A DNA stretch of 64,000 nucleotides from Trueperaceae bacterium (GCA_034520945.1 JAXHNB010000010.1:209942-273941); one strand, 5' to 3'; positions 1 to 64,000 are shown, counted from the first letter of the stretch. A program made the numbers and translations. Notes: generated by a model from the sequence alone, not told the origin.

Positions 1-1
1 C

Positions 2-415
2 ATGTACAGCGGCGACGACTTCCACTACGACGACCTGATCCTGGGCGACGCGCAGGGGCACAGCGACGGGCTGCTCGGCATCTTCGACGCGATCGCGCCC
101 GCCGCCGCCAGCGCCGTCGCGGCCCTGGACGCCGGCGACGAGGACGGCTACCGCGATGCGCTCTCCCCCACCGTCCCGTTCGCGCGGCACGTCTTCGCGG
201 CGCCCACGTTTCGCTACAAGACCGGCCTGGTGTTCCTGGCGTACCTGAACGGGCACCAGGATCACTTCCGCATGCTGGGCGGGCAACAGAGCGCCCGCTC
301 GGTGCTGCACCTGGCCGAGGCGTTCCGGCTGGCCGACCAGGCCGGGCTGCTGGACGATCCCCCGCGCGCCGCGCGGCGCATGGGCTGCTTCCTGGACCTG
401 AGCGGCGTGACGTGA
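2..415 (+). CDS. DUF993 / DHDPS-like family protein, C-terminal part (5' end outside window)
   Basis: MYSGDDFHY...HSDGLLGIFDAIAP...FAAPTFRYKTGLVFLAYLNGHQDHF...QSARS is typical of the DUF993 C-terminus. Stop overlaps the next start (GTGA). Confidence 0.75.
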   Translation: MYSGDDFHYDDLILGDAQGHSDGLLGIFDAIAPAAASAVAALDAGDEDGYRDALSPTVPFARHVFAAPTFRYKTGLVFLAYLNGHQDHFRMLGGQQSARSVLHLAEAFRLADQAGLLDDPPRAARRMGCFLDLSGVT

Positions 416-1260
416 ACGGCATGGAGCGGCTGTCCCTCAACCAGGCCACCACCCCGTCCTGGAGCGTGTCCGAGGCGATCGAGGGGTGCGCGCGCCACGG
501 CATCGGCTGGATCGGCCTGTGGCGGGGGCCGGTCGCCGAGGCCGGTCTGGAGCCGACCGCGCGCCACGTGCGCGAGAGCGGCGTGCGCGTCTCCAGCCTG
601 TGCCGGGGCGGGTTCTTCCCCGCCGCCACCGCCCAGGCGCGGGAGGAGCGCCTGGACGACAACCGCCGCGCGGTCGACGAGGCCGCCACGCTCGGCACCG
701 ACGTTCTGGTGCTGGTGTGCGGCGGGATGGTGGGGCGCGACCTGCCGGGGTCGCGCCGCATGGTGGAGGACGGCATCGCCGCGCTGGTGCCCTACGCACG
801 CGAGCGCGGCGTGCGCTTGGCGATCGAGCCGCTGCACCCCATGTTCGCCGCCGACCGCTCCGTGATCTGCGACCTGGGCCAGGCGTTCGCGCTGGCCGAC
901 CGCGTCGAAGCGGGGGTGGGCGTGGTGGTGGACGCCTACCACGTGTGGTGGGACCCGCAGCTGTACGCCCACCTGGCCCGCGGACGGGAGCGGATCCTGG
1001 GGCTCCACGTCGACGACTGGCTGGCACCGCCGCCCGACGTGCTGCGGGGGCGCGGCATGATGGGCGACGGCTGCATCGACCTGCACGGCCTGTACACCGC
1101 GGTGGACGCCGGCGGGTACCAAGGGCCGGTCGAGGTGGAGATCTTCAACGACGCCGTGTGGCAACGCCCGGGCGACGAGGTGCTGGCCGAGATGCGCGAC
1201 CGCTTCGGGCATCACGTTCTGCGCCCGCCCGAAGCGCAGCAGGACGTGACCGCGTCATGA
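412..1260 (+). CDS. Sugar phosphate isomerase/epimerase (xylose-isomerase-like TIM barrel)
   Basis: LSLNQAT, SSLCRGGFF, LAIEPLHPMFAADR, VVDAYHVWWD, HVDDW, MMGDGCID, VEVEIFN metal-site motifs. Confidence 0.85.
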   Translation: MNGMERLSLNQATTPSWSVSEAIEGCARHGIGWIGLWRGPVAEAGLEPTARHVRESGVRVSSLCRGGFFPAATAQAREERLDDNRRAVDEAATLGTDVLVLVCGGMVGRDLPGSRRMVEDGIAALVPYARERGVRLAIEPLHPMFAADRSVICDLGQAFALADRVEAGVGVVVDAYHVWWDPQLYAHLARGRERILGLHVDDWLAPPPDVLRGRGMMGDGCIDLHGLYTAVDAGGYQGPVEVEIFNDAVWQRPGDEVLAEMRDRFGHHVLRPPEAQQDVTAS

Positions 1261-1940
1261 CCATCGACCGAACGCACGACCACCCCGGCAGCAAACCGGG
1301 CCGCCGCAAGCAGGACGCCGTCTACGAGGCGTTGCGCCACGACATCCTCGAAGGCCGCCTCGCGCCCGGTGAGCGGCTTCGCCTGGACGACATCACGCAG
1401 CGCCTCGAAGTGAGCCACATTCCCGTCCGCGAGGCGCTCAAGCAGCTGGAGGCCGACGGGTACGTGGCGATCGAGCCGTACGTCGGCACCACCGTCGCGG
1501 AGCTGAAGGCCGACTGGATCCACGAGCTGTTCGAGCTCAAGGAGGCCCTCGAACTGATCAGCGGCCGCGCCGCCTGCCGCCGCATGAGCCAGCAGGACCT
1601 GGACGACGTGGAGGCGGTCCTCCGGCGCATGGACGATCTCGTCCGTGATCCCGAAGCGTGGTCGGCGTCCAACGTCGAGCTGCACCGCCTGATCTGCACC
1701 CGGGCCGGCACCAAGCTGGCCGGCCAACTGCTGGACCGCGTCCTGAACCAGTGGGACCGCCTGCGTCGCTACTTCTTGCAGGAGGTGTTCGCCCTGCGGG
1801 TCTTCGAAGCGCAACGCGAGCACTGGGCCATCTACCACGCCCTGACGAGACGCGACCCGGACGAGCTCGAACGCGTGGTGCGGACGCACAACCGGCGCGC
1901 GCTGGAGGCGTACGCGGCGCGGCTGCCGGACCACGACTGA
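1257..1940 (+). CDS. GntR family regulator (wHTH + FCD)
   Basis: VYEALRHDILEGRLAPGERL...VSHIPVREALKQLEADG, and FCD motifs NVELH / EHWAIYHAL. ATG 1257 overlaps the upstream TGA (ATGA). Confidence 0.9.
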   Translation: MTIDRTHDHPGSKPGRRKQDAVYEALRHDILEGRLAPGERLRLDDITQRLEVSHIPVREALKQLEADGYVAIEPYVGTTVAELKADWIHELFELKEALELISGRAACRRMSQQDLDDVEAVLRRMDDLVRDPEAWSASNVELHRLICTRAGTKLAGQLLDRVLNQWDRLRRYFLQEVFALRVFEAQREHWAIYHALTRRDPDELERVVRTHNRRALEAYAARLPDHD

Positions 1941-1989
1941 GCTGCACGCGGGCGGCCCGAGCCGCCTGCCTTGAATCCCGGAGGTGCGC

Positions 1990-3435
1990 GTGTCACGACC
2001 GAATCTGCTCTTCCTCATGACCGACCAGCAACGCGCGGACACGGTCGCCCCAGGCGGTCCCTGCGCGACGCCCAACCTGGACGCCCTCCAGGCACAGGGC
2101 ACCCGCTTCACGCGCTGTTACGGACCCAACCCGATCTGCTCCCCCACCCGCGCCAGCCTGATGACGGGGCTGCTGCCGCACGCCCACGGCATGGTCGACG
2201 TCACGCACGCCGTCGAGCCCTACCGGGCCGACCTGAAGCCCGACCTGCCGTTCTGGAGCCGCACCCTGCAGCAGGCCGGCTACCGCACCGCCTACTTCGG
2301 CAAGTGGCACGTGGAACGCTCCAACCAGTTGGAGGACTTCGGCTTCGACCACTACGAACAGGTCGGCGTCGACCCCGATGATGGCTACGCCGCCCACCGC
2401 CGGGCGCTGGGCCTGCCGGCCTCCCCGGTCCTGGCGGAGCAGGACGCCCTCCAGCACGAGGGCTACCGCGACTTCCTGCTGTACGGCGTCAGCGACGAAC
2501 CGGTGGAGGCGACGCAGGAGCATTACCTGTACTCGCGCGCCATCGCGTTCCTGCGCGGCCTGGACGACGGTGATCCGCGCCCCTGGGCGGTGTTCGTCAG
2601 CACCGAAGGTCCGCACGACCCGTACGTGGTGCCGCGGGCCTTCTACGAGCGCTACGACCCGGACGCGTTCGCGCCGCCGGCGAGCTTCGACGACGACCTC
2701 CGCGACCGGCCGGGGATCTACCGCCGCATCCAGGGGCTGTTCAATGAGCTGGACTGGCCGGCGTTCGCGCGCGCCACGGCGAGCTACTACGCCTTCTGCA
2801 CCCTGATCGACGAACAGGTCGGCCGCATCCTGGACACCGTGCGTAAGCTCGGGCAGGAAGAGAACACGCTGGTGGCGTACACCTCCGATCACGGCGACTA
2901 TCTCGGCGCGCACCGCATGCTGCTGAAGAGCGTGGCGCCGTTCGAGGAGGCGTACCGGGTGCCGCTCATCCTCGCAGGCCCCGGCGTGCCCGCCGGCCAG
3001 CAGCCGTCACGGGTGGTGAGCCTGCTCGATCTGGCCCCCACGCTGGTCGAGCTGACCACCGGCGAGGCGTTCCCCTGCCACGGACGCTCGCTGACGCCGC
3101 TCCTACGCGACCCCGCGGCGGACTGGCCGGACGAGGCGTTCGCGGAGTTCCACGGCCAGCGGTTCTTCTTCACGCAACGCACCCTGTGGCAGGGTCGGTA
3201 CAAGTACGTGTTCAACGGGTTCGACGAGGACGAGTTCTACGACCTGGAGGTCGATCCGCACGAGCTGCGAAACAGGGTCCACGATCCCGAGCAGCGGGAC
3301 CGCGTCAAGGAGATGACGGCGCGGATGTGGCGCATCGCGCGCGACACGGGCGACTTCAACCTGGTCGAGTCGCACTACGGCGTGCTGCGCTTCGCGCCGG
3401 TCGGGCCGGACGCCGCCTCTGACGCTGGCGACTGA
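1990..3435 (+). CDS. Cys-type (formylglycine) sulfatase-like hydrolase
   Basis: PNLLFLMTDQQR, CSPTRASLMTG (CxPxR), GKWH, PHDPY, SDHGD. GGAGG precedes GTG 1990. Confidence 0.9.
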   Translation: MSRPNLLFLMTDQQRADTVAPGGPCATPNLDALQAQGTRFTRCYGPNPICSPTRASLMTGLLPHAHGMVDVTHAVEPYRADLKPDLPFWSRTLQQAGYRTAYFGKWHVERSNQLEDFGFDHYEQVGVDPDDGYAAHRRALGLPASPVLAEQDALQHEGYRDFLLYGVSDEPVEATQEHYLYSRAIAFLRGLDDGDPRPWAVFVSTEGPHDPYVVPRAFYERYDPDAFAPPASFDDDLRDRPGIYRRIQGLFNELDWPAFARATASYYAFCTLIDEQVGRILDTVRKLGQEENTLVAYTSDHGDYLGAHRMLLKSVAPFEEAYRVPLILAGPGVPAGQQPSRVVSLLDLAPTLVELTTGEAFPCHGRSLTPLLRDPAADWPDEAFAEFHGQRFFFTQRTLWQGRYKYVFNGFDEDEFYDLEVDPHELRNRVHDPEQRDRVKEMTARMWRIARDTGDFNLVESHYGVLRFAPVGPDAASDAGD

Positions 3436-3457
3436 GCGTCGGAGATACGCGACCCGC

Positions 3458-4951
3458 TCAGGACAGGAACCAGGGTGAACTCCACGCCAGGTGCCCGTTG
3501 CGCTGCGTCACGCGCAGGTACAGGTAGCCCGGCAGGTTCAGGTCCGCCCGGTCCAGCACGGCGCGGCCCAGCACCCGGCTGGCCGCCATCGGCGTGAGCC
3601 GGTGCAGCATGTAGCTCTCCTTCGGGAAGGGACCGGTCTGGACGTGGGCCGAGCCGTGAAACAGCTCGCCCAGGGTGACGGTCCGGTCCGAGGCCGAAGG
3701 GTGGGTCATGTCGATCCGCACGCGCGTCGCGGGGTCGCCCGCGATCTCCAGCACGGCGCTCTGATTCGGGTTCTCGCGGTACGCCTCCAACCGTGAGGTG
3801 TAGGACTGGACGTGCAGCTCGTTGGCACTGGGTCGCGTGAAGCGATGGCGCTTCTCCTCGCTGAACGGGCCGGACTGCAGGCAAGGAAACACGCGCCGCA
3901 ACTGCCCGCCCTCAACGTGCACCGCCATCTCCCAGTCGGTGATGCGGTCCAACGCCAGGTCCTTCCAGGGGCCCCAGCCCCACTCGAGCCGCACCTGCAC
4001 CACGTCGGCGAAGGCGCCGGCGGCGGGCGGTTTCTCGTCGGGGAAGGCGCGGTGGATGGTGCGACCGTCGTGCACGAACTCGACCATCTCGAGTTCGTCG
4101 CGTCCCGCCACGTCGTACGCGACCTCCACCTGCTCGGCCGGCGGTACCTCCATGCCCATCTCGTGGCCGTTGGCGGCCAGGCGCAGCTCGATGCGATCCC
4201 CGGTCAGGGCGTAGGTGCGGCGGGCTCGCACCGCCCGCATGACGGCGTCGCGGGTCAATTCCTCGGCCAGGACCGCCATGACGCCCTCCCCGTAGGCGCC
4301 GGGAAAGCCGCGGTGGTTGTCGGACGAGGCGACGAAGCCAAACTTGGCGCCGTCGTGTAACTTTGCCTGGGCGGTGTTGGCGGTGACGCGCCCGCCGAAC
4401 GAGTGGGTGAAGTAGGTGCGGGGCCCGCGGTCGTGCTCGGCGTTGCCGTGCTCCGAGTAGATCTCCACCACCGGCGTGGTCGCGTCCGGCTGGAACACCT
4501 CCCAGTTCACACCGCGATTGCCGGTGGGATACCCGATGTGGTGCGGGATCATCAGCGCCTGCCGCTCGGTGCAGAACCGCCGCAGCGCCTCCACGTGATC
4601 GGGCAGGTACAGCGGCTGGTGGTCGGCTGGAAACACCACGCAGTGATCCCCGAAGGCGCTGGAGTGCCACTCGTACCCCAGGAAGTGCACGAACTCGCCG
4701 TCGCGGTGGTGCGCGGCGGTCAGACGCTGGATGTGCTCCCAGGCGTCGTTGTGCCGCCGGAAGCCATCCAGCCAGTGCTGCTCGCGCCCGCCCTCCATCG
4801 GGACCAGGTCGTGCCAGGCGGCGTGGCCCGTGAACGCGAAGAAGTCGAGGTGCGTCTTGGCGATATCGATGCTGCGTTCCAGCGATCCTTTGCCGTAGCC
4901 GAGGCCGTTGTGATTGTGAATGTCGCCGTAGAAGATGGCGTACTCGCTCAT
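3458..4951 (-). CDS. PHP-like / DUF3604 (CehA/McbA-like) metallohydrolase, paralog 1
   Basis: FYGDIHNH, LDFFAFTGH, GYEWH, IPHH, EIYSEHG, ASSDNH, RRTYALTG, C-terminal YLYLRVTQRNGHLAWSSP. GAGGA precedes ATG 4951. Confidence 0.7.
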   Translation of the reverse strand: MSEYAIFYGDIHNHNGLGYGKGSLERSIDIAKTHLDFFAFTGHAAWHDLVPMEGGREQHWLDGFRRHNDAWEHIQRLTAAHHRDGEFVHFLGYEWHSSAFGDHCVVFPADHQPLYLPDHVEALRRFCTERQALMIPHHIGYPTGNRGVNWEVFQPDATTPVVEIYSEHGNAEHDRGPRTYFTHSFGGRVTANTAQAKLHDGAKFGFVASSDNHRGFPGAYGEGVMAVLAEELTRDAVMRAVRARRTYALTGDRIELRLAANGHEMGMEVPPAEQVEVAYDVAGRDELEMVEFVHDGRTIHRAFPDEKPPAAGAFADVVQVRLEWGWGPWKDLALDRITDWEMAVHVEGGQLRRVFPCLQSGPFSEEKRHRFTRPSANELHVQSYTSRLEAYRENPNQSAVLEIAGDPATRVRIDMTHPSASDRTVTLGELFHGSAHVQTGPFPKESYMLHRLTPMAASRVLGRAVLDRADLNLPGYLYLRVTQRNGHLAWSSPWFLS

Positions 4952-4962
4952 GATGTCCTCCC

Positions 4963-6216
4963 TCACCGCCAGGGTTCTAGCGGCGCCAGCACGCCCCCGC
5001 TCCCGCGGTAGAACTCCTCGTCCAGCACGAATGCACCGTCGCGGGGTCGCAACCACGTCGCCGCCCGGCAGGGGTGTGCGTCCTGCATCGGTTCCCAATT
5101 GCGGTACACCTGCGCACCGTTGGCCTCCAGCAGACCGTCCGTCATGCCGGGTAGCGGCGCCAGGCGGGCGGCCACGTTGCGATTCCAGTCGAGGAGGCGC
5201 GGCGTGCAGGCGGAGTCGGCCACGAAGCACGCCAGCCCCTGCGCCTCGGCCTCGCGCACCATTCGGAGCGTCACGCTGAGCGTCTTGCCGGCCGGTTTGA
5301 GCGCCACCGCGCCGTACCCGGCGCGTGCCTTGCGGCGGACGTCCTCCACGCGGTGGAGACTCTCGTCCGCCGCCACGCGGACGCCGAGGCCGTGCACGTC
5401 GATGTCGGCCTCCTCCGGGAACGGCTCCTCCAGCAAAATCGTCCGCGTCAGCATGCCGATCTCACGGGCGTGCGCCAGGAGCGCCTCCAGGTGCGCCCGG
5501 TCGGGGTAGCGGCCGTTGGCGTCCAGGTAGTACGCGGGGGGCGGGCCCGCGTGTGCGGTGGCGGCCCGGTGCACCTCTGTGAGGCGGGCTTTGTCGGCGC
5601 CCAGCATCTCGTCCGGGGTGCCGGCCGCGCCGATCTTGATCTTCAGCACCGTTGCGCCACCCGCCAGCATCGCGGCGATCTGCTCGGGCCGGGTGGCGTA
5701 GGAGACGAGGGGCACGCGCGCCACGCGCGCGTGCCGGTGGTGGAGCGGTTCACGGGACGCCGCTGGGATCATGGCGTCGAAGGTGCGCAGGTCGTGCGCG
5801 CGGGCGTAGAGCGTCCAGGCGGCGTTGTCCAGCGCCACCAACGCGTTCAGCGTGAAGGTGCGGCGTAGCTCGTCGCGGCCGATGAGCGTGCGGCCGTACG
5901 CGTGCACCTCGTCGACCAGGCCGTCCAGCAACTCGAAGGGGGTGTCGAACGACCGGCCCCGCGCGCGCTGCAGGGCGTACTCCAGAAGGGCAGCCATCAG
6001 CAGGTTCCCGCCGACCTCGGTGTGGGCGGTGAACACCTCCCGGTCGGACCACAGCACCGCCAACCCGCCCACGCCGGCGGCACGAACGCCGCCCTCGCTG
6101 GTGAGGTCGACGCGGCACAGCCACTTCTCGGTGAACTGGCCGCCCTTGAAGCCGAACGGTTGCCGGAGCGGCTCGCGCCGCAGGTCGAGGTCGACGCGGT
6201 CGAGGGTGAGGGTCAT
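4963..6216 (-). CDS. Enolase-superfamily enzyme (mandelate racemase / muconate lactonising / L-Ala-D/L-Glu epimerase-like)
   Basis: KIKIG (KxK), metal ligands in LDAN, LEEPF and ADES, ALKP; N-terminal REPLRQPFGFKGG capping region. Confidence 0.75.
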   Translation of the reverse strand: MTLTLDRVDLDLRREPLRQPFGFKGGQFTEKWLCRVDLTSEGGVRAAGVGGLAVLWSDREVFTAHTEVGGNLLMAALLEYALQRARGRSFDTPFELLDGLVDEVHAYGRTLIGRDELRRTFTLNALVALDNAAWTLYARAHDLRTFDAMIPAASREPLHHRHARVARVPLVSYATRPEQIAAMLAGGATVLKIKIGAAGTPDEMLGADKARLTEVHRAATAHAGPPPAYYLDANGRYPDRAHLEALLAHAREIGMLTRTILLEEPFPEEADIDVHGLGVRVAADESLHRVEDVRRKARAGYGAVALKPAGKTLSVTLRMVREAEAQGLACFVADSACTPRLLDWNRNVAARLAPLPGMTDGLLEANGAQVYRNWEPMQDAHPCRAATWLRPRDGAFVLDEEFYRGSGGVLAPLEPWR

Positions 6217-6246
6217 GGCACGTCCCCGTGCTGCGCGACGCTCATG

Positions 6247-7743
6247 CTACGCGTACCAGATGGGGCTGGCCCAGGCGATCTGCCCGTCGCTCTGCGTGAC
6301 GCGGGCGTACACGAAGCCCGCCTCGCGCGATGGGTGGTAGGTCTCGTCGTACGCGAACGCGAACTCGCGTTCCGGCACGGCGCGGTGCACCTTCAACGCC
6401 GGCGAACCGAAGCCGCGCACCTGCGCGCCGACCGAGCCGCGCACCAGGTCGGCGAACGGCAGGTCGAACGCCACCTCGCCCGCCGTGACGCGCAGGCGTC
6501 CCTGTGGGCCCACGTCGCAGTCCAAGACCACCGCCTGCGTGCCGCCCGCGTCGAAGTGGGTGCCGCCCATGGCGCCGGCCGGGTTGGCCATGGCGCGGCA
6601 GCGCCACGCCACCTGCGCCTCGTCCTGGTCCTCGATGCGCTCCGTGACCGCCTCCTCGCCGGTGGCGGCGCCGCCGTAGCGGAAGCACGGTTCGACGCCC
6701 AACAGGCGGCCCTCCTGCACCTCCGCGCGGACGTGCCAGTCGGAGCGTTGCCGGCCGCGGCCCCAGCCGGTCTCGACCTTCACCTTGTAGCGGCCGGGCG
6801 CGAAGTCGCTGGCGATGGGTTTGCCGGGGAGGCGCCGCACGCGCCAGCCGTCCTCGCCGCCCTCGATCAGATCGACCTTGTCGATGGGGGCGGTTCCCGC
6901 CACCCGCAGCCGCAGCGGCATGGCGTCGGCGCGGCCTGCGACCCCGCCGATGGGCACGTCCGCCAGGGCGACCTCGGCGACGATGCGCGCGCCGGTGGTG
7001 GCGACCGTGCGGCGGGCTTGCAATGCCTCCCAGAGGTGCTGCCGGTCCAGTGTCGGCGCGTCGACGCCGACGCGGCCATGACCGTAGTGGCCGGGGTAGC
7101 CGTCGTGCGTGTCGGTGCCGGCGTAGAAGCCGAAGCGGTGGCCGGCCACCAGCCCGCTGCGCACGGTGGATTCGCCGACGCGGGGGCCCATGCTGTGGTG
7201 GTACTCGCCGGGGGCGTCGTCCCCTTCGCAACTGCCGTGGTTGGAGTACACCTCCACCAGCGGCGAGACGCGGTCGTCGAACGCCTCCCAGTTCGTGCCG
7301 CGCTGCCCGCGGACGTAGCCGCCGTGATGCGGCAGCAGCATGAAGGCGGGCGTCGCCTCCTCCAGCCTGCGCGCCAGCGTGCTCGGGTCGGGCCCGTCGA
7401 GGAGCGGCAGGTCGAAGGTGGGCGCGTAACAATTGTAGTCGCCGTACTGCATCGAGTGCCACTCGTAGCTGGGCAACGTCACGAAGCGGCCGGGTTCGTC
7501 GGCGTCCTGCAACAGGTGCAGCAGCTCGGGCCAGTAGTGCTGCAGCTTGGCGAACCCGCCCAGGTGCATGCCGATGATGGCGTTCTGCTCCCTCAGATCC
7601 ATCGGCATGTCCGGCCAGAAGGCATGCCCGGTGATGCTGCAGAAGTCGAGGTGCGTGCGGGCGTTGGCCAGGGCCCGCTGCGGCGTGCCCGTGCCGTAGC
7701 TGACGGCGCAGTGGGCGTGCAGGTCGCCCCAGTACATGCTCAC
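6247..7743 (-). CDS. PHP-like / DUF3604 (CehA/McbA-like) metallohydrolase, paralog 2
   Basis: YWGDLHAH, LDFCSITGH, SYEWH, LPHH, EVYSNHG, GTDTH, C-terminal VYARVTQSDGQIAWASP. Confidence 0.7.
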   Translation of the reverse strand: MSMYWGDLHAHCAVSYGTGTPQRALANARTHLDFCSITGHAFWPDMPMDLREQNAIIGMHLGGFAKLQHYWPELLHLLQDADEPGRFVTLPSYEWHSMQYGDYNCYAPTFDLPLLDGPDPSTLARRLEEATPAFMLLPHHGGYVRGQRGTNWEAFDDRVSPLVEVYSNHGSCEGDDAPGEYHHSMGPRVGESTVRSGLVAGHRFGFYAGTDTHDGYPGHYGHGRVGVDAPTLDRQHLWEALQARRTVATTGARIVAEVALADVPIGGVAGRADAMPLRLRVAGTAPIDKVDLIEGGEDGWRVRRLPGKPIASDFAPGRYKVKVETGWGRGRQRSDWHVRAEVQEGRLLGVEPCFRYGGAATGEEAVTERIEDQDEAQVAWRCRAMANPAGAMGGTHFDAGGTQAVVLDCDVGPQGRLRVTAGEVAFDLPFADLVRGSVGAQVRGFGSPALKVHRAVPEREFAFAYDETYHPSREAGFVYARVTQSDGQIAWASPIWYA

Positions 7744-8648
7744 GACGCTTCGGCGGTGCGGGCCTCGCGCACCAGGTCCTCGAACATGCGGGCGTAGCGC
7801 AGGTAGGAGGCGTACTTCTCGGCCTCGGGCACGTCGCTGCCGCCCTCGTGGATGATGCTGGCGACGTGCGGTTCGATGGCGATGGTGCCGCGGTAGCCGC
7901 CGCTGAGCAGGTCGGCCAGGATGGGGCGGACCATGGCGTCGCCCTCGCCCGGGTAGGCGTAGTCGGAGCTTGCGCCTCCTTCAGGATTGCGTTTGCAGTC
8001 CTTGACGTGGACGTAGCCGATGAGGTCCTTGACGCCCTGGTAGAACGGCCAGGGCTCGTAGCCGTGGCTGATCGTGTTGCCGATGTCGAACAGGACCGTC
8101 AGGTGGTCGCTGCCGACCTCTTCGATCAGTTCGCGCATGTGGCGCGCGCTCTGCCCGCCCCAGCCGGTACAGTTCTCGTGCGCCAGCACGACGCCGCCAT
8201 CCGCCGCCACGGCGGCCAGCTCCCGGTAGCGGCGGATCGCTTCGCGGCGCCAGTCAGACTCACTGGCGCCGTTCTGCAGCCAACTCATGGTGCGGATGAA
8301 GCGGACGCCCAGGCGTTGCATGCGCGGGATGGCGACCTTCAGGTCCTGCAGGTCCTGCTTGAAGTCGCCGTGGATGGCGCGGCTCCAGTTGCCGATGGCG
8401 GAGCCGAAGCCGGTCACGGTGAGGCCCGCCGCCTCGACCGCGTCGGCAGCCGCCGCGAAGGCATCGTCGGGCAGGGCTCCGGCAACGTTGAGGCCGTCGA
8501 TCAGGCGCAGCTCGATGGCGTTCCAGCCGAGCTCGCGGTGCGCGGCGATCTGGGCGTGGGTGTCGCGGCCGGCCTCGTCGGCCAGGCCGCTCAGGGTGGG
8601 CCCGCCTGGCGCGGCGTCGTCCGGTTGGGCGCGGTTCGTCATATCCAT
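7740..8648 (-). CDS. Sugar phosphate isomerase/epimerase (TIM barrel)
   Basis: LSGLADEA, IELR, GSAIGNW, LAHENC, FDIGN, HVKD, GEGD, IAIEPH. Start at 8648 or 8642. Confidence 0.85.
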   Translation of the reverse strand: MDMTNRAQPDDAAPGGPTLSGLADEAGRDTHAQIAAHRELGWNAIELRLIDGLNVAGALPDDAFAAAADAVEAAGLTVTGFGSAIGNWSRAIHGDFKQDLQDLKVAIPRMQRLGVRFIRTMSWLQNGASESDWRREAIRRYRELAAVAADGGVVLAHENCTGWGGQSARHMRELIEEVGSDHLTVLFDIGNTISHGYEPWPFYQGVKDLIGYVHVKDCKRNPEGGASSDYAYPGEGDAMVRPILADLLSGGYRGTIAIEPHVASIIHEGGSDVPEAEKYASYLRYARMFEDLVREARTAEAS

Positions 8649-9709
8649 GGCAGCTCGATCTCCTGCTCGTGTCCGTGGCGTGCGGAGGTGTAGATGGCTT
8701 CGATGATGGCGACGGCCTTGAGCGCTTCGCGGCCGTCGACGCGGGGTGGGCGGTCCTCGTAGATGGCATCGATCAGATCTTGGATCTGCGCCTCGTGGCC
8801 CGCGTTGCGGGTCTGCTTGGGGTCGCTGGCGCCGGAGGCGACCTGGTTGGCGGTCCCCAGGCGTGCGCGGACGTCCGCGTCTTCTTCGCGTTCGTCGTGG
8901 AAGCGCCAGCAGGCGATGCGGTCGTCCTCCAGCCGCACCGTCCCGTGCTCGCCGCAGAGCTCCACCGCCCGCGCGAAGCCCGGGTAGGCCGCGGTGCTGG
9001 CCTGGATGGTGCCAAGCACGCCGTGCGGGAACCGCAGACATGCCACGGCGGTGTCCTCCACCTCGATCCGTTCGTGCGCCAGCGTGGCCGTCATCGCCTT
9101 GGCCGCGGCCGGCATGCCGGCCAGGGACTGGAGCAGGTCGACGGCGTGGATGGCCTGGTTCATGAGGGCGCCGCCGCCGTCCAGGGCGACGGTGCCCTTC
9201 CAGCCCCCCTCGTCGTAGTACGCCTGGTCTCGGTACCACTTCACCTCGGCGCCGCACAGCGTCAACCGGCCCAGGCGTCCCGAGGCGACGACCTGCTTCA
9301 CCGCGCGCGCACCGGGCCCGAAGCGCGCCTGGAAGATCGCCGCCAGCCGTACGCCGTTGTCCTCGCAGGCGCGGATCAGGCTGGCGGCGCGCGCGACCGT
9401 GACCTCGAGCGGTTTCTCGACCACGACGTGCTTGCTGGCGTTGGCCGCGGCGACGGCGGCGTCCAGGTGCGCGCCGCTGGGGGTGGTGACGCATACCGCG
9501 TCCACCTCGGGGTGCGCCAACAGTTCGGCCAGGTCGGTGGTGTGAACATTGGCGCGGTGCTTCTCGGCGAAGCTGCGGGCGCGGTCCGCGGAGCGGCTGT
9601 GCACGCCCACCAGGCGACCGCCGTTCGAGGCGGCGATGGCGTTGGCGTGCACGCCGGCGATCATGCCGCACCCGACGATCGCGAAGCCGACCTGGCGGGA
9701 CGCCGTCAC
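8639..9709 (-). CDS. Gfo/Idh/MocA family NAD(P)-dependent oxidoreductase
   Basis: AIVGCGMIA Rossmann motif, VEKP, GGGALMNQAIHAVD, EVEDTA. GTG 9709 overlaps the tctA stop. Confidence 0.9.
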   Translation of the reverse strand: MTASRQVGFAIVGCGMIAGVHANAIAASNGGRLVGVHSRSADRARSFAEKHRANVHTTDLAELLAHPEVDAVCVTTPSGAHLDAAVAAANASKHVVVEKPLEVTVARAASLIRACEDNGVRLAAIFQARFGPGARAVKQVVASGRLGRLTLCGAEVKWYRDQAYYDEGGWKGTVALDGGGALMNQAIHAVDLLQSLAGMPAAAKAMTATLAHERIEVEDTAVACLRFPHGVLGTIQASTAAYPGFARAVELCGEHGTVRLEDDRIACWRFHDEREEDADVRARLGTANQVASGASDPKQTRNAGHEAQIQDLIDAIYEDRPPRVDGREALKAVAIIEAIYTSARHGHEQEIELPWI

Positions 9710-11229
9710 GGCTGTCCCTCCCCTTCCCGGCGGGCACGGCGGGTCGCCGCGCCGGCCCGGTACTCCTGCCACGCCACGACGAACACGGTGAGGACCGCCA
9801 TGGAGAGGAACAGCAACGGGATGGGCCGCGTCACGAAGATCGCCAGGCTGTCGGCCGACATGTACAGGCTCTGGCGCAGTCCGACCTCGACCAGCGGGCC
9901 CAGAATGAAGCCGATCAGCAACGGCGCGATCGGGAACCCGAAGCGCTTCATCGCGAAGCCCAGCACACCGAAGCCAAGGGTGGCGTACATGTCGAAGAAG
10001 TTGTGCGTGGCGACGTAGGTGCCGGTGAAGCACAGCACCACCACGATCGGGAACAGGATACGGTCTGGCACCCGGGAGGCCTGCAGGAACAGGCGCATGC
10101 CCAGGCGCGCCACCACGACCAGCAGGATCGTGCCGACCACCATGGTGACGAACAGCGCCGCCACGAAATCGCCGTGCTGCTGGAACAGGCTGGGGCCGGG
10201 CACCAGGCCGTGCACCATGAACGCGCCCAGCATGATGGCGGTGATCACGTCGCCGGGAATCCCCAACGTCAGGAGCGGAATGAAGGTCGAACTGGTCACG
10301 CCGTTGTTGGCGGATTCTGCGGCCGCGATCCCCTCCAGCGACCCCTTGCCGTACTCCTCGGGTTTCTTCGAGAAGCTGCGCGCCACGCCGTAGCTGAAGA
10401 AGGCGGCGATGGCCGAGCCCAGCCCGGGCACCGCGCCGATGGCCACGCCCAGTGGGCCGGAGCGAAGGAGGGTCGGCACCACGGAGCGCATCTCGGCGCC
10501 GGAGAGGCGATGGTCCGCCGAGTCGAGGCGGACGCCCTCGGCTTTCTGGACGTCGGACGCGCGCTTCTGCGCCAGCTCGATCGCCTCGGCGATGGCGAAC
10601 ACGCCGATGATGAGCGCGATGAAGGTCCAGCCGGCGGTCAACTGCGGCACGTCGAACGTCAAGCGGTACGAACCGGTCAGCGGGTCGAGCCCGAACGACG
10701 CCAGGAAGATGCCGAACAGGCCCGAGATGAGGCCCTTCAGCATGTTGCCTTGCGACAGCACGGCGATGAGCGTCAGGGCGAACAGGCCCAGCGCGAAGTT
10801 CTCGGGCGGTCCGATGCGCAATGCCATCACCGCCACCGGCACCGCGAAGAAGATCAGGGCGAGGTCGCTGAGCAACGCGCCGAAGCCCGAGGCGTACAGC
10901 GACATCTTCAGCGCCTTGCCGGCCTTACCCTGTCGCGTCAGTTCGTACCCGTCCAGTGCGGTGGCGGCCGAAGCAGGCACCCCGGGCACGTTGATCAACA
11001 CCGCCGATATCGAACCGCCATACGTGCCGCCCTTGTAGATGCCGACCAGCATGGCGATGCCGCCGACGGGCTCCAGGTAGAAGGTGATCGGCAACGTGAT
11101 CGCGACCGCGAGGGGCACGTTGAGGCCCGGGATGGCGCCGATGACCACCCCGATCACCAGGCCCAGCAGGATGAGCCCCATGATCTGGGGGTCGAACACG
11201 ACGGACAGGCCGGACCCAATGTCGATCAT
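9706..11229 (-). CDS. tctA: Tripartite tricarboxylate transporter large permease
   Basis: GAIPGL, YGGSISAVLINVPG, ESANNG, PLLTLGIPGD, GLVPGP; multi-TM. Confidence 0.93.
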   Translation of the reverse strand: MIDIGSGLSVVFDPQIMGLILLGLVIGVVIGAIPGLNVPLAVAITLPITFYLEPVGGIAMLVGIYKGGTYGGSISAVLINVPGVPASAATALDGYELTRQGKAGKALKMSLYASGFGALLSDLALIFFAVPVAVMALRIGPPENFALGLFALTLIAVLSQGNMLKGLISGLFGIFLASFGLDPLTGSYRLTFDVPQLTAGWTFIALIIGVFAIAEAIELAQKRASDVQKAEGVRLDSADHRLSGAEMRSVVPTLLRSGPLGVAIGAVPGLGSAIAAFFSYGVARSFSKKPEEYGKGSLEGIAAAESANNGVTSSTFIPLLTLGIPGDVITAIMLGAFMVHGLVPGPSLFQQHGDFVAALFVTMVVGTILLVVVARLGMRLFLQASRVPDRILFPIVVVLCFTGTYVATHNFFDMYATLGFGVLGFAMKRFGFPIAPLLIGFILGPLVEVGLRQSLYMSADSLAIFVTRPIPLLFLSMAVLTVFVVAWQEYRAGAATRRARREGEGQP

Positions 11230-11236
11230 GCCGCGC

Positions 11237-11755
11237 TCACGAGAACAACGATCCCGAGGGGAGCAGAATCACCATGTACCGCTCGAAGAACAGCAGCAGG
11301 GCCACGGGCGTAAGGATCATCAACAGCAGGATCGTGCGGGGGCGGCGATTCCCGAAGAGGTACGACAACCCGCCGATGTAGACGGAGGTGGTGATCAGAT
11401 AGCCGAGCCATGGCAGCGTCGCGAGATACAGCACGGTCCAGGCAACCAGACCGCCGCCACGGATCGTGGAGGCCCGGCGCTCCGCGCGCTCCTCGGGCGG
11501 CGGTGCCTCGGGGGAGACGGGTGGGTCCGTGGCCGTGCGGGTCGCCTCCCGGCGGGCGGCGCGGAGGCGTCCCAGGTTCCGTGCCAGCAGGATCGCCGAC
11601 AACAACGCGATCGCGCCGGTGACGATGAGCGGCATGGTGGTTCGCGAGGCGGCGCCGAGTCGCTCGTCGGTGGAGAACCACAGGTGCACGAAGAAAAAGA
11701 GGCCCATCGCGAGGACGACGGCGGCCACCGCCACCTCGCGCTTTGCGTCAGCCAC
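11237..11755 (-). CDS. tctB: Tripartite tricarboxylate transporter small permease
   Basis: About four hydrophobic segments, LPWLGYL and F...LP.G end, located between tctC and tctA. Confidence 0.8.
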   Translation of the reverse strand: MADAKREVAVAAVVLAMGLFFFVHLWFSTDERLGAASRTTMPLIVTGAIALLSAILLARNLGRLRAARREATRTATDPPVSPEAPPPEERAERRASTIRGGGLVAWTVLYLATLPWLGYLITTSVYIGGLSYLFGNRRPRTILLLMILTPVALLLFFERYMVILLPSGSLFS

Positions 11756-11913
11756 GCTCGTCCTCCCTGATGCTCGCCGTCTCGGCGAGGGAACGTCGCG
11801 CCCGTCTCAAGGGGCGTGGAGCGGGCACGGATGGCGTCCGTGCCCGAGCTCCTTCGCAGGTTCGGTGCGGGCGAGGGCCGAAACCGTCCACGACCCTCGT
11901 CAGAGATGCGTTC

Positions 11914-12870
11914 TCAGTCTTCGCCCCGCAGGATCGGCTCGTAGCGCTCCCAGCGGGTTTGCCACCGCTCGCCGAAGGCAGGCCCGTCGAGATAGGCCGT
12001 GGCCGCCCCGGCATCCGCAGCGCGCTGCAGGAACTCCTCGTCCTGCATCACGGTGGCCAGCGAGTCCCGCAGGATCTGAACCACGTCGTCCGGCACGCCC
12101 TGCGCGACGGCCAGGCCTGTCCACGGGTTACCGGTCACGTCGTAGCCCTGCTCGATGGCGGTAGGCACGTCGGGGTAAGCCTCGTTGCGCTCCTGGTCGA
12201 ACACCGCCAGCAGCCTGAGCGAGCCGGCGCTCAGCTGGGACTCGACCGACGCCAGCCCAGCCGGCACCATGTCGAAATGGCCGCCCAGCACGCCGGTGAC
12301 GGCGGGCGCGCCGCCTTCGGTGGGGATGTGGCGGATCTCGACGCCGGCCTCACTCAGCCAGCCGCGCATCGTCAGGTAGGGGAGCACGTCGGGCACGGCG
12401 GCGAACGTCAGGCCGCCCGGATCTTCGCGCGCAGCTTCGGCCAGGTCGTCGAGGCTCTCCCAGGGCGCGTCGGCGGGCACGGCCAGGCCCAACGTGCGCA
12501 GCGCCACCTGCCCGATCGGCACGAAGTCGTCGTAGGTGTAGCCGACGTCGCCGGAGAGCGGCGTCAGAATGTGGTTGCCACTGGTGGTCACCAAGACCGT
12601 GTAGCCGTCCTTGGGGGCGTCCAGCACGGCTTGACTCCCGAGGGCGCCGCCGCCGCCGACGCGGTTGGCGACCGACACAGGCGTGCCGAGTTCCTCGCTC
12701 ATGGACGTCGCCAGCAGCCGACCGATGACGTCGGTGGTGCCGCCCGCCGGCCACGGCACGATGAACTGGATCGGTCGTTCCGGGAAGTCCTGCGCCGAAG
12801 CGCTCACGGTCAATGCGAGGGCCGCCAGGATCGGCAGCGCTTTGGTCAGGATCGCGCGAAGAATCTGCAT
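11914..12870 (-). CDS. tctC: Tripartite tricarboxylate transporter substrate-binding protein (Bug family)
   Basis: Signal peptide ...ASAQ then DFPERPIQFIVPWPAGGTTD, NRVGGGG, DGYT, PDVPT. ATG 12870 follows GGAGGGAG. Confidence 0.92.
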   Translation of the reverse strand: MQILRAILTKALPILAALALTVSASAQDFPERPIQFIVPWPAGGTTDVIGRLLATSMSEELGTPVSVANRVGGGGALGSQAVLDAPKDGYTVLVTTSGNHILTPLSGDVGYTYDDFVPIGQVALRTLGLAVPADAPWESLDDLAEAAREDPGGLTFAAVPDVLPYLTMRGWLSEAGVEIRHIPTEGGAPAVTGVLGGHFDMVPAGLASVESQLSAGSLRLLAVFDQERNEAYPDVPTAIEQGYDVTGNPWTGLAVAQGVPDDVVQILRDSLATVMQDEEFLQRAADAGAATAYLDGPAFGERWQTRWERYEPILRGED

Positions 12871-13200
12871 GGTTCTCCCTCCGGAGGGGTGTTCGGCGGC
12901 CCGGGGCCGCCGCGTCGACATTCCGATCACGTGCTTCGAGTCATCGCAGGGGTGGATCCTCCCTTCGGGGTCGAGGCGAAGGATCGGGGAACGGCGGCGC
13001 ACGTGACGAATCGCGTACCTGCGCCGCAGAGACGGCTCGAGGTCTGTCGACCGGCGGGCGTCGCGCGCTTTGCGCTGGCCTGCGTGTGAACGTCGTGCAT
13101 GAGCCCTCATCTCGCCGGAATGCGCCGTCGTGTGCCGCGAAAGTTGCCGAGGACGTGCGCGATACGACACGGATCGACCCTGGATTGGATGTTCGGAAGA

Positions 13201-13230
13201 AGTCTAAGCTATATTATATTCTTGCGTCAA
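13201..13230 (-). promoter_or_regulatory. Putative sigma70-type promoter for the tct operon
   Basis: Minus strand TTGACG-N18-TAGACT with an AT-rich spacer (AATATAATAT) in otherwise GC-rich DNA. Confidence 0.5.
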
Positions 13231-13334
13231 CGGGTGGGGGCGGTGCGCTACTCATCCTGCGTGCCGTTCACAGCAAGAACGCCACGTGAGGTACGTGTAT
13301 CATGCGACGAACGAACGTCCCACCTTCTGGCTCG

Positions 13335-14888
13335 TCACATGCTCGAGCCGCTCGTCACCACCCGGTTGCCCCCCTGGTCCTTGGCCTGGTATAGCGCGTC
13401 GTCAGCCTCCGCCAACGACGCCTCCACCTCGATCTCCGCGCCCACCGCCACGTGCACACCGACGCTGACGGCGACCCGGGCGTACGCCTCCGGCGCCTCG
13501 GGGATGGCCACGCGCACGTCGTCGACCGAGGCGCGCACGCGCTCCGCGAGCGCATGGGCGCCCTCGAGATCGGTATCGGGCAGGCACAGCGCGAACTCGT
13601 CGCCGCCCAACCGACCGAGGATGTCCCCTTCCCGTACGCTGGCCGTCGCGATGGCAGCCACCGTCTGCAGGACCAGATCTCCCGTGGCATGTCCGTGCGT
13701 GTCGTTGACGCCCTTGAAGCCGTCGATGTCGAACATCACCCAGCCCAGCGGACGACCCGAGCGGCGCGACACGGCGACCGCCTTTCGGGCCAGCTCGAGG
13801 AACTGCCGGCGATTACCGATGCCCGTCAGCGAATCCGTGGTGGCGAGGTGGCGCAACCGGTTTTCCGCGTGGACCTGCCGAGTCACATCGCGAAGGACGA
13901 GGGCTCGGCCGAGCGGCTCGTCGTCGCGGTCGGTCAGGTCCACGGCCTTGCAGCCGTAAACCCGCTCGCCGACCTCGACCTCCGTCACGTCGCCCGCTTC
14001 GAGGAGGGAGTGTCGCACCAACGGGGCGATCGCCGGGTAGCGCTGAACATGCCGCTCGGTCGCGGCGTCTGGATCTTCGGCAGCGGCGAGGACGTCGTTC
14101 GCCGCGTGATTGTGGTCCACGACGGTGCCGTGCCTGTCGACGACGATGACCGCCTCGGCGATGTTTTCGAAGACGTGCGCTCGTGCGATGGGGACGATGT
14201 CCGCAAGCCCGTACCGCACCACGCCTTGGTACAGCAGGACGCTGGCGACCGGCAGCACGAACGGCGAAACATCGATGCCCCACGGCGTTACACCGAACAC
14301 GGAGGCAAGGCTCCCCAGCCACGGGAAGAGAGAGCCCAGGAGAAGCACCCGCGCCTGCCGACGCTGACGGCCTCTCGTGCGCGTCCACGCATGGAGGAAC
14401 ACGGCGTTGGCCACCAGCACGGCTGCTGCGAGGTAGATCTGGAGGCCCACGAACCACGGTCCGCGATCGAAGGCCAGCAACGTCAGCGGGTCGACCTCGA
14501 CCATGCGTGGGTTCACGTGGAACAGATCGTGGTTGGCGTTGGTAATCGTGACCAGGTAGGTCAGCGCGGAGGCACCGAACAACGCGGCTTTCGTGGCCGT
14601 CGCGTGAAGCACACGTGGCCAGCCGAAGTCGCCCGCGAGCATCAGCAACAGGAACGGCAGGAACGCGATGCCGAGATGCTGAATCCAGTAGGTGGCGAGG
14701 ACCCAATCCACCGTCGTGCCCGCCAGCTCGAGCCCGTTCCCGAAGGCGTACAGGAACGTCGCAACCAACACCCCCGATAACGCCGGCTTGCGCAGCAGAT
14801 CCCCACGCCGCCTCACCTCCGCCAGCACCCCCAGGGCGCTGAGGCCGACCGCCATCGATGCGAGCATCAGGCCGAACTGCAGAACCAC
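13335..14888 (-). CDS. Diguanylate cyclase (HisKA_7TM-like membrane domain + PAS + GGDEF)
   Basis: Multi-TM N-terminus, VFENIAEAVIVVD PAS-like segment, DSLTGIGNRR, DIDGFKGVNDTHGHATGD, REGD I-site, LGGDEF. Confidence 0.92.
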   Translation of the reverse strand: MVLQFGLMLASMAVGLSALGVLAEVRRRGDLLRKPALSGVLVATFLYAFGNGLELAGTTVDWVLATYWIQHLGIAFLPFLLLMLAGDFGWPRVLHATATKAALFGASALTYLVTITNANHDLFHVNPRMVEVDPLTLLAFDRGPWFVGLQIYLAAAVLVANAVFLHAWTRTRGRQRRQARVLLLGSLFPWLGSLASVFGVTPWGIDVSPFVLPVASVLLYQGVVRYGLADIVPIARAHVFENIAEAVIVVDRHGTVVDHNHAANDVLAAAEDPDAATERHVQRYPAIAPLVRHSLLEAGDVTEVEVGERVYGCKAVDLTDRDDEPLGRALVLRDVTRQVHAENRLRHLATTDSLTGIGNRRQFLELARKAVAVSRRSGRPLGWVMFDIDGFKGVNDTHGHATGDLVLQTVAAIATASVREGDILGRLGGDEFALCLPDTDLEGAHALAERVRASVDDVRVAIPEAPEAYARVAVSVGVHVAVGAEIEVEASLAEADDALYQAKDQGGNRVVTSGSSM

Positions 14889-15047
14889 GCGTACCGACTC
14901 CCTCCGGCGCGATGGTAACGGGTCGAGGCCTCGAGGTCAGCGGGCGCGCGCAGACGTGTGGCCGCGACCGTGGCGAAACGCATGCCGACATGCATGGCGT
15001 CTCGACGGGCGGACGTCCGACCTGGCGACGTCGTGGACGCCGTTCGG

Positions 15048-15524
15048 TCAGCGAGGCATCATGTCCGCGAGCCTGCCTTGGCCGCGCGTCCCCCGCATGG
15101 CGAGCAGGTCGATGTTCTCCTCCTCCGCCATGCGCATGCTGCCGCTCATCGCCAGCGAGGGGTAGCGCCAGGTGCCACGAAGGACCTGCCCCTCCACGTT
15201 GGCGGACACGAAGATGCTGTCGTCGTACGCGTCGGTGAGTGTGAGGTCGACCGAGCCGGGCCGCGTGGTTCCGGTCACGTTCAGGTACACCTCGCTGTCC
15301 TCGTCCAGCAGGACGCCGTAGCCCGAGACCGTCCCGGTCGACCCGCCGCCGGTGGTGGTCACGTCGATGGCAACAGCTGCGAAGTCCACGCCTTGATCGT
15401 TCAGTACGCCGCCCCACACGCCGTCCAGTCGGTAGGGGGTCGGCGCTCGGCCGTCGGTCGACGAACCGCACGCGGTGAGCAGCGCGGCCGAGAGCAGGGT
15501 GGTGAGAAGCAGGGATCGATGCAT
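15048..15524 (-). CDS. Hypothetical lipoprotein
   Basis: MHRSLLLTTLLSAALLTAC lipobox, AAAGG upstream, beta-rich mature region. Confidence 0.7.
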   Translation of the reverse strand: MHRSLLLTTLLSAALLTACGSSTDGRAPTPYRLDGVWGGVLNDQGVDFAAVAIDVTTTGGGSTGTVSGYGVLLDEDSEVYLNVTGTTRPGSVDLTLTDAYDDSIFVSANVEGQVLRGTWRYPSLAMSGSMRMAEEENIDLLAMRGTRGQGRLADMMPR

Positions 15525-15840
15525 ATCGGGGCCTTTCGGGAGTGGACGACAGGGTGTGCGTTCGTGTTCGTCGTCGACGCTAGCCATCCCATGCGACCGG
15601 AAGCGTCGGAGGGCCCGACGTGGAACGCGCCGTGCATGGGCCCGCGGAGGGGCGCGACCCCGCGTGCACACCGCGGGGTGGCCGGCACCGCACGTTGCGG
15701 CGCGGCGCGGCCGGCAGCGGTCGATCCGTCCAGATGACGTGGACGTGGACGCGTCGCTGGGCGGATCATGGGGCTACATGCCGGGATTGCCCCGCGCAGG
15801 GCTTCGTCCGCGCGCCCACCCGACTGCGAGGAGGCAGTAC

Positions 15841-16635
15841 GTGCCAATCCACGAGGAGCACCTGGCCCGACTCCGAACCGCCAAACGTCAACTCGAGGAC
15901 GCGTCGTTCCTGATCCGAGCCGCCAACGCCGCGGGACAACCCTTGGAGCGCTTGGTCACCGTGTTGCCCACGCAGGGTCGGGAGGCCGTCACCCGAGCGA
16001 CGCGGGCCTCGCTGGACAAGGGCATGGACTGGGCCATCGCCACCATCGGCACGGCAAAGGTGTCGCACCCTCGTCCCTGGCTGCACAGGTCCGTCGTCAC
16101 GGCATCCGGCGGGATCGGCGGCGCGTTCGGGTGGAGCGTGCTGGCGGTCGAACTGCCCTTCTCGACCCTGGTGATGCTGCGCTCCATCGCCGCCATCGCG
16201 CAGGAGCACGGCGAAGACCTCCGCGACCCGGCGACGCGCCTGCAGTGCCTTGCGGTCCTGTCCTACGGCGGCACGACGCCTGCGGACGACGCCGCCGACA
16301 CCACCTACTACGCCGCCCGCGCCGCGCTCACGACCTCCCTCCACCGCGCCGCGGCGCACCTCGCTACGGCGATGCACGGCGGCCAGGCGCCCCGCTCCGC
16401 TCAGGTGGTTGCGACCTTCATCAGCAAGGTGGCCGGCCGCTTCGGCATCGTGGTGCACCAGAAGGCCGTCGCCCAGTCCGTTCCGGTCCTCGGCGCGTTG
16501 GGCGGCGCCACCTTGAACAACCTATTCATCGGCCACTTCCAAGCCGTCGGCAGCGGCCACTTCACGGTGCGGGCGCTGGAGCGGATGTACGGGGAGGACG
16601 CGGTGCGGGAGGCGTACGAGGCGATCGGGACGTGA
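15841..16635 (+). CDS. EcsC family protein
   Basis: GAGGAGG then GTG 15841; SGGIGGAFG, ELPFSTLVMLRSIAAIA, GEDL, AQSVPVLGALGGATLN, GHFTVRALER. Confidence 0.8.
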   Translation: MPIHEEHLARLRTAKRQLEDASFLIRAANAAGQPLERLVTVLPTQGREAVTRATRASLDKGMDWAIATIGTAKVSHPRPWLHRSVVTASGGIGGAFGWSVLAVELPFSTLVMLRSIAAIAQEHGEDLRDPATRLQCLAVLSYGGTTPADDAADTTYYAARAALTTSLHRAAAHLATAMHGGQAPRSAQVVATFISKVAGRFGIVVHQKAVAQSVPVLGALGGATLNNLFIGHFQAVGSGHFTVRALERMYGEDAVREAYEAIGT

Positions 16636-16742
16636 AGCGTGGCGCCTTCCGCTCCTCGAACACCACCTCGCGGAAGGTGGTACGCACAGGCATGCAGCAG
16701 CACCGCGCGCAGCAGTCCGACTCCAGAAACCTCGGCTGATCG

Positions 16743-17876
16743 ATGGGCACCGTCCTCGCGCACGACCTGATCCATGACGGCCTCGTCGAACTGACGCGCG
16801 ATGGCCACGCCGTGACGATGCGGTCGGTGACGTCCGGCCAGGCCACGGCTTACCTGAGTCGCGGCTGGTTCGACGTGCAAATCAACGGCTTCGCCGGGCA
16901 CGACGTCAACGCCGGCGGGCTTGGCCCCGACGGCTTCGCGGCGATGACGCGCGCCCTGCACGCCGAGGGCGTGGCGCGCTACCTCCCCACGGTGGTGACG
17001 GCCAGCGTCGACCACATGGGCGCCTGCCTAGCGGCCGTCACCGCCGCGCGCCGCGCCGACCCGGCCGTCGCGTTCGCGGTGCTTGGCATCCACCTGGAGG
17101 GGCCGTTCGTGTCGCCCGAGGACGGCGCCCGCGGCGCGCACCCCCTCGCCGCCGTCCGCGATCCGGACCCCGCCGTGTTCGACGACCTGCAGGCGCGGGC
17201 GGACGGCGCGATCCGTATCGTCACGCTGGCGCCCGAGCGCCCGGGCGCGCTGGAGCTGATCTCGTACCTCGCCGGGCACGGCATCGTCGTGTCCATCGGG
17301 CACAGCCTTGCCGACGCCGCCGTGGTGCACGAGGCGGCCGGCGCCGGCGCGCGGCTGTCGACGCACCTCGGGAACGGACTCCCGGCGACGCTGCCGCGGC
17401 ATCCCAACCTGCTGTGGGCGCAGCTCGCCGATGATCGGCTGCACGCCAGCATGATCTTCGACGGCCATCACCTGCCCGAGGACACCATGCGGGTGTTCCT
17501 GCGGGCGAAGGGGCCAGAACGGACGATCCTCACGAGCGACGCCGTGGCCCTGGCGCGCTGCCACCCCGGCGTGTACGAGGGGCAGGTGGGTGGCACGGTC
17601 GAGCTGCACGACAGCGGCCGCCTGACCATGGTCGGCACCCCGTACCTGGCCGGATCGGCGAGCTCGCTGGCGGACGCGATGAGCACCGCCACCGGCCGTC
17701 TGGGGGTGCCCGTCGCCGACGCGGCCCGCATGGTGACGGAGGTGCCGCGCGGGCTGCTGTGGTTGGACGCCGCCGACGACGCGACCGTGTTCCGGGTCGA
17801 AGGGGGGCGCGTCGTTCCGGTGTGGACGGTGGTGGACGGGCGGGTGGTGTACGCGCGCGAGGGGCACGCTTCGTAG
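16743..17876 (+). CDS. nagA: N-acetylglucosamine-6-phosphate deacetylase-like amidohydrolase
   Basis: FDVQINGF, LPTVVT, IHLEGPF, VTLAPE, SIGHS, THLGNG, DGHH, SDA, LAGS. Confidence 0.8.
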   Translation: MGTVLAHDLIHDGLVELTRDGHAVTMRSVTSGQATAYLSRGWFDVQINGFAGHDVNAGGLGPDGFAAMTRALHAEGVARYLPTVVTASVDHMGACLAAVTAARRADPAVAFAVLGIHLEGPFVSPEDGARGAHPLAAVRDPDPAVFDDLQARADGAIRIVTLAPERPGALELISYLAGHGIVVSIGHSLADAAVVHEAAGAGARLSTHLGNGLPATLPRHPNLLWAQLADDRLHASMIFDGHHLPEDTMRVFLRAKGPERTILTSDAVALARCHPGVYEGQVGGTVELHDSGRLTMVGTPYLAGSASSLADAMSTATGRLGVPVADAARMVTEVPRGLLWLDAADDATVFRVEGGRVVPVWTVVDGRVVYAREGHAS

Positions 17877-17980
17877 GCGCGCGCAACGGCGCCTACGCCG
17901 GCCCACGGTCCTTCGTCAGCGGCGACCCTAGCCCCCACCGAGCGAGCCGATTCGGAGGCGGCGTCGTTGGGCGGTTCCCC

Positions 17981-18102
17981 GCACTCGGCGTCGCCGTCCG
18001 GGAGTACGATACGGCTGAGAAGGCCGAAACCGCACGCGCGAGGGGCGTACGCCACGCCTCCACGCCCACGATGCGTGCCCTGCTTGCCGCGAAGGAAGGT
18101 GC
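17981..18102 (+). ncRNA. Candidate Moco (molybdenum cofactor) riboswitch-like leader
   Basis: GCACT(17981)/GGTGC(18098) closing stem, GATACGG, GGGGCGT/ACGCCTCC stem, GCCTCC...GGAAGGTG 3' end. Directly upstream of a molybdoenzyme operon. The expected GAAA loop is not obvious. Confidence 0.45.
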
Positions 18103-18180
18103 ACCGGTGAACCCCGAAGTACGACGTCCAGGCGGACGACCGACGAGGCCGGCCCGCGTGTGCGACGCTGAGCGGCTCGA

Positions 18181-19839
18181 ATGAGCGACCTCCATTCGCA
18201 CCAGGACCGGAGCGAGGACGCCGCGCAGCGCGGCGCCGCCTTGCTGAACGACATCTTCGAGTCCGCGAACACGGCCACTTCGGACACGCACCGCGCGGGG
18301 CCCGATCCGCAGTGGATCAAGGTGATCGACCACCGGCGCTGCATCGGCTGCCACGCCTGCACCACGGCGTGCAAGAGCGAGAACGAGGTGCCGCTCGGCG
18401 TCAACCGCACCTACGTCAAGCACGTCGAGAAGGGCGCATTCCCCGACACGCGCCGCAGCTTCCAGGTCACGCGCTGCAACCAGTGCGAGGATCCGCCGTG
18501 CGTGGCCGCCTGCCCGGTCACCGCCATGTACCAGCGTGGTGACGGCATCGTCGATTTCGACAAGGATGCCTGCATCGGCTGCAAGGCCTGCATCGCCGCC
18601 TGTCCCTACGACGCCATCTTCATCAACCCCGAGGACGGCAGCGCGGAGAAGTGCAACATGTGCAGTCACCGGCTCGACGTCGGGCTCGAGCCCGCATGCG
18701 TGTCGGTCTGTCCCGCCGAGGCGATCCTGGTGGGCGACCTGCACGAGCCTACCGGCAAGGTCGCCCAGCATGTCGGCCGCGACGACGTCGCCGTCCGGCG
18801 ACCCGAGAAGGACACCAAACCCAAGCTGTACTACCTCGGCGTCGACCAGGCCACCCTGGATCCGCTCGCGGCCGGCACGCCGCCGGGCGGGATGCACCAG
18901 TGGAGCGAACAGCCTGCGGATCTGCCACATCAGGGCGGCGCCCGCCTGCCGGCGGGATGGAGTACGAGCAACGCCGCCGCCGCGATGCTCACCTACGACG
19001 TGTCGCACCAGCGTCCCTGGGACGAACGCGTCAGCCTCTACACCTGGACGAAGTCCATCTCGGCCGGCATGTTCCTGATGGCGCTCGTTGCCATCGCGTT
19101 CGGCTGGCTGGACGCGTCCACGCCGCTCGCCCAGTGGGTGGCGCCGCTCACGGCCGGGTTCTTCCTCGCCGTCACCGGTGCGCTGCTCATCTGGGACCTG
19201 GCGCACCCGCTGCGCTTCTTCAAGATCTTCCTGCGTCCGCAGTGGCGCTCGTGGCTTACGCGCGGGGCGTTCATCATCGGTGCCTTCGGTGCCGTCCTCG
19301 TGGCTTGGTTGGCGGCGTCTTGGCTCGGCGCCTCCGGCGTCCAACGCGCCCTTGCCTGGGTCGGTGTCCCCTTGGCCCTGGCCACCGCGGTGTACACCGC
19401 GTACCTGTTCGCACAAGCCAAGGCCCGCGACCTGTGGCAGAGTCCGCTTCTGCCGACGCACATGGCGGTTCAGGCCGTCCTCGCCGGCAGTGCGGCATTG
19501 GCACTGGCCGCCGTGCTGACGGGGGCGGGCGATCTGCTGCCGCCGATGCGCTGGATCCTCGCGGCGTCGACCGCCGCGCACGGCCTGATCATTGCCAGCG
19601 AGCTCGCGCTGCCCAGCGTGACGGCGCACGCCCGCACGGCCGAACGTCACATGACCCACGGCGCCTTCCGTCGCTACTTCCTCGGCGGCCTCGTCGGCGG
19701 CAGCGTCCTGCCGCTCCTGTTATGCCTCGCCTCCGGCGGTGGCGTCGTGCTTGCCGTCGCGTCGCTCCTTGCCCTCGGCGGCCTGTTGGCCTACGAGCAT
19801 GCCTTCGTTCAGGCCGGCCAAGCCGTGCCGCTCGCCTAG
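18181..19839 (+). CDS. 4Fe-4S dicluster electron-transfer subunit fused to an NrfD/PsrC-type membrane anchor
   Basis: CIGCHACTTAC, CNQCEDPPCVAACP, CIGCKACIAACP, KCNMC...PACVSVCP, then multi-TM region with LIWDLAHPLRF and SWLTRG. Confidence 0.9.
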   Translation: MSDLHSHQDRSEDAAQRGAALLNDIFESANTATSDTHRAGPDPQWIKVIDHRRCIGCHACTTACKSENEVPLGVNRTYVKHVEKGAFPDTRRSFQVTRCNQCEDPPCVAACPVTAMYQRGDGIVDFDKDACIGCKACIAACPYDAIFINPEDGSAEKCNMCSHRLDVGLEPACVSVCPAEAILVGDLHEPTGKVAQHVGRDDVAVRRPEKDTKPKLYYLGVDQATLDPLAAGTPPGGMHQWSEQPADLPHQGGARLPAGWSTSNAAAAMLTYDVSHQRPWDERVSLYTWTKSISAGMFLMALVAIAFGWLDASTPLAQWVAPLTAGFFLAVTGALLIWDLAHPLRFFKIFLRPQWRSWLTRGAFIIGAFGAVLVAWLAASWLGASGVQRALAWVGVPLALATAVYTAYLFAQAKARDLWQSPLLPTHMAVQAVLAGSAALALAAVLTGAGDLLPPMRWILAASTAAHGLIIASELALPSVTAHARTAERHMTHGAFRRYFLGGLVGGSVLPLLLCLASGGGVVLAVASLLALGGLLAYEHAFVQAGQAVPLA

Positions 19840-19850
19840 GAGGACCCGCG

Positions 19851-22832
19851 ATGCCCGAACGCGATTCCGACCCGCGGTCTCCCACCATCGGCCGTGCGCT
19901 CCTCGACGCCTTGCGCGGCCGCCCGCGGCACGTGATCAGCGACGCAGGCCCCACCTACGCAGGTCGCGACGGCCACCGCACCCGCTTCCCGGGGCCCAGC
20001 CAAATCGGGCTCGACAGCCATCCCCCGTCGAGCGAGTGGGACGACTGGCGCGAGGGGCGCTCGCACGACGGCAAGAGCGTGGGCCGGCGCTACGCCCTGG
20101 TGCCGACCATCTGCTTCAACTGCGAGTCCGCCTGTGGCCTGCTGGCGTACGTCGACCACGAGACGGACACGGTGCGCAAACTCGAGGGCAACCCGCTGCA
20201 CCCGGGCTCACGCGGCCGCAACTGCGCCAAGGGACCGGCCACGCACAACCAGATCACCGACCCCGACCGCATCCTCTACCCCCTCAAGCGGGATGGAGCA
20301 CGCGGCGAGGGCGCCTGGAAACGGGTGTCGTGGGACGAGGCCCTGGACGACATCGCCGCCCGCATCCGTGCCGATATCGACGCCAGCGGCGGACGTCACG
20401 TCGCGTACCACGTCGGGCGGCCTGGCGAAGACGGCTTCACCAACCGCGTCCTGCAGGCGTGGGGCATCGACGGGCACAACAGCCACACCAACCTGTGCTC
20501 CAGCGGCGCCCGCGCCGGCTACGCGTTCTGGATGGGCATCGATCGGCCCTCGCCCGACTTCGCGGAGGCGGACTTCATCCTGCTGCTCTCGTCCCACCTC
20601 GAGACCGGGCACTACTTCAACCCGCACGCGCAACGCATCGTGGAGGCGCAGGCCCGCGGGGCGCAGGTCGCGACCTTCGACCCGCGCCTCAGCAATACCG
20701 CCTCCCGCAGCGACATCTGGCTTCCCAGCTACCCCGGCAGCGAAGCGGCCGTGCTGTTGGCGGTCGCCCACCACCTGATCTCGAGCGGGCAGTGGGACCG
20801 TGCCTTCGTGCGGCGCTGGTGGAACTGGGAGGCGTACCTGCAGAATCTGCGGCCGGACCTCGAACCCACCTTCGCCTCGTTCGAGCAAGCCCTCCAAGAG
20901 CTGTACCAGGCCTACACCTTCGCCTACGCCGCGGAGGAGTCCGGCATTCCCCAGGACCGCATCGAGGCGCTCGCCGAGGGGATCGCCCGCGCCGGTTCGC
21001 GCTTCTCGAGCTACAACTGGCGCTCGGCCGGCGCCGGCAACGAGGGCGGGTGGCAGGTGTCGCGCTGCCTGATGTTGCTGCACGGCCTGACCGGTTCGAT
21101 CGGGACGCGTGGCGGGTTCTGGCCCAACACGTGGACGAAGCACGTGCCGCCCCCGCCTCGTCCCGCCCCCGGGCCAGGCTGGTGGCAGGACCTGCACATG
21201 CCCGAGGAGTACCCGCTGGCGTTCTTCGAGATGAGCTTCCTGCTGCCGCACCTGTTGGAGGACGGCCGCGGGCATCTGGACGTGTACTTCACGCGCGTCT
21301 ACAACCCGGTGTGGACCAACCCGGACGGCTTCAGTTGGATTCGCGCGCTCAGCGACGAGACGAAGATCGGCCGTCACGTCGCCTTGACCCCGACCTGGAA
21401 CGAGTCCGCCTGGTACGCCGACTACGTCCTACCCATGGGCCACGGCAGCGAGCGGCACGACGTGCAGTCGCAGGAGACCGGGCGGGCGCAGTGGATCGGC
21501 TTCCGGCAACCGGTCATGCGCGCCCACTACGAGCGGACCGGCCGTCCCTTCCGCGACACGCGCGACGTGAATCCCGGCGAGGTGTGGGAGGAGAACGAGT
21601 TCTGGATCGAGCTGTCGTGGCGCATCGACCCCGACGGCTCCCTGGGCATCCGCAGCTACTTCGAGAAGCCCGACGCCCCGGGCGAGAAGATGACCGTGGA
21701 CGACTACTACGGCCATCTGTTCGACAAGGGCGTGCCGGGCCTGCCGGACGCGGCCGAACGCGAGGGCCTCTCGCCCCTGCAGTACATGCGGCGCTACGGC
21801 GCCTTCGAAGTCACGGCCGACCCGAGCGCCCGCTACCTCGAGGAGGTGCCCGAGGCCGAGCTGCGGGAGCGCGAGGTCAGCCCCGAGGGCGTGGTGTACG
21901 CCCGGCGTGACGCGGGCGGCTACGGGCCGAAAGCGGCGCCGCTGGCGGACGGACGGCAGGCGGTCGGCGTGACGATCGAGGGTCGCACCCTGCGGGGTTG
22001 GCCCACACCGAGCGGCAAGTTGGAGTTCTACTCCCCCACCTTGGACGCCTGGGGCTGGCCCGAGTACGCCGTGCCGACCTACATGAAGAGCCACGTGCAC
22101 CCGAGCAACCTCCGGGAGGGCGAGGTGGCCCTCCTTCCGAACTTCCGCCTGCCGGTACAGATCCACACCCGCAGCGCCAACGCCAAGTGGCTGAACGAGA
22201 TCGCGCACACCAACCCGTTGTGGATCCACCCCCGCTACGCGGCCCACCTGGGCGTCCAGACCGGCGACCTGCTGCGCGTCACCACCCGCATCGGCCGCTT
22301 CGTGCTGCCCGCCTGGGTGACGGAGGCGATCCGCCCGGACATCGTGGCCTGTTCGCACCACTTCGGCCGCTGGCGCCTGGACGACGCGGCGGGCGGCAAC
22401 CGCCAGCAGTCCGCGCTGGTCGACCTGAAGCGCGACGGCGAGACCTGGACCCTCACCCGCAAGCAGGGCGCCAAGCCGTTCGCGTCGAGCGACCCCGACA
22501 CGTCACGCATCTGGTGGAGCGACGTGGGGGTCCACCAGAACATCACCTTCGAGGTGCACCCCGACCCCGTGTCGGGCATGCACTGTTGGCACCAGGCCGT
22601 CCGCGTCGAGCGCGCCCAGCCCGGCGACCGAAACGGCGACGTCCATGCCGACACCGAAGCGGCCCACGCGTCCTACCGCGAATGGTTGGCGAAGACCCGC
22701 TCGGCCCGTGCCTACAGCCCCGACCGCACCCGCCGGCCGCGCTGGCTGCCACGTCCGTTGCATCCCACAGGCGAGGCGTACGCGCTGCCGGACGACGCGC
22801 CGCCCGCCGAAGCGGTGGCGTCGCACGACTGA
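19851..22832 (+). CDS. Molybdopterin (bis-MGD) oxidoreductase catalytic subunit, DMSO reductase family
   Basis: CFNCESACG...NPLHPGSRGRNCAKG FeS motif, RILYPLKR, SHTNLCSS, DPRLSNTA, ADYVLP, TPSGKLEF, LWIHP molydop-binding domain. AGGAGG precedes ATG 19851. Confidence 0.92.
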   Translation: MPERDSDPRSPTIGRALLDALRGRPRHVISDAGPTYAGRDGHRTRFPGPSQIGLDSHPPSSEWDDWREGRSHDGKSVGRRYALVPTICFNCESACGLLAYVDHETDTVRKLEGNPLHPGSRGRNCAKGPATHNQITDPDRILYPLKRDGARGEGAWKRVSWDEALDDIAARIRADIDASGGRHVAYHVGRPGEDGFTNRVLQAWGIDGHNSHTNLCSSGARAGYAFWMGIDRPSPDFAEADFILLLSSHLETGHYFNPHAQRIVEAQARGAQVATFDPRLSNTASRSDIWLPSYPGSEAAVLLAVAHHLISSGQWDRAFVRRWWNWEAYLQNLRPDLEPTFASFEQALQELYQAYTFAYAAEESGIPQDRIEALAEGIARAGSRFSSYNWRSAGAGNEGGWQVSRCLMLLHGLTGSIGTRGGFWPNTWTKHVPPPPRPAPGPGWWQDLHMPEEYPLAFFEMSFLLPHLLEDGRGHLDVYFTRVYNPVWTNPDGFSWIRALSDETKIGRHVALTPTWNESAWYADYVLPMGHGSERHDVQSQETGRAQWIGFRQPVMRAHYERTGRPFRDTRDVNPGEVWEENEFWIELSWRIDPDGSLGIRSYFEKPDAPGEKMTVDDYYGHLFDKGVPGLPDAAEREGLSPLQYMRRYGAFEVTADPSARYLEEVPEAELREREVSPEGVVYARRDAGGYGPKAAPLADGRQAVGVTIEGRTLRGWPTPSGKLEFYSPTLDAWGWPEYAVPTYMKSHVHPSNLREGEVALLPNFRLPVQIHTRSANAKWLNEIAHTNPLWIHPRYAAHLGVQTGDLLRVTTRIGRFVLPAWVTEAIRPDIVACSHHFGRWRLDDAAGGNRQQSALVDLKRDGETWTLTRKQGAKPFASSDPDTSRIWWSDVGVHQNITFEVHPDPVSGMHCWHQAVRVERAQPGDRNGDVHADTEAAHASYREWLAKTRSARAYSPDRTRRPRWLPRPLHPTGEAYALPDDAPPAEAVASHD

Positions 22833-22837
22833 ATGGC

Positions 22838-23803
22838 GTGATCACGCACGCGCCCGACGCCCGCGAACTCGCCGGCTACGAACGCCTGCTCGCCCTCCTG
22901 TTCGCCAAGGAGCCGGACGACGAGCTTCGCGCGCTCATGGCGGGGATCCCCGAACTCGCGGCGTACGCCACGCCCGAGGCCGCCGGGCGCCATACGCACG
23001 TGCTGGTGCTGAACGCCTACCCGTTCGCGTCGGTGTACCTGGACGAGGGAGGCGCGCTGCACGGACGCCGGGCCGCCTTCACGCGCGACGTGTTGCGGGC
23101 GCTCGGCCTTCAGGTGGAGGGGCGCGAGGGCATGGCCGCCGATCACGTCTCCGTGGCGCTCGACGCGCTGGTCGCGTTGCTCGAGCGCGAGGCCGACGCC
23201 GCAGGTCCGCTCGAGGCCCGCCGCGCTCGGCACGCCCAACGCACGGTGTTGGCCGAACACCTGCTCCCGTGGGCCCCATCGTTCCTCGGCGCCGTCCAGC
23301 GCGTCGACGAAGGGGGACTCTACGGCGCCGCGGCCGGTTTGGCGCGGAAGACCCTCGTGCAGCACGCGCGTCGCCTCGATGAGGCGAGCACGGGCGAAGC
23401 GCCGGCGCCGACGCCCACCACACGCGCCGACGCGGCCACCGACGAAGCGGAGGAGCCGGGCGAGAACGGCGCCGTGGCGTGGTTGGCCTCGCCCGCCCGC
23501 TGCGGGATGTTCCTGAGCCGGCACGACCTGGCCGTGCTTGGCGCGTCCGCTGGCATTCCCACCCGCATCGGAGGCCGCCGCTTCGTCCTCGAGGCCATGG
23601 TGCGCGCCGCGCACGAAGAGGCCGAGGCAACGGCATTGACCCGTGCGCTGTCGGCGTTCGCCTCGGCGCGCCGCGCCGAACTTCAGGCCTGGATGGACGA
23701 GGCCCCCGCCTACGCAGGAGCCTGGCGGCCGTGGCTGGCGACGCTGGACGCGACGCGAATGCGGCTCGAGGAGGGCGTTCTGGACGGTGCCGGTTCGCTG
23801 TGA
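22838..23803 (+). CDS. TorD/DmsD family molybdoenzyme maturation chaperone
   Basis: PFASVYL, ADHVSVAL, EHLLPW motifs; last gene of the operon. Confidence 0.8.
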   Translation: MITHAPDARELAGYERLLALLFAKEPDDELRALMAGIPELAAYATPEAAGRHTHVLVLNAYPFASVYLDEGGALHGRRAAFTRDVLRALGLQVEGREGMAADHVSVALDALVALLEREADAAGPLEARRARHAQRTVLAEHLLPWAPSFLGAVQRVDEGGLYGAAAGLARKTLVQHARRLDEASTGEAPAPTPTTRADAATDEAEEPGENGAVAWLASPARCGMFLSRHDLAVLGASAGIPTRIGGRRFVLEAMVRAAHEEAEATALTRALSAFASARRAELQAWMDEAPAYAGAWRPWLATLDATRMRLEEGVLDGAGSL

Positions 23804-23828
23804 CGGCTCGTGGCGCCTGCGGCTCGCC

Positions 23829-26800
23829 CTACGCGTTCCGGCGCACCGTGATGGTGCTGCCGACGTCCTGCGGCTCGACCAGCACCTGCGTGGGGATGCG
23901 GCGCTTCAGCTCGGCCACGTGGGTGATCACGCCGACCATGCGGTTCTCGGCGTGCGGCAGGTGCCGCAGGATGTCGACGGCCTTCTCGAGCGCGACCTCG
24001 TCCAGGCTGCCGAAGCCCTCGTCCACGAACAGGGCCCCTAGCTCCACCCCGCCGCTGTAGCGCTGCGCGCACTCGCTGAGGCCCAACGCCAGCGCGAGCG
24101 CGGCGAGGAACCCTTCGCCGCCGCTGAGGGTCTTGGCGGGCCGGCGGCCGCCGCCGGCATGATGGTCGGCGACCTCGAGCTCCAGGCCGCGGTTGCTGCC
24201 GCGCGTCTCGTCCCGGACCAGGTGCAGGGCGTAGCGGCCGCCGGTCATGCGGTGCAGGTGGGCGTTGCCGACGGCGAGCACCTCGCCGAAGATGGACTGC
24301 AGCACGAAGGTCTCGAAGTCGATCTTGGCGCGGCCGGTGAGCCTGCCGCCGGCGAGGTTGGCGAGGTTCTGGGTCGCCTCCAGGCGTTGGCGGCTGCGTT
24401 CGTACGCCTTCTCGGCCGCCTCCAGCTTCTCCAGGGTGGCCTCGAGGGTGGTCGCCGCCTGGGTGGCACGGTGCAGCGCCGCGTCCGCTTCCTCCCAGGC
24501 GCGCTGCGCTTCGTTCTTGGCCGCCTGCAGCGCCTCCAGGTCGGGGGGCGCTTGGTCGGCCAGCTCCTGGCGCAACGTCTCCACCTGTGTGCGCGCCTTC
24601 TGGAGCTCCGCGTCGAAGGTGCGGAGGTCCTCCTGGCGCCGCTGCAACTCGCCTGGGTCCATCGCGGCGGCCGCGAGCTCGTCCTCGCCTGCGAACCCGC
24701 AGGCGTGCAGTCGCTGTCGCAGGTCGGCCTCCGCCTGCTCCAGGTGGGCGCGGGCCGTGGAGAGCACCTCGTCGCGCTCCTTCAGGGTGGCCGCCGCCGT
24801 CTCCTGCTCGGTGGCGGCCGTGGCGTGCGCCTCCTTCGCCGCCTCCAGGGCGGCATTCCGTTCGTCGAGCCGCGCACGTCGCTCCCGCAACCGGGCGTGG
24901 AACGCGTCGGGTTGGTGCAGCTCCTCGGGCAGTTGGTTCAGCACCTCGCGAATGCGCTCGTCCAGGTTCTCGATGTGCTGGCGGCGACGCGCCAACTCGG
25001 TGCGCGCCTCGGCCAGGCGCGTCTGCTGCCGCTCTCGCTCCTGCGTGATCTCGTGCAGCTCGCCGTCGATCTCGGTGAGGCGGTTCTTGGCGCCCTCGGC
25101 CTGTTCGCGGCGTGCGCGCGTGTCGTTGAGCGAGGTCTCGAGCTGGTCGCGGGAGGGGCGTTCGGCGTCGTCCCAGTCGTGCTCGGCGAGGACCGTCTCC
25201 TGCCGCTTGCGCACCTCGTCCGCTTGCGTCTGCAGCGTGGCCAGCTCGTGGCGGGTCCGTTCGTATTGCTCCAGTATGGCGCGGAGCGCGTCGGCGTCCA
25301 CCGTGTCGTGCGGGTGGGGGTGCTCGGTGCTGCCGCAGACGGGGCAGGGCGCGCCTGGTGCCAGGTCCGCGGCCGCGAGGCCGGCGGCGTGATGGCGCAC
25401 CACCTCCAGCAGTGTGGCGCCGTGCCCCTGCACCAGCTCGTCGGGGACGCGTTCGAGCTCCCGCTGGCGCCCGTCGATGTCCGCTCTGGCGCCGGTCGAG
25501 CTCGTCGAGTTCGCGCGCCGCCTTCGTGCGCACGCCCAGGCGATCTTCCTCTTTGCGGAGCCGGTCGAGGTCGTGCGCCAGCGGCGTGATGCCCGCGCGC
25601 TCTTCGTCCAGCGTCGTCCTGCGCCGGTCCAGTTCGCCGAGTGCCTGCTGCGCCTCCCGTTCGGTCGCCGCGAGCCGGGACACCGCCGCTTCCTCTTCGC
25701 CACGTTCGGTGCGCGCCTTATCGAGCCGCGCCACGCGTTCTTCGAGACCGGCCAGGTGCTGGATCTCCCGTTCCAGCGCCGGCCGCTCGGCGCTGCGGGC
25801 CTCCTCGCCGTCGAGCGCCTGCTTGGCCTTCTCGACCTGGGCCCGGGCCGTCTCCGCGGCGTCCCATGCCTCCTTCTGCCGTGCCGTCGCCCGCTCGAGC
25901 GCCTTGCGGGCATGGTCGCGTGCCTCCCGCCGGTCGGCGACCTTGGCGGCCTGTTCGGCCGACCGTAGCCGCTCGCGCTCCTTTTCCATCGCTTCGGTTC
26001 GTTGCTGCAGCTCGTCCAACTCGGTTTGCCGCGCCGTGAGCGCCTCGAAACGTTCCTGCAGTGTGCCCGCCGCCTCCAACGCGGTGGTGGCTTGGGCGAG
26101 GGTCTCCTGTCGCGCCTTGCGCGTGGCGGTTGCCTCCTCGCGCCGGGCACGCGCCGCCTCGAGCTGGGTCACCAGTTGGTCGCGGTTGTCTGCCCCCGCC
26201 TCGCCCAGCAGCTCGCGGCGCCGGTCCTGCAGGTGATCGGCTTCGTCGGAGAGGCGCTTGGCTTGATCCTTGAGCTTGCGGGTGAGGGCCGCGAAGCGGC
26301 CGGTGTCGAACACGCGGGCCAGCACCTCGCGGCGGCCCTCGTCGTCGGTGACGACCTCGCGGAACTGGCCCTGCGGCAGCACCACCGTCTGGCGGAACTG
26401 TTCGGCGGTGCAGCCCAGCAGCGCCTCGATCTGCTCGCTGACGGCCCGCGCCTTGTCGGCCAGCGTTTCGACGGGCTCGCGCCCCGCGTCCAGGCGCTCC
26501 AGCAGGGCCTCGGCGGGCGCGTCGCGCAGCCCCTCGCCGCGGAGCTTGGCGCGGCGTTGCGCGGGGCTGCGGGTGACGCGGTAGGCCTCGCCGTGCACCT
26601 GGAACTCGAACACGACCCTGCTCAGGGCACCCTCGTCCAGGGTGGAGACGAACTCGGCGCCGCTGCGCTCGACCTTCTTGGTGTCGAACAGCGCGTAGGT
26701 CATGGCGTCCAGAAGCGTGCTCTTGCCCGAGCCGGTGGGGCCGTGGATGAGGAACAAACCGGCGCTGCCGACCCGTTCGAAGTCGACCTCCTGGGGGTCC

Positions 26801-26844
26801 AGGAAGGGGCCGAACGCCTCCAGGCGAAGTCGGAGCGGCCTCAC
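23829..26844 (-). pseudogene. sbcC: SbcC (Rad50-like SMC ATPase) interrupted by an apparent 1-nt insertion near 25488 (pseudogene or sequencing error)
   Basis: N-part has GPTGSGKST Walker A and LPQGQF. C-part in the shifted frame has CPVCG zinc hook, LSGGE and FVDEGFGSLD. Frames join at CTCGACCGGCGC-C-AGAGCGGAC. Confidence 0.85.
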
Positions 26845-28187
26845 GGCGAGGTCTCCCCTTCCGCCTCGGACCGCCCGCTCACGCCTTCTCGGGGGTTCGG
26901 TTCGCTCTCATTGACCTCGTCGCCTGGCTCGTCGTCCTGCGCCAGCACCTCGTGCAGCACCTCGCGCTCCAGATCGCTGGGATCGCTGCCGAACACGTGC
27001 CGGTAGAAGCTCAGGAAGGCGTCGCCGGCGCGCATGGTGCGGGTGTTGCCTGTCAGCGGGGTCGCCTCGTCCTGCGCGATGATCGCCGGCTGCTCCAGCA
27101 GGGCGTGGGGGTGCACCTCCCGCAGGCGCCGCAGGGCGTTGTCGATCGGCTGGCGGTCGGTGACGGTGATCCACAGGTAGTCGTCGGGGTCGCCGTGCGC
27201 TTCTGCCGCGGCCGCGTCCGGCTGCGCTGCGGCTTCCTCGCCCGCCTCACGCGCCTGCTTGGCGCGGCGGGCCGCTTCGCCGTGGGCGATGACCTCGTCG
27301 AAGCTGACGTCGCTCACCATGCGGACCTTGCGCCGCACCGGTAGGGGCGCCTGGCGGATCTCGATGCCGCCCGCGTCGGCACCTGCCGAAGCGGGAACGT
27401 CGATCAGCGTCACGCTCTTGTCGCCGGGCTCGTCGAAGGCGTAGGGGTACAGGCCCCCGGCGTAGCGAAGCGGCGTCGAGCCGGTGAGGGTACGGGGCGT
27501 GTGGAGGTGCCCGAGGGCGACGTAGGCGAAGCCTTGAAAGCAGTCCGGCCGCACGCCGCCCGCGCCGCCGACCATCAGGGCGTCCTCGCCGTCGGACTCC
27601 TCTCCGCCGCCCTCCACGAAGGCGTGCGCAAGGGCGATGGCGGGCACGCCGGGGGTGCGCTGCGCCCGGGCGCGGTCCAGCAGTGCCGCCATGGCGGCGT
27701 GGTAGTCGAAGTCGCCGAGCGGCCCGGACGCGTCCTCGGTCGTGTCCGCGTCGCCATCGTCCTCGGCGTTGCGCCACGACCGCACGTGCGCCGGCTTGTG
27801 GAACGGCACGCCGAACACGTCCACGCCGGCGATGCGGACGGGCCGGTCCACCGTAGCGAGCTGATTCAGGACGTGCAGCCCGGCGGTGCGAGCCATGCGG
27901 GCGTTCATGGCCAGCCGCTCGGCGTGGTCGTGATTGCCGGGGATCACCACCAGCGGCACGCCGCGGCGCGCCACGATCCGTTCCGCCGCCCATTCCCACA
28001 GTTGCAGGGCCCGCACGGGCGGGATGGGCGCGTCGAACACGTCACCGGCCAGCAGCACGGCGTCGGGCCGTTCGGCGTCGACGACGTCGAGAAGCCGTTC
28101 CAGCGCCTCGCGTTGCTCGTCGATCAGCCAGAAGTCGTGCAACCGCTTGCCGAGGTGCCAGTCGGCGGTGTGCAGAAAGGTGGGCAC
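26841..28187 (-). CDS. sbcD: SbcD (Mre11-like) exonuclease
   Basis: LHTADWHLG, AGDVFD, IPGNHD, LAHAF, ALGHLH; AGGAGG precedes GTG. Confidence 0.93.
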   Translation of the reverse strand: MPTFLHTADWHLGKRLHDFWLIDEQREALERLLDVVDAERPDAVLLAGDVFDAPIPPVRALQLWEWAAERIVARRGVPLVVIPGNHDHAERLAMNARMARTAGLHVLNQLATVDRPVRIAGVDVFGVPFHKPAHVRSWRNAEDDGDADTTEDASGPLGDFDYHAAMAALLDRARAQRTPGVPAIALAHAFVEGGGEESDGEDALMVGGAGGVRPDCFQGFAYVALGHLHTPRTLTGSTPLRYAGGLYPYAFDEPGDKSVTLIDVPASAGADAGGIEIRQAPLPVRRKVRMVSDVSFDEVIAHGEAARRAKQAREAGEEAAAQPDAAAAEAHGDPDDYLWITVTDRQPIDNALRRLREVHPHALLEQPAIIAQDEATPLTGNTRTMRAGDAFLSFYRHVFGSDPSDLEREVLHEVLAQDDEPGDEVNESEPNPREGVSGRSEAEGETSP

Positions 28188-28411
28188 GCGGCCTCCTACG
28201 CGCGGAACGCGGGACGGGTTCGGGGCGAGGTGGCGGGAAAACCGTTCGGGTCGGCGTTCGACGTCGAGGGCGCCTCGCGTTGCATCACACTTTCAGCGTA
28301 CGGACGGTGCGCGACGGGGAGCGTCGCGCCAGCATCTCGGGCGTGGCACGCCTCTCGATAGGCCTGCTCGTAGCCACCGCGGACCATCTCGGCGTCGGCG
28401 CCGAAAGCCTC

Positions 28412-28873
28412 TCAGGGTCGACCTGCCACGCCCTGCCTGGCGTCGTCGCGGGCGATGCACCCAAGCACGTAGGCGCGGGGTGTGAGACCACGAGCGGCGG
28501 CGCGTTCGAGGATCTCTGAGGGAAGGGAAATCGTACGCTCGGCGGACCGCGTGGCCGGGATTTGCTGCTCGCCAACGACGATGTTCATTGCGAGTTCCGC
28601 GCCCACGGCATCCACGTATCTCATGACCGACGCCATGGTCGGATTGTGACCGGTGCGTTCCATGCGCGACACCGCGCTTTGGCGCAAGCCGGACGCTTCC
28701 GCGACCATCTCCTGCGTCATACCCGAAGCCTCGCGCGCCCTACGAAGTGCAGCTGGGAGGTAGAGGTGAACTTCCTCATCGAGGGCCGCTTGCCGAGCTT
28801 CCGAATCAGAACTGGCGAGCTGATCCAGCCATTCCAAGAAGGTCCCGTCCTCTGGAGGGATGTGCTGGCTCAT
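28412..28873 (-). CDS. XRE-family HTH antitoxin (HigA-like) with C-terminal extension
   Basis: LRRAREASGMTQEMVAEASGLRQSAVSRMER HTH; ATGA-coupled to the upstream toxin. Confidence 0.8.
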   Translation of the reverse strand: MSQHIPPEDGTFLEWLDQLASSDSEARQAALDEEVHLYLPAALRRAREASGMTQEMVAEASGLRQSAVSRMERTGHNPTMASVMRYVDAVGAELAMNIVVGEQQIPATRSAERTISLPSEILERAAARGLTPRAYVLGCIARDDARQGVAGRP

Positions 28874-29259
28874 GCCGTGCGGCTCCTCTCTTCGTAGTCC
28901 TTCATACGTCGAATCGCGACGTCGATCTCCTTCGCGGGTATGCGATCGGTGGGCGTTCCAGTCTTGGCGAACCCATGGACAAGCACGATTTTACGACCCT
29001 CCCTGGGGTAGAAGAGAAACCTTGGATTGTGCGTCGAATGGGGAAGGCGTAGCTCCCATAGCTTTCTCCGAGGGTCGCCGACCTCGCCCTTGAGACTCTT
29101 GATGACGTCACCTCCAGCACGCAGGCCGTACGCTTGCAAGTAGTGAACACGGGTGCGAAACCTCCCCTGCTCGGCCCGCTCTAAGCTCGCGAGAAACCGT
29201 CGTACGGGGCGATGTCCTTGCTCGTCGACGTACTCGACGACGCTCCATTCAGGTTCCAG
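28870..29259 (-). CDS. RelE/ParE-superfamily (Gp49-like) toxin, probable CTG start
   Basis: In-frame LEPEWSVVEYVDEQGHRPVRRFLASL...KLWELR...RFLFY...IVLVHGFAK. AGGAGGAGG lies 8 nt before CTG 29259. An in-frame TAA lies upstream, with no ATG/GTG/TTG in between. Confidence 0.8.
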   Translation of the reverse strand: MEPEWSVVEYVDEQGHRPVRRFLASLERAEQGRFRTRVHYLQAYGLRAGGDVIKSLKGEVGDPRRKLWELRLPHSTHNPRFLFYPREGRKIVLVHGFAKTGTPTDRIPAKEIDVAIRRMKDYEERSRTA

Positions 29260-29287
29260 GGGCGGAGCCTCCTCCTGCGAACTACAT

Positions 29288-29305
29288 TATCACTTCTGCG
29301 TGATA
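29288..29305. promoter_or_regulatory. Palindromic operator TATCAC-N6-GTGATA upstream of the TA operon
   Basis: Perfect 6-bp inverted repeat overlapping a GATAAT -10-like hexamer on the minus strand. Confidence 0.5.
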
Positions 29306-29430
29306 TTGAAGGCGCGGGCAGCACATCACCTCGCGCAGGCGACTTCGACAAGCATCCCACTGGTTCGACCATCGAGGGGGCAGCCAACCCGTACGTGCCC
29401 AGAGGGTCAGCTATGTTTGCCGACCAGGCC

Positions 29431-29850
29431 TCAGGATCCGCCTTGCCTCTGCTCCACGTCGATCCGCCGCGTCTCGCCGGTCGCGATCAGGGTGCGGGTG
29501 CAGTCGACGCTGGCGTAGGTCCAGAAGATCCGCATCGGGGCGTGGTCGGAGGCGTTGAGGAAGCGGTGCGGCACGCCGGGCGGCAGCCAGGTGGTGTCGC
29601 CGGCGGACAGGCGGTGCTGCGCGCCGTCGATCTCGCAGATGGCGTCGCCGTCCAGCACCATCACGCTCTCCTCGCAGTCGTGCTGGTGCAGGCCGATGGC
29701 AGCGCCGGGATCGAACGCGGTGATGCCGTTCAGGACGGTGGTGGAGCCGCAGGCGCGCGTCACCAACGGCGTGGTGCGCGCGCCGTTGCCGCGGTCGATG
29801 GTGGGTCGTTCGGCCGGGCGCAGGATGGCGGCCTGCTTGGTGTCGCTCAT
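29431..29850 (-). CDS. Cupin domain protein
   Basis: GAAIGLHQHDCEESVMVLDG...GDTTWLPPGVPHRFLN; GGAGGA precedes ATG 29850. Confidence 0.88.
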   Translation of the reverse strand: MSDTKQAAILRPAERPTIDRGNGARTTPLVTRACGSTTVLNGITAFDPGAAIGLHQHDCEESVMVLDGDAICEIDGAQHRLSAGDTTWLPPGVPHRFLNASDHAPMRIFWTYASVDCTRTLIATGETRRIDVEQRQGGS

Positions 29851-30704
29851 GGTTCCTCCTTCCCTGGTTCGGCAGCGTCCGCGCCGGTTCCGCCTTCGCA
29901 GGTCGGACCGGCGTGTCGCGCCATCATGGCGCGCCATGCCGGCAGCCAGTCCAGGCCGCCCTCGGTCTCGGCCGTGGGCAGGTACTCGAAGCCGATCGCG
30001 CCGTCGTAGCCGGTGCGGGCCAGGGCGCCCAGCAGCGCCTCGAAGTCGATGGTGCCGGTGCCGGGCTCGTGCCGGCCGGGGTGGTCGGCGACGTGCACGT
30101 GGCCCAGCCGCCACGAGGCGCGGGCGATCGCGGCGGGCGCGTCCTCTGCGTTGGCGGAGGCGTGGTGGGTGTCCAGCAGCACGTGCGGCGCCTTCGGCAG
30201 CTGGGGAAGCAGCTCGTCCAATCGTGTCAGGCGGTCCAGGAAGTACCCGGGCACGGTGGCGTGGCTGATCGGTTCGACCAGCACTTCGACGGGGCGATCC
30301 CGGCACGCGTGGATGGCGGCGGCGACGTTGGCCAACCAGGTGTCGGCCGCTTGCTGGTGCGGAACGTCCGCGCCGGGGCAGCCCGCCATGAGGTGCACGT
30401 AGGGGCACGCCACCGCCTCGGCGTAGTCCAGCGCGCGGGCCAGGGCGTCGCGGACCTCCCGCTCGCGGCCGGGCAGGGAGGCCAGGCCCTTCTCGCCCTC
30501 GGGGCCGCGGCCGGTGGTGACCTGAGCAAGGAACAGCCCCGCCTCCCGCAGCAGCGTGGCCATGCGCGAGGCCGGCACCTCGAACGGCGCGGGATGCTCC
30601 ACCGCGTCGAAGCCGGCCGCGGCGGCGGCCGCCAGGCGTCGTTCCAGCGGCACCTCGGTGAACAGGTAGCCGAGGTGGGCCGAGAGGGGCCAGGGGGCGC
30701 TCAC
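29847..30704 (-). CDS. hyi: Hydroxypyruvate isomerase family TIM barrel
   Basis: LSAHLGYLFTE, GFDAVE, LVEPIS, PGYFL, LLDTHH, HVHVADHPGRHEPGTG, IGFEY. Confidence 0.8.
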   Translation of the reverse strand: MSAPWPLSAHLGYLFTEVPLERRLAAAAAAGFDAVEHPAPFEVPASRMATLLREAGLFLAQVTTGRGPEGEKGLASLPGREREVRDALARALDYAEAVACPYVHLMAGCPGADVPHQQAADTWLANVAAAIHACRDRPVEVLVEPISHATVPGYFLDRLTRLDELLPQLPKAPHVLLDTHHASANAEDAPAAIARASWRLGHVHVADHPGRHEPGTGTIDFEALLGALARTGYDGAIGFEYLPTAETEGGLDWLPAWRAMMARHAGPTCEGGTGADAAEPGKEEP

Positions 30705-31774
30705 GTCGTTCCCTCCGCGGGCGCCTCGGGGAACGAAAGGTCGAGCTCGTCCGCGACCCGGCGCAGGTCAATGATCACGTCGGGCGTGATGGGGATGCCG
30801 TGCTCGCGGCGGTGGGCCTCGCAGCGCCGCTCCGGCTCGCCCGGCAGCAGCACCTCGTCGAACCCGTCCGCGCGGGGCAGATTTTTGATGCGGGCGTAGA
30901 AGTCGTCCATGCGCGCCGCGAAGTCATCCAGCGACATGAACAGGTCGGGCCGGATCGCGAAGAACAGGTGCCCCACGTCCTGCGGCCCGCTGTGGTCCAG
31001 GTAGGGGTTCTTGACGTCGCCCCCGTAGGCGGAGCCGGTGAGGACGCCCGAGAGCAGGTCCATCAGCGTGGCCAGCACCGAGCCCTTCACGCCGCCGAAC
31101 GGGAGGCACACGCCCTCGAACGCTTCGGCCGCGTCCGTGGTGGGGCGGCCCTGCCGGTCCAGGGCCAGGCCTTCGGGGATGGCCTCGCCGCGCTGGGCGG
31201 CCAGGCGGATCTTGCCGCGCGCGATCACCGTCATCGCCATGTCCATCACGAACGGTGGGCTCTCGCCGCCAGGCACGCCCGCGGCGATCGGGCTGGCGCC
31301 GAGGAAGGTGGTGCGGCCGCCGTACATCGGGATCGCCGGCGACGAGTTGGTGAAGATCATGGACACGAACCCCCGCTCGATCGCCTGCAGCGCGTACAGG
31401 GCCGCCATGCCGAAGTGGCCCGAGCGCCGCACCCCGACCAGGCCGATGCCCGCATCCTGCGCCAGCTCCATCGCTTCGTCCATGGCCATGTGCGCGGGGA
31501 TGAACCCCATGGCGTCGTCGCCGTCCACGGAGGCCACGGCGGTCGTCTGGCGCGTCACCCGGACGTGCGGCGTGGGGTTCACCAGGCCGCGCCGGAGACG
31601 CTCCAGGTACATGGGGATCCGCATCACGCCGTGCGAGTCGACGCCGCGCAGGTTGGCGCGCACCAGGTCGCGGCCGATCGTGTCGGCGTGCTCGGGCGGC
31701 AAGCCCGCCGCCGCGAACGCCCGGCTGGTGAACTGCGTCAGGTCGTCGGCGCGGAACGTACGCGTGTCGGCCAT
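30701..31774 (-). CDS. Ldh_2 family (malate/L-lactate/sulfolactate/ureidoglycolate dehydrogenase-like) oxidoreductase
   Basis: LRGVDSHG, SGHFG, MDMAMT, ARGKI, PFGGVKG, LPGEPE. Confidence 0.88.
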   Translation of the reverse strand: MADTRTFRADDLTQFTSRAFAAAGLPPEHADTIGRDLVRANLRGVDSHGVMRIPMYLERLRRGLVNPTPHVRVTRQTTAVASVDGDDAMGFIPAHMAMDEAMELAQDAGIGLVGVRRSGHFGMAALYALQAIERGFVSMIFTNSSPAIPMYGGRTTFLGASPIAAGVPGGESPPFVMDMAMTVIARGKIRLAAQRGEAIPEGLALDRQGRPTTDAAEAFEGVCLPFGGVKGSVLATLMDLLSGVLTGSAYGGDVKNPYLDHSGPQDVGHLFFAIRPDLFMSLDDFAARMDDFYARIKNLPRADGFDEVLLPGEPERRCEAHRREHGIPITPDVIIDLRRVADELDLSFPEAPAEGTT

Positions 31775-32032
31775 GGGGCCTCCCGTCGTGCGGGGTCATC
31801 TTCGCACGGGCTGGACGCGCGAGCTCAACAAGGAGGTGCATGTCGCGGGTGATCCGCAGGCGATCCTCACCTGGATGCATGTTGCCTCGGATTCGGTACG
31901 AGCTCCGTCGATGAGGTTCCTCGTCGCCTCCGTGTGGGCATGGATCATAGGTCACCGTACGTGCCCGTCCTGTGCTTCGGATACTACGGGCACCGTGAAC
32001 CCACCCGTTCTCATTTCTGCTAACATCATGGC

Positions 32033-32290
32033 GTGGCGATCGGCGGGTCGCCATGGGCACGCGACGTGAAGACGTTCAAGGTCCGCGTCGTGTTGAAGCT
32101 GCTCGCGCAACACGGTTGGTATCAGGTGCGATCGGCGCCACATCGGCAGCTGAAGCATCCCACGAAGCCTGGCACCGTCACGGTCGCGGGAAACGAGGGA
32201 GACGATGTACCAGCCGGAACGCTGCGAAGCATCTTCCGCCAAGCTGGACTGCCATGGCCGCCACGGACCTCCAATGGATCCCCACGATGA
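32033..32290 (+). CDS. hicA: HicA family toxin
   Basis: KVRVVLKLLAQHGW...HRQLKHPTKPGTVTVAG...GTLRSIFRQAGL. Start at GTG 32033 (6 nt after TAACAT) or GTG 32066. Confidence 0.8.
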   Translation: MAIGGSPWARDVKTFKVRVVLKLLAQHGWYQVRSAPHRQLKHPTKPGTVTVAGNEGDDVPAGTLRSIFRQAGLPWPPRTSNGSPR

Positions 32291-32333
32291 GGGATGTTCG
32301 CACCTCAGGGGCCCGAGAGGAGCAGGATCCGCA

Positions 32334-32858
32334 ATGGTACGACGCACCCCTTCGCCACTGACCTATCCCTTCGCTATCACGCCGACAGGCACAGGCTTTG
32401 CGGGCGCGGGGCTTCAGTTCCCCGCACTCGCGACGGCCAAGACGCGCGACCAGCTTCTACGGCACATGCAGCAGCAGACTGCGGCGTACCTCGTCGAGTG
32501 CCAGCTGGACGAGCAGTCCCCCCAGCCTCCCCTGTCGCGCGACGAGGTGGACCTAGGCGACTACCACGAGGAGGGCGAGGATCCCGAGGTCGTCTTCGTG
32601 CCGCCAGCGCCTGTCAGTGGGGTGAGCGTGGCCATCGAGCGGGCGTTGCGCGAGGAAGGCGTCACCTACGCCGCGCTGGCCAGGCGCATGGGCGTACCGC
32701 GCAGCGTCGTGACCCGCATCACGAACCCGTTCTACTTCGCTCACGCCACCAGGACGCTGCGCGCCGTCGCGCGCGCGCTCGGTCGCGAGATGCGCGTCAC
32801 GTTCGAGCGTCCGCAGGCATCTCCAGAACGCCCCGAGAGCGTGCGCGGAAGCGCCTGA
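32334..32858 (+). CDS. hicB: HicB-like antitoxin with C-terminal XRE HTH
   Basis: N-terminal YPFAI...ATAKTRDQLL region; C-terminal GVTYAALARRMGVPRSVVTRI HTH; follows hicA. Confidence 0.7.
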   Translation: MVRRTPSPLTYPFAITPTGTGFAGAGLQFPALATAKTRDQLLRHMQQQTAAYLVECQLDEQSPQPPLSRDEVDLGDYHEEGEDPEVVFVPPAPVSGVSVAIERALREEGVTYAALARRMGVPRSVVTRITNPFYFAHATRTLRAVARALGREMRVTFERPQASPERPESVRGSA

Positions 32859-32987
32859 ATCGCGGCTCCAGAACTGTGAAGCTCGAGAATCCACGAACGA
32901 TGGCGCCGATGCCCACGGACGTGATTCCACGGCGCTTCCGTGCCGAGACCGCCAAATCGGGGCCCCGGCACGTCGGCGCCGATCAAG

Positions 32988-33425
32988 TCATTCCAGCTGG
33001 TACGGGACGGACGCGAAGTGTCGGTGGACCTTCCACGCGTCCCCGTCCATCATGTCGACGGCGGCCCACTTGCCGGCCAGAACCTGCTGCCCCTCGCCGT
33101 CGAGGAACGCCCACGTACCCGATCCGTACACGATTTCGTCCGCCAGAACCTCGGAGGCCTCGGACACGATTTCGATGGTGAGGCCCGCGTCGATCTGCGC
33201 CTGCGCCCACGCTTGGACGGCGTCCGGGCCTCGGGCCACCTCGCCTGAGGCGAGATGCAGGACCCCGTCCGCCGTGTAGAGCGCTGCTACGCCTGCCGCG
33301 TCGCCGGCATTGAACGCCTCCTGCCACTGAACCGCCAGCTCATTGGCCACGTCCTGTGCACTCGCGAACGAGAGGGCCCACCATGCCGCCACTGCCACCA
33401 CTGACCACGCGCATCTTCGTACCAT
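32988..33425 (-). CDS. Secreted NTF2-like (SnoaL/DUF4440) protein
   Basis: Signal peptide ...ASAQ; WQEAFNAGDAAGVAALYTADG...ARGPDAV...AWKV. Confidence 0.75.
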   Translation of the reverse strand: MVRRCAWSVVAVAAWWALSFASAQDVANELAVQWQEAFNAGDAAGVAALYTADGVLHLASGEVARGPDAVQAWAQAQIDAGLTIEIVSEASEVLADEIVYGSGTWAFLDGEGQQVLAGKWAAVDMMDGDAWKVHRHFASVPYQLE

Positions 33426-33635
33426 GAGTCCGCCACCTCCAATGAGAATCTCGGCCAACGAAACGTTTCGACACGCAATGCACGACGAAGCATGAAGCTG
33501 CACCGAGTTGCATGACCATACGACTCTTCGTTCGGTGGCGCAAGTGCAGGTGCCACACAACGCACGCCGAGACTGATCGCATGGGATCGGCGTTCACCCC
33601 ACGGGGCACGCCTGCTCGCGAGGGTATGCTGCCGC

Positions 33636-34454
33636 ATGCCGCCCACCACGATCGCGCTGGTTCAACTCGATCCCGGCGGGGACAAGCCCGCCAACGTCGA
33701 GGACGCCTTCGCCCGCGTCGAGCAGGCCGCCGAGCGGGGCGCCGAGGCGATCTTCCTGCCCGAGAGCTTCCACGTCCGCGGCCCCAGCGAGCTCCGCTTC
33801 GAGACCGCCGAACCGGTGCCGGGCCCGCTGAGCGAGCGGTTTTCGGCCACGGCGGCGCGGCTGGGCGTGACGCTGGTGGCGGGGTCGTACAACGAGCGCC
33901 TCGAGCGGCCCGATCGGCTGCACAACACCTGCCAGGTGTTCGGGCCAGACGGCGCGACCCTGGCTGAATACCGGAAGATCCACCTGTTCGACGTGGAGAT
34001 CGAGGGGCACGTCGTGTCCAAGGAGTCGTCCCGGAACCTGCCGGGCGACCGCGCGGTCGCCGTCGACACGCCGTTCGGGCGGCTCGGCGTCACCATCTGC
34101 TACGACCTACGTTTCCCGGAGCTGTACCGCACGCTGGCGCTGATGGGCGCCGAGGTCCTTACGGTGCCGTCGAACTTCGCGCGCCACACGGGCAAGGACC
34201 ACTGGGAGCCGCTGCTGCGCGCACGGGCCATCGAGAACGGCGCCTACGTCGTGGCGCCCGCCACCTGCGGCGATCGCGGGGGGTTCGCCGCCTACGGACG
34301 CAGCATGGTGGTCGATCCCTGGGGTACCGTCATCGCCTGCGCGCCGGACGAGCCCGGGGTGACCCTGGCCGACATCGATCTGGATCGCGTCCACGCGGTG
34401 CGCCAGCGCGTGCCCAGCCTCGCCAACCGCCGTCCCGAGACCTACCGTCTCTAG
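33636..34454 (+). CDS. Carbon-nitrogen hydrolase, Nit1-like (deaminated glutathione amidase-like)
   Basis: E-K-C triad in FLPE, YRKIHLFD and TICYDLRFPELYR; HWEPLLRARAIEN; GRSMVVDPWG. Confidence 0.88.
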   Translation: MPPTTIALVQLDPGGDKPANVEDAFARVEQAAERGAEAIFLPESFHVRGPSELRFETAEPVPGPLSERFSATAARLGVTLVAGSYNERLERPDRLHNTCQVFGPDGATLAEYRKIHLFDVEIEGHVVSKESSRNLPGDRAVAVDTPFGRLGVTICYDLRFPELYRTLALMGAEVLTVPSNFARHTGKDHWEPLLRARAIENGAYVVAPATCGDRGGFAAYGRSMVVDPWGTVIACAPDEPGVTLADIDLDRVHAVRQRVPSLANRRPETYRL

Positions 34455-34520
34455 CCGACCGCCGCTCCAGCCCGATCGCGACCGCCGCGACCGGCACAGT
34501 GCTACCTTTTCGGAGGTCCC

Positions 34521-36056
34521 ATGAACGCACCCATCCGCACCATCCTCGCCACACTGCTGGCCAGCCTCGTGCTGGCGCCGACCGTCCTGGCGCAAGACGA
34601 CGAGGCCGTCTACGTCGCGCAGCAACTGTCCCACAGCAGCCTGAATCCCGCCGAAGCGACCGGCCTGTCCGACGCGTCGGTGATCCGAACCATGTTCGAA
34701 GGGCTGGTCGGGTTCGACCAGGACTTCGAGTTGGTACCCGAGTTGGCCACCGACTGGACCGTCGCCGAGGATGCCACGTCGATCAGCTTCCAGCTGCGCG
34801 AGGGCGTCACCTTCCACGACGGCACCCCCTTCGACGCCGACGCGGTGGCGGACTACTACGGGTGGGTGCTGGATACCGACAACCCAGAGCCCGCACGCGG
34901 ACGCAGCCTGCTGTCGGACGTCGAATCGATCGAGGTGCTCGGCCCGTACGAGATCCGGTTGGACCTGGCGCAACCCAACGGCGCGATGATCTTCAACCTC
35001 GCGCTGTCCAACGCCCGCATCGCCAGTCCCACCTCGGTCACCGCCGAGGACGCCGACGTGACGCGTGAACCGGTCGGCACCGGCCCCTACCGCTTCGCGG
35101 AGTGGCTGGACGGCCAGAAGGTCGTCGTCGAGGCGTACCCGGACTACTGGGGCACGCCGGCGCAGGCCGATGAGATCCACTTCCTGGAGACGACGAACGC
35201 GTCGACCCGCGTCGCGCAGCTGCGGAGCGGCGAAGCACACTTCATCGAGGCCGTGCCGCAGCCTTTGGTCGAGCAGGTCGACGACGTGGACGATCTGTCC
35301 GTGGTCGTGTCGGGCAGCACCTTCGCGCGTGTCTTCGAGCTGAACACGCAGGCGGCGCCCTTCGATGACGAGCGTGTGCGGCGGGCAATGAACTACGCCA
35401 TCGACAAGGACGTGATCGTGAACGTCGCGTACGGCGGCAACGCCACGGTGATGAACGCCCCGATTCCGCGCTCGGTCTTCGGTCACGCCGCGCAAGGCCC
35501 GTACCCTCACGACCCGGAGCGCGCACGCGCGCTGCTGGCGGAGGCCGGCTACGAGGACGGCTTCTCGTTCGACGTGCTGACCTTCACGGGCGAGCCGTAC
35601 GGCACGATCGGCCAGGTCATGCAACAGATGTTCGCGGACGTGGGCCTGACCATGAACCTGATGCCGACCGAACGTGGCGCGCTGGTCGACGCGATCTTCC
35701 AGCCGCTCGAGAGCACCGAGCTGGAGGCGAGCCTGGTGGGGGCGTCCACGCCGACCGGGGACGCAGACCGCGCACTGACCGTGTCGTTCTACAGCGAGTC
35801 CTGGCCGCCCGACTCCAACAACTGGAGTTTCTACGCCAACGACCGCGTGGACGAACTGATCGAGACGGGACGTGCGACGGGCGATCTGGACGAGCGCGCC
35901 GCGATCTACGCCGAAGCGCAGGAGATCATCTGGAACGACGCCCCCTGGGTGTTCCTGGTCAGCCCGGACAACGTCGCGGGGCAGGCCGACGAGCTGAGCG
36001 GCGTGTTCTACATGCCCGACCGTTCGATCGACGCACGTGGTGCCTCGCTCGACTGA
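34521..36056 (+). CDS. Family 5 (peptide/glutathione, GsiB/DppA-like) ABC substrate-binding protein
   Basis: Signal peptide, FQLREGVTFHDGTPFDA, PVGTGPY, VRRAMNYAID, NNWSFY. Confidence 0.88.
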   Translation: MNAPIRTILATLLASLVLAPTVLAQDDEAVYVAQQLSHSSLNPAEATGLSDASVIRTMFEGLVGFDQDFELVPELATDWTVAEDATSISFQLREGVTFHDGTPFDADAVADYYGWVLDTDNPEPARGRSLLSDVESIEVLGPYEIRLDLAQPNGAMIFNLALSNARIASPTSVTAEDADVTREPVGTGPYRFAEWLDGQKVVVEAYPDYWGTPAQADEIHFLETTNASTRVAQLRSGEAHFIEAVPQPLVEQVDDVDDLSVVVSGSTFARVFELNTQAAPFDDERVRRAMNYAIDKDVIVNVAYGGNATVMNAPIPRSVFGHAAQGPYPHDPERARALLAEAGYEDGFSFDVLTFTGEPYGTIGQVMQQMFADVGLTMNLMPTERGALVDAIFQPLESTELEASLVGASTPTGDADRALTVSFYSESWPPDSNNWSFYANDRVDELIETGRATGDLDERAAIYAEAQEIIWNDAPWVFLVSPDNVAGQADELSGVFYMPDRSIDARGASLD

Positions 36057-36075
36057 CCCGACGCACCTGACGTCG

Positions 36076-36100
36076 AGGACAGGGGCCCCGCCCCTGTCCT
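36076..36100 (+). terminator. Hairpin after the SBP gene (terminator or mRNA stabiliser)
   Basis: AGGACAGGGG-CCCCG-CCCCTGTCCT perfect 10-bp stem. Confidence 0.55.
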
Positions 36101-36110
36101 GCTTCATGGC

Positions 36111-37031
36111 ATGATTCCGTTCCTCGGCATTCGCGCCCTGCAGATGGTGCCGACCGTGCTGGGCGTCATGATCGCGGTGTTCTTCTTCGTGCGGGCCCTG
36201 CCCGGCGATCCCGCGCGCCTGTACGCCGGCCAGGAAGCGACCCTCGACGAAGTCGAGGAGGTGCGCGCACGATTCGGTCTGGATCAGCCCCTCCCGGCGC
36301 AGTTCGCGCGTTTCGTGACGCAGACGGCCTCGGGCGATTTGGGCGTCTCCTTCCGGGCCAACCAGCCGGCCGGCACCGTGATCCTTCGGCACGCGGCCCC
36401 CACGATCTGGTTGGCGCTTCTCGCCATCGCCCTGGCGATCGCCGCGGGCCTAGCGCTCGGCATTGCCGCCGCCCTGAAGCGCGGCAGCCTGGCCGACCTC
36501 GCCATCACGGTGGTGTCGATCCTCGGCATCAGCACGCCGTCGTTCTTCCTGGGTATCCTGTTGATCTGGGCGTTCGCGGTGCAACTGAACCTGTTCCCCG
36601 TCACCGGGGGCACCACGGCCGCCGGCATGGTGTTGCCGGCCCTCACGCTGGCCGCCAACTCGACCGGCACGATCGCCCGCTTCGCGCGCTCCAGCTTTTT
36701 GGAGGTCTTGGGCGAGGACTTCGTGCGAACCGCCCGCGCGAAGGGCCTTGCGCCCGCCGTGGTGCGCGGCAAGCATGTCCTGCGCAACGCGCTGATGCCG
36801 GTCGTCACCATCGTCGGGCTTCAGTTCGGCTTCCTGCTGTCCGGCGCGATCATCGTCGAGACGGTGTTCAGCTTTCCCGGCCTCGGCTGGCTGCTGATCC
36901 AATCCATCAGCGCCCGCGACTACCCGGTGATCCAGGCGCTGCTATTGGTGTTCTCGCTGCAGTTCCTGATCATCAACCTGGTGGTGGACGCGACGTATGC
37001 AGCCATCGATCCGCGGGTGCGCCATGAGTAG
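36111..37031 (+). CDS. Peptide/glutathione ABC permease (DppB/GsiC-like)
   Basis: LPGDPA, GDLGVS, EDFVRTARAKGL, HVLRNAL, ETVFSFPGLG, RDYPVIQ. Confidence 0.92.
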   Translation: MIPFLGIRALQMVPTVLGVMIAVFFFVRALPGDPARLYAGQEATLDEVEEVRARFGLDQPLPAQFARFVTQTASGDLGVSFRANQPAGTVILRHAAPTIWLALLAIALAIAAGLALGIAAALKRGSLADLAITVVSILGISTPSFFLGILLIWAFAVQLNLFPVTGGTTAAGMVLPALTLAANSTGTIARFARSSFLEVLGEDFVRTARAKGLAPAVVRGKHVLRNALMPVVTIVGLQFGFLLSGAIIVETVFSFPGLGWLLIQSISARDYPVIQALLLVFSLQFLIINLVVDATYAAIDPRVRHE

Positions 37032-37893
37032 CACAGCCGCCCCGTCGGCGCGCCGCACGCCCGGGCGCCGCTCGACGCTGCGACGGTTGATGCAGCACCG
37101 CAGCGGCGCGGTCGGCCTGATCCTCACCGCGGCCTTCGTCGCGCTGGCGATCATGGGCCCCTGGCTGACGCCGTACGACCCCGCCCGCCAGGACTACGCG
37201 GCCATTCAGCAGGGGGTCTCCTCCGCCCACTGGTTGGGGACCGACAACTTCGGGCGCGACATCCTGAGCCGCATTCTGGCGGGCGCCCGCTACTCGATCG
37301 GGATCGGCCTCTCGGCCACCATCCTGGGCGCCCTGGTCGGCGGCGCGTGGGGCTTGTGGACCGGCTACGCCGGCGGCTGGATCGACGCGTTGTCGATGCG
37401 GCTGGTCGACGTGCTGCTGGCGTTCCCCGGCATCCTGTTGGCCATCGCGCTGATCACGTTGACGGGGCCGGGCGTCGGGCCGGTCGTGTTCGCCTCCAGC
37501 GTGTTCGGCGTGCCCATCTTCGCGCGCGTCGTGCGCGGGTCCGTACTGTCGGTGAAGGAGCGCGCCTTCGTGGAGGCGGCGTACGGTCTGGGCGCGCCGG
37601 GCCGTCGGATCGTGCTGCGGCACCTGGTGCCGTCCATCGTGGCGCCGATCCTGGTGTACGCCTCGCTCCGCAGCGGCGTCACGCTGTTGGTCGCGTCGGG
37701 CCTGTCGTTCCTCGGCCTCGGCGTGCAACCGCCCACGCCCGAGTGGGGCGCCATGCTGAGCGACGCGCAGTTGTACCTGTCGGTGCACGGCATCATGGCG
37801 TTCGCGCCGGGCATCACCATCACCGTCGCGGTGTTGGCGTTCAACCTGTTGGGGGACGGCCTCCGCGACGTGCTGGATCCGACGGTGCGTTGA
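37024..37893 (+). CDS. Peptide/glutathione ABC permease (DppC/GsiD-like)
   Basis: HWLGTDNFGRDILSR, FVEAA, LSFLGLGVQPPTPEWG, FNLLGDGLRD. Confidence 0.92.
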   Translation: MSSTAAPSARRTPGRRSTLRRLMQHRSGAVGLILTAAFVALAIMGPWLTPYDPARQDYAAIQQGVSSAHWLGTDNFGRDILSRILAGARYSIGIGLSATILGALVGGAWGLWTGYAGGWIDALSMRLVDVLLAFPGILLAIALITLTGPGVGPVVFASSVFGVPIFARVVRGSVLSVKERAFVEAAYGLGAPGRRIVLRHLVPSIVAPILVYASLRSGVTLLVASGLSFLGLGVQPPTPEWGAMLSDAQLYLSVHGIMAFAPGITITVAVLAFNLLGDGLRDVLDPTVR

Positions 37894-37962
37894 GGGCCGC
37901 GCCGCGCCGGGACATCGGTCATGCTGCCGGCGTGCTAGTGTCGCCGCGATCGGAGGTACGTC

Positions 37963-38175
37963 ATGCGCTTTGGACCGCTGGGCGGTTGGGAGCTCCTCAT
38001 CATCCTGGTCGTCGTGCTGCTGATCTTCGGCTCGAGCCGCCTGCCCAAGATCGCTCGCGGCCTCGGCGAATCGGCTCGCGAGCTCAGGAAGGGCTTCAAG
38101 GACCTGAAGGACGACATCGAGAGCGACAAGGCGGACGACGGCCCGTCGAAGAAGACGGAGCAGAAGTCTAGCTGA
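37963..38175 (+). CDS. tatA: Twin-arginine translocase TatA/TatE subunit
   Basis: GGWELLIILVVVLLIFGSSRLPKIARGLGESARELRKG; GGAGG RBS. Confidence 0.92.
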   Translation: MRFGPLGGWELLIILVVVLLIFGSSRLPKIARGLGESARELRKGFKDLKDDIESDKADDGPSKKTEQKSS

Positions 38176-38203
38176 CGCGGGCCCCGATCTCGGGGCCCGC
38201 GTC
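38174..38203. terminator. Strong hairpin between convergent genes
   Basis: GACGCGGGCCCCG-ATCT-CGGGGCCCGCGTC perfect 13-bp stem. Confidence 0.65.
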
Positions 38204-38262
38204 GCGCATCGCGCCGGTTCACGAACCCCGGTGAGGGCGGGCGAACCGCCCGGCCGTCTCGC

Positions 38263-40468
38263 TCACGGCGCCTCTGTCGCCTGGAACGCGCTCCAGTTCA
38301 GCCAAATGTCGAACGGTCCCGCCGCATCGTCGGCGACGACCTCGACCGTCTCCCCGGCCACGTTCATCGTGTTCAGGTCCGGGATGTCGAAGGTGAGGCA
38401 GTAGGTGCCGTCCGAAGCGGCCCGGAGGTCCGGGTGCGTGCGGGCGTCGCGCAGCGGCGCGGTGTACTCCAGGTACTCGTCCGGCGTGGACGCGTCCATG
38501 ACCTCGGTGTGCACGCCGTAGAGGCGGAGGCACATCTCGGCCTCCTGCATGCGCGGCCGGAGCTCCACGTACCCGCCGAAGAAGCTGTCGTCGCTGCCGC
38601 CGCTGAAGTCGCCGTACTCGGACGGGATCTCCGGTTCGCCGTTCTCGACGTCGTCTTGGTCGAGGATCCAGTCGATGTCCTTCCCGCCCGTCCACCGCGT
38701 CCCGGGCAGGCTGGCGTCGCTTCCGCTGGCCTGCACCGTGCCGTACGAGTTCGGCGAGACGTAGCTGCGGACGCGCTCGGGAAACGCGGTCGTGGCGTCG
38801 GTGGGGTCGTCCCGCGTCGGGTGAACATCCGCCCGGAAGCGCGTGAACACCGTGTACTCCACGCGCTTGTCCACCCTCGCGAGGGGGTGCGACACCAGGG
38901 CGCTGATCCGCCCGCTCCATTTCGTGAGCGGCACCTCGTTGCTGCGGAGCTCGTCCCCGCCGGCGTCGGCCTGCGCGTCGTGCACGGTGGCGTACACGCG
39001 GCCCGAGCGGTCCAGCGGCGCTACGGCGACGACCTCGCTCGCCGACCACCGCTGCACCTCGAGCTCGGTGCCGGACAGGAACACCCGTCCCGGTTCGGAA
39101 CCGAACTGGCCGCGGAGCACCAGTTTGCCCTCCTGGTCGGCGGCGTTGTCCCTCACCTCGATCCGTTCGATGGCGGGGCGAAGCGCCAGGCGACCCTCGC
39201 CGTGGAAGGTCATGTTCACCTCGTCGCCGCCGAACGCGAAGGGACCCAACGTCCAGTCGGGCTTCTGGAAGCGATCGAGCCCCATCTCGGCCAGAGCCGG
39301 GCGTACATAGGCCGTGTCCCATGGGCGGTTCCAGGTTCCGCGCCCCAGCAGCATGCGGAAGGCGTGCTGGATGCTGCCCTGCGCGTAGGCCGCGTTGGTG
39401 TAGTTGTCGAACGACACCAGCCGCCGGGCGCTCTGCAGGACGGCGTTCCGCATCGGCCGGGGGTCGTACCCCTGGAACGGGTCGGCGCCGAAGTAGCAGG
39501 CGTGGATCATGGCGAAGCCGCCCGCCAGGTCCCAGTGCTTGGTAATGAAACGCTCGGTCACGGCGACCTTGACCATGTCCGGCGCCGCGCCCTGATTGGC
39601 GTCGATGGAGATCACCAGATCGCCGGCCTGCAGTTCGTCCTGGTGTGCGTCGAACCACGCCTCCTCCAGCTCGACCTCGGTGGCGGTCTGCAGGGCGTAG
39701 CGGGCGTCGCCCAGTTCGGGGCCGTCCTCGTCGATGTCCGTCACCGGCCGGTAGGCGGCGCCGTGCGTGTCCAGGTACAGCACCCCGACGTCCTGGTAGC
39801 GACGCATGTCCGCCAAGCTGCCGCCGAGCGAGGAGACCTCGTACCCGCTGGCCTCCAGCAGGTCCGCCACGCTCTCGGCCTGCGCGTCTCCTCCGTCGAT
39901 CGCGACCACCACGGCCTTCCGGCTGCCGGGCAGTTCCGCGGGCGGGGCGTCGGCGGCGGGTCGGATGCGTGCGGTGCGCGGGCGCGTCGGCGCGGAGCCC
40001 GGACCTGTTCGCCCCATGCGTGGGGCGCCCTCACCTGCGCTGTCGGCAGGCGTGCATGCGCTGTGGGAGCGTCCGCGCCGCGGCTTCCGTTGAAGCACCG
40101 TCCCCCGCCGCGGGCCGGTCGTTCATCACCACGAGCGGCAGGCCGCTGCGCAGCACGATCGTGGCGGAAAGGAACGTCTCGTGCACCTCGGCCGCCGCCA
40201 CCGCCGGCAGCTGCTCGACGCCATCGACGGCGTCCTGTAGTTCCGCCAGCAGGTCTCGGTCTTCGGGCGGCGTGCCGGGGGCGGGGAGGGCCGCGCGAAC
40301 TTCGGCGGCGACGGCTTCGACGGCGTCCGCGGTGTCCTGGGTCGGCGGTGTCCCGTTGCCGGGCGAGGCGCCCTCGTGTTCGCCGCCGCATGCCACGGCC
40401 GCTAAAGCCAACATAAGGACGGCGCCCATCATGGTGCGTCTTGGGCGAGGGGGCAGCAATGCGAACAT
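38263..40468 (-). pseudogene. Large hypothetical lipoprotein with an IPT/TIG-like segment, split by an apparent 1-nt insertion at ~40040-40090
   Basis: N-part has lipobox LAAVAC (40031-40468). C-part (38263-~40050) has LRGQFGSEPGRVFL...VQRWSASEVVA, and the two frames overlap in a low-complexity linker. Confidence 0.6.
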
Positions 40469-41069
40469 GGCGACCTACTTCGCAGAGGCACGCTTGGGGT
40501 GGACGAGGGCCTGGTGGACTTCAGTATAGCGGTGTCGAAGGAATGCGTTCAAACGCTTTCACGCGGACGGGCGACCACCGAGAGGAACGGTCGTAAAGGG
40601 TAGGTTAAAACTCCTCATGATTTGACACGGGGTACCTGTCGTCGTCGCACCGGAGTCTCCGCAACAGGGCAGCCGAAGGCGGGCGACATTTTCCGGCGCA
40701 ACCGGCGGCAGGAGCTCCTTGGACGGTCAGCGCTGCCGACGCACCGCGGACCCAGCACTTGCGGCATCGCCCTTCGACAGGTCGAAGTTCCGAAGCGCCG
40801 TGGGGCCGCCACACCTGAAGCGAAGGTCCATCCCGGAATCCAGCGACAGGTACAGCGGCAAGTCCCGCACAAGGGGGGCGCGTTCTATCGGAGACGCTCA
40901 TCGACGACTGGGTGAGCACGTCAAACGTCGGTGCTGCTGTACCTGCAGCGGAAGACGCCCGAGGAGCGATGGCGCGCACGCGCTGCAAACGGATGACGCA
41001 CGCCTCACGCTCAAGCCGGGGAGCGCTCCCGGTCTGCACGATGCCCGAACCAACGCCGTCCGCGCCCGA

Positions 41070-42968
41070 TCAACCCTTCTCGACCGTAGGGAACGCGGCC
41101 ACCCGCAGGTTTGTCGCGCCGTACGGAACGAGGCGCACCGACGCGGCCGGTCCGCGCTCGGTCTCGGGTCGCTCCGGTACGGGCGCGGCGGCGTTGTGCT
41201 CCAACCCCCACGAAGGCACCCGGCGCGCCCTGACCTGCGCGTGGACAGGCGCGCCAGCAGGCGAGAAGGGATGACTCGTGACGGCTTCTTCGCGAAAGTC
41301 GATCGAATCTTCGGGAGCGGGACCTAGCTCCAGAGCGTAGTTCCACGCGCTAGCGGGGTATACCTCCCAGTCCTGGTGCGGCGCCTCGCCGCCGATGGTC
41401 CGCCAGTCCTCCTCGATTTCGAGGGCGAAGAGGACCGGTCCCCGGTGGATCGAGACGCTGTTGTGATAGCCGCGTTCGATCCGTGTCCTCATCGGAAGAT
41501 GCAGTGTGACACCGGTCCCCGTGCGCTCGCCCAGAACTACCCGCGTGTAGCGGCCGGGCTCGACGGTTACGTCTGCGCCAGCGATGCTCGCTCCCTCTGC
41601 CCAACCCGGCACTCGGATGTCGACGGGCACCTCGACGGGGCGCTCGCTGCGCACGGAGATGCGTACGTCTTGCTCGAACGGGTAGGCGGTCTCGATCATG
41701 AGGGTGACCTCGACGCCGTCGATCTTTGCCGTCGCCTCGCACGGGGCGAGGGCCGTGATGGCGAAGCCGCCATGGTGGTTCCTCATCACGAGATGGTTCG
41801 CGAACTTGGGCCAACCTTGGTGAAAGTTGGCGGTGCAACAACCGAAGTTGGGCTCAAGCCCGAAAATGTTTGAGTGGGGTCCGTTCGTGGTGTAGACGTT
41901 GTCCTCTGCAACCCGGCATAGCACTTGGTTCACCTGCTGGTCGTACTGATGTGCCCACATGTCAGGGCTCATCGTCGCCGGAAGCGCGTTGAACGCCACG
42001 CGCTCCAGGCGGTCGCCCAGCAAGGGATCGCCGACGGTCTCGGCGAGCACCTCGAGCGAATACATGAACTCGACGACGGCGCACAGCTCCGTGCCTTGGC
42101 TCGGATTCAAGCCCGCGAGGTGCTCGTCTCCGGAGAACATGCCATTCGCTTGTCCGTGGTAGCGGTCGAGCACGGCGAGGATCCGTCGGTGCGCCTCACG
42201 ATCCTCCAGGCGCCCCGACTGACGCCACCAGACCCCCGCCGCCTTGAGCGCCATCGCGTTGTTCACGACGTGCGTGCGTAGGTCGCACTCCTCACGCCGG
42301 GAGCGGTAGCGGTAGGGGAAGCGCTCGTAGTGCTCCCGCCAGGCGAAACCCTGCTCGTGCAGCTTCGCCGCCGTCTCGAGCAAAGCAGTGTCGCCAGTGC
42401 GTTCGTAGAGCCATTGCAGGCTGATCACCATGTCCGCCCAGCGATAGCGGGCCCAGGAACGGAGATGCTCGGAGTCGAGCAGGGCGTCGAGGCGCCCGGC
42501 GAAGCGCGCGAGCGCAGGCACGACCCGTTCGTCCCCCGTCGCTTCCTGGTATTGCGTGAGCGCCTTGGCGACGATGAATACGGGCCACGGATCGTGCGGG
42601 TACCCGTAGTGGGCGTCGTGCACCGGTCCAAGCCACCCATTGTCGTGCTGCGCGCTCAGAATACAGTCTACCCAGTGCGAGACCTTATCCTTCAGCGTCG
42701 CATCGTCCAATAGGAACGCGAGCGGCACGGTGCCGTCGAGCCAGTACGGCCCGCGCTCCCACCCCTCGGCGTCCCCGCCGATCCAGCGGCTCTGGGCGAC
42801 GTCGGGCCAAAACTCGTCGAGGTGGCCCGTCAAACCGTCCGCCTGCCGCTCAAGCTGACGAAGTAGCCAGCCGCGGGGTCGGATCGCTCCCGGGGCGAGA
42901 CGACTGAATGCGGTCGGTGCTAGCCCTAAGTCTTTTTTGTCCACGGAATTCCTTTCTGCCGGCGTCAT
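41070..42968 (-). CDS. Glycoside hydrolase family 127 (beta-L-arabinofuranosidase-like)
   Basis: GAIRPRGWL, GWERGPYWLDG, HVVN, GDEH, ELCAVVE, CCTAN, LVPYGA. Start is ATG 42968 (ATGA overlap) or GTG 42944. Confidence 0.85.
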   Translation of the reverse strand: MTPAERNSVDKKDLGLAPTAFSRLAPGAIRPRGWLLRQLERQADGLTGHLDEFWPDVAQSRWIGGDAEGWERGPYWLDGTVPLAFLLDDATLKDKVSHWVDCILSAQHDNGWLGPVHDAHYGYPHDPWPVFIVAKALTQYQEATGDERVVPALARFAGRLDALLDSEHLRSWARYRWADMVISLQWLYERTGDTALLETAAKLHEQGFAWREHYERFPYRYRSRREECDLRTHVVNNAMALKAAGVWWRQSGRLEDREAHRRILAVLDRYHGQANGMFSGDEHLAGLNPSQGTELCAVVEFMYSLEVLAETVGDPLLGDRLERVAFNALPATMSPDMWAHQYDQQVNQVLCRVAEDNVYTTNGPHSNIFGLEPNFGCCTANFHQGWPKFANHLVMRNHHGGFAITALAPCEATAKIDGVEVTLMIETAYPFEQDVRISVRSERPVEVPVDIRVPGWAEGASIAGADVTVEPGRYTRVVLGERTGTGVTLHLPMRTRIERGYHNSVSIHRGPVLFALEIEEDWRTIGGEAPHQDWEVYPASAWNYALELGPAPEDSIDFREEAVTSHPFSPAGAPVHAQVRARRVPSWGLEHNAAAPVPERPETERGPAASVRLVPYGATNLRVAAFPTVEKG

Positions 42969-43804
42969 CCCTTGACAGCTCCGCCCGTCACGCCGCTGAT
43001 GAAGTACCTCTGGAGAAACAGGAAAACGATCATGATGGGAATGAAGCTGATGATGGCGCCCGACGTCAGGTACTCCCAGTTGGTCGTGTACCGGCCGGTG
43101 GCCAACTGCCGCAGGCCCACCGTCAGCAGCTTCATGCTCTCGTCGGTCGTGAACACTAGGGCGATGAGGAACTCGTTCCACGTGATGTAGAGGCTGTAGA
43201 TCACCGTCGTCACCACGCCCGGCAGCACCAGCGGGAGCATGACCCGTCCCGCCACGACCAGTTCGGAGGCACCGTCGAGGAGGGCGGACTCTCGGAGCGA
43301 GACGGGTACTGTGGCGAAGGCATTGCGCATCATGAAGACGCCGAACGGAAGCTGAAAGGTCGTGTAGATGATGATGAGCCCGGCGTAGGTGTTGAGCAGA
43401 CCCAGGGTTCGAACGAGCTGGAACAGCGGTACGAGGAGCGCCTGGAACGGGATCAACATTGCAGCGACGATCGCGACAAAGAGAAATTCCTTCGCCCGGA
43501 ACCGAAGGACCGCAAAGCCGTATCCGGCGAGGACGCTCACGAGGGCAACCAAACCAGCAGTCCCGACGCTGACGATTACGCTGTTGAGGAAGTATCGACG
43601 GAAGATGCCCTCACGCACCGTCCAGATGTCGAGATAGTTCGTGAGCGTCGCGTCTGAGGGAAGGAGCGTCGGTGGGTACACCATGATGTCGCCAGGGTGC
43701 TTGAGCGACGTGCTGACAGCCCACACCAACGGGGCGAGGAACAGGATCGCCAGGAGCACGTGGAGAAGATACAGCGGAAGGTTCTTGGCGCGCGTTCGCA
43801 GCAC
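42965..43804 (-). CDS. Carbohydrate ABC permease (MalG-like)
   Basis: FLNSVIVS, AGYGFA, LRESALLDGAS (EAA loop), WNEF, FISGVTGGAVKG. Confidence 0.92.
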   Translation of the reverse strand: MLRTRAKNLPLYLLHVLLAILFLAPLVWAVSTSLKHPGDIMVYPPTLLPSDATLTNYLDIWTVREGIFRRYFLNSVIVSVGTAGLVALVSVLAGYGFAVLRFRAKEFLFVAIVAAMLIPFQALLVPLFQLVRTLGLLNTYAGLIIIYTTFQLPFGVFMMRNAFATVPVSLRESALLDGASELVVAGRVMLPLVLPGVVTTVIYSLYITWNEFLIALVFTTDESMKLLTVGLRQLATGRYTTNWEYLTSGAIISFIPIMIVFLFLQRYFISGVTGGAVKG

Positions 43805-43812
43805 GGGGACTC

Positions 43813-44766
43813 CTAGGCCGTCTCGCTTCGCAGGAGCCGAATCTGGACGACGCTGACGGCCAGGAGGATCAGTAGTAGCACGACCGCCATCGCCGAGCCG
43901 GCCCCTAGACGAAAGTGCAGGAAGCTGGTGTCGTAAATGTGCATCATCACCGTCTTCGTCGCGTTGGCGGGCCCTCCCCGCGTCATGATCACAAAATGGT
44001 CGAAGGCCAGGAACGAGCCTGCCATCGAGACGATCAGCGCGAGCGCGAAGCTAGGCTTCAGCAGCGGTAGCATCACGTGACGGACACGCTGCGTCGCGCT
44101 CGCCCCGTCGAGCGAGGCACTCTCGTACAGCTCGCGAGGGATGCTCTGCATGCCTGCCAGCAGGATCATCATGCTGAAACCGGCGGTTTTCCACACGATC
44201 ATCACGATGATCGCCGGAAGACTCGTGGTGATCTCCCCCATCCACACGACGGGCTCGGCGATGATCCCCGCCTCCAGGAGGACGTAGTTGAGCAGGCCAA
44301 AGAGGTCATGATAGATCCACAGCCAGATGAGGCTCGCAGCTACGAACGACATCACGACGGGCAGGAAATAGATACCGCGAAAGAGCGAGATGCCGGGAAT
44401 GGGACGGTCGACGAGCACGGCCAGCAGGAACGCCACCAGGAAGATCGCGGGCGTGACGAGCACTGTGTAGAGCAGCGTGAAGCGCATCGATTGAATAAAG
44501 GTGCCGTCGTTCAGCAGACCGACGTAGTTCTGGAATCCGATGAAGGTCTTCGATCCAAGGACCGGCCAGTCGTAGAACGACATCTGAAACGCCCGCAAGA
44601 GCGGATAGCCGAAGAACACCCCGATGAGAAGGAGGGCCGGCAGGACGAACAGATACCCGTTCAGTTCGTTGGCAATTCGCCGGCGCCACTTGGGTATGAG
44701 GCGTCTGCGGGAGCCGTGAGGCTCCCGCAGAGTCTTGGTCGAGGAGTCGGGGAGTGGTGTGGGCAT
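43813..44766 (-). CDS. Carbohydrate ABC permease (MalF-like)
   Basis: FIGFQNY, FRGIYFLP, QSIPRELYESASLDGA, MTRGGP. Confidence 0.92.
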   Translation of the reverse strand: MPTPLPDSSTKTLREPHGSRRRLIPKWRRRIANELNGYLFVLPALLLIGVFFGYPLLRAFQMSFYDWPVLGSKTFIGFQNYVGLLNDGTFIQSMRFTLLYTVLVTPAIFLVAFLLAVLVDRPIPGISLFRGIYFLPVVMSFVAASLIWLWIYHDLFGLLNYVLLEAGIIAEPVVWMGEITTSLPAIIVMIVWKTAGFSMMILLAGMQSIPRELYESASLDGASATQRVRHVMLPLLKPSFALALIVSMAGSFLAFDHFVIMTRGGPANATKTVMMHIYDTSFLHFRLGAGSAMAVVLLLILLAVSVVQIRLLRSETA

Positions 44767-44791
44767 CGCCGAAGGATGGGGATCCTTGGGT

Positions 44792-46033
44792 TCACTGCGC
44801 CCTGTCGAGGATCTCCTGCATCTGCTGGTTTGCTTCCTGGAGGGCCGCCTCGACCGGGACCGTCTCGCGGAACGCCTTCTGCAAGCCTTCCAGGAACGGA
44901 TCGTAGAGCTCGTTGTAGACGGTGGTGAACGGGACGCGGCCGTGACGCGACGCCTCTGCGAAGGTCAGGTAACGCGGCTCCTCCCGAAAGTACTCGTTGT
45001 CGTGCAGGTCGCTTCGCACTGGAATGATGCCGGAGCGGGCGAACACTTCCACCTGCACCTCGGGCGAGAGGAGGAACTCGATGAACTCCCATGCGGCGTC
45101 CTTGTGTTCGCTATCGTCGGGAACCGCGATCAGGTCGCCGCCAATGAAGGCACTGATCTCGCCCTCCTCCCGACCCGGGATCGGGGCGACGCCGAAGTCG
45201 ATGTCGGGATGGTTGCGCGTGAGGTCTGAGACAACGAAGTTGCCAGTGCTGATCATTGCGATGCGGTTCTGCTTGAAGCCATCCTGGAAGTCGCTGTACG
45301 AGTAGGTGGCGGTGCCGGGGGGCGTGACCTCGTACTCGTTGATCATGTTGGTGAACATCTCCACCGCCTCGACCGTCACCGGGTGATCGAGTTCGGCCAT
45401 CGTACCGTCGTCGGACACCCAGCGGCCGCCGCTCGCCCAGGCGTAGGGCATCATCGTGAACATGAGGCCGCTCGCGTTGCCTCCTGAGAAGCCGTAACCG
45501 TACACGCCGTCACCGGTGAGCACCTCTGCCGCCTCGACGAGTTCGCCCCAGGTGCTCGGAGGATCGTCAGGATCAAGGCCGGCTTCTTCGAACATCGTGC
45601 GGTTGTATATGAGGGCCGAGACGTCCGCGGCGAACGGTACCGCGTACAACTCGTCGTTCCACGTGCCGAGTCGCAGCATCGCTTCGTTGAGCGTGTCACT
45701 GTATTCGAGGGACTCGATGTTCTCCGTGAGCTCGGTGAACGCGCCGATCGAGTTGTAGTAGGGCACGAGCACCAGGTCGATGCTGACGACGTCGGGGGCT
45801 GCGCCGCCGGCTAGGGCCGTGGTGAACCGTGCGGGGAAGTCGTCGGGATCGATGAGCGAGAAGTTCACGCGCAGGTCGCGCCCCTGTTCCTCCATGCGCT
45901 CGTTGAACGCTTCGAACGCTGGTTCGAGAGCGGGGGATCGCACCCAGACGTCCAGCTCTTGCGCTTGGGCGAATGTGAGGGCGATGGCGAACAAGGTCGA
46001 TGTGATCATCGTGCGACGGATCAGCTTTTTCAT
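44792..46033 (-). CDS. Carbohydrate ABC substrate-binding protein
   Basis: Signal peptide ...AQAQ, APDV, LYAVP, LIYNRTMFEEAGL, PSTWGEL, AAWEFIEFL; AGGAGG RBS. Confidence 0.9.
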   Translation of the reverse strand: MKKLIRRTMITSTLFAIALTFAQAQELDVWVRSPALEPAFEAFNERMEEQGRDLRVNFSLIDPDDFPARFTTALAGGAAPDVVSIDLVLVPYYNSIGAFTELTENIESLEYSDTLNEAMLRLGTWNDELYAVPFAADVSALIYNRTMFEEAGLDPDDPPSTWGELVEAAEVLTGDGVYGYGFSGGNASGLMFTMMPYAWASGGRWVSDDGTMAELDHPVTVEAVEMFTNMINEYEVTPPGTATYSYSDFQDGFKQNRIAMISTGNFVVSDLTRNHPDIDFGVAPIPGREEGEISAFIGGDLIAVPDDSEHKDAAWEFIEFLLSPEVQVEVFARSGIIPVRSDLHDNEYFREEPRYLTFAEASRHGRVPFTTVYNELYDPFLEGLQKAFRETVPVEAALQEANQQMQEILDRAQ

Positions 46034-46195
46034 GTGAATCCTCCTGTCCGGATGGTGCCTGGTGGGGTAACGACGGTGCTGCCAGCCCTCCTCTCCACCT
46101 CCGTTCGAGCGCGGCAAAGACGCTGGCAAAAACGCGGAAACCAATCTACTATGGTACTTACTGAATACGAAATGAACGTAGCACCTCAGCGATTT

Positions 46196-46852
46196 TCATG
46201 TCAACAGAGGCCCATCGTGAACAGATGGGCCACTGGGATCTGGCGCAGCGTTGGACGCCGAATCGGTGAAGAACTGCAGGAGCGTGCCCTCGCTACCGTA
46301 GATCTCTGTCGACGGGCCGCCGGCTCGCCACGCCCACCCCGACGCCAGCTCGACGATCACACCCCCCGGGAAACGAAACAGCATCACGCCAGTGTCCTCG
46401 ACAGGGAGGTCGGTGTGAACACCGCCGACCTCGGCCACGACGCTTTCCGGCTCGCCGAAGTAGTGACGCAGGAGGTCCATCTCGTGGACGCCCTCGTCAA
46501 GGAGCGCCCCTCCACCCGCGCGCTCCGGATCGACGATCCACGGCATGTCCAAGGCGAGGCGCGCCAGCGCAAAGCCGTGACCGTGCCGCTTGCGAACCAT
46601 GCCGATCGGTCCCAGCTCGCCGGCGTCGAGGATCTGCTTGACGGTGCGATTGCTAGGGATCAGCCGCTGCGGGAACGACTGGACGCAGGTGATGCCCGCC
46701 TCCTCGACCTGGCGAATAATCGCCGGCAGGTCGTCCGAAACGGCAGCGGGCGGCTTCTCGATCATCAGGTCACCTTTCGCATCGGCGACGCGTCGGACGA
46801 GGTCGGGCTTGTCGCCGTTGGCGCAGCAGAGCGCGAACGCGGCGCACTGCAC
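46196..46852 (-). pseudogene. Gfo/Idh/MocA oxidoreductase remnant (no N-terminal Rossmann motif, truncated C-terminus)
   Basis: IEKP, GELG, GGGALLDEGVHEMD, VEDTG and EIYGSEG are present. GxGxxG is absent and the frame begins directly after the stop of the XRE gene. Confidence 0.7.
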
Positions 46853-46860
46853 TACGAGGA

Positions 46861-47196
46861 TCAGGGCTCGACTGCTTCGCCGTCGCGAATCAGTGCACCG
46901 AGATCGAGCTCCACGTCCCCATCATCGAAACATGCACGAATCTCGAGCCGGCCACCCAGCGCCTCGACGTACCGTCGCAGCGTGCTGAGATGCATGTCTT
47001 GCTGATGCTCGATCTTGCTGACGCTGGATTGACGCAGGCCCATCAGCAGTACGAGCGCCTGCTGCGTGACGTTCCGGTCCTTGCGCAGGGCCTGGAGAAG
47101 TTCGTACTCCGCAGCCAGCGCCTGGGCCTGTCGTTCGATCCCATCACGTCGCTTCGGGGGAAGGGCATCGGTCAACTCTCGAAAATGCTTCGTCAT
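46861..47196 (-). CDS. XRE-family HTH antitoxin (HigA-like), orphaned
   Basis: LQALRKDRNVTQ...QSSVSKIE...LSTLRRYVEALGGRLEI; GGAGG RBS. Confidence 0.85.
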   Translation of the reverse strand: MTKHFRELTDALPPKRRDGIERQAQALAAEYELLQALRKDRNVTQQALVLLMGLRQSSVSKIEHQQDMHLSTLRRYVEALGGRLEIRACFDDGDVELDLGALIRDGEAVEP

Positions 47197-47312
47197 TCGC
47201 CTTCCTCCATCTCGCGAAGGTGCCGAGCGAACCGTGCCTCCGCCCGCGGAATCGCGCGTGCGTACCAACGGCGGCTGGAAGCCTTGTCGCCTGCGACGAT
47301 CATAACGGCACG
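47193..47312 (-). pseudogene. 3' remnant of a RelE/HigB (Gp49-like) toxin
   Basis: Translates as RAVMIVAGDKASSRRWYARAIPRAEARFARHLREMEEGE*, with its stop overlapping the antitoxin ATG. The 5' two-thirds are missing. Confidence 0.7.
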
Positions 47313-47996
47313 CGCCGCAGCGCGCCCCAGCCCGACCCGGTGGTGGGCTGCATCGTGCTGACCGATCCGTTCTTCTTCCCGCCAGGCGCGTGGATCGACC
47401 CACCGCGCGACTGGCCGCGCAACACGGTGCAGGGCAAGCGCTACGACCTGACCGAAGGCGAGGGCGCGCGCGTGTGGGCGCAGGTGCAGGAACGCCTACG
47501 GGCCCACCCCCCGTCCGCGGCCGGCGACGAGGTGCCGGCCCTGCTCGGGTCGCGCGAGGAACGCTGGGCCCGCATCCGGGCGCGATTGGGGCAGGGCGGC
47601 TTCCGCGCCAGCGTCACCGACGCCTACCGCTACCGCTGCGCCATCACCGGCGAGCGGACGCTGCCGGTCCTGGAGGCGGCCCATATCAGGCCGCATGCCC
47701 TTCGCGGACCCAACGACGTGCGCAACGGCCTGCTGCTGCGCTCCGACCTGCACATATTGTTCGACCGCGGCTACCTCACGGTGGATCCGCAGCACCGCGT
47801 GCACGTCAGCCGCCGCATCCGGGAGGAGTTCGAGAACGGCCGCGAGTACTACCGCTTCGACGGCGCTCCGCTGGCGAACCTGCCGCGCCCGGCGGGCGAG
47901 CGGCCCGAGCGTACCTACCTGACGTGGCACAACGAGCACGTGTTCGAGGCCGGCGCGGAACGGGCCGAAGGCCGACACATGGGTGGCGAGACGTGA
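47310..47996 (+). pseudogene. HNH endonuclease (putative restriction type), 5'-truncated
   Basis: DPVVGCIVLTDPFFF...RLGQGGFRASVTDAY...CAITG...LEAAHI...NGLLLRSDLHILFDRG...WHNEHVF. No credible start or RBS, and the sequence upstream of ~47310 is the toxin remnant on the other strand. Confidence 0.75.
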
Positions 47997-49142
47997 CCAC
48001 GGGGCCCTCCGGCACCGAGGCGGGCCACCGCATCGTCAGCACCGTCCTGCGGCACGACCGCAAGGTCAACAGCTACAAGATCGCCCTGTTGCGGGCACTG
48101 AACGACGTGGTACTGGCCTACCCGGACCTGCGGCACGAGGGGCGCGACGTGGCCGTGCCGCTGCGGCTTCTGGCCGAATCGTGGGTCGCGTACTACTGGC
48201 CATTCGTAGCGACGAAAGACGAGATCCTGCAGGGTCCACGGTCGCAGCGCCGCAGCGGACTGGCGCACGACATGGGCTTCCGCCCGCACCTGCGCGAGCT
48301 GCGCATCGCGTGGGAGCGCATTCACGGGCCCTCCGGCGCGGCCGGCGGCTGGCTGCTGGTGGAGCACCTGCGGGTCCCCCGCACCCGCGCCGGCTACGAC
48401 GCGCGCTTCGTGAAGCAGTACCGTGGCACCCTCAGGCGCATCGGCACCAACCTACGGCAGCCGCTGCGCTACGCCGGTGAGGGCGAATGGTCGCTGTTCG
48501 CCAAGCCTCGGCGCCTCCGTGAAATGACGGACGTGGTCGCCGTGCCGGGAACGGGACCGACCGAGGCCTGCACCCTCGTCCCGCCGGGCTTGTGGCGCGC
48601 CTTCCGTGACGTCTCGTTGTGGGTGGAGGCGCTGGCGATCCACGAGTGGAGCCTGCTCACCGAACGCGTCGGCGGGGTGTCGCGCGGCCGCGCCTACGAA
48701 CTGCTGACCGAACGGCCCGACAACCGCCTGCCCCTCAGCTGGGAACGCAACGGCGTGGAACTGCTCATGCGCGAGGGGCACGCGTTCACCTGCCCCTGGA
48801 CGGGCCGGCGGCTGACGCCCGCGCGCTACCAGCTGGATCACGTGGTGCCGGTCGCCGTCCACCCGTTCCACGAGTTGTGGAACCTGGTGCCGGCCGATCC
48901 GCACTTCAACATGCACCGCAAGCGCGACCGCCTGCCCGGCGCCGCGGCGTTGGCGGGCGCCACGCCGCACCTCGGCGTCGACCTACGGCGCGTACGAGGC
49001 TTCTCCCGCCCTGGCGGCGCCGCTGCGCGAGGACGTGCGCCTGCGCTTCGCGCGCACCGCGGCCGAACCGCGCGCGATCGCCGCCGCGGTCACCGATCTG
49101 GTCGAGAACATCGCGTCGCTCCGCAACCTGGCGCGCTTCTGA
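47993..49142 (+). CDS. HNH-domain protein with helical N-terminal domain; apparent 1-nt insertion at ~48974
   Basis: KVNSYKIALLRAL, YYWPF, CPWTG, LDHVVP, WNLVPA...N..KRDRLP. Removing one G at CTCGGCG gives a normal end ...ENIASLRNLARF* at 49142. GTGA-coupled to the upstream HNH. Confidence 0.75.
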
Positions 49143-49165
49143 CGCGCGTCGGAGGGAGGACCTGC

Positions 49166-49492
49166 GTGCGCACCCGTCACGACAAGCTCATCCGCGACCG
49201 TATCCCCGAGATCATGGACGCCGAGGGCGTGCGCTACGAGACCCGGCGCCTGGACGACGCCGCGTACCGCCGGGCCCTCCGCGCGAAGTTGGTGGAGGAA
49301 GCCCAGGAGGCCGCGGCCGCCGACACGCCCGACGCCCTCCGAACCGAACTGGCGGACCTGTTGGAGGTGGTTCGGCACCTGGCGACGACCGAAGGGCTGG
49401 AGGCGGAGGCCGTAGAGGCGACGCGGGCCGCGCGCCACCGGGCGCGTGGCGGCTTCGCGCGGCGGTTGTGGCTGCATTGGACGGAACGGTGA
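49166..49492 (+). CDS. All-alpha NTP pyrophosphatase (MazG superfamily)
   Basis: KLIRDRIPEI...KLVEEAQE...ELADLLEV...RGGF; GGAGGGAGGA precedes GTG 49166. Confidence 0.85.
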   Translation: MRTRHDKLIRDRIPEIMDAEGVRYETRRLDDAAYRRALRAKLVEEAQEAAAADTPDALRTELADLLEVVRHLATTEGLEAEAVEATRAARHRARGGFARRLWLHWTER

Positions 49493-49559
49493 GGTGCGAG
49501 GCCGATTCGCGCGAAGCACATCGCGCCGCCCTACGGCTTTCGTGAAGACGACCCCGCCC

Positions 49560-49610
49560 GTACGTACGTACGCGTGCATGCAACTACGCTTGCATGCACA
49601 CGCGTGTACA
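49560..49610. repeat. Nested palindromes / alternating purine-pyrimidine tracts
   Basis: GTACGTACGTAC; GTGCATGCAA-N6-TTGCATGCAC; ACACGCGTGT. Confidence 0.7.
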
Positions 49611-49910
49611 GGCAGTCGGCGGTTGCCTGGTACGGAGGCACGAAACATCGTGCGGATCTGCCCTCTCGACCTCCGCACCGCGGCCGGCAGGAGGTGGAGG
49701 GACGCGACCGCTTCCTCGGCCATGATCTCGAAGGGAGCCTCGATCGCGCCGGGAGTGTTGAGCACGGTCTGCCCGCCGGCCGCGAGGACCCGGTGCATCT
49801 CTTCGAGCGGGCCCTGTGTCTCGGCGCCCGACCTCACGATAGGGAGAGGCGACCGATGCCGCATCCGTGCACCACGGGGGACCGAACGAGTTCGTCGCGA
49901 ACGGGGCCCC

Positions 49911-50237
49911 TCAAAGGTCGAGATGCAAACGCAGCGCATCACCGACGCGCTGCATCACGCCTGTCGACAGACGCACGAGGGGAGCGCCGACCAGGCGGGT
50001 CTTGCTTATGGTGCGGACTTGGTTCGGTTGCACCTTGCACGGCCGGTCGAGCTCCGAGTCGAGGCGCACCTCGAATGGATAGACCCGCGCCACCTTGCTG
50101 GTGATCGGCAGAACCGTGAGGGTGCTGGCGGCTCGGTTGTTCGCATCGTTGGACACGATGAGGCAAGGCCTGCGCTTGTTCGCTTCACTGCCCACGCTCG
50201 GCTCGAGATCGGCGTAGTAGACATCACCCCGACGCAT
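49911..50237 (-). CDS. mazF: MazF/PemK family toxin
   Basis: MRRGDVYYADLEPSVGSEANKRRPCLIVSND...VLPITS...QVRTISKTRL; TAATG-coupled to the antitoxin. Confidence 0.93.
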   Translation of the reverse strand: MRRGDVYYADLEPSVGSEANKRRPCLIVSNDANNRAASTLTVLPITSKVARVYPFEVRLDSELDRPCKVQPNQVRTISKTRLVGAPLVRLSTGVMQRVGDALRLHLDL

Positions 50238-50461
50238 TACCAGGCGTCCTCGGACAGGCCGTCCGCCGTAGTGGGTTCCCATGCGGAGTCGACGTCGCGG
50301 GAGGCGTCCGCATAGGCTTGCTCGAGTTCCCGTTCGCGGAGCACCTTCAAGGCGCGCTCTACGACGCTGCTCTTGGTCCGCAGTTCATGCGCGTCCCGAT
50401 ACTCCTCGAGAAACCTCGCAAGGGAGGACGGAACCGAGACGCTGATCTTCTCCTGGCTCAT
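50237..50461 (-). CDS. Ribbon-helix-helix antitoxin of the MazF module
   Basis: KISVSVP...SSVVERAL...LEQAY...WEPTTADGL. Confidence 0.85.
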   Translation of the reverse strand: MSQEKISVSVPSSLARFLEEYRDAHELRTKSSVVERALKVLRERELEQAYADASRDVDSAWEPTTADGLSEDAW

Positions 50462-50472
50462 GCTCCACATCA

Positions 50473-50495
50473 TACTACAACGAGTAGTGTACTAC
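50473..50495. promoter_or_regulatory. Alternating ACTAC/GTAGT operator half-sites beside a TATGAT -10 element
   Basis: TACTAC-aacga-GTAGT-gt-ACTAC; minus-strand TATGAT lies 7 nt before the antitoxin ATG. Confidence 0.5.
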
Positions 50496-50690
50496 GTACG
50501 TCTTGTTAAGACCACGGCCGCCCATGGCTCCGCCGAAGGTGCTACCTTTGGCTCGAGCAGGCGCTGCCTGTCCCCGCCCACATCTGGACCAGCCTCGAAA
50601 AGGCGTATCGGCACGCTCTTGCCAGAGGGGATGCGTAAGCAAAGAACCACGACGAAATAAACCTGCTCGATGCCGCGCGCAGGCTTGGTC

Positions 50691-52166
50691 TCAGCCACCG
50701 TCTCCGTGCCGCTCCAGCAGGGCTTGGGCGTGCTCGGCGCGGCCGGTGGCGCGGAGCCTCTGGACGTACCGGTCGAGCTCTCCCCGCAGGTGGTGCGGGC
50801 CCCCTTCGGCCAGCACGACGTCCAGCGGATCGCGCTCGTGGTGCGAGGTGGCCAGCATCGCGTCCCGCCACTCGGTCAGGATGGCGTCGGCGCGCCGGCA
50901 CACGTCGGGTTCGGCTGTGGCGAGGTCGTGGGTCTGGTGCGGATCGGTCCGGACGTCGAACAGCATGGCGCCTGGCATCTGTTTGAAGCCGTCGTGGTAG
51001 GTGCGGATGTACAACCAGCGGTCGAACCGCACGCTGCGCTGGCAGCTCCACGCCATTTGGCTCAGGACGAGATGATCACGGAAGGGACCCTCTTCGTTCG
51101 GACCGGCGTCGCCCGCGAAGTCGGCCGCGAACGAGCGCCCGTCCCATTCGCGTGGCACCGTTCCGCCGGCGAGCTCGATGACGGTGGCGGCCAGGTCGAT
51201 CGGGTACAGCAGTCGCTCGTCGACCTGGCCGGCCGGCAGTCGCGCCGGCCAGCGCACGATCAGCGGCACGTGACACGTCGCCTCGTCGGCGGTTTGATGG
51301 TCGCCGTAGACGTTCAGCTCTCCCTGGCTCTCGCCGTGGTCGGCCGACACGATGATCATGGTGTCGTCGAGCACGCCGGCGGTTTCCAGGGTGCGCACCA
51401 CCTGCGCCAGGTGATCGTCGAGGTAGCGGATGCTGGTGTCGTACGCGTCGATCCAGGCTCCGAAGTCGTCCAGCGTGGCGATCTCCTGGGGCACCCATGG
51501 CAGTGGGCTGCGCCAGCCGAACCAGTACAGGCTTCCGTCTCGGGCGCTCATCGGCCCGTACCCTTCTCGGTGCCGGCGCAGCAGGTCTTCGTCGAGCCAG
51601 TCGGGCCCGGGTTCGCCTTCGAATCGGTTGCCGTACGAGTCGGGCGTGCGGTAGCGCGTGTGCGGGTCCCAGTAGTTGAGGTGCAAGAACCAGTCGGGCT
51701 CCGTGGCGTGCGCGGCGAGCCAGGGAAGCGCGAGTTCGTTGACCTCCTCGGCGCGTTCGTCGCCGCTCTTGCCGGGGTCGTGCCACTCGTGGAGGCCGGC
51801 CGTGAACCACGGTGCGCCGTGGCGCTCGGGGAACGAGCTGATCGACGCAGTGCGGTGTCCTACCTCGCGCAACGCCTGGAACCACGTCAACGCGTCGGGG
51901 TGACGGTTGAAGGTGCGCAACGCGGGTGCGATCCAGGGGTCGGCGGCTCCTCCGCCGTGATTCACCGCGCCGGTGTGGATACCGAAGCGTCCCGTGCTGA
52001 TCGCGGAGCGGGCCGCGAGGCAGGGCGCGTCGCTGGCGTAGCACGACGTGAACCGGACGCCGTGACGGGCCAGCCGGTCGAGGGTCGGCGAGGTCGCGCG
52101 CGGGTATCCGTAGCACCCGAGGTGGTCGGGCCGAAGGGCGTCGACGTCGATGTACACAATGCGCAT
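50691..52166 (-). CDS. Sulfatase (CxAxR variant)
   Basis: IDVDALRPDHLGCYGY, CLAARSAISTG, WDPH, SADHGE. Confidence 0.88.
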   Translation of the reverse strand: MRIVYIDVDALRPDHLGCYGYPRATSPTLDRLARHGVRFTSCYASDAPCLAARSAISTGRFGIHTGAVNHGGGAADPWIAPALRTFNRHPDALTWFQALREVGHRTASISSFPERHGAPWFTAGLHEWHDPGKSGDERAEEVNELALPWLAAHATEPDWFLHLNYWDPHTRYRTPDSYGNRFEGEPGPDWLDEDLLRRHREGYGPMSARDGSLYWFGWRSPLPWVPQEIATLDDFGAWIDAYDTSIRYLDDHLAQVVRTLETAGVLDDTMIIVSADHGESQGELNVYGDHQTADEATCHVPLIVRWPARLPAGQVDERLLYPIDLAATVIELAGGTVPREWDGRSFAADFAGDAGPNEEGPFRDHLVLSQMAWSCQRSVRFDRWLYIRTYHDGFKQMPGAMLFDVRTDPHQTHDLATAEPDVCRRADAILTEWRDAMLATSHHERDPLDVVLAEGGPHHLRGELDRYVQRLRATGRAEHAQALLERHGDGG

Positions 52167-52179
52167 GCTTCCTCCTTTG

Positions 52180-55100
52180 CTACGGCCCGGAACGGTTCGG
52201 GTCGGTGGGTTCGGGCGCGCCCGTGCGCACGGGGGCGAGGCGGAGGCGCGCGGTGACGACGCGGTAGGGCGTCACCTCGATCCGATGCGGGTCGGGGTGG
52301 GTGGCCTCGTCGTCCTCGAGCAGCGTGGTCAGCGCCTCGATCCCCTGCGCCGTGGCGCCGATGATCGACACGGAGCCACGCGCGCCGTACGGCTCGTACA
52401 CACGCAGGAGGGGCTCGTCTGCGTCTTCGTGCAGTTTCAGTGCCGCCAGCCGCACCCTGGGGGCGTCGAGGCCGATCAGGCGCGCGCTGGCGGGCCAGCC
52501 TGCATCGCCTGCCGGCTCGACGCGCACGCATCTCAACGGGGCGTTGAGATCGTGTGCTTCGGCCACCGTGCCCGACCGCCAGTCGCCTTGGTGGGGATGG
52601 AGGGCGTACCGGAACGCGTGCTGCCCCTCGTCGGCAAGCGGATCGGGAAAGATCGGTCCGCGCAGCAGGCTGAGGCTTAGCGTTCCCCCATGGCAGGAAT
52701 ACCCGTACTTGGTGTCGGTGAGGAGGCTCACCCCGTAGTCTGCCTCGCTCAGGTCCGCCCAGCGGTGGCCGGGCACCTCGTAGCGTGCGGCATCCCAGGG
52801 CGTGTTGGCGTGCGTGGGCCTGGGCACGGCCCCGAAGGCGGTCTCGTACCATGCTTCGTGGCTGCGGACGGCGAGGGGAACGTAGGCGCGCAACAGGGTC
52901 CGCCGCTCGCGCCAGTCGATGCGGGTCGCGAACTCGAGCCGCCGTGCGCTGGCCGTGAGGCGGACGTCCTGCACCACCGTCGAGGCACCGAACCTCCGGA
53001 CCACGCGGATCGCGCCCTCGACGCCGTTGTCGAGAAGCACCGACGGTGGTTCGCTGGCGAGGAGCTCCTCCCCTTCGGCGGCGTAGTCGCGATCGATCTC
53101 CCACGCGTCGTAGTTGTCGGGCACGTCCGGATGCGCCCACAGCTGGTTGGCGCGCCCGTCCAGCACGTCGCGTTCCGCGACCTTGTCGAACAGGGCGTGG
53201 ATCGTGCCGTCGGCGCCGACGGTGGCGCGCAGGTACCGGTTCTCGAGCGTGGTGCCGTCGACGCTCACGCCCTGGCGGGCGTCGACCGCCGGCGATTCGG
53301 AGGCCGGGTGGAGGGTGAGCGACACGTAGCCGAGCCCGGGCACGATCCGATCAGGACACGCAACGACGAGCCGCCGTCCGTCGCGCGCGTGGGGAACGAT
53401 CACACCTCGCTCGTCGCGAAGCTCGACGGGCGCGTCGTCGGGCAGCGTCGTCTCGAAGGCCAGCCGCCGGTCGTCGAACGACAGGTTCCAGATCACCAGC
53501 GCGGCCTGGGCGCGGGCCCCTGGATCGACGGAGCGGCTCAGCGTGATCAGGGCCGCGTCGCGGACGTGCTGGGCCTCGTCGCGTGCCTGCGCCAGCTCGT
53601 GCTCGGCCTCTTCGGCCACGCTTCGCACCGACGAGCCCGGCAGAATGTCGTGGAACTGGTTCCGGAGCAGCGCCGTCCATGCCTGTTCCAGACGAACGCG
53701 TGGGTAGTCGCCCTCCAGCAGTTGCTGCGCCAGCGTCACCGCCGCCTCGGCTTCGACCAACTCGTGCTCGAGTCTGCGGTTGCCTGCCTTCGTGGCCGCC
53801 TGGCTGGTGTAGGTACCGCGGTGGTACTCCAGGTACTTCTCGCCTCGCCACACGGGAAGCCCGCGCCCCTCGACGTCGTCGAAGAACGAGGCGACCGTGC
53901 CGTGCCGGGTGCGCGGCATGCCCGGCAGGTGTTGGTAGGTCCGAATCGAGGCGAGCATCTCGCGCGTGGGACCGCCACCGCCGTCTCCGTACCCGTAGGT
54001 GTACAGCGAGGTGGGGTGGTGCCGCTTGCCGCGGTACGAGCGCCAGGTCGCCAGGACGCTCTCCCCCCGGGCGGTGCCGTTGTAACCCCCATCAGGATTG
54101 TCGAAGGCGTGCGCCAGCACGCGGGTGCCGTCGAGTCCCTCCCAGTGGTACAGATCGTGAGGAAAGCGGTTGGTGTCGTTCCAAGTCAACTTGGTCGTGA
54201 AGAAGTAGGGCAGGCCGCCCTGGGCGAACAGCTGCGGCAGGTTGCCGGCGTAGCCGAAGGTGTCGGGCAGCCAGGCGACGCGTGCGCGGCGGCCGAAGCG
54301 TTGCTGAAAGTACCGTTGGCCCAGGAGCAGCTGCCGTACCCACGACTCGCCGGCGGGGAGGTTTCCGTCCGGCTCGACCCAGGTGCCGCCGAGCAGTTCC
54401 CAGCGGCCCTCGTCGACGCGCTGGCGGATCTCGGCGAACGCCTCGGGGTCTTCGCGCTCGATGAACGCGTACAACTGCGGGCTCGCCTGGGCGAACACCA
54501 TGTCGGGCTCGCTCCGCAACGTCGCGAGGGCGGTACGGAACGACCGCTGGACCTTCCGTCGCGTCTCCTCGAGGGGCCACAACCACGCCAGGTCGATGTG
54601 CGTGTGGCCGACCATCGTCAGGTTTCCCTCGGGCCCCCCTAGGCTGCGAAGCTGGGCGACGGCGTCCCACAAGGACCGCTGTGCGGCATCGACGTCGCTC
54701 GGGTCGATCGGCGGTGGCACCTCGTCGGGCGATGAGGCGAAGTTCCATCCCTCCCACAGCGTGGGCAGGTCGCCGCCATCCGGAGTCGCGCCGCTTCGGA
54801 ACACGTCCTGCATGCGGGCCCGGTAGGCGGTGGCGGGGGACCTTTCGAACGGGAGCAGGGCCACGGCGGAGCGCACGGCCTCGGCCAGGCCCGCCGCGAC
54901 GGCTTCGCGCGTCGGCGCGAGCGCGATGGCGGCGTCGTGCACCGCCTCGAGCTCGCGCCATAGGGCCTCGAGCCCCACATCGACGAGGATCAGTTTCGCG
55001 CGCGTCAGGCGTGGCGCCGCGTGGCGTCGTCCGAACGGGCCGTACGGGACGGCGGTGACGTCCAGGGGCACGCGGCTCCCCGCGGCAGCGAACGCGTCGA

Positions 55101-55404
55101 GTTCGTGCTCGACGTGGTTCGGATCGAGACCCCCGACGTCGCGGTCCGCGATCCGGAGCATGGCCTCCCCGCCGACGTCGAGTTGGACGCGGATCGACGG
55201 TCCAATCCAGCCGTCCGGAACCGTCGCATGCATGCGCATGCGAACCGGATGGACGGTACTCGGCCAGGGCTCTCCGACGCGCACCTCGCCGCTACGCCCG
55301 TCGGCGCCTTCGAACAGGGCGGGTTCGAGGTCGCGCGAAGCACGAATGCGGAAGGCGGCGGCCTCGTCGAGTCGTTGTCGGAGGCGGAACGGGTCGTCGG
55401 GCAT
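52180..55404 (-). CDS. Alpha-mannosidase, glycoside hydrolase family 38
   Basis: GHTHIDLAWLW, GGTWVEPD, WLPDTFGY nucleophile motif, YGYGDGGGGP, EYHRGTYTSQ, NQFHDILPGS. Confidence 0.93.
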   Translation of the reverse strand: MPDDPFRLRQRLDEAAAFRIRASRDLEPALFEGADGRSGEVRVGEPWPSTVHPVRMRMHATVPDGWIGPSIRVQLDVGGEAMLRIADRDVGGLDPNHVEHELDAFAAAGSRVPLDVTAVPYGPFGRRHAAPRLTRAKLILVDVGLEALWRELEAVHDAAIALAPTREAVAAGLAEAVRSAVALLPFERSPATAYRARMQDVFRSGATPDGGDLPTLWEGWNFASSPDEVPPPIDPSDVDAAQRSLWDAVAQLRSLGGPEGNLTMVGHTHIDLAWLWPLEETRRKVQRSFRTALATLRSEPDMVFAQASPQLYAFIEREDPEAFAEIRQRVDEGRWELLGGTWVEPDGNLPAGESWVRQLLLGQRYFQQRFGRRARVAWLPDTFGYAGNLPQLFAQGGLPYFFTTKLTWNDTNRFPHDLYHWEGLDGTRVLAHAFDNPDGGYNGTARGESVLATWRSYRGKRHHPTSLYTYGYGDGGGGPTREMLASIRTYQHLPGMPRTRHGTVASFFDDVEGRGLPVWRGEKYLEYHRGTYTSQAATKAGNRRLEHELVEAEAAVTLAQQLLEGDYPRVRLEQAWTALLRNQFHDILPGSSVRSVAEEAEHELAQARDEAQHVRDAALITLSRSVDPGARAQAALVIWNLSFDDRRLAFETTLPDDAPVELRDERGVIVPHARDGRRLVVACPDRIVPGLGYVSLTLHPASESPAVDARQGVSVDGTTLENRYLRATVGADGTIHALFDKVAERDVLDGRANQLWAHPDVPDNYDAWEIDRDYAAEGEELLASEPPSVLLDNGVEGAIRVVRRFGASTVVQDVRLTASARRLEFATRIDWRERRTLLRAYVPLAVRSHEAWYETAFGAVPRPTHANTPWDAARYEVPGHRWADLSEADYGVSLLTDTKYGYSCHGGTLSLSLLRGPIFPDPLADEGQHAFRYALHPHQGDWRSGTVAEAHDLNAPLRCVRVEPAGDAGWPASARLIGLDAPRVRLAALKLHEDADEPLLRVYEPYGARGSVSIIGATAQGIEALTTLLEDDEATHPDPHRIEVTPYRVVTARLRLAPVRTGAPEPTDPNRSGP

Positions 55405-55432
55405 GGGTCGTCCTCTCGGGCGGGCGGGTCGC

Positions 55433-55465
55433 TTGACATCCTTCTATTTATCAAATTAACATAAC
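55433..55465 (+). promoter_or_regulatory. Divergent promoter/operator region between GH38 and ROK
   Basis: TTGACA-N18-TAACAT with an AT-rich TTAT-N9-ATAA inverted repeat. Confidence 0.55.
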
Positions 55466-55489
55466 AACAACGCATCCGAAGGGAGAACC

Positions 55490-56707
55490 ATGGCCGGCGG
55501 TAGCAACCTGACCGACGTGCAAGCCCTCAACCTACGCACCGTGTACGACGTCGTGCGCCTGGACGGGCCCATCTCGCGCGCCGAGATCGCTCGCCGCCTC
55601 GACCTGGCGGTCCCCACGATCTCGAACATCGTGCGCTCCCTTCTCGACAAAGGCCTATTGTACGAAGCGCCCGGGCCGCAGGGCGGGCGCGGCAAACGAC
55701 CGATCGCGCTGCAGGTTCGGCCCGACGGCGGTTTCGCCATCGGCCTCAACGTCGATCGCGACCGCCTGGACGGCGTGATCACCGACCTCGTCGGCACCAC
55801 CCGGCACAGGGTCCAGCGCGCCATCGGCCAGGCGCACCCGGACGAGGTCCTTCCCCACCTCCAAGACATGCACGAAGAACTCCTGAACGTCGAGGGGATC
55901 CCCCGCGACCGCATCTGGGGCACGGGCGTCGCGGTCCCTGGCCCCTTGCACGCCCGCGACGCCATGATCGAAGCGGCCGGCGACCTGTTCGAGCTACCGG
56001 GCTGGACCGGTGTCGACGTGCACGCCAGGCTCGCCGAACGGCTCGGCGAACCCGTCGCCATCGAGAACCACGCGGTCGCCGCCGCCATCGGCGAAACCTG
56101 GTGGGGCACGGGCCAGCGGCTGGACTCGTTCTTCCTCGTGTACTTCGGCCTCTACCTCGGCGGCGCGGCGGTGGTGAACGGCACGGTCGCGCGTGGCGCG
56201 ACCGGCTTCGCGAACGAGTTCGGCTCGATCCCGGTTCCCACCGCGGGCGGCGCATACGCGCCGCTCGGCACGCTGGTCTCCCTCGCCGCCTTGCTCGAGC
56301 ACCTGCACGAGGCCGGCGTGTCCCTCCGGGAGGTCGAGGAGCTCGGTGACCTCGTGAGCGACGGCAACGAGACGGTGCTGGCCTGGCTCGACGGGGCCGC
56401 CGATCGCCTCGCGCCCGCGCTCGCCACGATCGAGTGCCTGCTCGACCCCGAAGCGATCCTGTTCGGTGAGCGGTTCCCCGAGCCGCTGGTGCGCGCGCTG
56501 ATCGACCGCCTCGAGGTGCGGATGCCGTCGTTCGCGGTTCCCTACAAGCCGCGCCGCGCACGGCTCGGCGTCGGTCGCCTCGGCGGCGACGCGGCCGCGA
56601 CGGGCGCCGCGACGCTCCCGCTGTATCGCGCGCTGCACCCGGACGTCTTCGTCGCGGAGGCGATCGGCGGCTCGGGAAGGAGGAAGACCTGGCCGACCAT
56701 TCTCTGA
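55490..56707 (+). CDS. ROK family transcriptional repressor
   Basis: GPISRAEIARRLDLAVPTIS HTH, GGRGKR, GVAVPGP, IENHAVAAAIGE, NEFG. Confidence 0.9.
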   Translation: MAGGSNLTDVQALNLRTVYDVVRLDGPISRAEIARRLDLAVPTISNIVRSLLDKGLLYEAPGPQGGRGKRPIALQVRPDGGFAIGLNVDRDRLDGVITDLVGTTRHRVQRAIGQAHPDEVLPHLQDMHEELLNVEGIPRDRIWGTGVAVPGPLHARDAMIEAAGDLFELPGWTGVDVHARLAERLGEPVAIENHAVAAAIGETWWGTGQRLDSFFLVYFGLYLGGAAVVNGTVARGATGFANEFGSIPVPTAGGAYAPLGTLVSLAALLEHLHEAGVSLREVEELGDLVSDGNETVLAWLDGAADRLAPALATIECLLDPEAILFGERFPEPLVRALIDRLEVRMPSFAVPYKPRRARLGVGRLGGDAAATGAATLPLYRALHPDVFVAEAIGGSGRRKTWPTIL

Positions 56708-56749
56708 CCGATCCGTCCCACACGAAGCCCCTCCCGAAAGGACCGTCCC

Positions 56750-58042
56750 ATGAAACGACTGATGCTCGCCGCAGTACTCGCGTTCGGATTCGCCAGCGCC
56801 CAAGATCTCGTGACCCAGGACCGCATCGGCCCGAGCGACGCCCCGAACGCCATGACGTTCGCGGCCCTGGCACACTTCACGAACTCGAACGGGCTGCCCG
56901 AATTCGCCGAGGGCTTCCAGGAGGCGTACGAGGCGTTCGCGGAGGACCATCCCGATTGGCGCGTCGATATGCAGCTGATGCGGGACAACATCAACCAGGA
57001 GATGGCGCGCATCCTGGAGCAGGCGCGCGTCGGTCGCGCCCCGGCCTGCGCCACCATCGACTCGTTCCAACTGGCGCTGTTCAAGCAGCAAGGCGCGCTC
57101 CAGCCGGTCAGCGAGCACTTCACGCAGGAGCAGATCGAGGACCTGTTCCCCTACGTCCGCGACGGGATCACCGGCGAGGACGGCGAGATCTACGCCTACT
57201 GGTTCGACACCGGCCTGCGGGTCCTGTACTACCGCACCGACCTCGTGCCCGAAGCGCCCCGCACCTGGGACGAAGCGATCGAGGCCGCCGTCGCCGCGCA
57301 GGAGGCCGACCCCTCCGTCGACGGCATGCTGTTCAACGGAGGGCGGTCCGAAGGCACGTCGTTCGACTTCCTCGCCCACTTCTGGAGCCAGGGCGGCGAC
57401 CTGGTCGACAGTGAGGGACGCCCCGTGTTCGGCGAAGAACCCCACCGCACCTACCTGGCCAACGCGCTCGGCTACTACCGCGACCTGGTCGAGAGCGGCG
57501 CCGCCCCGCGCCGCGTCGCGTCGATCGCCGGCTACGACGACATGCTCGGCTCGATCCGCGCTGGCAGCGTGGCCATGATCCAGGGCGCCAGCGGCCAGTG
57601 GACGCAGATGTCCAGCGTGCTGGAAGAGGACGAGCTCGCACAGTGGGACGTGGCACTGCCGCCCGCCCGCGAGGCCGATCAGTTCGCCACCGGCACGGGC
57701 GGATGGACGATCGCCGCCCTTAGCGACGACCCCGACGAGGTCCGCGTCTGCATGGACCTGGCCAAGAGCGTCTACCGCGGCACGGCCAACAGCATCACCG
57801 GCGGGCTCCCCACGTCGGTCGAGCTGTTCGACACCATCCCCCGCTTCCAGGACGACCCGTACAGCCGCTTCGGCGAGTTCCTGGAGCACGGTCGCGCCCG
57901 CCCGGGCGTGGCGATCTACCCCGAAATCTCGAACCAGCTGCAGATCGTGATCAGCGAGATCCTCAGCGGCTCGAGCTCGATCGAGGACGCCATCGACGGC
58001 GCCGTCGAAGAGGTCGACGCCGCCTACCAGCGCTTGCAGTAA
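56750..58042 (+). CDS. Carbohydrate ABC substrate-binding protein
   Basis: Signal peptide ...ASAQ, LYYRTDL, PRTWDE, GGWT. Confidence 0.88.
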   Translation: MKRLMLAAVLAFGFASAQDLVTQDRIGPSDAPNAMTFAALAHFTNSNGLPEFAEGFQEAYEAFAEDHPDWRVDMQLMRDNINQEMARILEQARVGRAPACATIDSFQLALFKQQGALQPVSEHFTQEQIEDLFPYVRDGITGEDGEIYAYWFDTGLRVLYYRTDLVPEAPRTWDEAIEAAVAAQEADPSVDGMLFNGGRSEGTSFDFLAHFWSQGGDLVDSEGRPVFGEEPHRTYLANALGYYRDLVESGAAPRRVASIAGYDDMLGSIRAGSVAMIQGASGQWTQMSSVLEEDELAQWDVALPPAREADQFATGTGGWTIAALSDDPDEVRVCMDLAKSVYRGTANSITGGLPTSVELFDTIPRFQDDPYSRFGEFLEHGRARPGVAIYPEISNQLQIVISEILSGSSSIEDAIDGAVEEVDAAYQRLQ

Positions 58043-58118
58043 CGCCGACCTGCGGGGGCCGTGCTGCGCCACCAGCGGCCCCCGCCCTCCTCCGCCCCCT
58101 CTCCTCCGGAGCTCGCCG

Positions 58119-59051
58119 ATGACGCGCCGCGCAACCGATCCCACCCGTTCCGTCGCGGCCACGCGCCGCGGCGGCCCCACGCGACAGCTCGATTTCCTCC
58201 CGTGGCTGGTGCCGCTGGTCGTGATCGTCGCCGGCTTCTACCTGTACCCCGCCGTCGAAGTGGTCCGCTTCGCGTTCACGGACGCGTCGCTGCTGGCCGA
58301 CGACTACCGATACACCACCGATTCGTTCCGAGACGTCCTCTCCAGCGCTGCCCTACCCGGCGTCCTGCGCGTGACGCTGATCATCGTGCTGTCGGGCGTG
58401 CTGTTCCAGATCGCCACAGGGCTGGGCATCGCCCTGTCGGTCAACCGGGGCGCCAAGCGCGGCCTGATCGGGACGCAGCTCGTTCGCACGGTCGTGATCG
58501 CCTCGTGGGTGGTGCCGGCCGTGGCGACCGGCATCGTGTTCCGCATCATCCTGAACGAAGCGAGCTACGGCCTGGTGACGAGCGTGCTGGGATCGCTCGG
58601 GTTTCACGGCGTGAGCATGCTGTCGGACCCTCAGAACGCCACGGCCTCCGTCGTGGTCGCCAACGTATGGTCTGGAACGGCGTTCAGCATGATCCTCCTC
58701 TATGCAGGTCTTCAATCCATCCCGCAGGAGCTGTACGAGGCCGCCGACATCGACGGCGCCACCAGCCTGCAGGGATTCGTCCACATCACGCTTCCCCAAC
58801 TTCGGCCGGTATTGCTGACCAACCTGATCTTGATCACCATCGGCACCTTCAACGCGTTCGCGCTGGTCCTCGCCCTGACGGGCGGCGGGCCTGGCCGCGC
58901 GACGGAGGTCCTGGCTCTGTACACGTACAACACCGTGTTCTGGAACTTCGACCTTGCCGCCGGCAGCGTGCTGGCGGTCCTCATGATGACGGTCAGCCTG
59001 GTATTCACCGTCTTCTACGTGCAGCTGCTCCCCAAGGAGCGCTGGACGTGA
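58119..59051 (+). CDS. Carbohydrate ABC permease (MalF-like)
   Basis: GLQSIPQELYEAADIDGA, ITLPQLRP, LTGGGPG. Confidence 0.92.
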   Translation: MTRRATDPTRSVAATRRGGPTRQLDFLPWLVPLVVIVAGFYLYPAVEVVRFAFTDASLLADDYRYTTDSFRDVLSSAALPGVLRVTLIIVLSGVLFQIATGLGIALSVNRGAKRGLIGTQLVRTVVIASWVVPAVATGIVFRIILNEASYGLVTSVLGSLGFHGVSMLSDPQNATASVVVANVWSGTAFSMILLYAGLQSIPQELYEAADIDGATSLQGFVHITLPQLRPVLLTNLILITIGTFNAFALVLALTGGGPGRATEVLALYTYNTVFWNFDLAAGSVLAVLMMTVSLVFTVFYVQLLPKERWT

Positions 59052-59899
59052 GCCTGCCCAGCCTCAAGCGTCAACGCCGAGGGGGCGACGTGATCACCTA
59101 TACCGCCTACCTGGCGATCCTGGTGTTCTTCCTGGTGCCGCTCGCGTGGCTGGTGTCGTTGTCGATTCGCACGCCCGCCGAGATCTTCGTGAGCGAGCTT
59201 CGCCTGTGGCCGGAACACCCCACGCTGCAGAACTACCTCGATGTGCTGGGTAGCCGCCGCTTCCTGGTGTACCTGTGGAACGGCATGAAGCTCGCCGTGA
59301 TCGGCGCAGGCGGTGCGATGCTGGTCGCGTCGCCCGCGGCGTACGCCTTCTCGCGGTTCCGCTTTCCCCTGCGGCAACCGCTGTTGATCGGCATCCTGAC
59401 GCTGCAGATGATCAGTCCGCTCGTCATCATGGTGCCGCTGTACCGCTACATGGAGCGACTGAACCTGTTGGACTCCCACCTCGGTGCGGGCATGGTCTAC
59501 GTCGCGATCGCCGTGCCGTTGTTCACCTGGATGCTGAAGGGCTTTCTGGACGGCATCCCCCCGAGCCTCGAGGAGGCGGCGATGGTGGACGGCAGCACGC
59601 GCTTCGGGGCGTTCCTACGCATCATCCTGCCGCTGTCGCTTCCCGGACTGACCGCGGCGTTCATCCTGAACGCGATCCTCGGCTGGTCGCAGTTCGTGAT
59701 TCCCTACATCCTGATCAACAGCCCGGACCTGCTGCCGATTTCCGTCGGCATCTTCAACTACCAAGGAACGATGGAAGCGTCGTCGACGCACCTCCTAGCG
59801 ACCGCCAGCGTACTGACCGTCCTGCCCGCCGTGGCGATCTTCCTGCTGCTGCAACGCTTCATCGTCGGCGCCCTGCTGGCCGGCGCGGTGAAGGGATGA
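59048..59899 (+). CDS. Carbohydrate ABC permease (MalG-like)
   Basis: PTLQNY, AAYAFSRF, IPPSLEEAAMVDGS, AGAVKG; GTGA overlap. Confidence 0.92.
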   Translation: MSLPSLKRQRRGGDVITYTAYLAILVFFLVPLAWLVSLSIRTPAEIFVSELRLWPEHPTLQNYLDVLGSRRFLVYLWNGMKLAVIGAGGAMLVASPAAYAFSRFRFPLRQPLLIGILTLQMISPLVIMVPLYRYMERLNLLDSHLGAGMVYVAIAVPLFTWMLKGFLDGIPPSLEEAAMVDGSTRFGAFLRIILPLSLPGLTAAFILNAILGWSQFVIPYILINSPDLLPISVGIFNYQGTMEASSTHLLATASVLTVLPAVAIFLLLQRFIVGALLAGAVKG

Positions 59900-61377
59900 G
59901 CGAGATGCCGGACCGAGAGCGCCCGAACATCCTGCTGATCACCGCCGATCAGCTTCGCTACGACCACACCGGCTTCGCAGGCCATCCGGTGGTGCGCACC
60001 CCGAACCTGGACGCCCTCGCCGCGGCCGGCACCACCTTCACGCAGACCTACGCGCCGGCCGCGGTGTGCGTCCCTTCGCGCCAGTCGATCCTCACCGGGC
60101 AGTACCCCTCGGCCCACGGCGCCATGTCGAACCAATCCAGCGTCCCCGAAGGGACGCCCACCATCGCGTCACGCCTTCGCGACAGTGGGTACCGGACCGC
60201 CGCGATCGGCAAGATGCACTTCGAACCGGTCTACGCCGCCTACGGCTTCGACCACATGCGCCTGGCCGAGCAGAACGGCCAGGGCTGGCGCATCGACGAC
60301 TACCACGCCACCTTTCTACGCCAGCGCGGCCTGGTCGACCAGTGGGACCTCTGGGATCAGCAGTACGAGCATCGCCTCGAAGCCCCGAAGCGCTACTGGG
60401 ACTCGTTCGGGACTGCGACCTCGGAGCTGCCCGACGAGGCCTACCACACCACCTGGATCGCCGACGAGACGATCCGTTGGATCGCCGAACGGCCCAGCGA
60501 CGCGCCGTTCTTCGCGTGGACGTCGTTCATCAAGCCCCACCACCCCTTCGACCCCCCAGCCCCGTACGACCGCATGTACGACCCAGGCGAGGTGCCGCTG
60601 CCGACCGGCTGGCCCGACGGCTGGCGCGATAAGCCCCTCGCGCACGTCCTGGGCGACCCGAGGATGGGCTACTTCGACGTCCGCGACATGAGCGAACGCG
60701 CCCTGCGCACCGTCGCGGCGCACTACTACGGCCTGATCACGCACATCGATCATCACGTCGGACGGATCGTGGCGACCCTCGAACAGCAAGGGATTCGCGA
60801 CCGCACCTGGATCGTGTTCACCTCCGATCACGGCGACTACCTGGGTCAGTACGGACTGTTCCTCAAGTACCCGAACGTGCCCTACGACGCGCTGGCGCGC
60901 GTCCCCCTGGTCGTAGCGGGGCCGGGCGGCGCGGAACCGCAGGGACGCGCCGTGGACGACCTCGCCTCACTGATCGACCTGCTGCCGACGTTCTGCACCT
61001 TCGCCGGCGCGACCCCTCCGGCAGGTACGCAAGGAGTGGACCTCGCTCCCCTGCTCCGTGGCGACGCTTGCGGACTGGAGCCCCGTAGCGTGCTGATCGA
61101 AGGCAACGACGGCTTCAAGGGCGTGCGCACCCGCGACTACAAGCTGCTGTACCACCGGTCCGGCCAAACGACGGAGCTCTACGACCTCGAGAACGACCCG
61201 GACGAGACCCGGAACGTCGCTGCGGACCGGCCCGACATCGTGCGCGAGCACCTTGCGCACCTCGTCGATCACCTGATCGACGGCGCGCGCGACCGGTACG
61301 TGTTCGACGAGAACCCCGCCATGGTCCGCTTCGACGACCGGGACGGCGCGGTCCGACCGTCACCGGACGAGGATTGA
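59896..61377 (+). CDS. Cys-type sulfatase
   Basis: RPNILLITADQLR, CVPSRQSILTG, GKMH, KPHHPF, SDHGD, ELYDLENDPDE. Confidence 0.9.
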   Translation: MSEMPDRERPNILLITADQLRYDHTGFAGHPVVRTPNLDALAAAGTTFTQTYAPAAVCVPSRQSILTGQYPSAHGAMSNQSSVPEGTPTIASRLRDSGYRTAAIGKMHFEPVYAAYGFDHMRLAEQNGQGWRIDDYHATFLRQRGLVDQWDLWDQQYEHRLEAPKRYWDSFGTATSELPDEAYHTTWIADETIRWIAERPSDAPFFAWTSFIKPHHPFDPPAPYDRMYDPGEVPLPTGWPDGWRDKPLAHVLGDPRMGYFDVRDMSERALRTVAAHYYGLITHIDHHVGRIVATLEQQGIRDRTWIVFTSDHGDYLGQYGLFLKYPNVPYDALARVPLVVAGPGGAEPQGRAVDDLASLIDLLPTFCTFAGATPPAGTQGVDLAPLLRGDACGLEPRSVLIEGNDGFKGVRTRDYKLLYHRSGQTTELYDLENDPDETRNVAADRPDIVREHLAHLVDHLIDGARDRYVFDENPAMVRFDDRDGAVRPSPDED

Positions 61378-61550
61378 GCGCTGGACACGCGGTGCGATGC
61401 GGGCTGTAGGAACTGTAGGAGTCGCCGCGCCCATCGCCCTGCGGCTCGATGGACGCACCGGTGGCCATCTGGTCGCTCGGTGGACTCGGGAGCTACCGCT
61501 GTGCCCCTCCGGCGACCCGGCCGCGAGGAACGGACCTACGTAGCGCGCCC

Positions 61551-61967
61551 TCAGCCCTGCCCCGGAAGCGGGGTGGTGCCCGTTCCCTCGGCCTCGGCCA
61601 CGGCCAGCACGTCCGGATCGGCCGTGGCGATGCGACCTGCGGCGCCGGCCGAGGCCAGCAGGATGGCGTCGGCCATCGAGATGCGGCAACGGTTGCGGTC
61701 GTAGTGGCGTGCGCGCAGCATCGCCGCGCGGCGTGCGGTGTCGACGTCCAGCACGACGGGTGTGATCGTCCCGTCCAAGAGCGGTTCCAGGTGCTCGAAC
61801 GCGCGAGCCACGGGAAGGCCGTATAGGCGCTCCGTGACGTCGAGGGCCTCAGCGAGGTTGGCTGTCGCCACCACAGCGTCGCCAGCTCGGAGCAGTTCGC
61901 GGACGCGTGGTGCGGCCGGCCCACCCGCCAAGTAGGCGACGACGGCGTAGGCGTCGAGCACGGTCAC
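61551..61967 (-). CDS. vapC: PIN-domain (VapC) toxin
   Basis: VLDAYA...NLAE...ISMADA...ATAD acidic PIN residues; coupled to an AbrB-like gene. Confidence 0.85.
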   Translation of the reverse strand: MTVLDAYAVVAYLAGGPAAPRVRELLRAGDAVVATANLAEALDVTERLYGLPVARAFEHLEPLLDGTITPVVLDVDTARRAAMLRARHYDRNRCRISMADAILLASAGAAGRIATADPDVLAVAEAEGTGTTPLPGQG

Positions 61968-62218
61968 GGGCGTTCACGGCGCTCGATGGCCGTTGCCTCG
62001 TCGTCGCGTGAAACGCTTCGAATCCGTGCTGGATCGAGCCCGGCGAGCTCGTCGGCCAGCGCACCTTCGGCGGCAGCAATGGGGTCGTCGGGGGCGGGTT
62101 TCAACACGATGCGATCGCCGCGATCGTCCATCACGACCGTGGAGGTGTTCCAGCGACGCCGGATCCGGGCTGGAATGGACACTTGGCCGCCCTTAGAGAT
62201 CTTCATGCGGACGCTCAT
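61964..62218 (-). CDS. vapB: AbrB/MazE/SpoVT-fold antitoxin (VapB)
   Basis: KISKGGQVSIPARIRRRW...GDRIVLKP. Confidence 0.85.
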   Translation of the reverse strand: MSVRMKISKGGQVSIPARIRRRWNTSTVVMDDRGDRIVLKPAPDDPIAAAEGALADELAGLDPARIRSVSRDDEATAIERRERP

Positions 62219-62240
62219 GTACATGAATTCTATCATGAGC
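62213..62240. promoter_or_regulatory. vapBC operator/promoter
   Basis: Perfect palindrome TCATGTACATGA (62215-62226), flanking GCTCATG/CATGAGC repeat, minus-strand TAGAAT 8 nt before ATG. Confidence 0.55.
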
Positions 62241-62412
62241 ATGCGTCCATTCGAGATGTCGCCACCATCGGGTTCGTGTCCCCTGCCTCCGAAGCGGGGG
62301 CGGCCCTCGATGGCGCGACGAGAACACCGACCGACATCTCGATGACGACGCGCGATGCCGTGATGATCGCCGCCGATCGCGGCGTCGCGCGTTTCGTGGC
62401 CACGCCTCCTCC

Positions 62413-62727
62413 CTACGCCGCTGGCGGCGCCACCGGTTCGATGGCGTCGATCTCCGCCGCCGCGGCCGAATGGGTCGCGTGGTAGAGGTCCCACGCACGT
62501 TGTAGGTTCAGCCATACTTCGGGCGTCGTTCGGAAGAGGCGGGCCAAGCGCAGGGCCGTGTCCGGAGACACGCCCCGCTTGCCGTGTACGAGCTCGTTCA
62601 CCCGCGGGTACGAGACGCCCAGCCTGCGCGCAAGGTCTTTTTGCGTCATCCCGTAGGGTACGAGGAACTCCTCGAGAAGGATCTCACCCGGATGGGCGGG
62701 CGGCCGTTCGCGGGGCAATCTGTTCAT
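62413..62727 (-). CDS. higA: HigA (VapI-type) antitoxin
   Basis: HPGEILLEEFL...TQKDLARRLGVS...KRGVSPDTALRLARLF...WLNLQ. Confidence 0.93.
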   Translation of the reverse strand: MNRLPRERPPAHPGEILLEEFLVPYGMTQKDLARRLGVSYPRVNELVHGKRGVSPDTALRLARLFRTTPEVWLNLQRAWDLYHATHSAAAAEIDAIEPVAPPAA

Positions 62728-62754
62728 GCTGTCCTCCAATGGTGGGGTTCGCCG

Positions 62755-63054
62755 TCACGAGGCATGGTAGTCAGTGATCTCCACGTTCCGCGCTCCCTCG
62801 GTCGTCCACACGAAGCAGATGCGGTACTGAGCATTGATTCGGATCGCGTACTGGCCTTGACGGTCCCCTTTCAACGACTCCAACCGGTTGCCCGGTGGCG
62901 CCCGGAGGTCCCTGAGTTCGGACGCCCGCGCGAGATAATCGAGCTTCCGTCGAGCAACGGGCCACAGGTCTTGCGGGCATGTCGCCCTGGCGGCTCGGGA
63001 GTCGACGCCGTCGAACACATCGCGGATGCCAGCATCCCGAAACGATTGAATCAT
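62755..63054 (-). CDS. higB: HigB (plasmid maintenance killer-type RelE) toxin
   Basis: MIQSFRD...ARRKL...DLRAPPGNRLESLKGDRQGQYAIRINAQYRICFVW...VEITDYH. Confidence 0.93.
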   Translation of the reverse strand: MIQSFRDAGIRDVFDGVDSRAARATCPQDLWPVARRKLDYLARASELRDLRAPPGNRLESLKGDRQGQYAIRINAQYRICFVWTTEGARNVEITDYHAS

Positions 63055-63064
63055 ATGTCTGGCC

Positions 63065-63083
63065 TATAACGGATAACGTGATA
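63065..63083. promoter_or_regulatory. Putative HigA operator
   Basis: TATAACG-N5-CGTGATA near-perfect inverted repeat just upstream of higB. Confidence 0.5.
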
Positions 63084-63392
63084 CATGATACTGCCCATCT
63101 CCCGCTTACCATGCGTCGTTCCATCTCCAGTGCCGGAACGTTGACTCCCCCAACGTGTCGCAGTGGCGTCGCGCTCCACTGTGACGCGTCTCGCACGACA
63201 TGTGTTCCGCTTCTTCGTATGCCCTCGTCGGCTTCTGGGCAACGACCATGCGCCTCGCGGCACGGCGTTCATGCAGACACGGTGATGACCGACGGATCAT
63301 GGGCGGGTGTCGAATGCGCAGGCGTCAGCGACGGTCGAGATGCGCACAGCCAATCTTCGGCAAGGCACACAGCGAACCGACGGCAGGGCGAA

Positions 63393-64000
63393 TCAGTACC
63401 CATCCATGAACAGCACGCTCTCCACCCCGCGCACCGTCCAGGGTTCCTCGCCGCCGTCCACGCCCGGCATGGGCGCATGGTCTTCCCCGTTGAGCACGTC
63501 GCGGATCTCGCGCACCAGCTCGCTGCCGGCCTCTTGCGAGGACCAGGACCCGTAGGCCCAGGCCCAGCGCAACTGCAACGGTCGGGGCCGGGAGCCGCCA
63601 CGCCCCGCCACGGCGCCGATCCTGGGGAACACGCGGCTCGAGTCGCGCATGCCGCGCGTGACCATCGCGTGTTCCAAGCGCGAGGTGAGCGACGTGCTGA
63701 CGCGGCTGTCCCAGATCACGTGCGGGTAGCGCGACGGGTGGCCTTCGAGGTAGGCCGTGGCCAGGGCCGCGATCTTCGTCCAGCCGCTGTTCATGGGCGC
63801 CGGGTCGACGCTCGGCATGCCGTGCGCCCGCCGGAAGACGGCCTCTACGGTCTCCGGGGCGAAGCCGTTCTTCTGCAGCACGCGGCCCCACGCCAGCATG
63901 CGGCGCGCGAGCTCGGTGGCGCGCTCGCGTTGGGTCGGCGTCCAGCCGCCGTTGGCCTCCAGCGCCGACGAAAGCTCGCCCGCCTCTGCGAACCACGGGG
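63393..64000 (-). CDS. Hypothetical protein, 5' end outside window (possible HhH/OGG-like DNA glycosylase fold)
   Basis: The frame stays open to the window edge. Motifs LAWG, SGWTKIAAL, VIWDSRV and WTVRGVESVLFMDGY are present. Confidence 0.6.
   Translation of the reverse strand, partial: PWFAEAGELSSALEANGGWTPTQRERATELARRMLAWGRVLQKNGFAPETVEAVFRRAHGMPSVDPAPMNSGWTKIAALATAYLEGHPSRYPHVIWDSRVSTSLTSRLEHAMVTRGMRDSSRVFPRIGAVAGRGGSRPRPLQLRWAWAYGSWSSQEAGSELVREIRDVLNGEDHAPMPGVDGGEEPWTVRGVESVLFMDGY

Follow-up and report, generated by a model that had tools for sequence, protein, structure and literature searches.

Two recurrent two-gene modules share a nuclease gene in a putative, partly decayed defense islet of a Trueperaceae bacterium

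In a 64,000-nt stretch of the genome of a Trueperaceae bacterium (GCA_034520945.1, JAXHNB010000010.1:209942-273941; hereafter, the window), three consecutive genes encode two different HNH nucleases and an NTP pyrophosphatase. The original prediction, made from the sequence of the window, proposed them as a single candidate anti-phage operon. As claimed, the three genes are present, co-oriented and tightly coupled; the question that they raise is whether they constitute one conserved functional unit. Our analysis of homolog neighborhoods showed that the three genes are not conserved as one unit and that two separate two-gene modules recur, with gene 2 common to both. With a probability of roughly 0.45, we interpret positions 46861-50473 as a small, partly decayed defense-type islet that interrupts a sugar-utilization operon and whose core would be formed by these two modules (Table 1).

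Table 1. Features of the islet and its left edge (positions in the window)
Feature	Position	Strand	Basis or remark
Gfo/Idh/MocA oxidoreductase gene, 5′-truncated	46196..46852	-	Islet left edge
XRE-family HTH gene, antitoxin-like	46861..47196	-	HTH_37 E 2e-6; also HTH_19, HTH_3
Gene 1, PUA-like (ASCH/EVE fold)-HNH_2 nuclease remnant	47313..47996	+	HNH_2 PF13391 E 1.2e-15
Gene 2, winged-helix N-domain + HNH_4 nuclease + helical tail	47993..49142	+	Read across +1 frameshift
Extra base shifting the gene 2 frame	48970..48978		Change between ...ATPHL and conserved tail
Shine-Dalgarno-like GGAGGGAGG	49151..49159	+	6 nt upstream of gene 3 GTG 49166
Gene 3, intact 108-aa all-alpha NTP pyrophosphohydrolase (MazG/HisE superfamily)	49166..49492	+	PRA-PH, MazG matches
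Imperfect palindrome 3′ of gene 3	49564..49614		20-nt arms, 6-nt loop; inverted repeats I10, I15
MazF/PemK-type toxin gene	49911..50282	-	PemK_toxin E 1.5e-27
Small ORF, presumed antitoxin, overlaps MazF start	50237..50473	-	Position + overlap

The oxidoreductase gene at the left edge matches by its C-terminal domain alone (PF22725, residues 69-191, E 4e-29), and the N-terminal Rossmann domain is absent. Sugar ABC-transporter genes lie upstream of the islet, and sulfatase and GH38 mannosidase genes lie past its other side. Toxin-antitoxin loci had been proposed for both flanks of the trio. This was correct downstream, where a PemK/MazF gene is accompanied by a small ORF; upstream, we found a lone XRE-family HTH gene, and the 110 nt preceding the gene 1 remnant contain no ORF for a toxin. 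The small downstream ORF had no family match in Pfam or PADLOC. Searches for consensus promoters and terminators at the locus found none, the palindrome 3′ of gene 3 was not called as an intrinsic terminator, and Rfam gave no match within positions 46500-50800 at E ≤ 0.1. Flanking direct repeats were looked for at the islet ends and none were found. A contig of run X2 spans positions 47008-47342 with zero differences from the window.

Gene 1 corresponds to the 3′ two-thirds of a VcaM4I-type nuclease, with the HNH_2 half intact and the reader domain mostly gone. The HNH_2 match reached 57.6 bits (cut-off 21), and the PADLOC HNH model PDLC04132 also matched (E 5e-20), in agreement with the restriction-type HNH nuclease that had been predicted. 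The retained part has no internal stop and no frameshift, and it is 78% identical to P0127, a relative of 320 aa. No stop interrupts the reading frame between 47220 and 47996, and the alignment with full-length relatives begins only at approximately 47307-47313 (relative residue ~98); one contig also has a loose end at 47313, where the similarity starts. Since the relatives are ~300-320 aa long, ~97 N-terminal residues are missing, as the claim of a 5′ truncation had it, and the start of the alignment at residue ~98 implies that most reader-domain strands are absent. The predicted model of P0127 matched VcaM4I (6yex, E 1.5e-7) and ASCH domains (TMt 0.69), and its N-domain matched both ASCH and EVE structures; the gene 1 family profile matched 6yex along the nuclease half (E 5e-13). 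A complete N-terminal PUA-superfamily reader is present in the full-length relative and not in the gene 1 of the window, which is probably inactive without it. The gene 1 family has the two-domain build of VcaM4I and other PUA-superfamily (EVE/ASCH/SRA)-HNH modification-dependent enzymes, although, judging by the model, its N-domain seems to resemble ASCH more than EVE. The window copy differs from VcaM4I in its missing reader residues. Another difference is the coupling of gene 1 to a further nuclease gene, seen in the window and in several Deinococcus genomes, an arrangement unreported for VcaM4I in the literature that we found.

The start codon of gene 2 (GTG, 47993-47995) overlaps the stop codon of gene 1 (TGA, 47994-47996) in the sequence GTGA. 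Its product comprises an N-domain of ~230 aa, an HNH_4 nuclease of the Cas9 type and a helical tail, and belongs to a large, unnamed family with no fewer than 696 clusters at 50% identity, of which we retrieved 819 relatives, mostly 373-385 aa long. The HNH_4 profile (PF13395) matched 16 of 18 sampled relatives at E ≤ 1e-3 and the window copy with 18.6 bits, under the Pfam gathering cut-off of 22. Residues D282, H283, N297 and N306 do not vary among 17 sequences and are kept in the window copy, and the D-H and N residues align to their Cas9 HNH counterparts. The predicted model of a 72%-identical relative (pLDDT 81.5) is winged-helix-like in residues 1-231. These results agree with the claim of a second, different HNH protein with a helical or winged-helix N-domain. 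The structure prediction that had been suggested for both N-domains, run on relatives, thus gave an ASCH/EVE-like fold for gene 1 and a winged-helix-like fold for gene 2.

Type IV enzymes often have reader domains that are shuffled among effector types; the gene 2 N-domain was seen solely with HNH_4 in the sample examined (16/18) and is not shuffled among effectors there. Its structural matches were middling (Z 5.2-6.4). The SBDs of the phosphorothioate-dependent SBD-HNH enzymes (ScoMcrA, SprMcrA; NF045808) were among the best (5zmm/5zmn/5zmo, Z 5.5-5.7; 7ccd, Z 5.2; 8h0l, Z 4.8; 124-130 residues aligned), and generic winged helices scored equally well or higher (Cdc6/ORC, with Cdc6 at Z 6.4). 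Foldseek, run on the gene 2 model, returned nothing from the PDB at E ≤ 1e-3, a PDB search with the gene 2 profile returned the Cas9 HNH alone (E 0.07), and the N-domain retrieved unnamed clusters only from the ESM Atlas and no match from Pfam or NCBIfam. The alignment of the gene 2 profile to nine SBD-like HNH_2 proteins with hhalign had a probability of 0.17%. Hence, no sequence link of this N-domain to any known reader was found in Pfam, NCBIfam, the Atlas or hhalign and, given that the structural matches are middling, "modification-dependent" is, for gene 2, a guess by analogy. The nuclease domains also differ, HNH_4 in gene 2 and HNH_2 in the SBD-HNH enzymes. The NF045808 model did not match gene 2; gene 1 matched it with 82.6 bits (cut-off 180) at profile positions 162-283 only, which is the HNH half, the SBD half being absent. 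Among 301 genomes, no protein exceeded the NF045808 cut-off and one match was near full length. [quoted passage not shown]

Gene 2 had also been described as frameshifted. It reads well in one frame to ~48973, and its conserved tail (...NLARF) lies one frame over and ends at a TGA at 49140-49142; therefore, the +1 frameshift is real in the sequence of the window, whose own gene call is a 499-aa read-through of genes 2 and 3 (P0006). Apart from this one extra base, gene 2 is intact. All the contigs covering 48973-48978 are one base shorter there, at 48973 or 48978 (X1, 2/2; X3, 1/1), so the frameshift may be an assembly error, with the reservations that X1 is indel-prone and that X1 and X2 may stem from the window's own source sample. 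The contig coverage of run X2 skips 48908-49031 and thus is silent on this point. The frameshift claim holds for the window sequence and possibly describes an artifact.

Gene 3 starts 23 nt after the corrected stop of gene 2, preceded by a Shine-Dalgarno-like sequence, in line with the strong ribosome-binding site of the original prediction; the exact run length of GGAGGGAGG is uncertain because the X1, X2 and X3 contigs all lack one base at 49156-49163. The product scored 21.2 bits with PRA-PH (cut-off 21.3, E 3.9e-4) and 19.3 bits with MazG (cut-off 22, E 1.4e-3), and its family profile matched HisE structures (2a7w, E 5e-4), which indicates a placement at the superfamily level only. Residues K7, R10, D11, E44, E45, E48, E61, D64 and E67, invariant in 21 sequences, are all found in gene 3. 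It keeps the metal-binding EExxE...ExxD pattern of the all-alpha MazG/HisE enzymes, consistent with the predicted all-alpha NTP pyrophosphatase, and departs from the models of these enzymes in staying just under both Pfam cut-offs and in having its own N-terminal K-L-x-R-D-x-x-P motif. We take it to be COG4997-like.

The neighborhoods of the homologs separate the two pairs. Wherever the two genes adjoin, gene 3 is directly downstream of gene 2 on the same strand: this was the case in 28 of 80 genome loci found by tblastn, in a profile search, in 26 of the 75 loci that offered 400 nt or more of downstream sequence, and in 16 of 40 evaluable metagenome loci, with a spacing of 2-31 nt. The hosts belong to several phyla and include Trueperaceae, Deinococcus, Chloroflexota, Hymenobacter and cyanobacteria. 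In the bacterial family of the window, 20 of 128 genomes have a strong gene 3 match, and the gene is almost confined to the place after gene 2: 13 of the 20 copies adjoin a full gene 2, three adjoin a gene 2 remnant, and one adjoins a distant 469-aa protein of similar build (SYK motif and HNH_4). Pairwise identities of genes 2 and 3 are correlated (r 0.79; none of 2000 permutations was equally high). About two-thirds of gene 2 loci are without gene 3, with 5-10 gains or losses required by the tree; gene 3 is dispensable to gene 2 loci. Conversely, gene 3 persists beside a deleted gene 2 and is also found beside unrelated genes (DUF429/DUF2779, PfkB). A prediction of the gene 2-gene 3 complex gave a score of 0.00 ("no answer"), which is no evidence either way.

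The other pair recurs in Deinococcales, where 5 of 26 loci have a gene 1 relative immediately preceding gene 2 (three intact, one split and one remnant), with stop and start codons overlapping or 10 nt apart. These loci and those on Deinococcus plasmids led us to drop the view of gene 1 as a mere neighbor, which a count of 0 co-oriented among 80 genome loci had suggested. In a sample of 301 genomes, HNH_2 lies less than 400 nt upstream of gene 2 at 5 of 37 places, out of 68 HNH_2 places overall. The gene 1 copy of the window and those of Deinococcus belong to different clades, which implies two or more independent origins of the junction. Other HNH_2 genes are near gene 2 relatives in Nostocales (12 of 80 loci) and on one Azospirillum plasmid. 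None of the five Deinococcales loci with gene 1 upstream has gene 3, and none of the 28 gene 3 loci has a gene 1 relative: the trio was found once, in the window, and three-way cooperation is therefore unsupported. Of the proposed operon, then, both pairs recur, and the trio as a conserved unit does not.

We propose, at slightly below even odds, that the decayed islet couples modification-sensing nucleases to a sanitizer of the nucleotide pool. In one module, gene 1, with the architecture of VcaM4I, is translationally coupled to the gene 2 nuclease; in the other, gene 2 would be served by a dedicated pyrophosphatase, gene 3, encoded 2-31 nt downstream. Gene 2, plus gene 1 where intact, would cut foreign DNA recognized via their N-terminal readers, most likely DNA carrying a modification, and gene 3 would hydrolyze non-canonical dNTPs. 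This activity might deny modified dNTPs to phages that build modified genomes or, alternatively, keep salvaged modified nucleotides out of the chromosome, sparing the host from its own nucleases. Type IV enzymes endanger their owner if the host DNA acquires the recognized mark. We infer the anti-phage role, the specificity for modified DNA and the substrate of gene 3.

The company kept by gene 2 homologs is of the defense type, as had been anticipated: PADLOC models match 25 of 117 neighbor ORFs, in 13 of 23 loci, compared with 2 of 40 ORFs in the window, a crude control from one window of one genome. Gene 2 is patchy (11 of 36 genera) and present in 23 plasmid records; phage records gave no match to it, and plasmid records gave none to gene 3 at E ≤ 1e-6. 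Its pseudogenes are frequent, with internal deletions (L097, L098), a 5′ deletion (L095) and stops or frameshifts (L192/G139, G223:C50). The trio matched no named system in the PADLOC check: PADLOC-DB 2.0.0 has no model for gene 2, gene 3 or the gene 2 tail at E ≤ 0.01, and gene 1 matches generic HNH models only. Our search of main texts in the literature turned up no account of the gene 2 family or its MazG-like pairing; the MazG system predicted by DefensePredictor might contain it. MazG is a predicted, unvalidated defense domain according to PMC13092281.

Other readings of the same loci were weighed. Gene 2 could be a toxic nuclease in a suicide module, with gene 3 as its regulator or antidote or as an enzyme that depletes canonical dNTPs upon infection (abortive infection), and not as a sanitizer of modified nucleotides. 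The frequent inactivation of gene 2 with gene 3 left intact is what a costly or toxic gene would produce, and the tight operon spacing and co-inheritance of the two genes, the MazEF pair and lone antitoxin-like gene of the islet, and the prediction of MazG as a defense domain point the same way. However, about two-thirds of intact gene 2 copies are without gene 3, which thus is not an obligatory antidote; it keeps every catalytic residue, as would fit an enzyme and not a mere binder, and no sign of a trigger or sensor for dNTP depletion was seen. We consider this reading unlikely. Even less weight goes to a restriction-modification-like logic, in which MazG-like, NUDIX, HIT and class-I methyltransferase partners make or handle a self-mark and gene 2 cuts unmarked DNA. 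Fused class-I methyltransferases occur in 7 of the 18 sampled gene 2 relatives; all seven N-domain relatives of 549-727 aa are fusions of methyltransferase, N-domain and HNH_4, genes of this kind are carried by Azospirillum, Sphingobium and other plasmids, and a methyltransferase-HIT fusion follows gene 2 in one locus (L027). Nevertheless, the fused domains match Methyltransf_11/12/23/25 and, weakly, TehB/TPMT, generic small-molecule families and not DNA methyltransferases; most loci, including the window, have no methyltransferase, and a lone 108-aa pyrophosphatase cannot install a DNA mark.

It is similarly improbable that gene 2 processes damaged DNA while gene 3 clears oxidized or damaged dNTPs in a MutT-like house-cleaning role. 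This would explain the abundance of the family in radiation- and desiccation-tolerant groups, the hosts being mostly Deinococcus, Trueperaceae, Hymenobacter, Chloroflexota and filamentous cyanobacteria, and the partners include house-cleaning folds of the NUDIX and MazG types. Against it, patchiness within genera, plasmid, integrase and transposase settings, frequent decay and defense-model neighbors are untypical of repair genes, and a radiation/desiccation-response operator motif did not turn up in the regions preceding gene 2 in the window and in 31 Deinococcota loci, its three loose matches all lying away from these regions. The genes could also be independent accessory genes, gathered only because nucleases and toxin-antitoxin genes generally cluster in variable islands. 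The single occurrence of the trio, the many different neighbors of gene 2 and the patchwork of the islet (a host gene and a gene 1, both truncated, and a lone antitoxin-like gene) would suit such an absence of coupling. Nonetheless, both pairs recur in distant lineages with fixed order and strand and with 2-31-nt or overlapping spacing, which disfavors chance; 16 of the 20 strong gene 3 copies in one bacterial family adjoin gene 2 or its remnant, and the HNH_2 count upstream of gene 2 is set against 68 places in 301 genomes. For the two pairs, this explanation, to which we assign little probability, is already disfavored.

The preferred reading, nucleases coupled to a nucleotide-pool sanitizer, has a precedent. 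A SauUSI-type nuclease gene is conserved beside a MutT/NUDIX pyrophosphohydrolase gene, a link on record since 2011 whose role is left unexplained (PMC3141236; PMC7641849). Like SauUSI, the gene 2 nuclease adjoins a gene for a small nucleotide pyrophosphohydrolase; unlike SauUSI, it is a winged-helix-HNH_4 protein and not a PLD-helicase, and gene 3 has the all-alpha MazG/HisE fold instead of NUDIX. Gene 2 has other nucleotide-acting partners, including a NUDIX protein (L040) besides the methyltransferase-HIT fusion, and in one locus (L049) a protein with the SauUSI domain set (PLD, helicase, DUF3427) is directly upstream of it.

For the window itself, these results describe a decaying islet: two modules overlap there in a single instance, the trio, and of the two lesions that it seems to carry, one may come from an assembly error. 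Beyond the window, it is possible, though we regard it as doubtful, that the winged-helix-HNH_4 family forms the center of a widespread, as yet undescribed anti-phage system with swappable nucleotide-acting helpers in a self-protection role and a recurrent PUA- or SBD-type HNH_2 partner. If so, the helpers would be most often the MazG-like pyrophosphatase and otherwise NUDIX, HIT or a fused methyltransferase, and they would keep modified nucleotides from the host chromosome, so that modification-sensing nucleases spare their own cell; the same principle would account for the old SauUSI-NUDIX link. The gene 2-gene 3 module would then be a second, structurally unrelated case of a nuclease with a pyrophosphatase, spread over several phyla and with a swappable helper, and a large unnamed nuclease family would join the defense catalog. 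If the helper does sanitize the nucleotide pool, self-tolerance in modification-dependent immunity would follow a general design rule.

The candidate anti-phage operon, an HNH_2 nuclease gene (gene 1), a gene joining a winged-helix N-domain to an HNH_4 nuclease (gene 2) and an all-alpha NTP pyrophosphatase gene (gene 3), lies on one strand of the window, and the original prediction described the three genes correctly. Its interpretation, a unit pairing nucleotide-pool sanitising or depletion with cleavage of modified DNA, was half right: both two-gene pairs recur as modules, but the three genes together were seen once, in the window. The trio is thus a single-instance overlap of two recurrent modules that share the uncharacterised nuclease gene 2.

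The trio belongs to an islet that also contains a lone XRE-type HTH gene, a palindrome and a MazF gene that a small ORF overlaps. Sugar-transporter genes lie to the left of a truncated oxidoreductase ORF, and sulfatase and GH38 mannosidase genes follow after position 50690; thus, the islet interrupts a sugar operon. The proposed flanking by toxin-antitoxin loci holds on the MazF side, but the other side carries only the XRE-type gene.

Coordinates of features in the window and in homologous loci (L-numbers)
Feature	Position	Strand	Remark
1044-aa ORF, preceded by 448-aa ORF	window 23710-28187	-	1044-aa ORF weakly matches LmuB/PbeC-type (SMC-like ATPase) PADLOC models; pair probably SbcCD-like, not a defence system
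Gfo/Idh/MocA oxidoreductase ORF, truncated	window 46196-46852		C-terminal domain only
Gene 1	window 47313-47996	+	frame open 47220-47996
Gene 2	window 47993-49142	+	GTG start overlaps gene 1 TGA (GTGA)
GGAGGGAGG box	window 49151-49159		upstream of gene 3
Gene 3	window 49166-49492	+	GTG start
Imperfect palindrome	window 49564-49614		separates gene 3 from the convergent MazF gene; G+C below surroundings; does not qualify as canonical terminator
NUDIX gene	L040:4568-4987		upstream of gene 2; gene 3 downstream too
Methyltransferase-HIT fusion	L027:6180-7049		downstream of gene 2
PLD-helicase-DUF3427 protein (SauUSI domain set)	L049:2083-4980		ends 12 nt before gene 2
Gene-3-type pyrophosphatase without gene 2	L093:3332-7262	-	beside DUF429 and DUF2779 proteins
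Gene-3-type pyrophosphatase without gene 2	L094:2239-4038	+	beside PfkB kinase and metallo-beta-lactamase-fold protein
Gene 2 shrunk to short frame	L097:3408-3722	-	first ~30 and last ~45 residues; immediately 5' of intact gene 3
Gene 2 shrunk to short frame	L098:3343-3933	-	as L097, different genus; ~18-nt stretch at the junction aligns to both edges of a ~0.9-kb deletion relative to L003
Intact gene 2	L003:5007-6131
Methyltransferase/N-domain/HNH_4 fusion	L189:4335-6152		Azospirillum plasmid; flanked by HNH_2 and HNH genes
Nostocales arrangement	L191, pCC7120delta 41129-42986

The likeness of gene 1 to its relatives begins only at ~47307-47313 (alignment A3). These relatives (6327 of 8000 scored candidates at E <= 1e-3) are mostly 300-320 aa long against a gene call of 213 aa in the window, so that ~97 N-terminal residues are missing. 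This truncation is structural. One contig of sequencing run X2 spans 47008-47342 with zero differences from the window, and a second matches gene 1 rightward of 47313 and diverges exactly there; its leftward loose end encodes the missing N-terminal part as found in P0127, a full-length 320-aa relative 78% identical to gene 1, so that data set also contains a variant with an intact gene 1. The retained part is free of stops and frameshifts and keeps the catalytic residues of its HNH_2 domain (PF13391, E 1.2e-15). The NCBIfam phosphorothioate-dependent endonuclease model matches only the nuclease half, at 82.6 bits (cut-off 180), and the PADLOC models matched are generic HNH ones. The predicted structure of P0127 (pLDDT 83.1) matches, as a whole, the modification-dependent endonuclease VcaM4I (6yex, E 1.5e-7), while its residues 1 to ~145 resemble ASCH and EVE domains (5y6b, TMt 0.69, E 1e-4; 2eve); the gene 1 family profile finds 6yex (E 5e-13) and TagI (E 0.011). 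Because of these model and profile matches, gene 1 is the leftover of a PUA-superfamily-HNH enzyme and, unlike VcaM4I, has largely lost its reader domain.

Gene 2, coupled to gene 1 in the manner of an operon, is a single frame up to ~48973, after which the conserved C-terminal tail of the family continues in the next frame to a TGA at 49140-49142; there is thus one base too many in the window. By chance, the shifted frame meets no stop before gene 3, which explains the gene call, a 499-aa fusion of the two (P0006). However, the contigs covering the site, two of run X1 and one of X3, are each one base short at 48973 or 48978. Every X1, X2 and X3 contig is also one base short at 49156-49163, so that each run disagrees with the window assembly by one indel or more. 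X1 itself appears error-prone, since X2 does not share its indels of 1 base at 47156 and of 2 bases at 47507 (within a C-run of gene 1); either the window assembly or X1 is indel-prone at 47156, 47507 and 49156-49163. The window itself may derive from X1 and X2, and X3 is a relative rather than the same strain. The copy is decayed, as had been proposed, through the gene 1 truncation, but the gene 2 frameshift is doubtful and may be an artefact.

Relatives of gene 2 (819 of 8000 scored candidates at E <= 1e-3; usual length 373-385 aa) are named, if at all, 'HNH endonuclease domain-containing protein'. The invariant residues D282, H283, N297 and N306 correspond in alignment to the Cas9 HNH catalytic residues and are intact. 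A Foldseek search of the PDB with the model of an intact relative 72% identical to gene 2 (pLDDT 81.5, pTM 0.84) gave no match; exhaustive structural alignment placed residues 1-231 among winged-helix domains, i.e., Cdc6 (Z 6.4), JetABC (Z 5.5) and the SBDs (sulfur-binding domains) from ScoMcrA (Z 5.5-5.7 over 126-130 residues), SprMcrA (Z 5.2) and Hga (Z 4.8). These values may reflect a common arrangement only, and profile-profile comparison of gene 2 with SBD-like HNH_2 proteins gave a probability of 0.17%. A profile of the N-domain alone matched 696 clusters (E <= 0.001) among 1.84 billion representatives. HNH_4 was present in 16 of 18 relatives chosen for length variety, indicating that both domains travel as one unit, and all seven sampled relatives of 549-727 aa carry a class-I methyltransferase domain N-terminal of the N-domain. 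Such fusions (L189, P0372, P0376, P0382, P0387, P0390, P0391 and P0392) have a generic class-I SAM part (Methyltransf_11/12/23/25; weak TehB/TPMT), and P0372 has an additional C-terminal Peptidase_S24 domain.

Gene 3 is intact: the window copy has all residues invariant in a 21-sequence alignment (K7, R10, D11, E44, E45, E48, E61, D64 and E67). Its Pfam matches, PRA-PH and MazG, fall slightly below cut-offs, and its family profile finds HisE structures (2a7w, E 5e-4).

Among the best 80 of 143 confirmed genome loci of gene 2, 28 have a co-oriented gene 3 immediately downstream (tblastn; one degraded, one cut by a contig end); by profile, it is present in 26 of the 75 with at least 400 nt downstream. 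The spacing is 2-31 nt where the start is unambiguous. In metagenomes (75 loci), gene 2 is complete and followed by at least 600 nt at 40 loci, 16 of which have gene 3. On a 74-sequence gene 2 tree, gene 3 presence requires 10 changes (well-supported branches force at least 5), against an average of 22.6 for shuffled labels; the pairing is thus old, with frequent gains and losses. Pairwise identities of the two genes correlate (r 0.79; 0/2000 permutations as high), as shared descent alone would also produce. Gene 2 has a patchy distribution among the 128 genomes of the window's bacterial family, with matches in 22 genomes from 11 of 36 genera (15 full-length, one cut by a contig end). Strong gene 3 matches occur in 20 genomes, adjoining a full gene 2 in 13, a gene 2 remnant in three (L095, L097, L098), a 469-aa protein that carries an SYK motif and HNH_4, matched by the gene 2 profile over the HNH domain only, in one (L096), and other genes in two (DUF429/DUF2779, L093; PfkB, L094); one lies at a contig start. 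Decay is frequent; for the short frames at L097 and L098, sequence comparison suggests recurrent deletion between imperfect direct repeats.

HNH_2 genes occur in only 12 of the same 80 loci, all Nostocales, on the opposite strand and with a different, SBD-like N-domain. A fixed arrangement there (L010, L051, L056, L061, L066, L077, L079, L191) has the SBD-like HNH_2 gene and a 285-aa gene without family match on one strand and, diverging, a 79-85-aa ORF (at some loci also a ~151-aa ORF) followed by gene 2; the small ORFs gave zero Pfam matches. On a Deinococcus plasmid, a gene 1 relative 51% identical to P0127 overlaps the start of a broken gene 2. A 301-genome sample supplied 26 Deinococcales gene 2 loci; in five of them a co-oriented gene 1 relative immediately precedes gene 2 (three intact, one split, one remnant), and none of these five has gene 3. 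At L197, the gene 1 stop (2091-2093) overlaps the gene 2 start or precedes it by 10 nt. HNH_2 occurs at 68 places in 61 of the 301 genomes and within 400 nt upstream of 5 of 37 near-full-length gene 2 places, for which rough arithmetic gives a chance expectation far below one. In a 52-sequence gene 1 tree, the window copy groups with P0127, P0131 and P0141, and the Deinococcus copies form a separate clade, so that within this sample the junction arose at least twice. Additionally, a co-oriented HNH_2 fragment precedes gene 2 in metagenome locus L173, and the methyltransferase-fused relative on the Azospirillum plasmid has an HNH_2 gene two genes upstream.

The surroundings of gene 2 relatives point to defence islands. 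Twenty-three plasmid records carry them, including pCC7120delta (Nostoc PCC 7120) and Deinococcus, Leptolyngbya and Hymenobacter plasmids; the phage records searched yielded none. Direct neighbours include Endonuclease_NS, PLD, a NucS-like protein, an AAA_15/DUF3696 ATPase, a PLD-helicase-DUF3427 protein of SauUSI build, Fic, NUDIX and a methyltransferase-HIT fusion. PADLOC models matched 25 of 117 neighbour ORFs (E <= 1e-5), many strongly, in 13 loci; the scan covered the first half of the list (117 of 234 larger ORFs, 23 of 49 loci). The matches comprise type I/II methyltransferases and specificity subunits, AbiEii, NERD-UvrD, PDC-S11, PDC-S26, PDC-S29, an Avs1a/LmuA-like protein and SoFic; 40 ORFs of the window, a crude control, gave two weak matches.

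We tentatively favour, at a probability of about 0.45, a mechanism in which the nucleases would restrict foreign DNA via reader domains and gene 3 would clear non-canonical dNTPs. For gene 1, the restriction role is suggested by the VcaM4I architecture; for gene 2, solely by analogy with winged-helix-HNH proteins, described as type IV enzymes in a section of PMC11037411. Gene 3 keeps the residues of an enzyme, and other nucleotide hydrolases can replace it, both of which argue for pool sanitising. The nearest precedent for pairing a nuclease with a hydrolase is SauUSI, whose partner is MutT/NUDIX instead of gene 3: a passage of PMC3141236 describes at least 60 relatives with a linked MutT/NUDIX gene, the function of which 'remains to be examined', and the link recurs in part of PMC7641849. 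MazG is listed as a predicted, unvalidated defence domain in a portion of PMC13092281.

A toxin or abortive module is unlikely, since gene 3 is not obligatory and hence fits an antidote poorly. Self-marking as in restriction-modification is suggested by the methyltransferase fusions of gene 2 relatives, yet we consider it improbable, and we give as little credence to a DNA-damage module or to genes 1-3 having no functional coupling. The interest lies in the family-level pattern rather than in the window locus.
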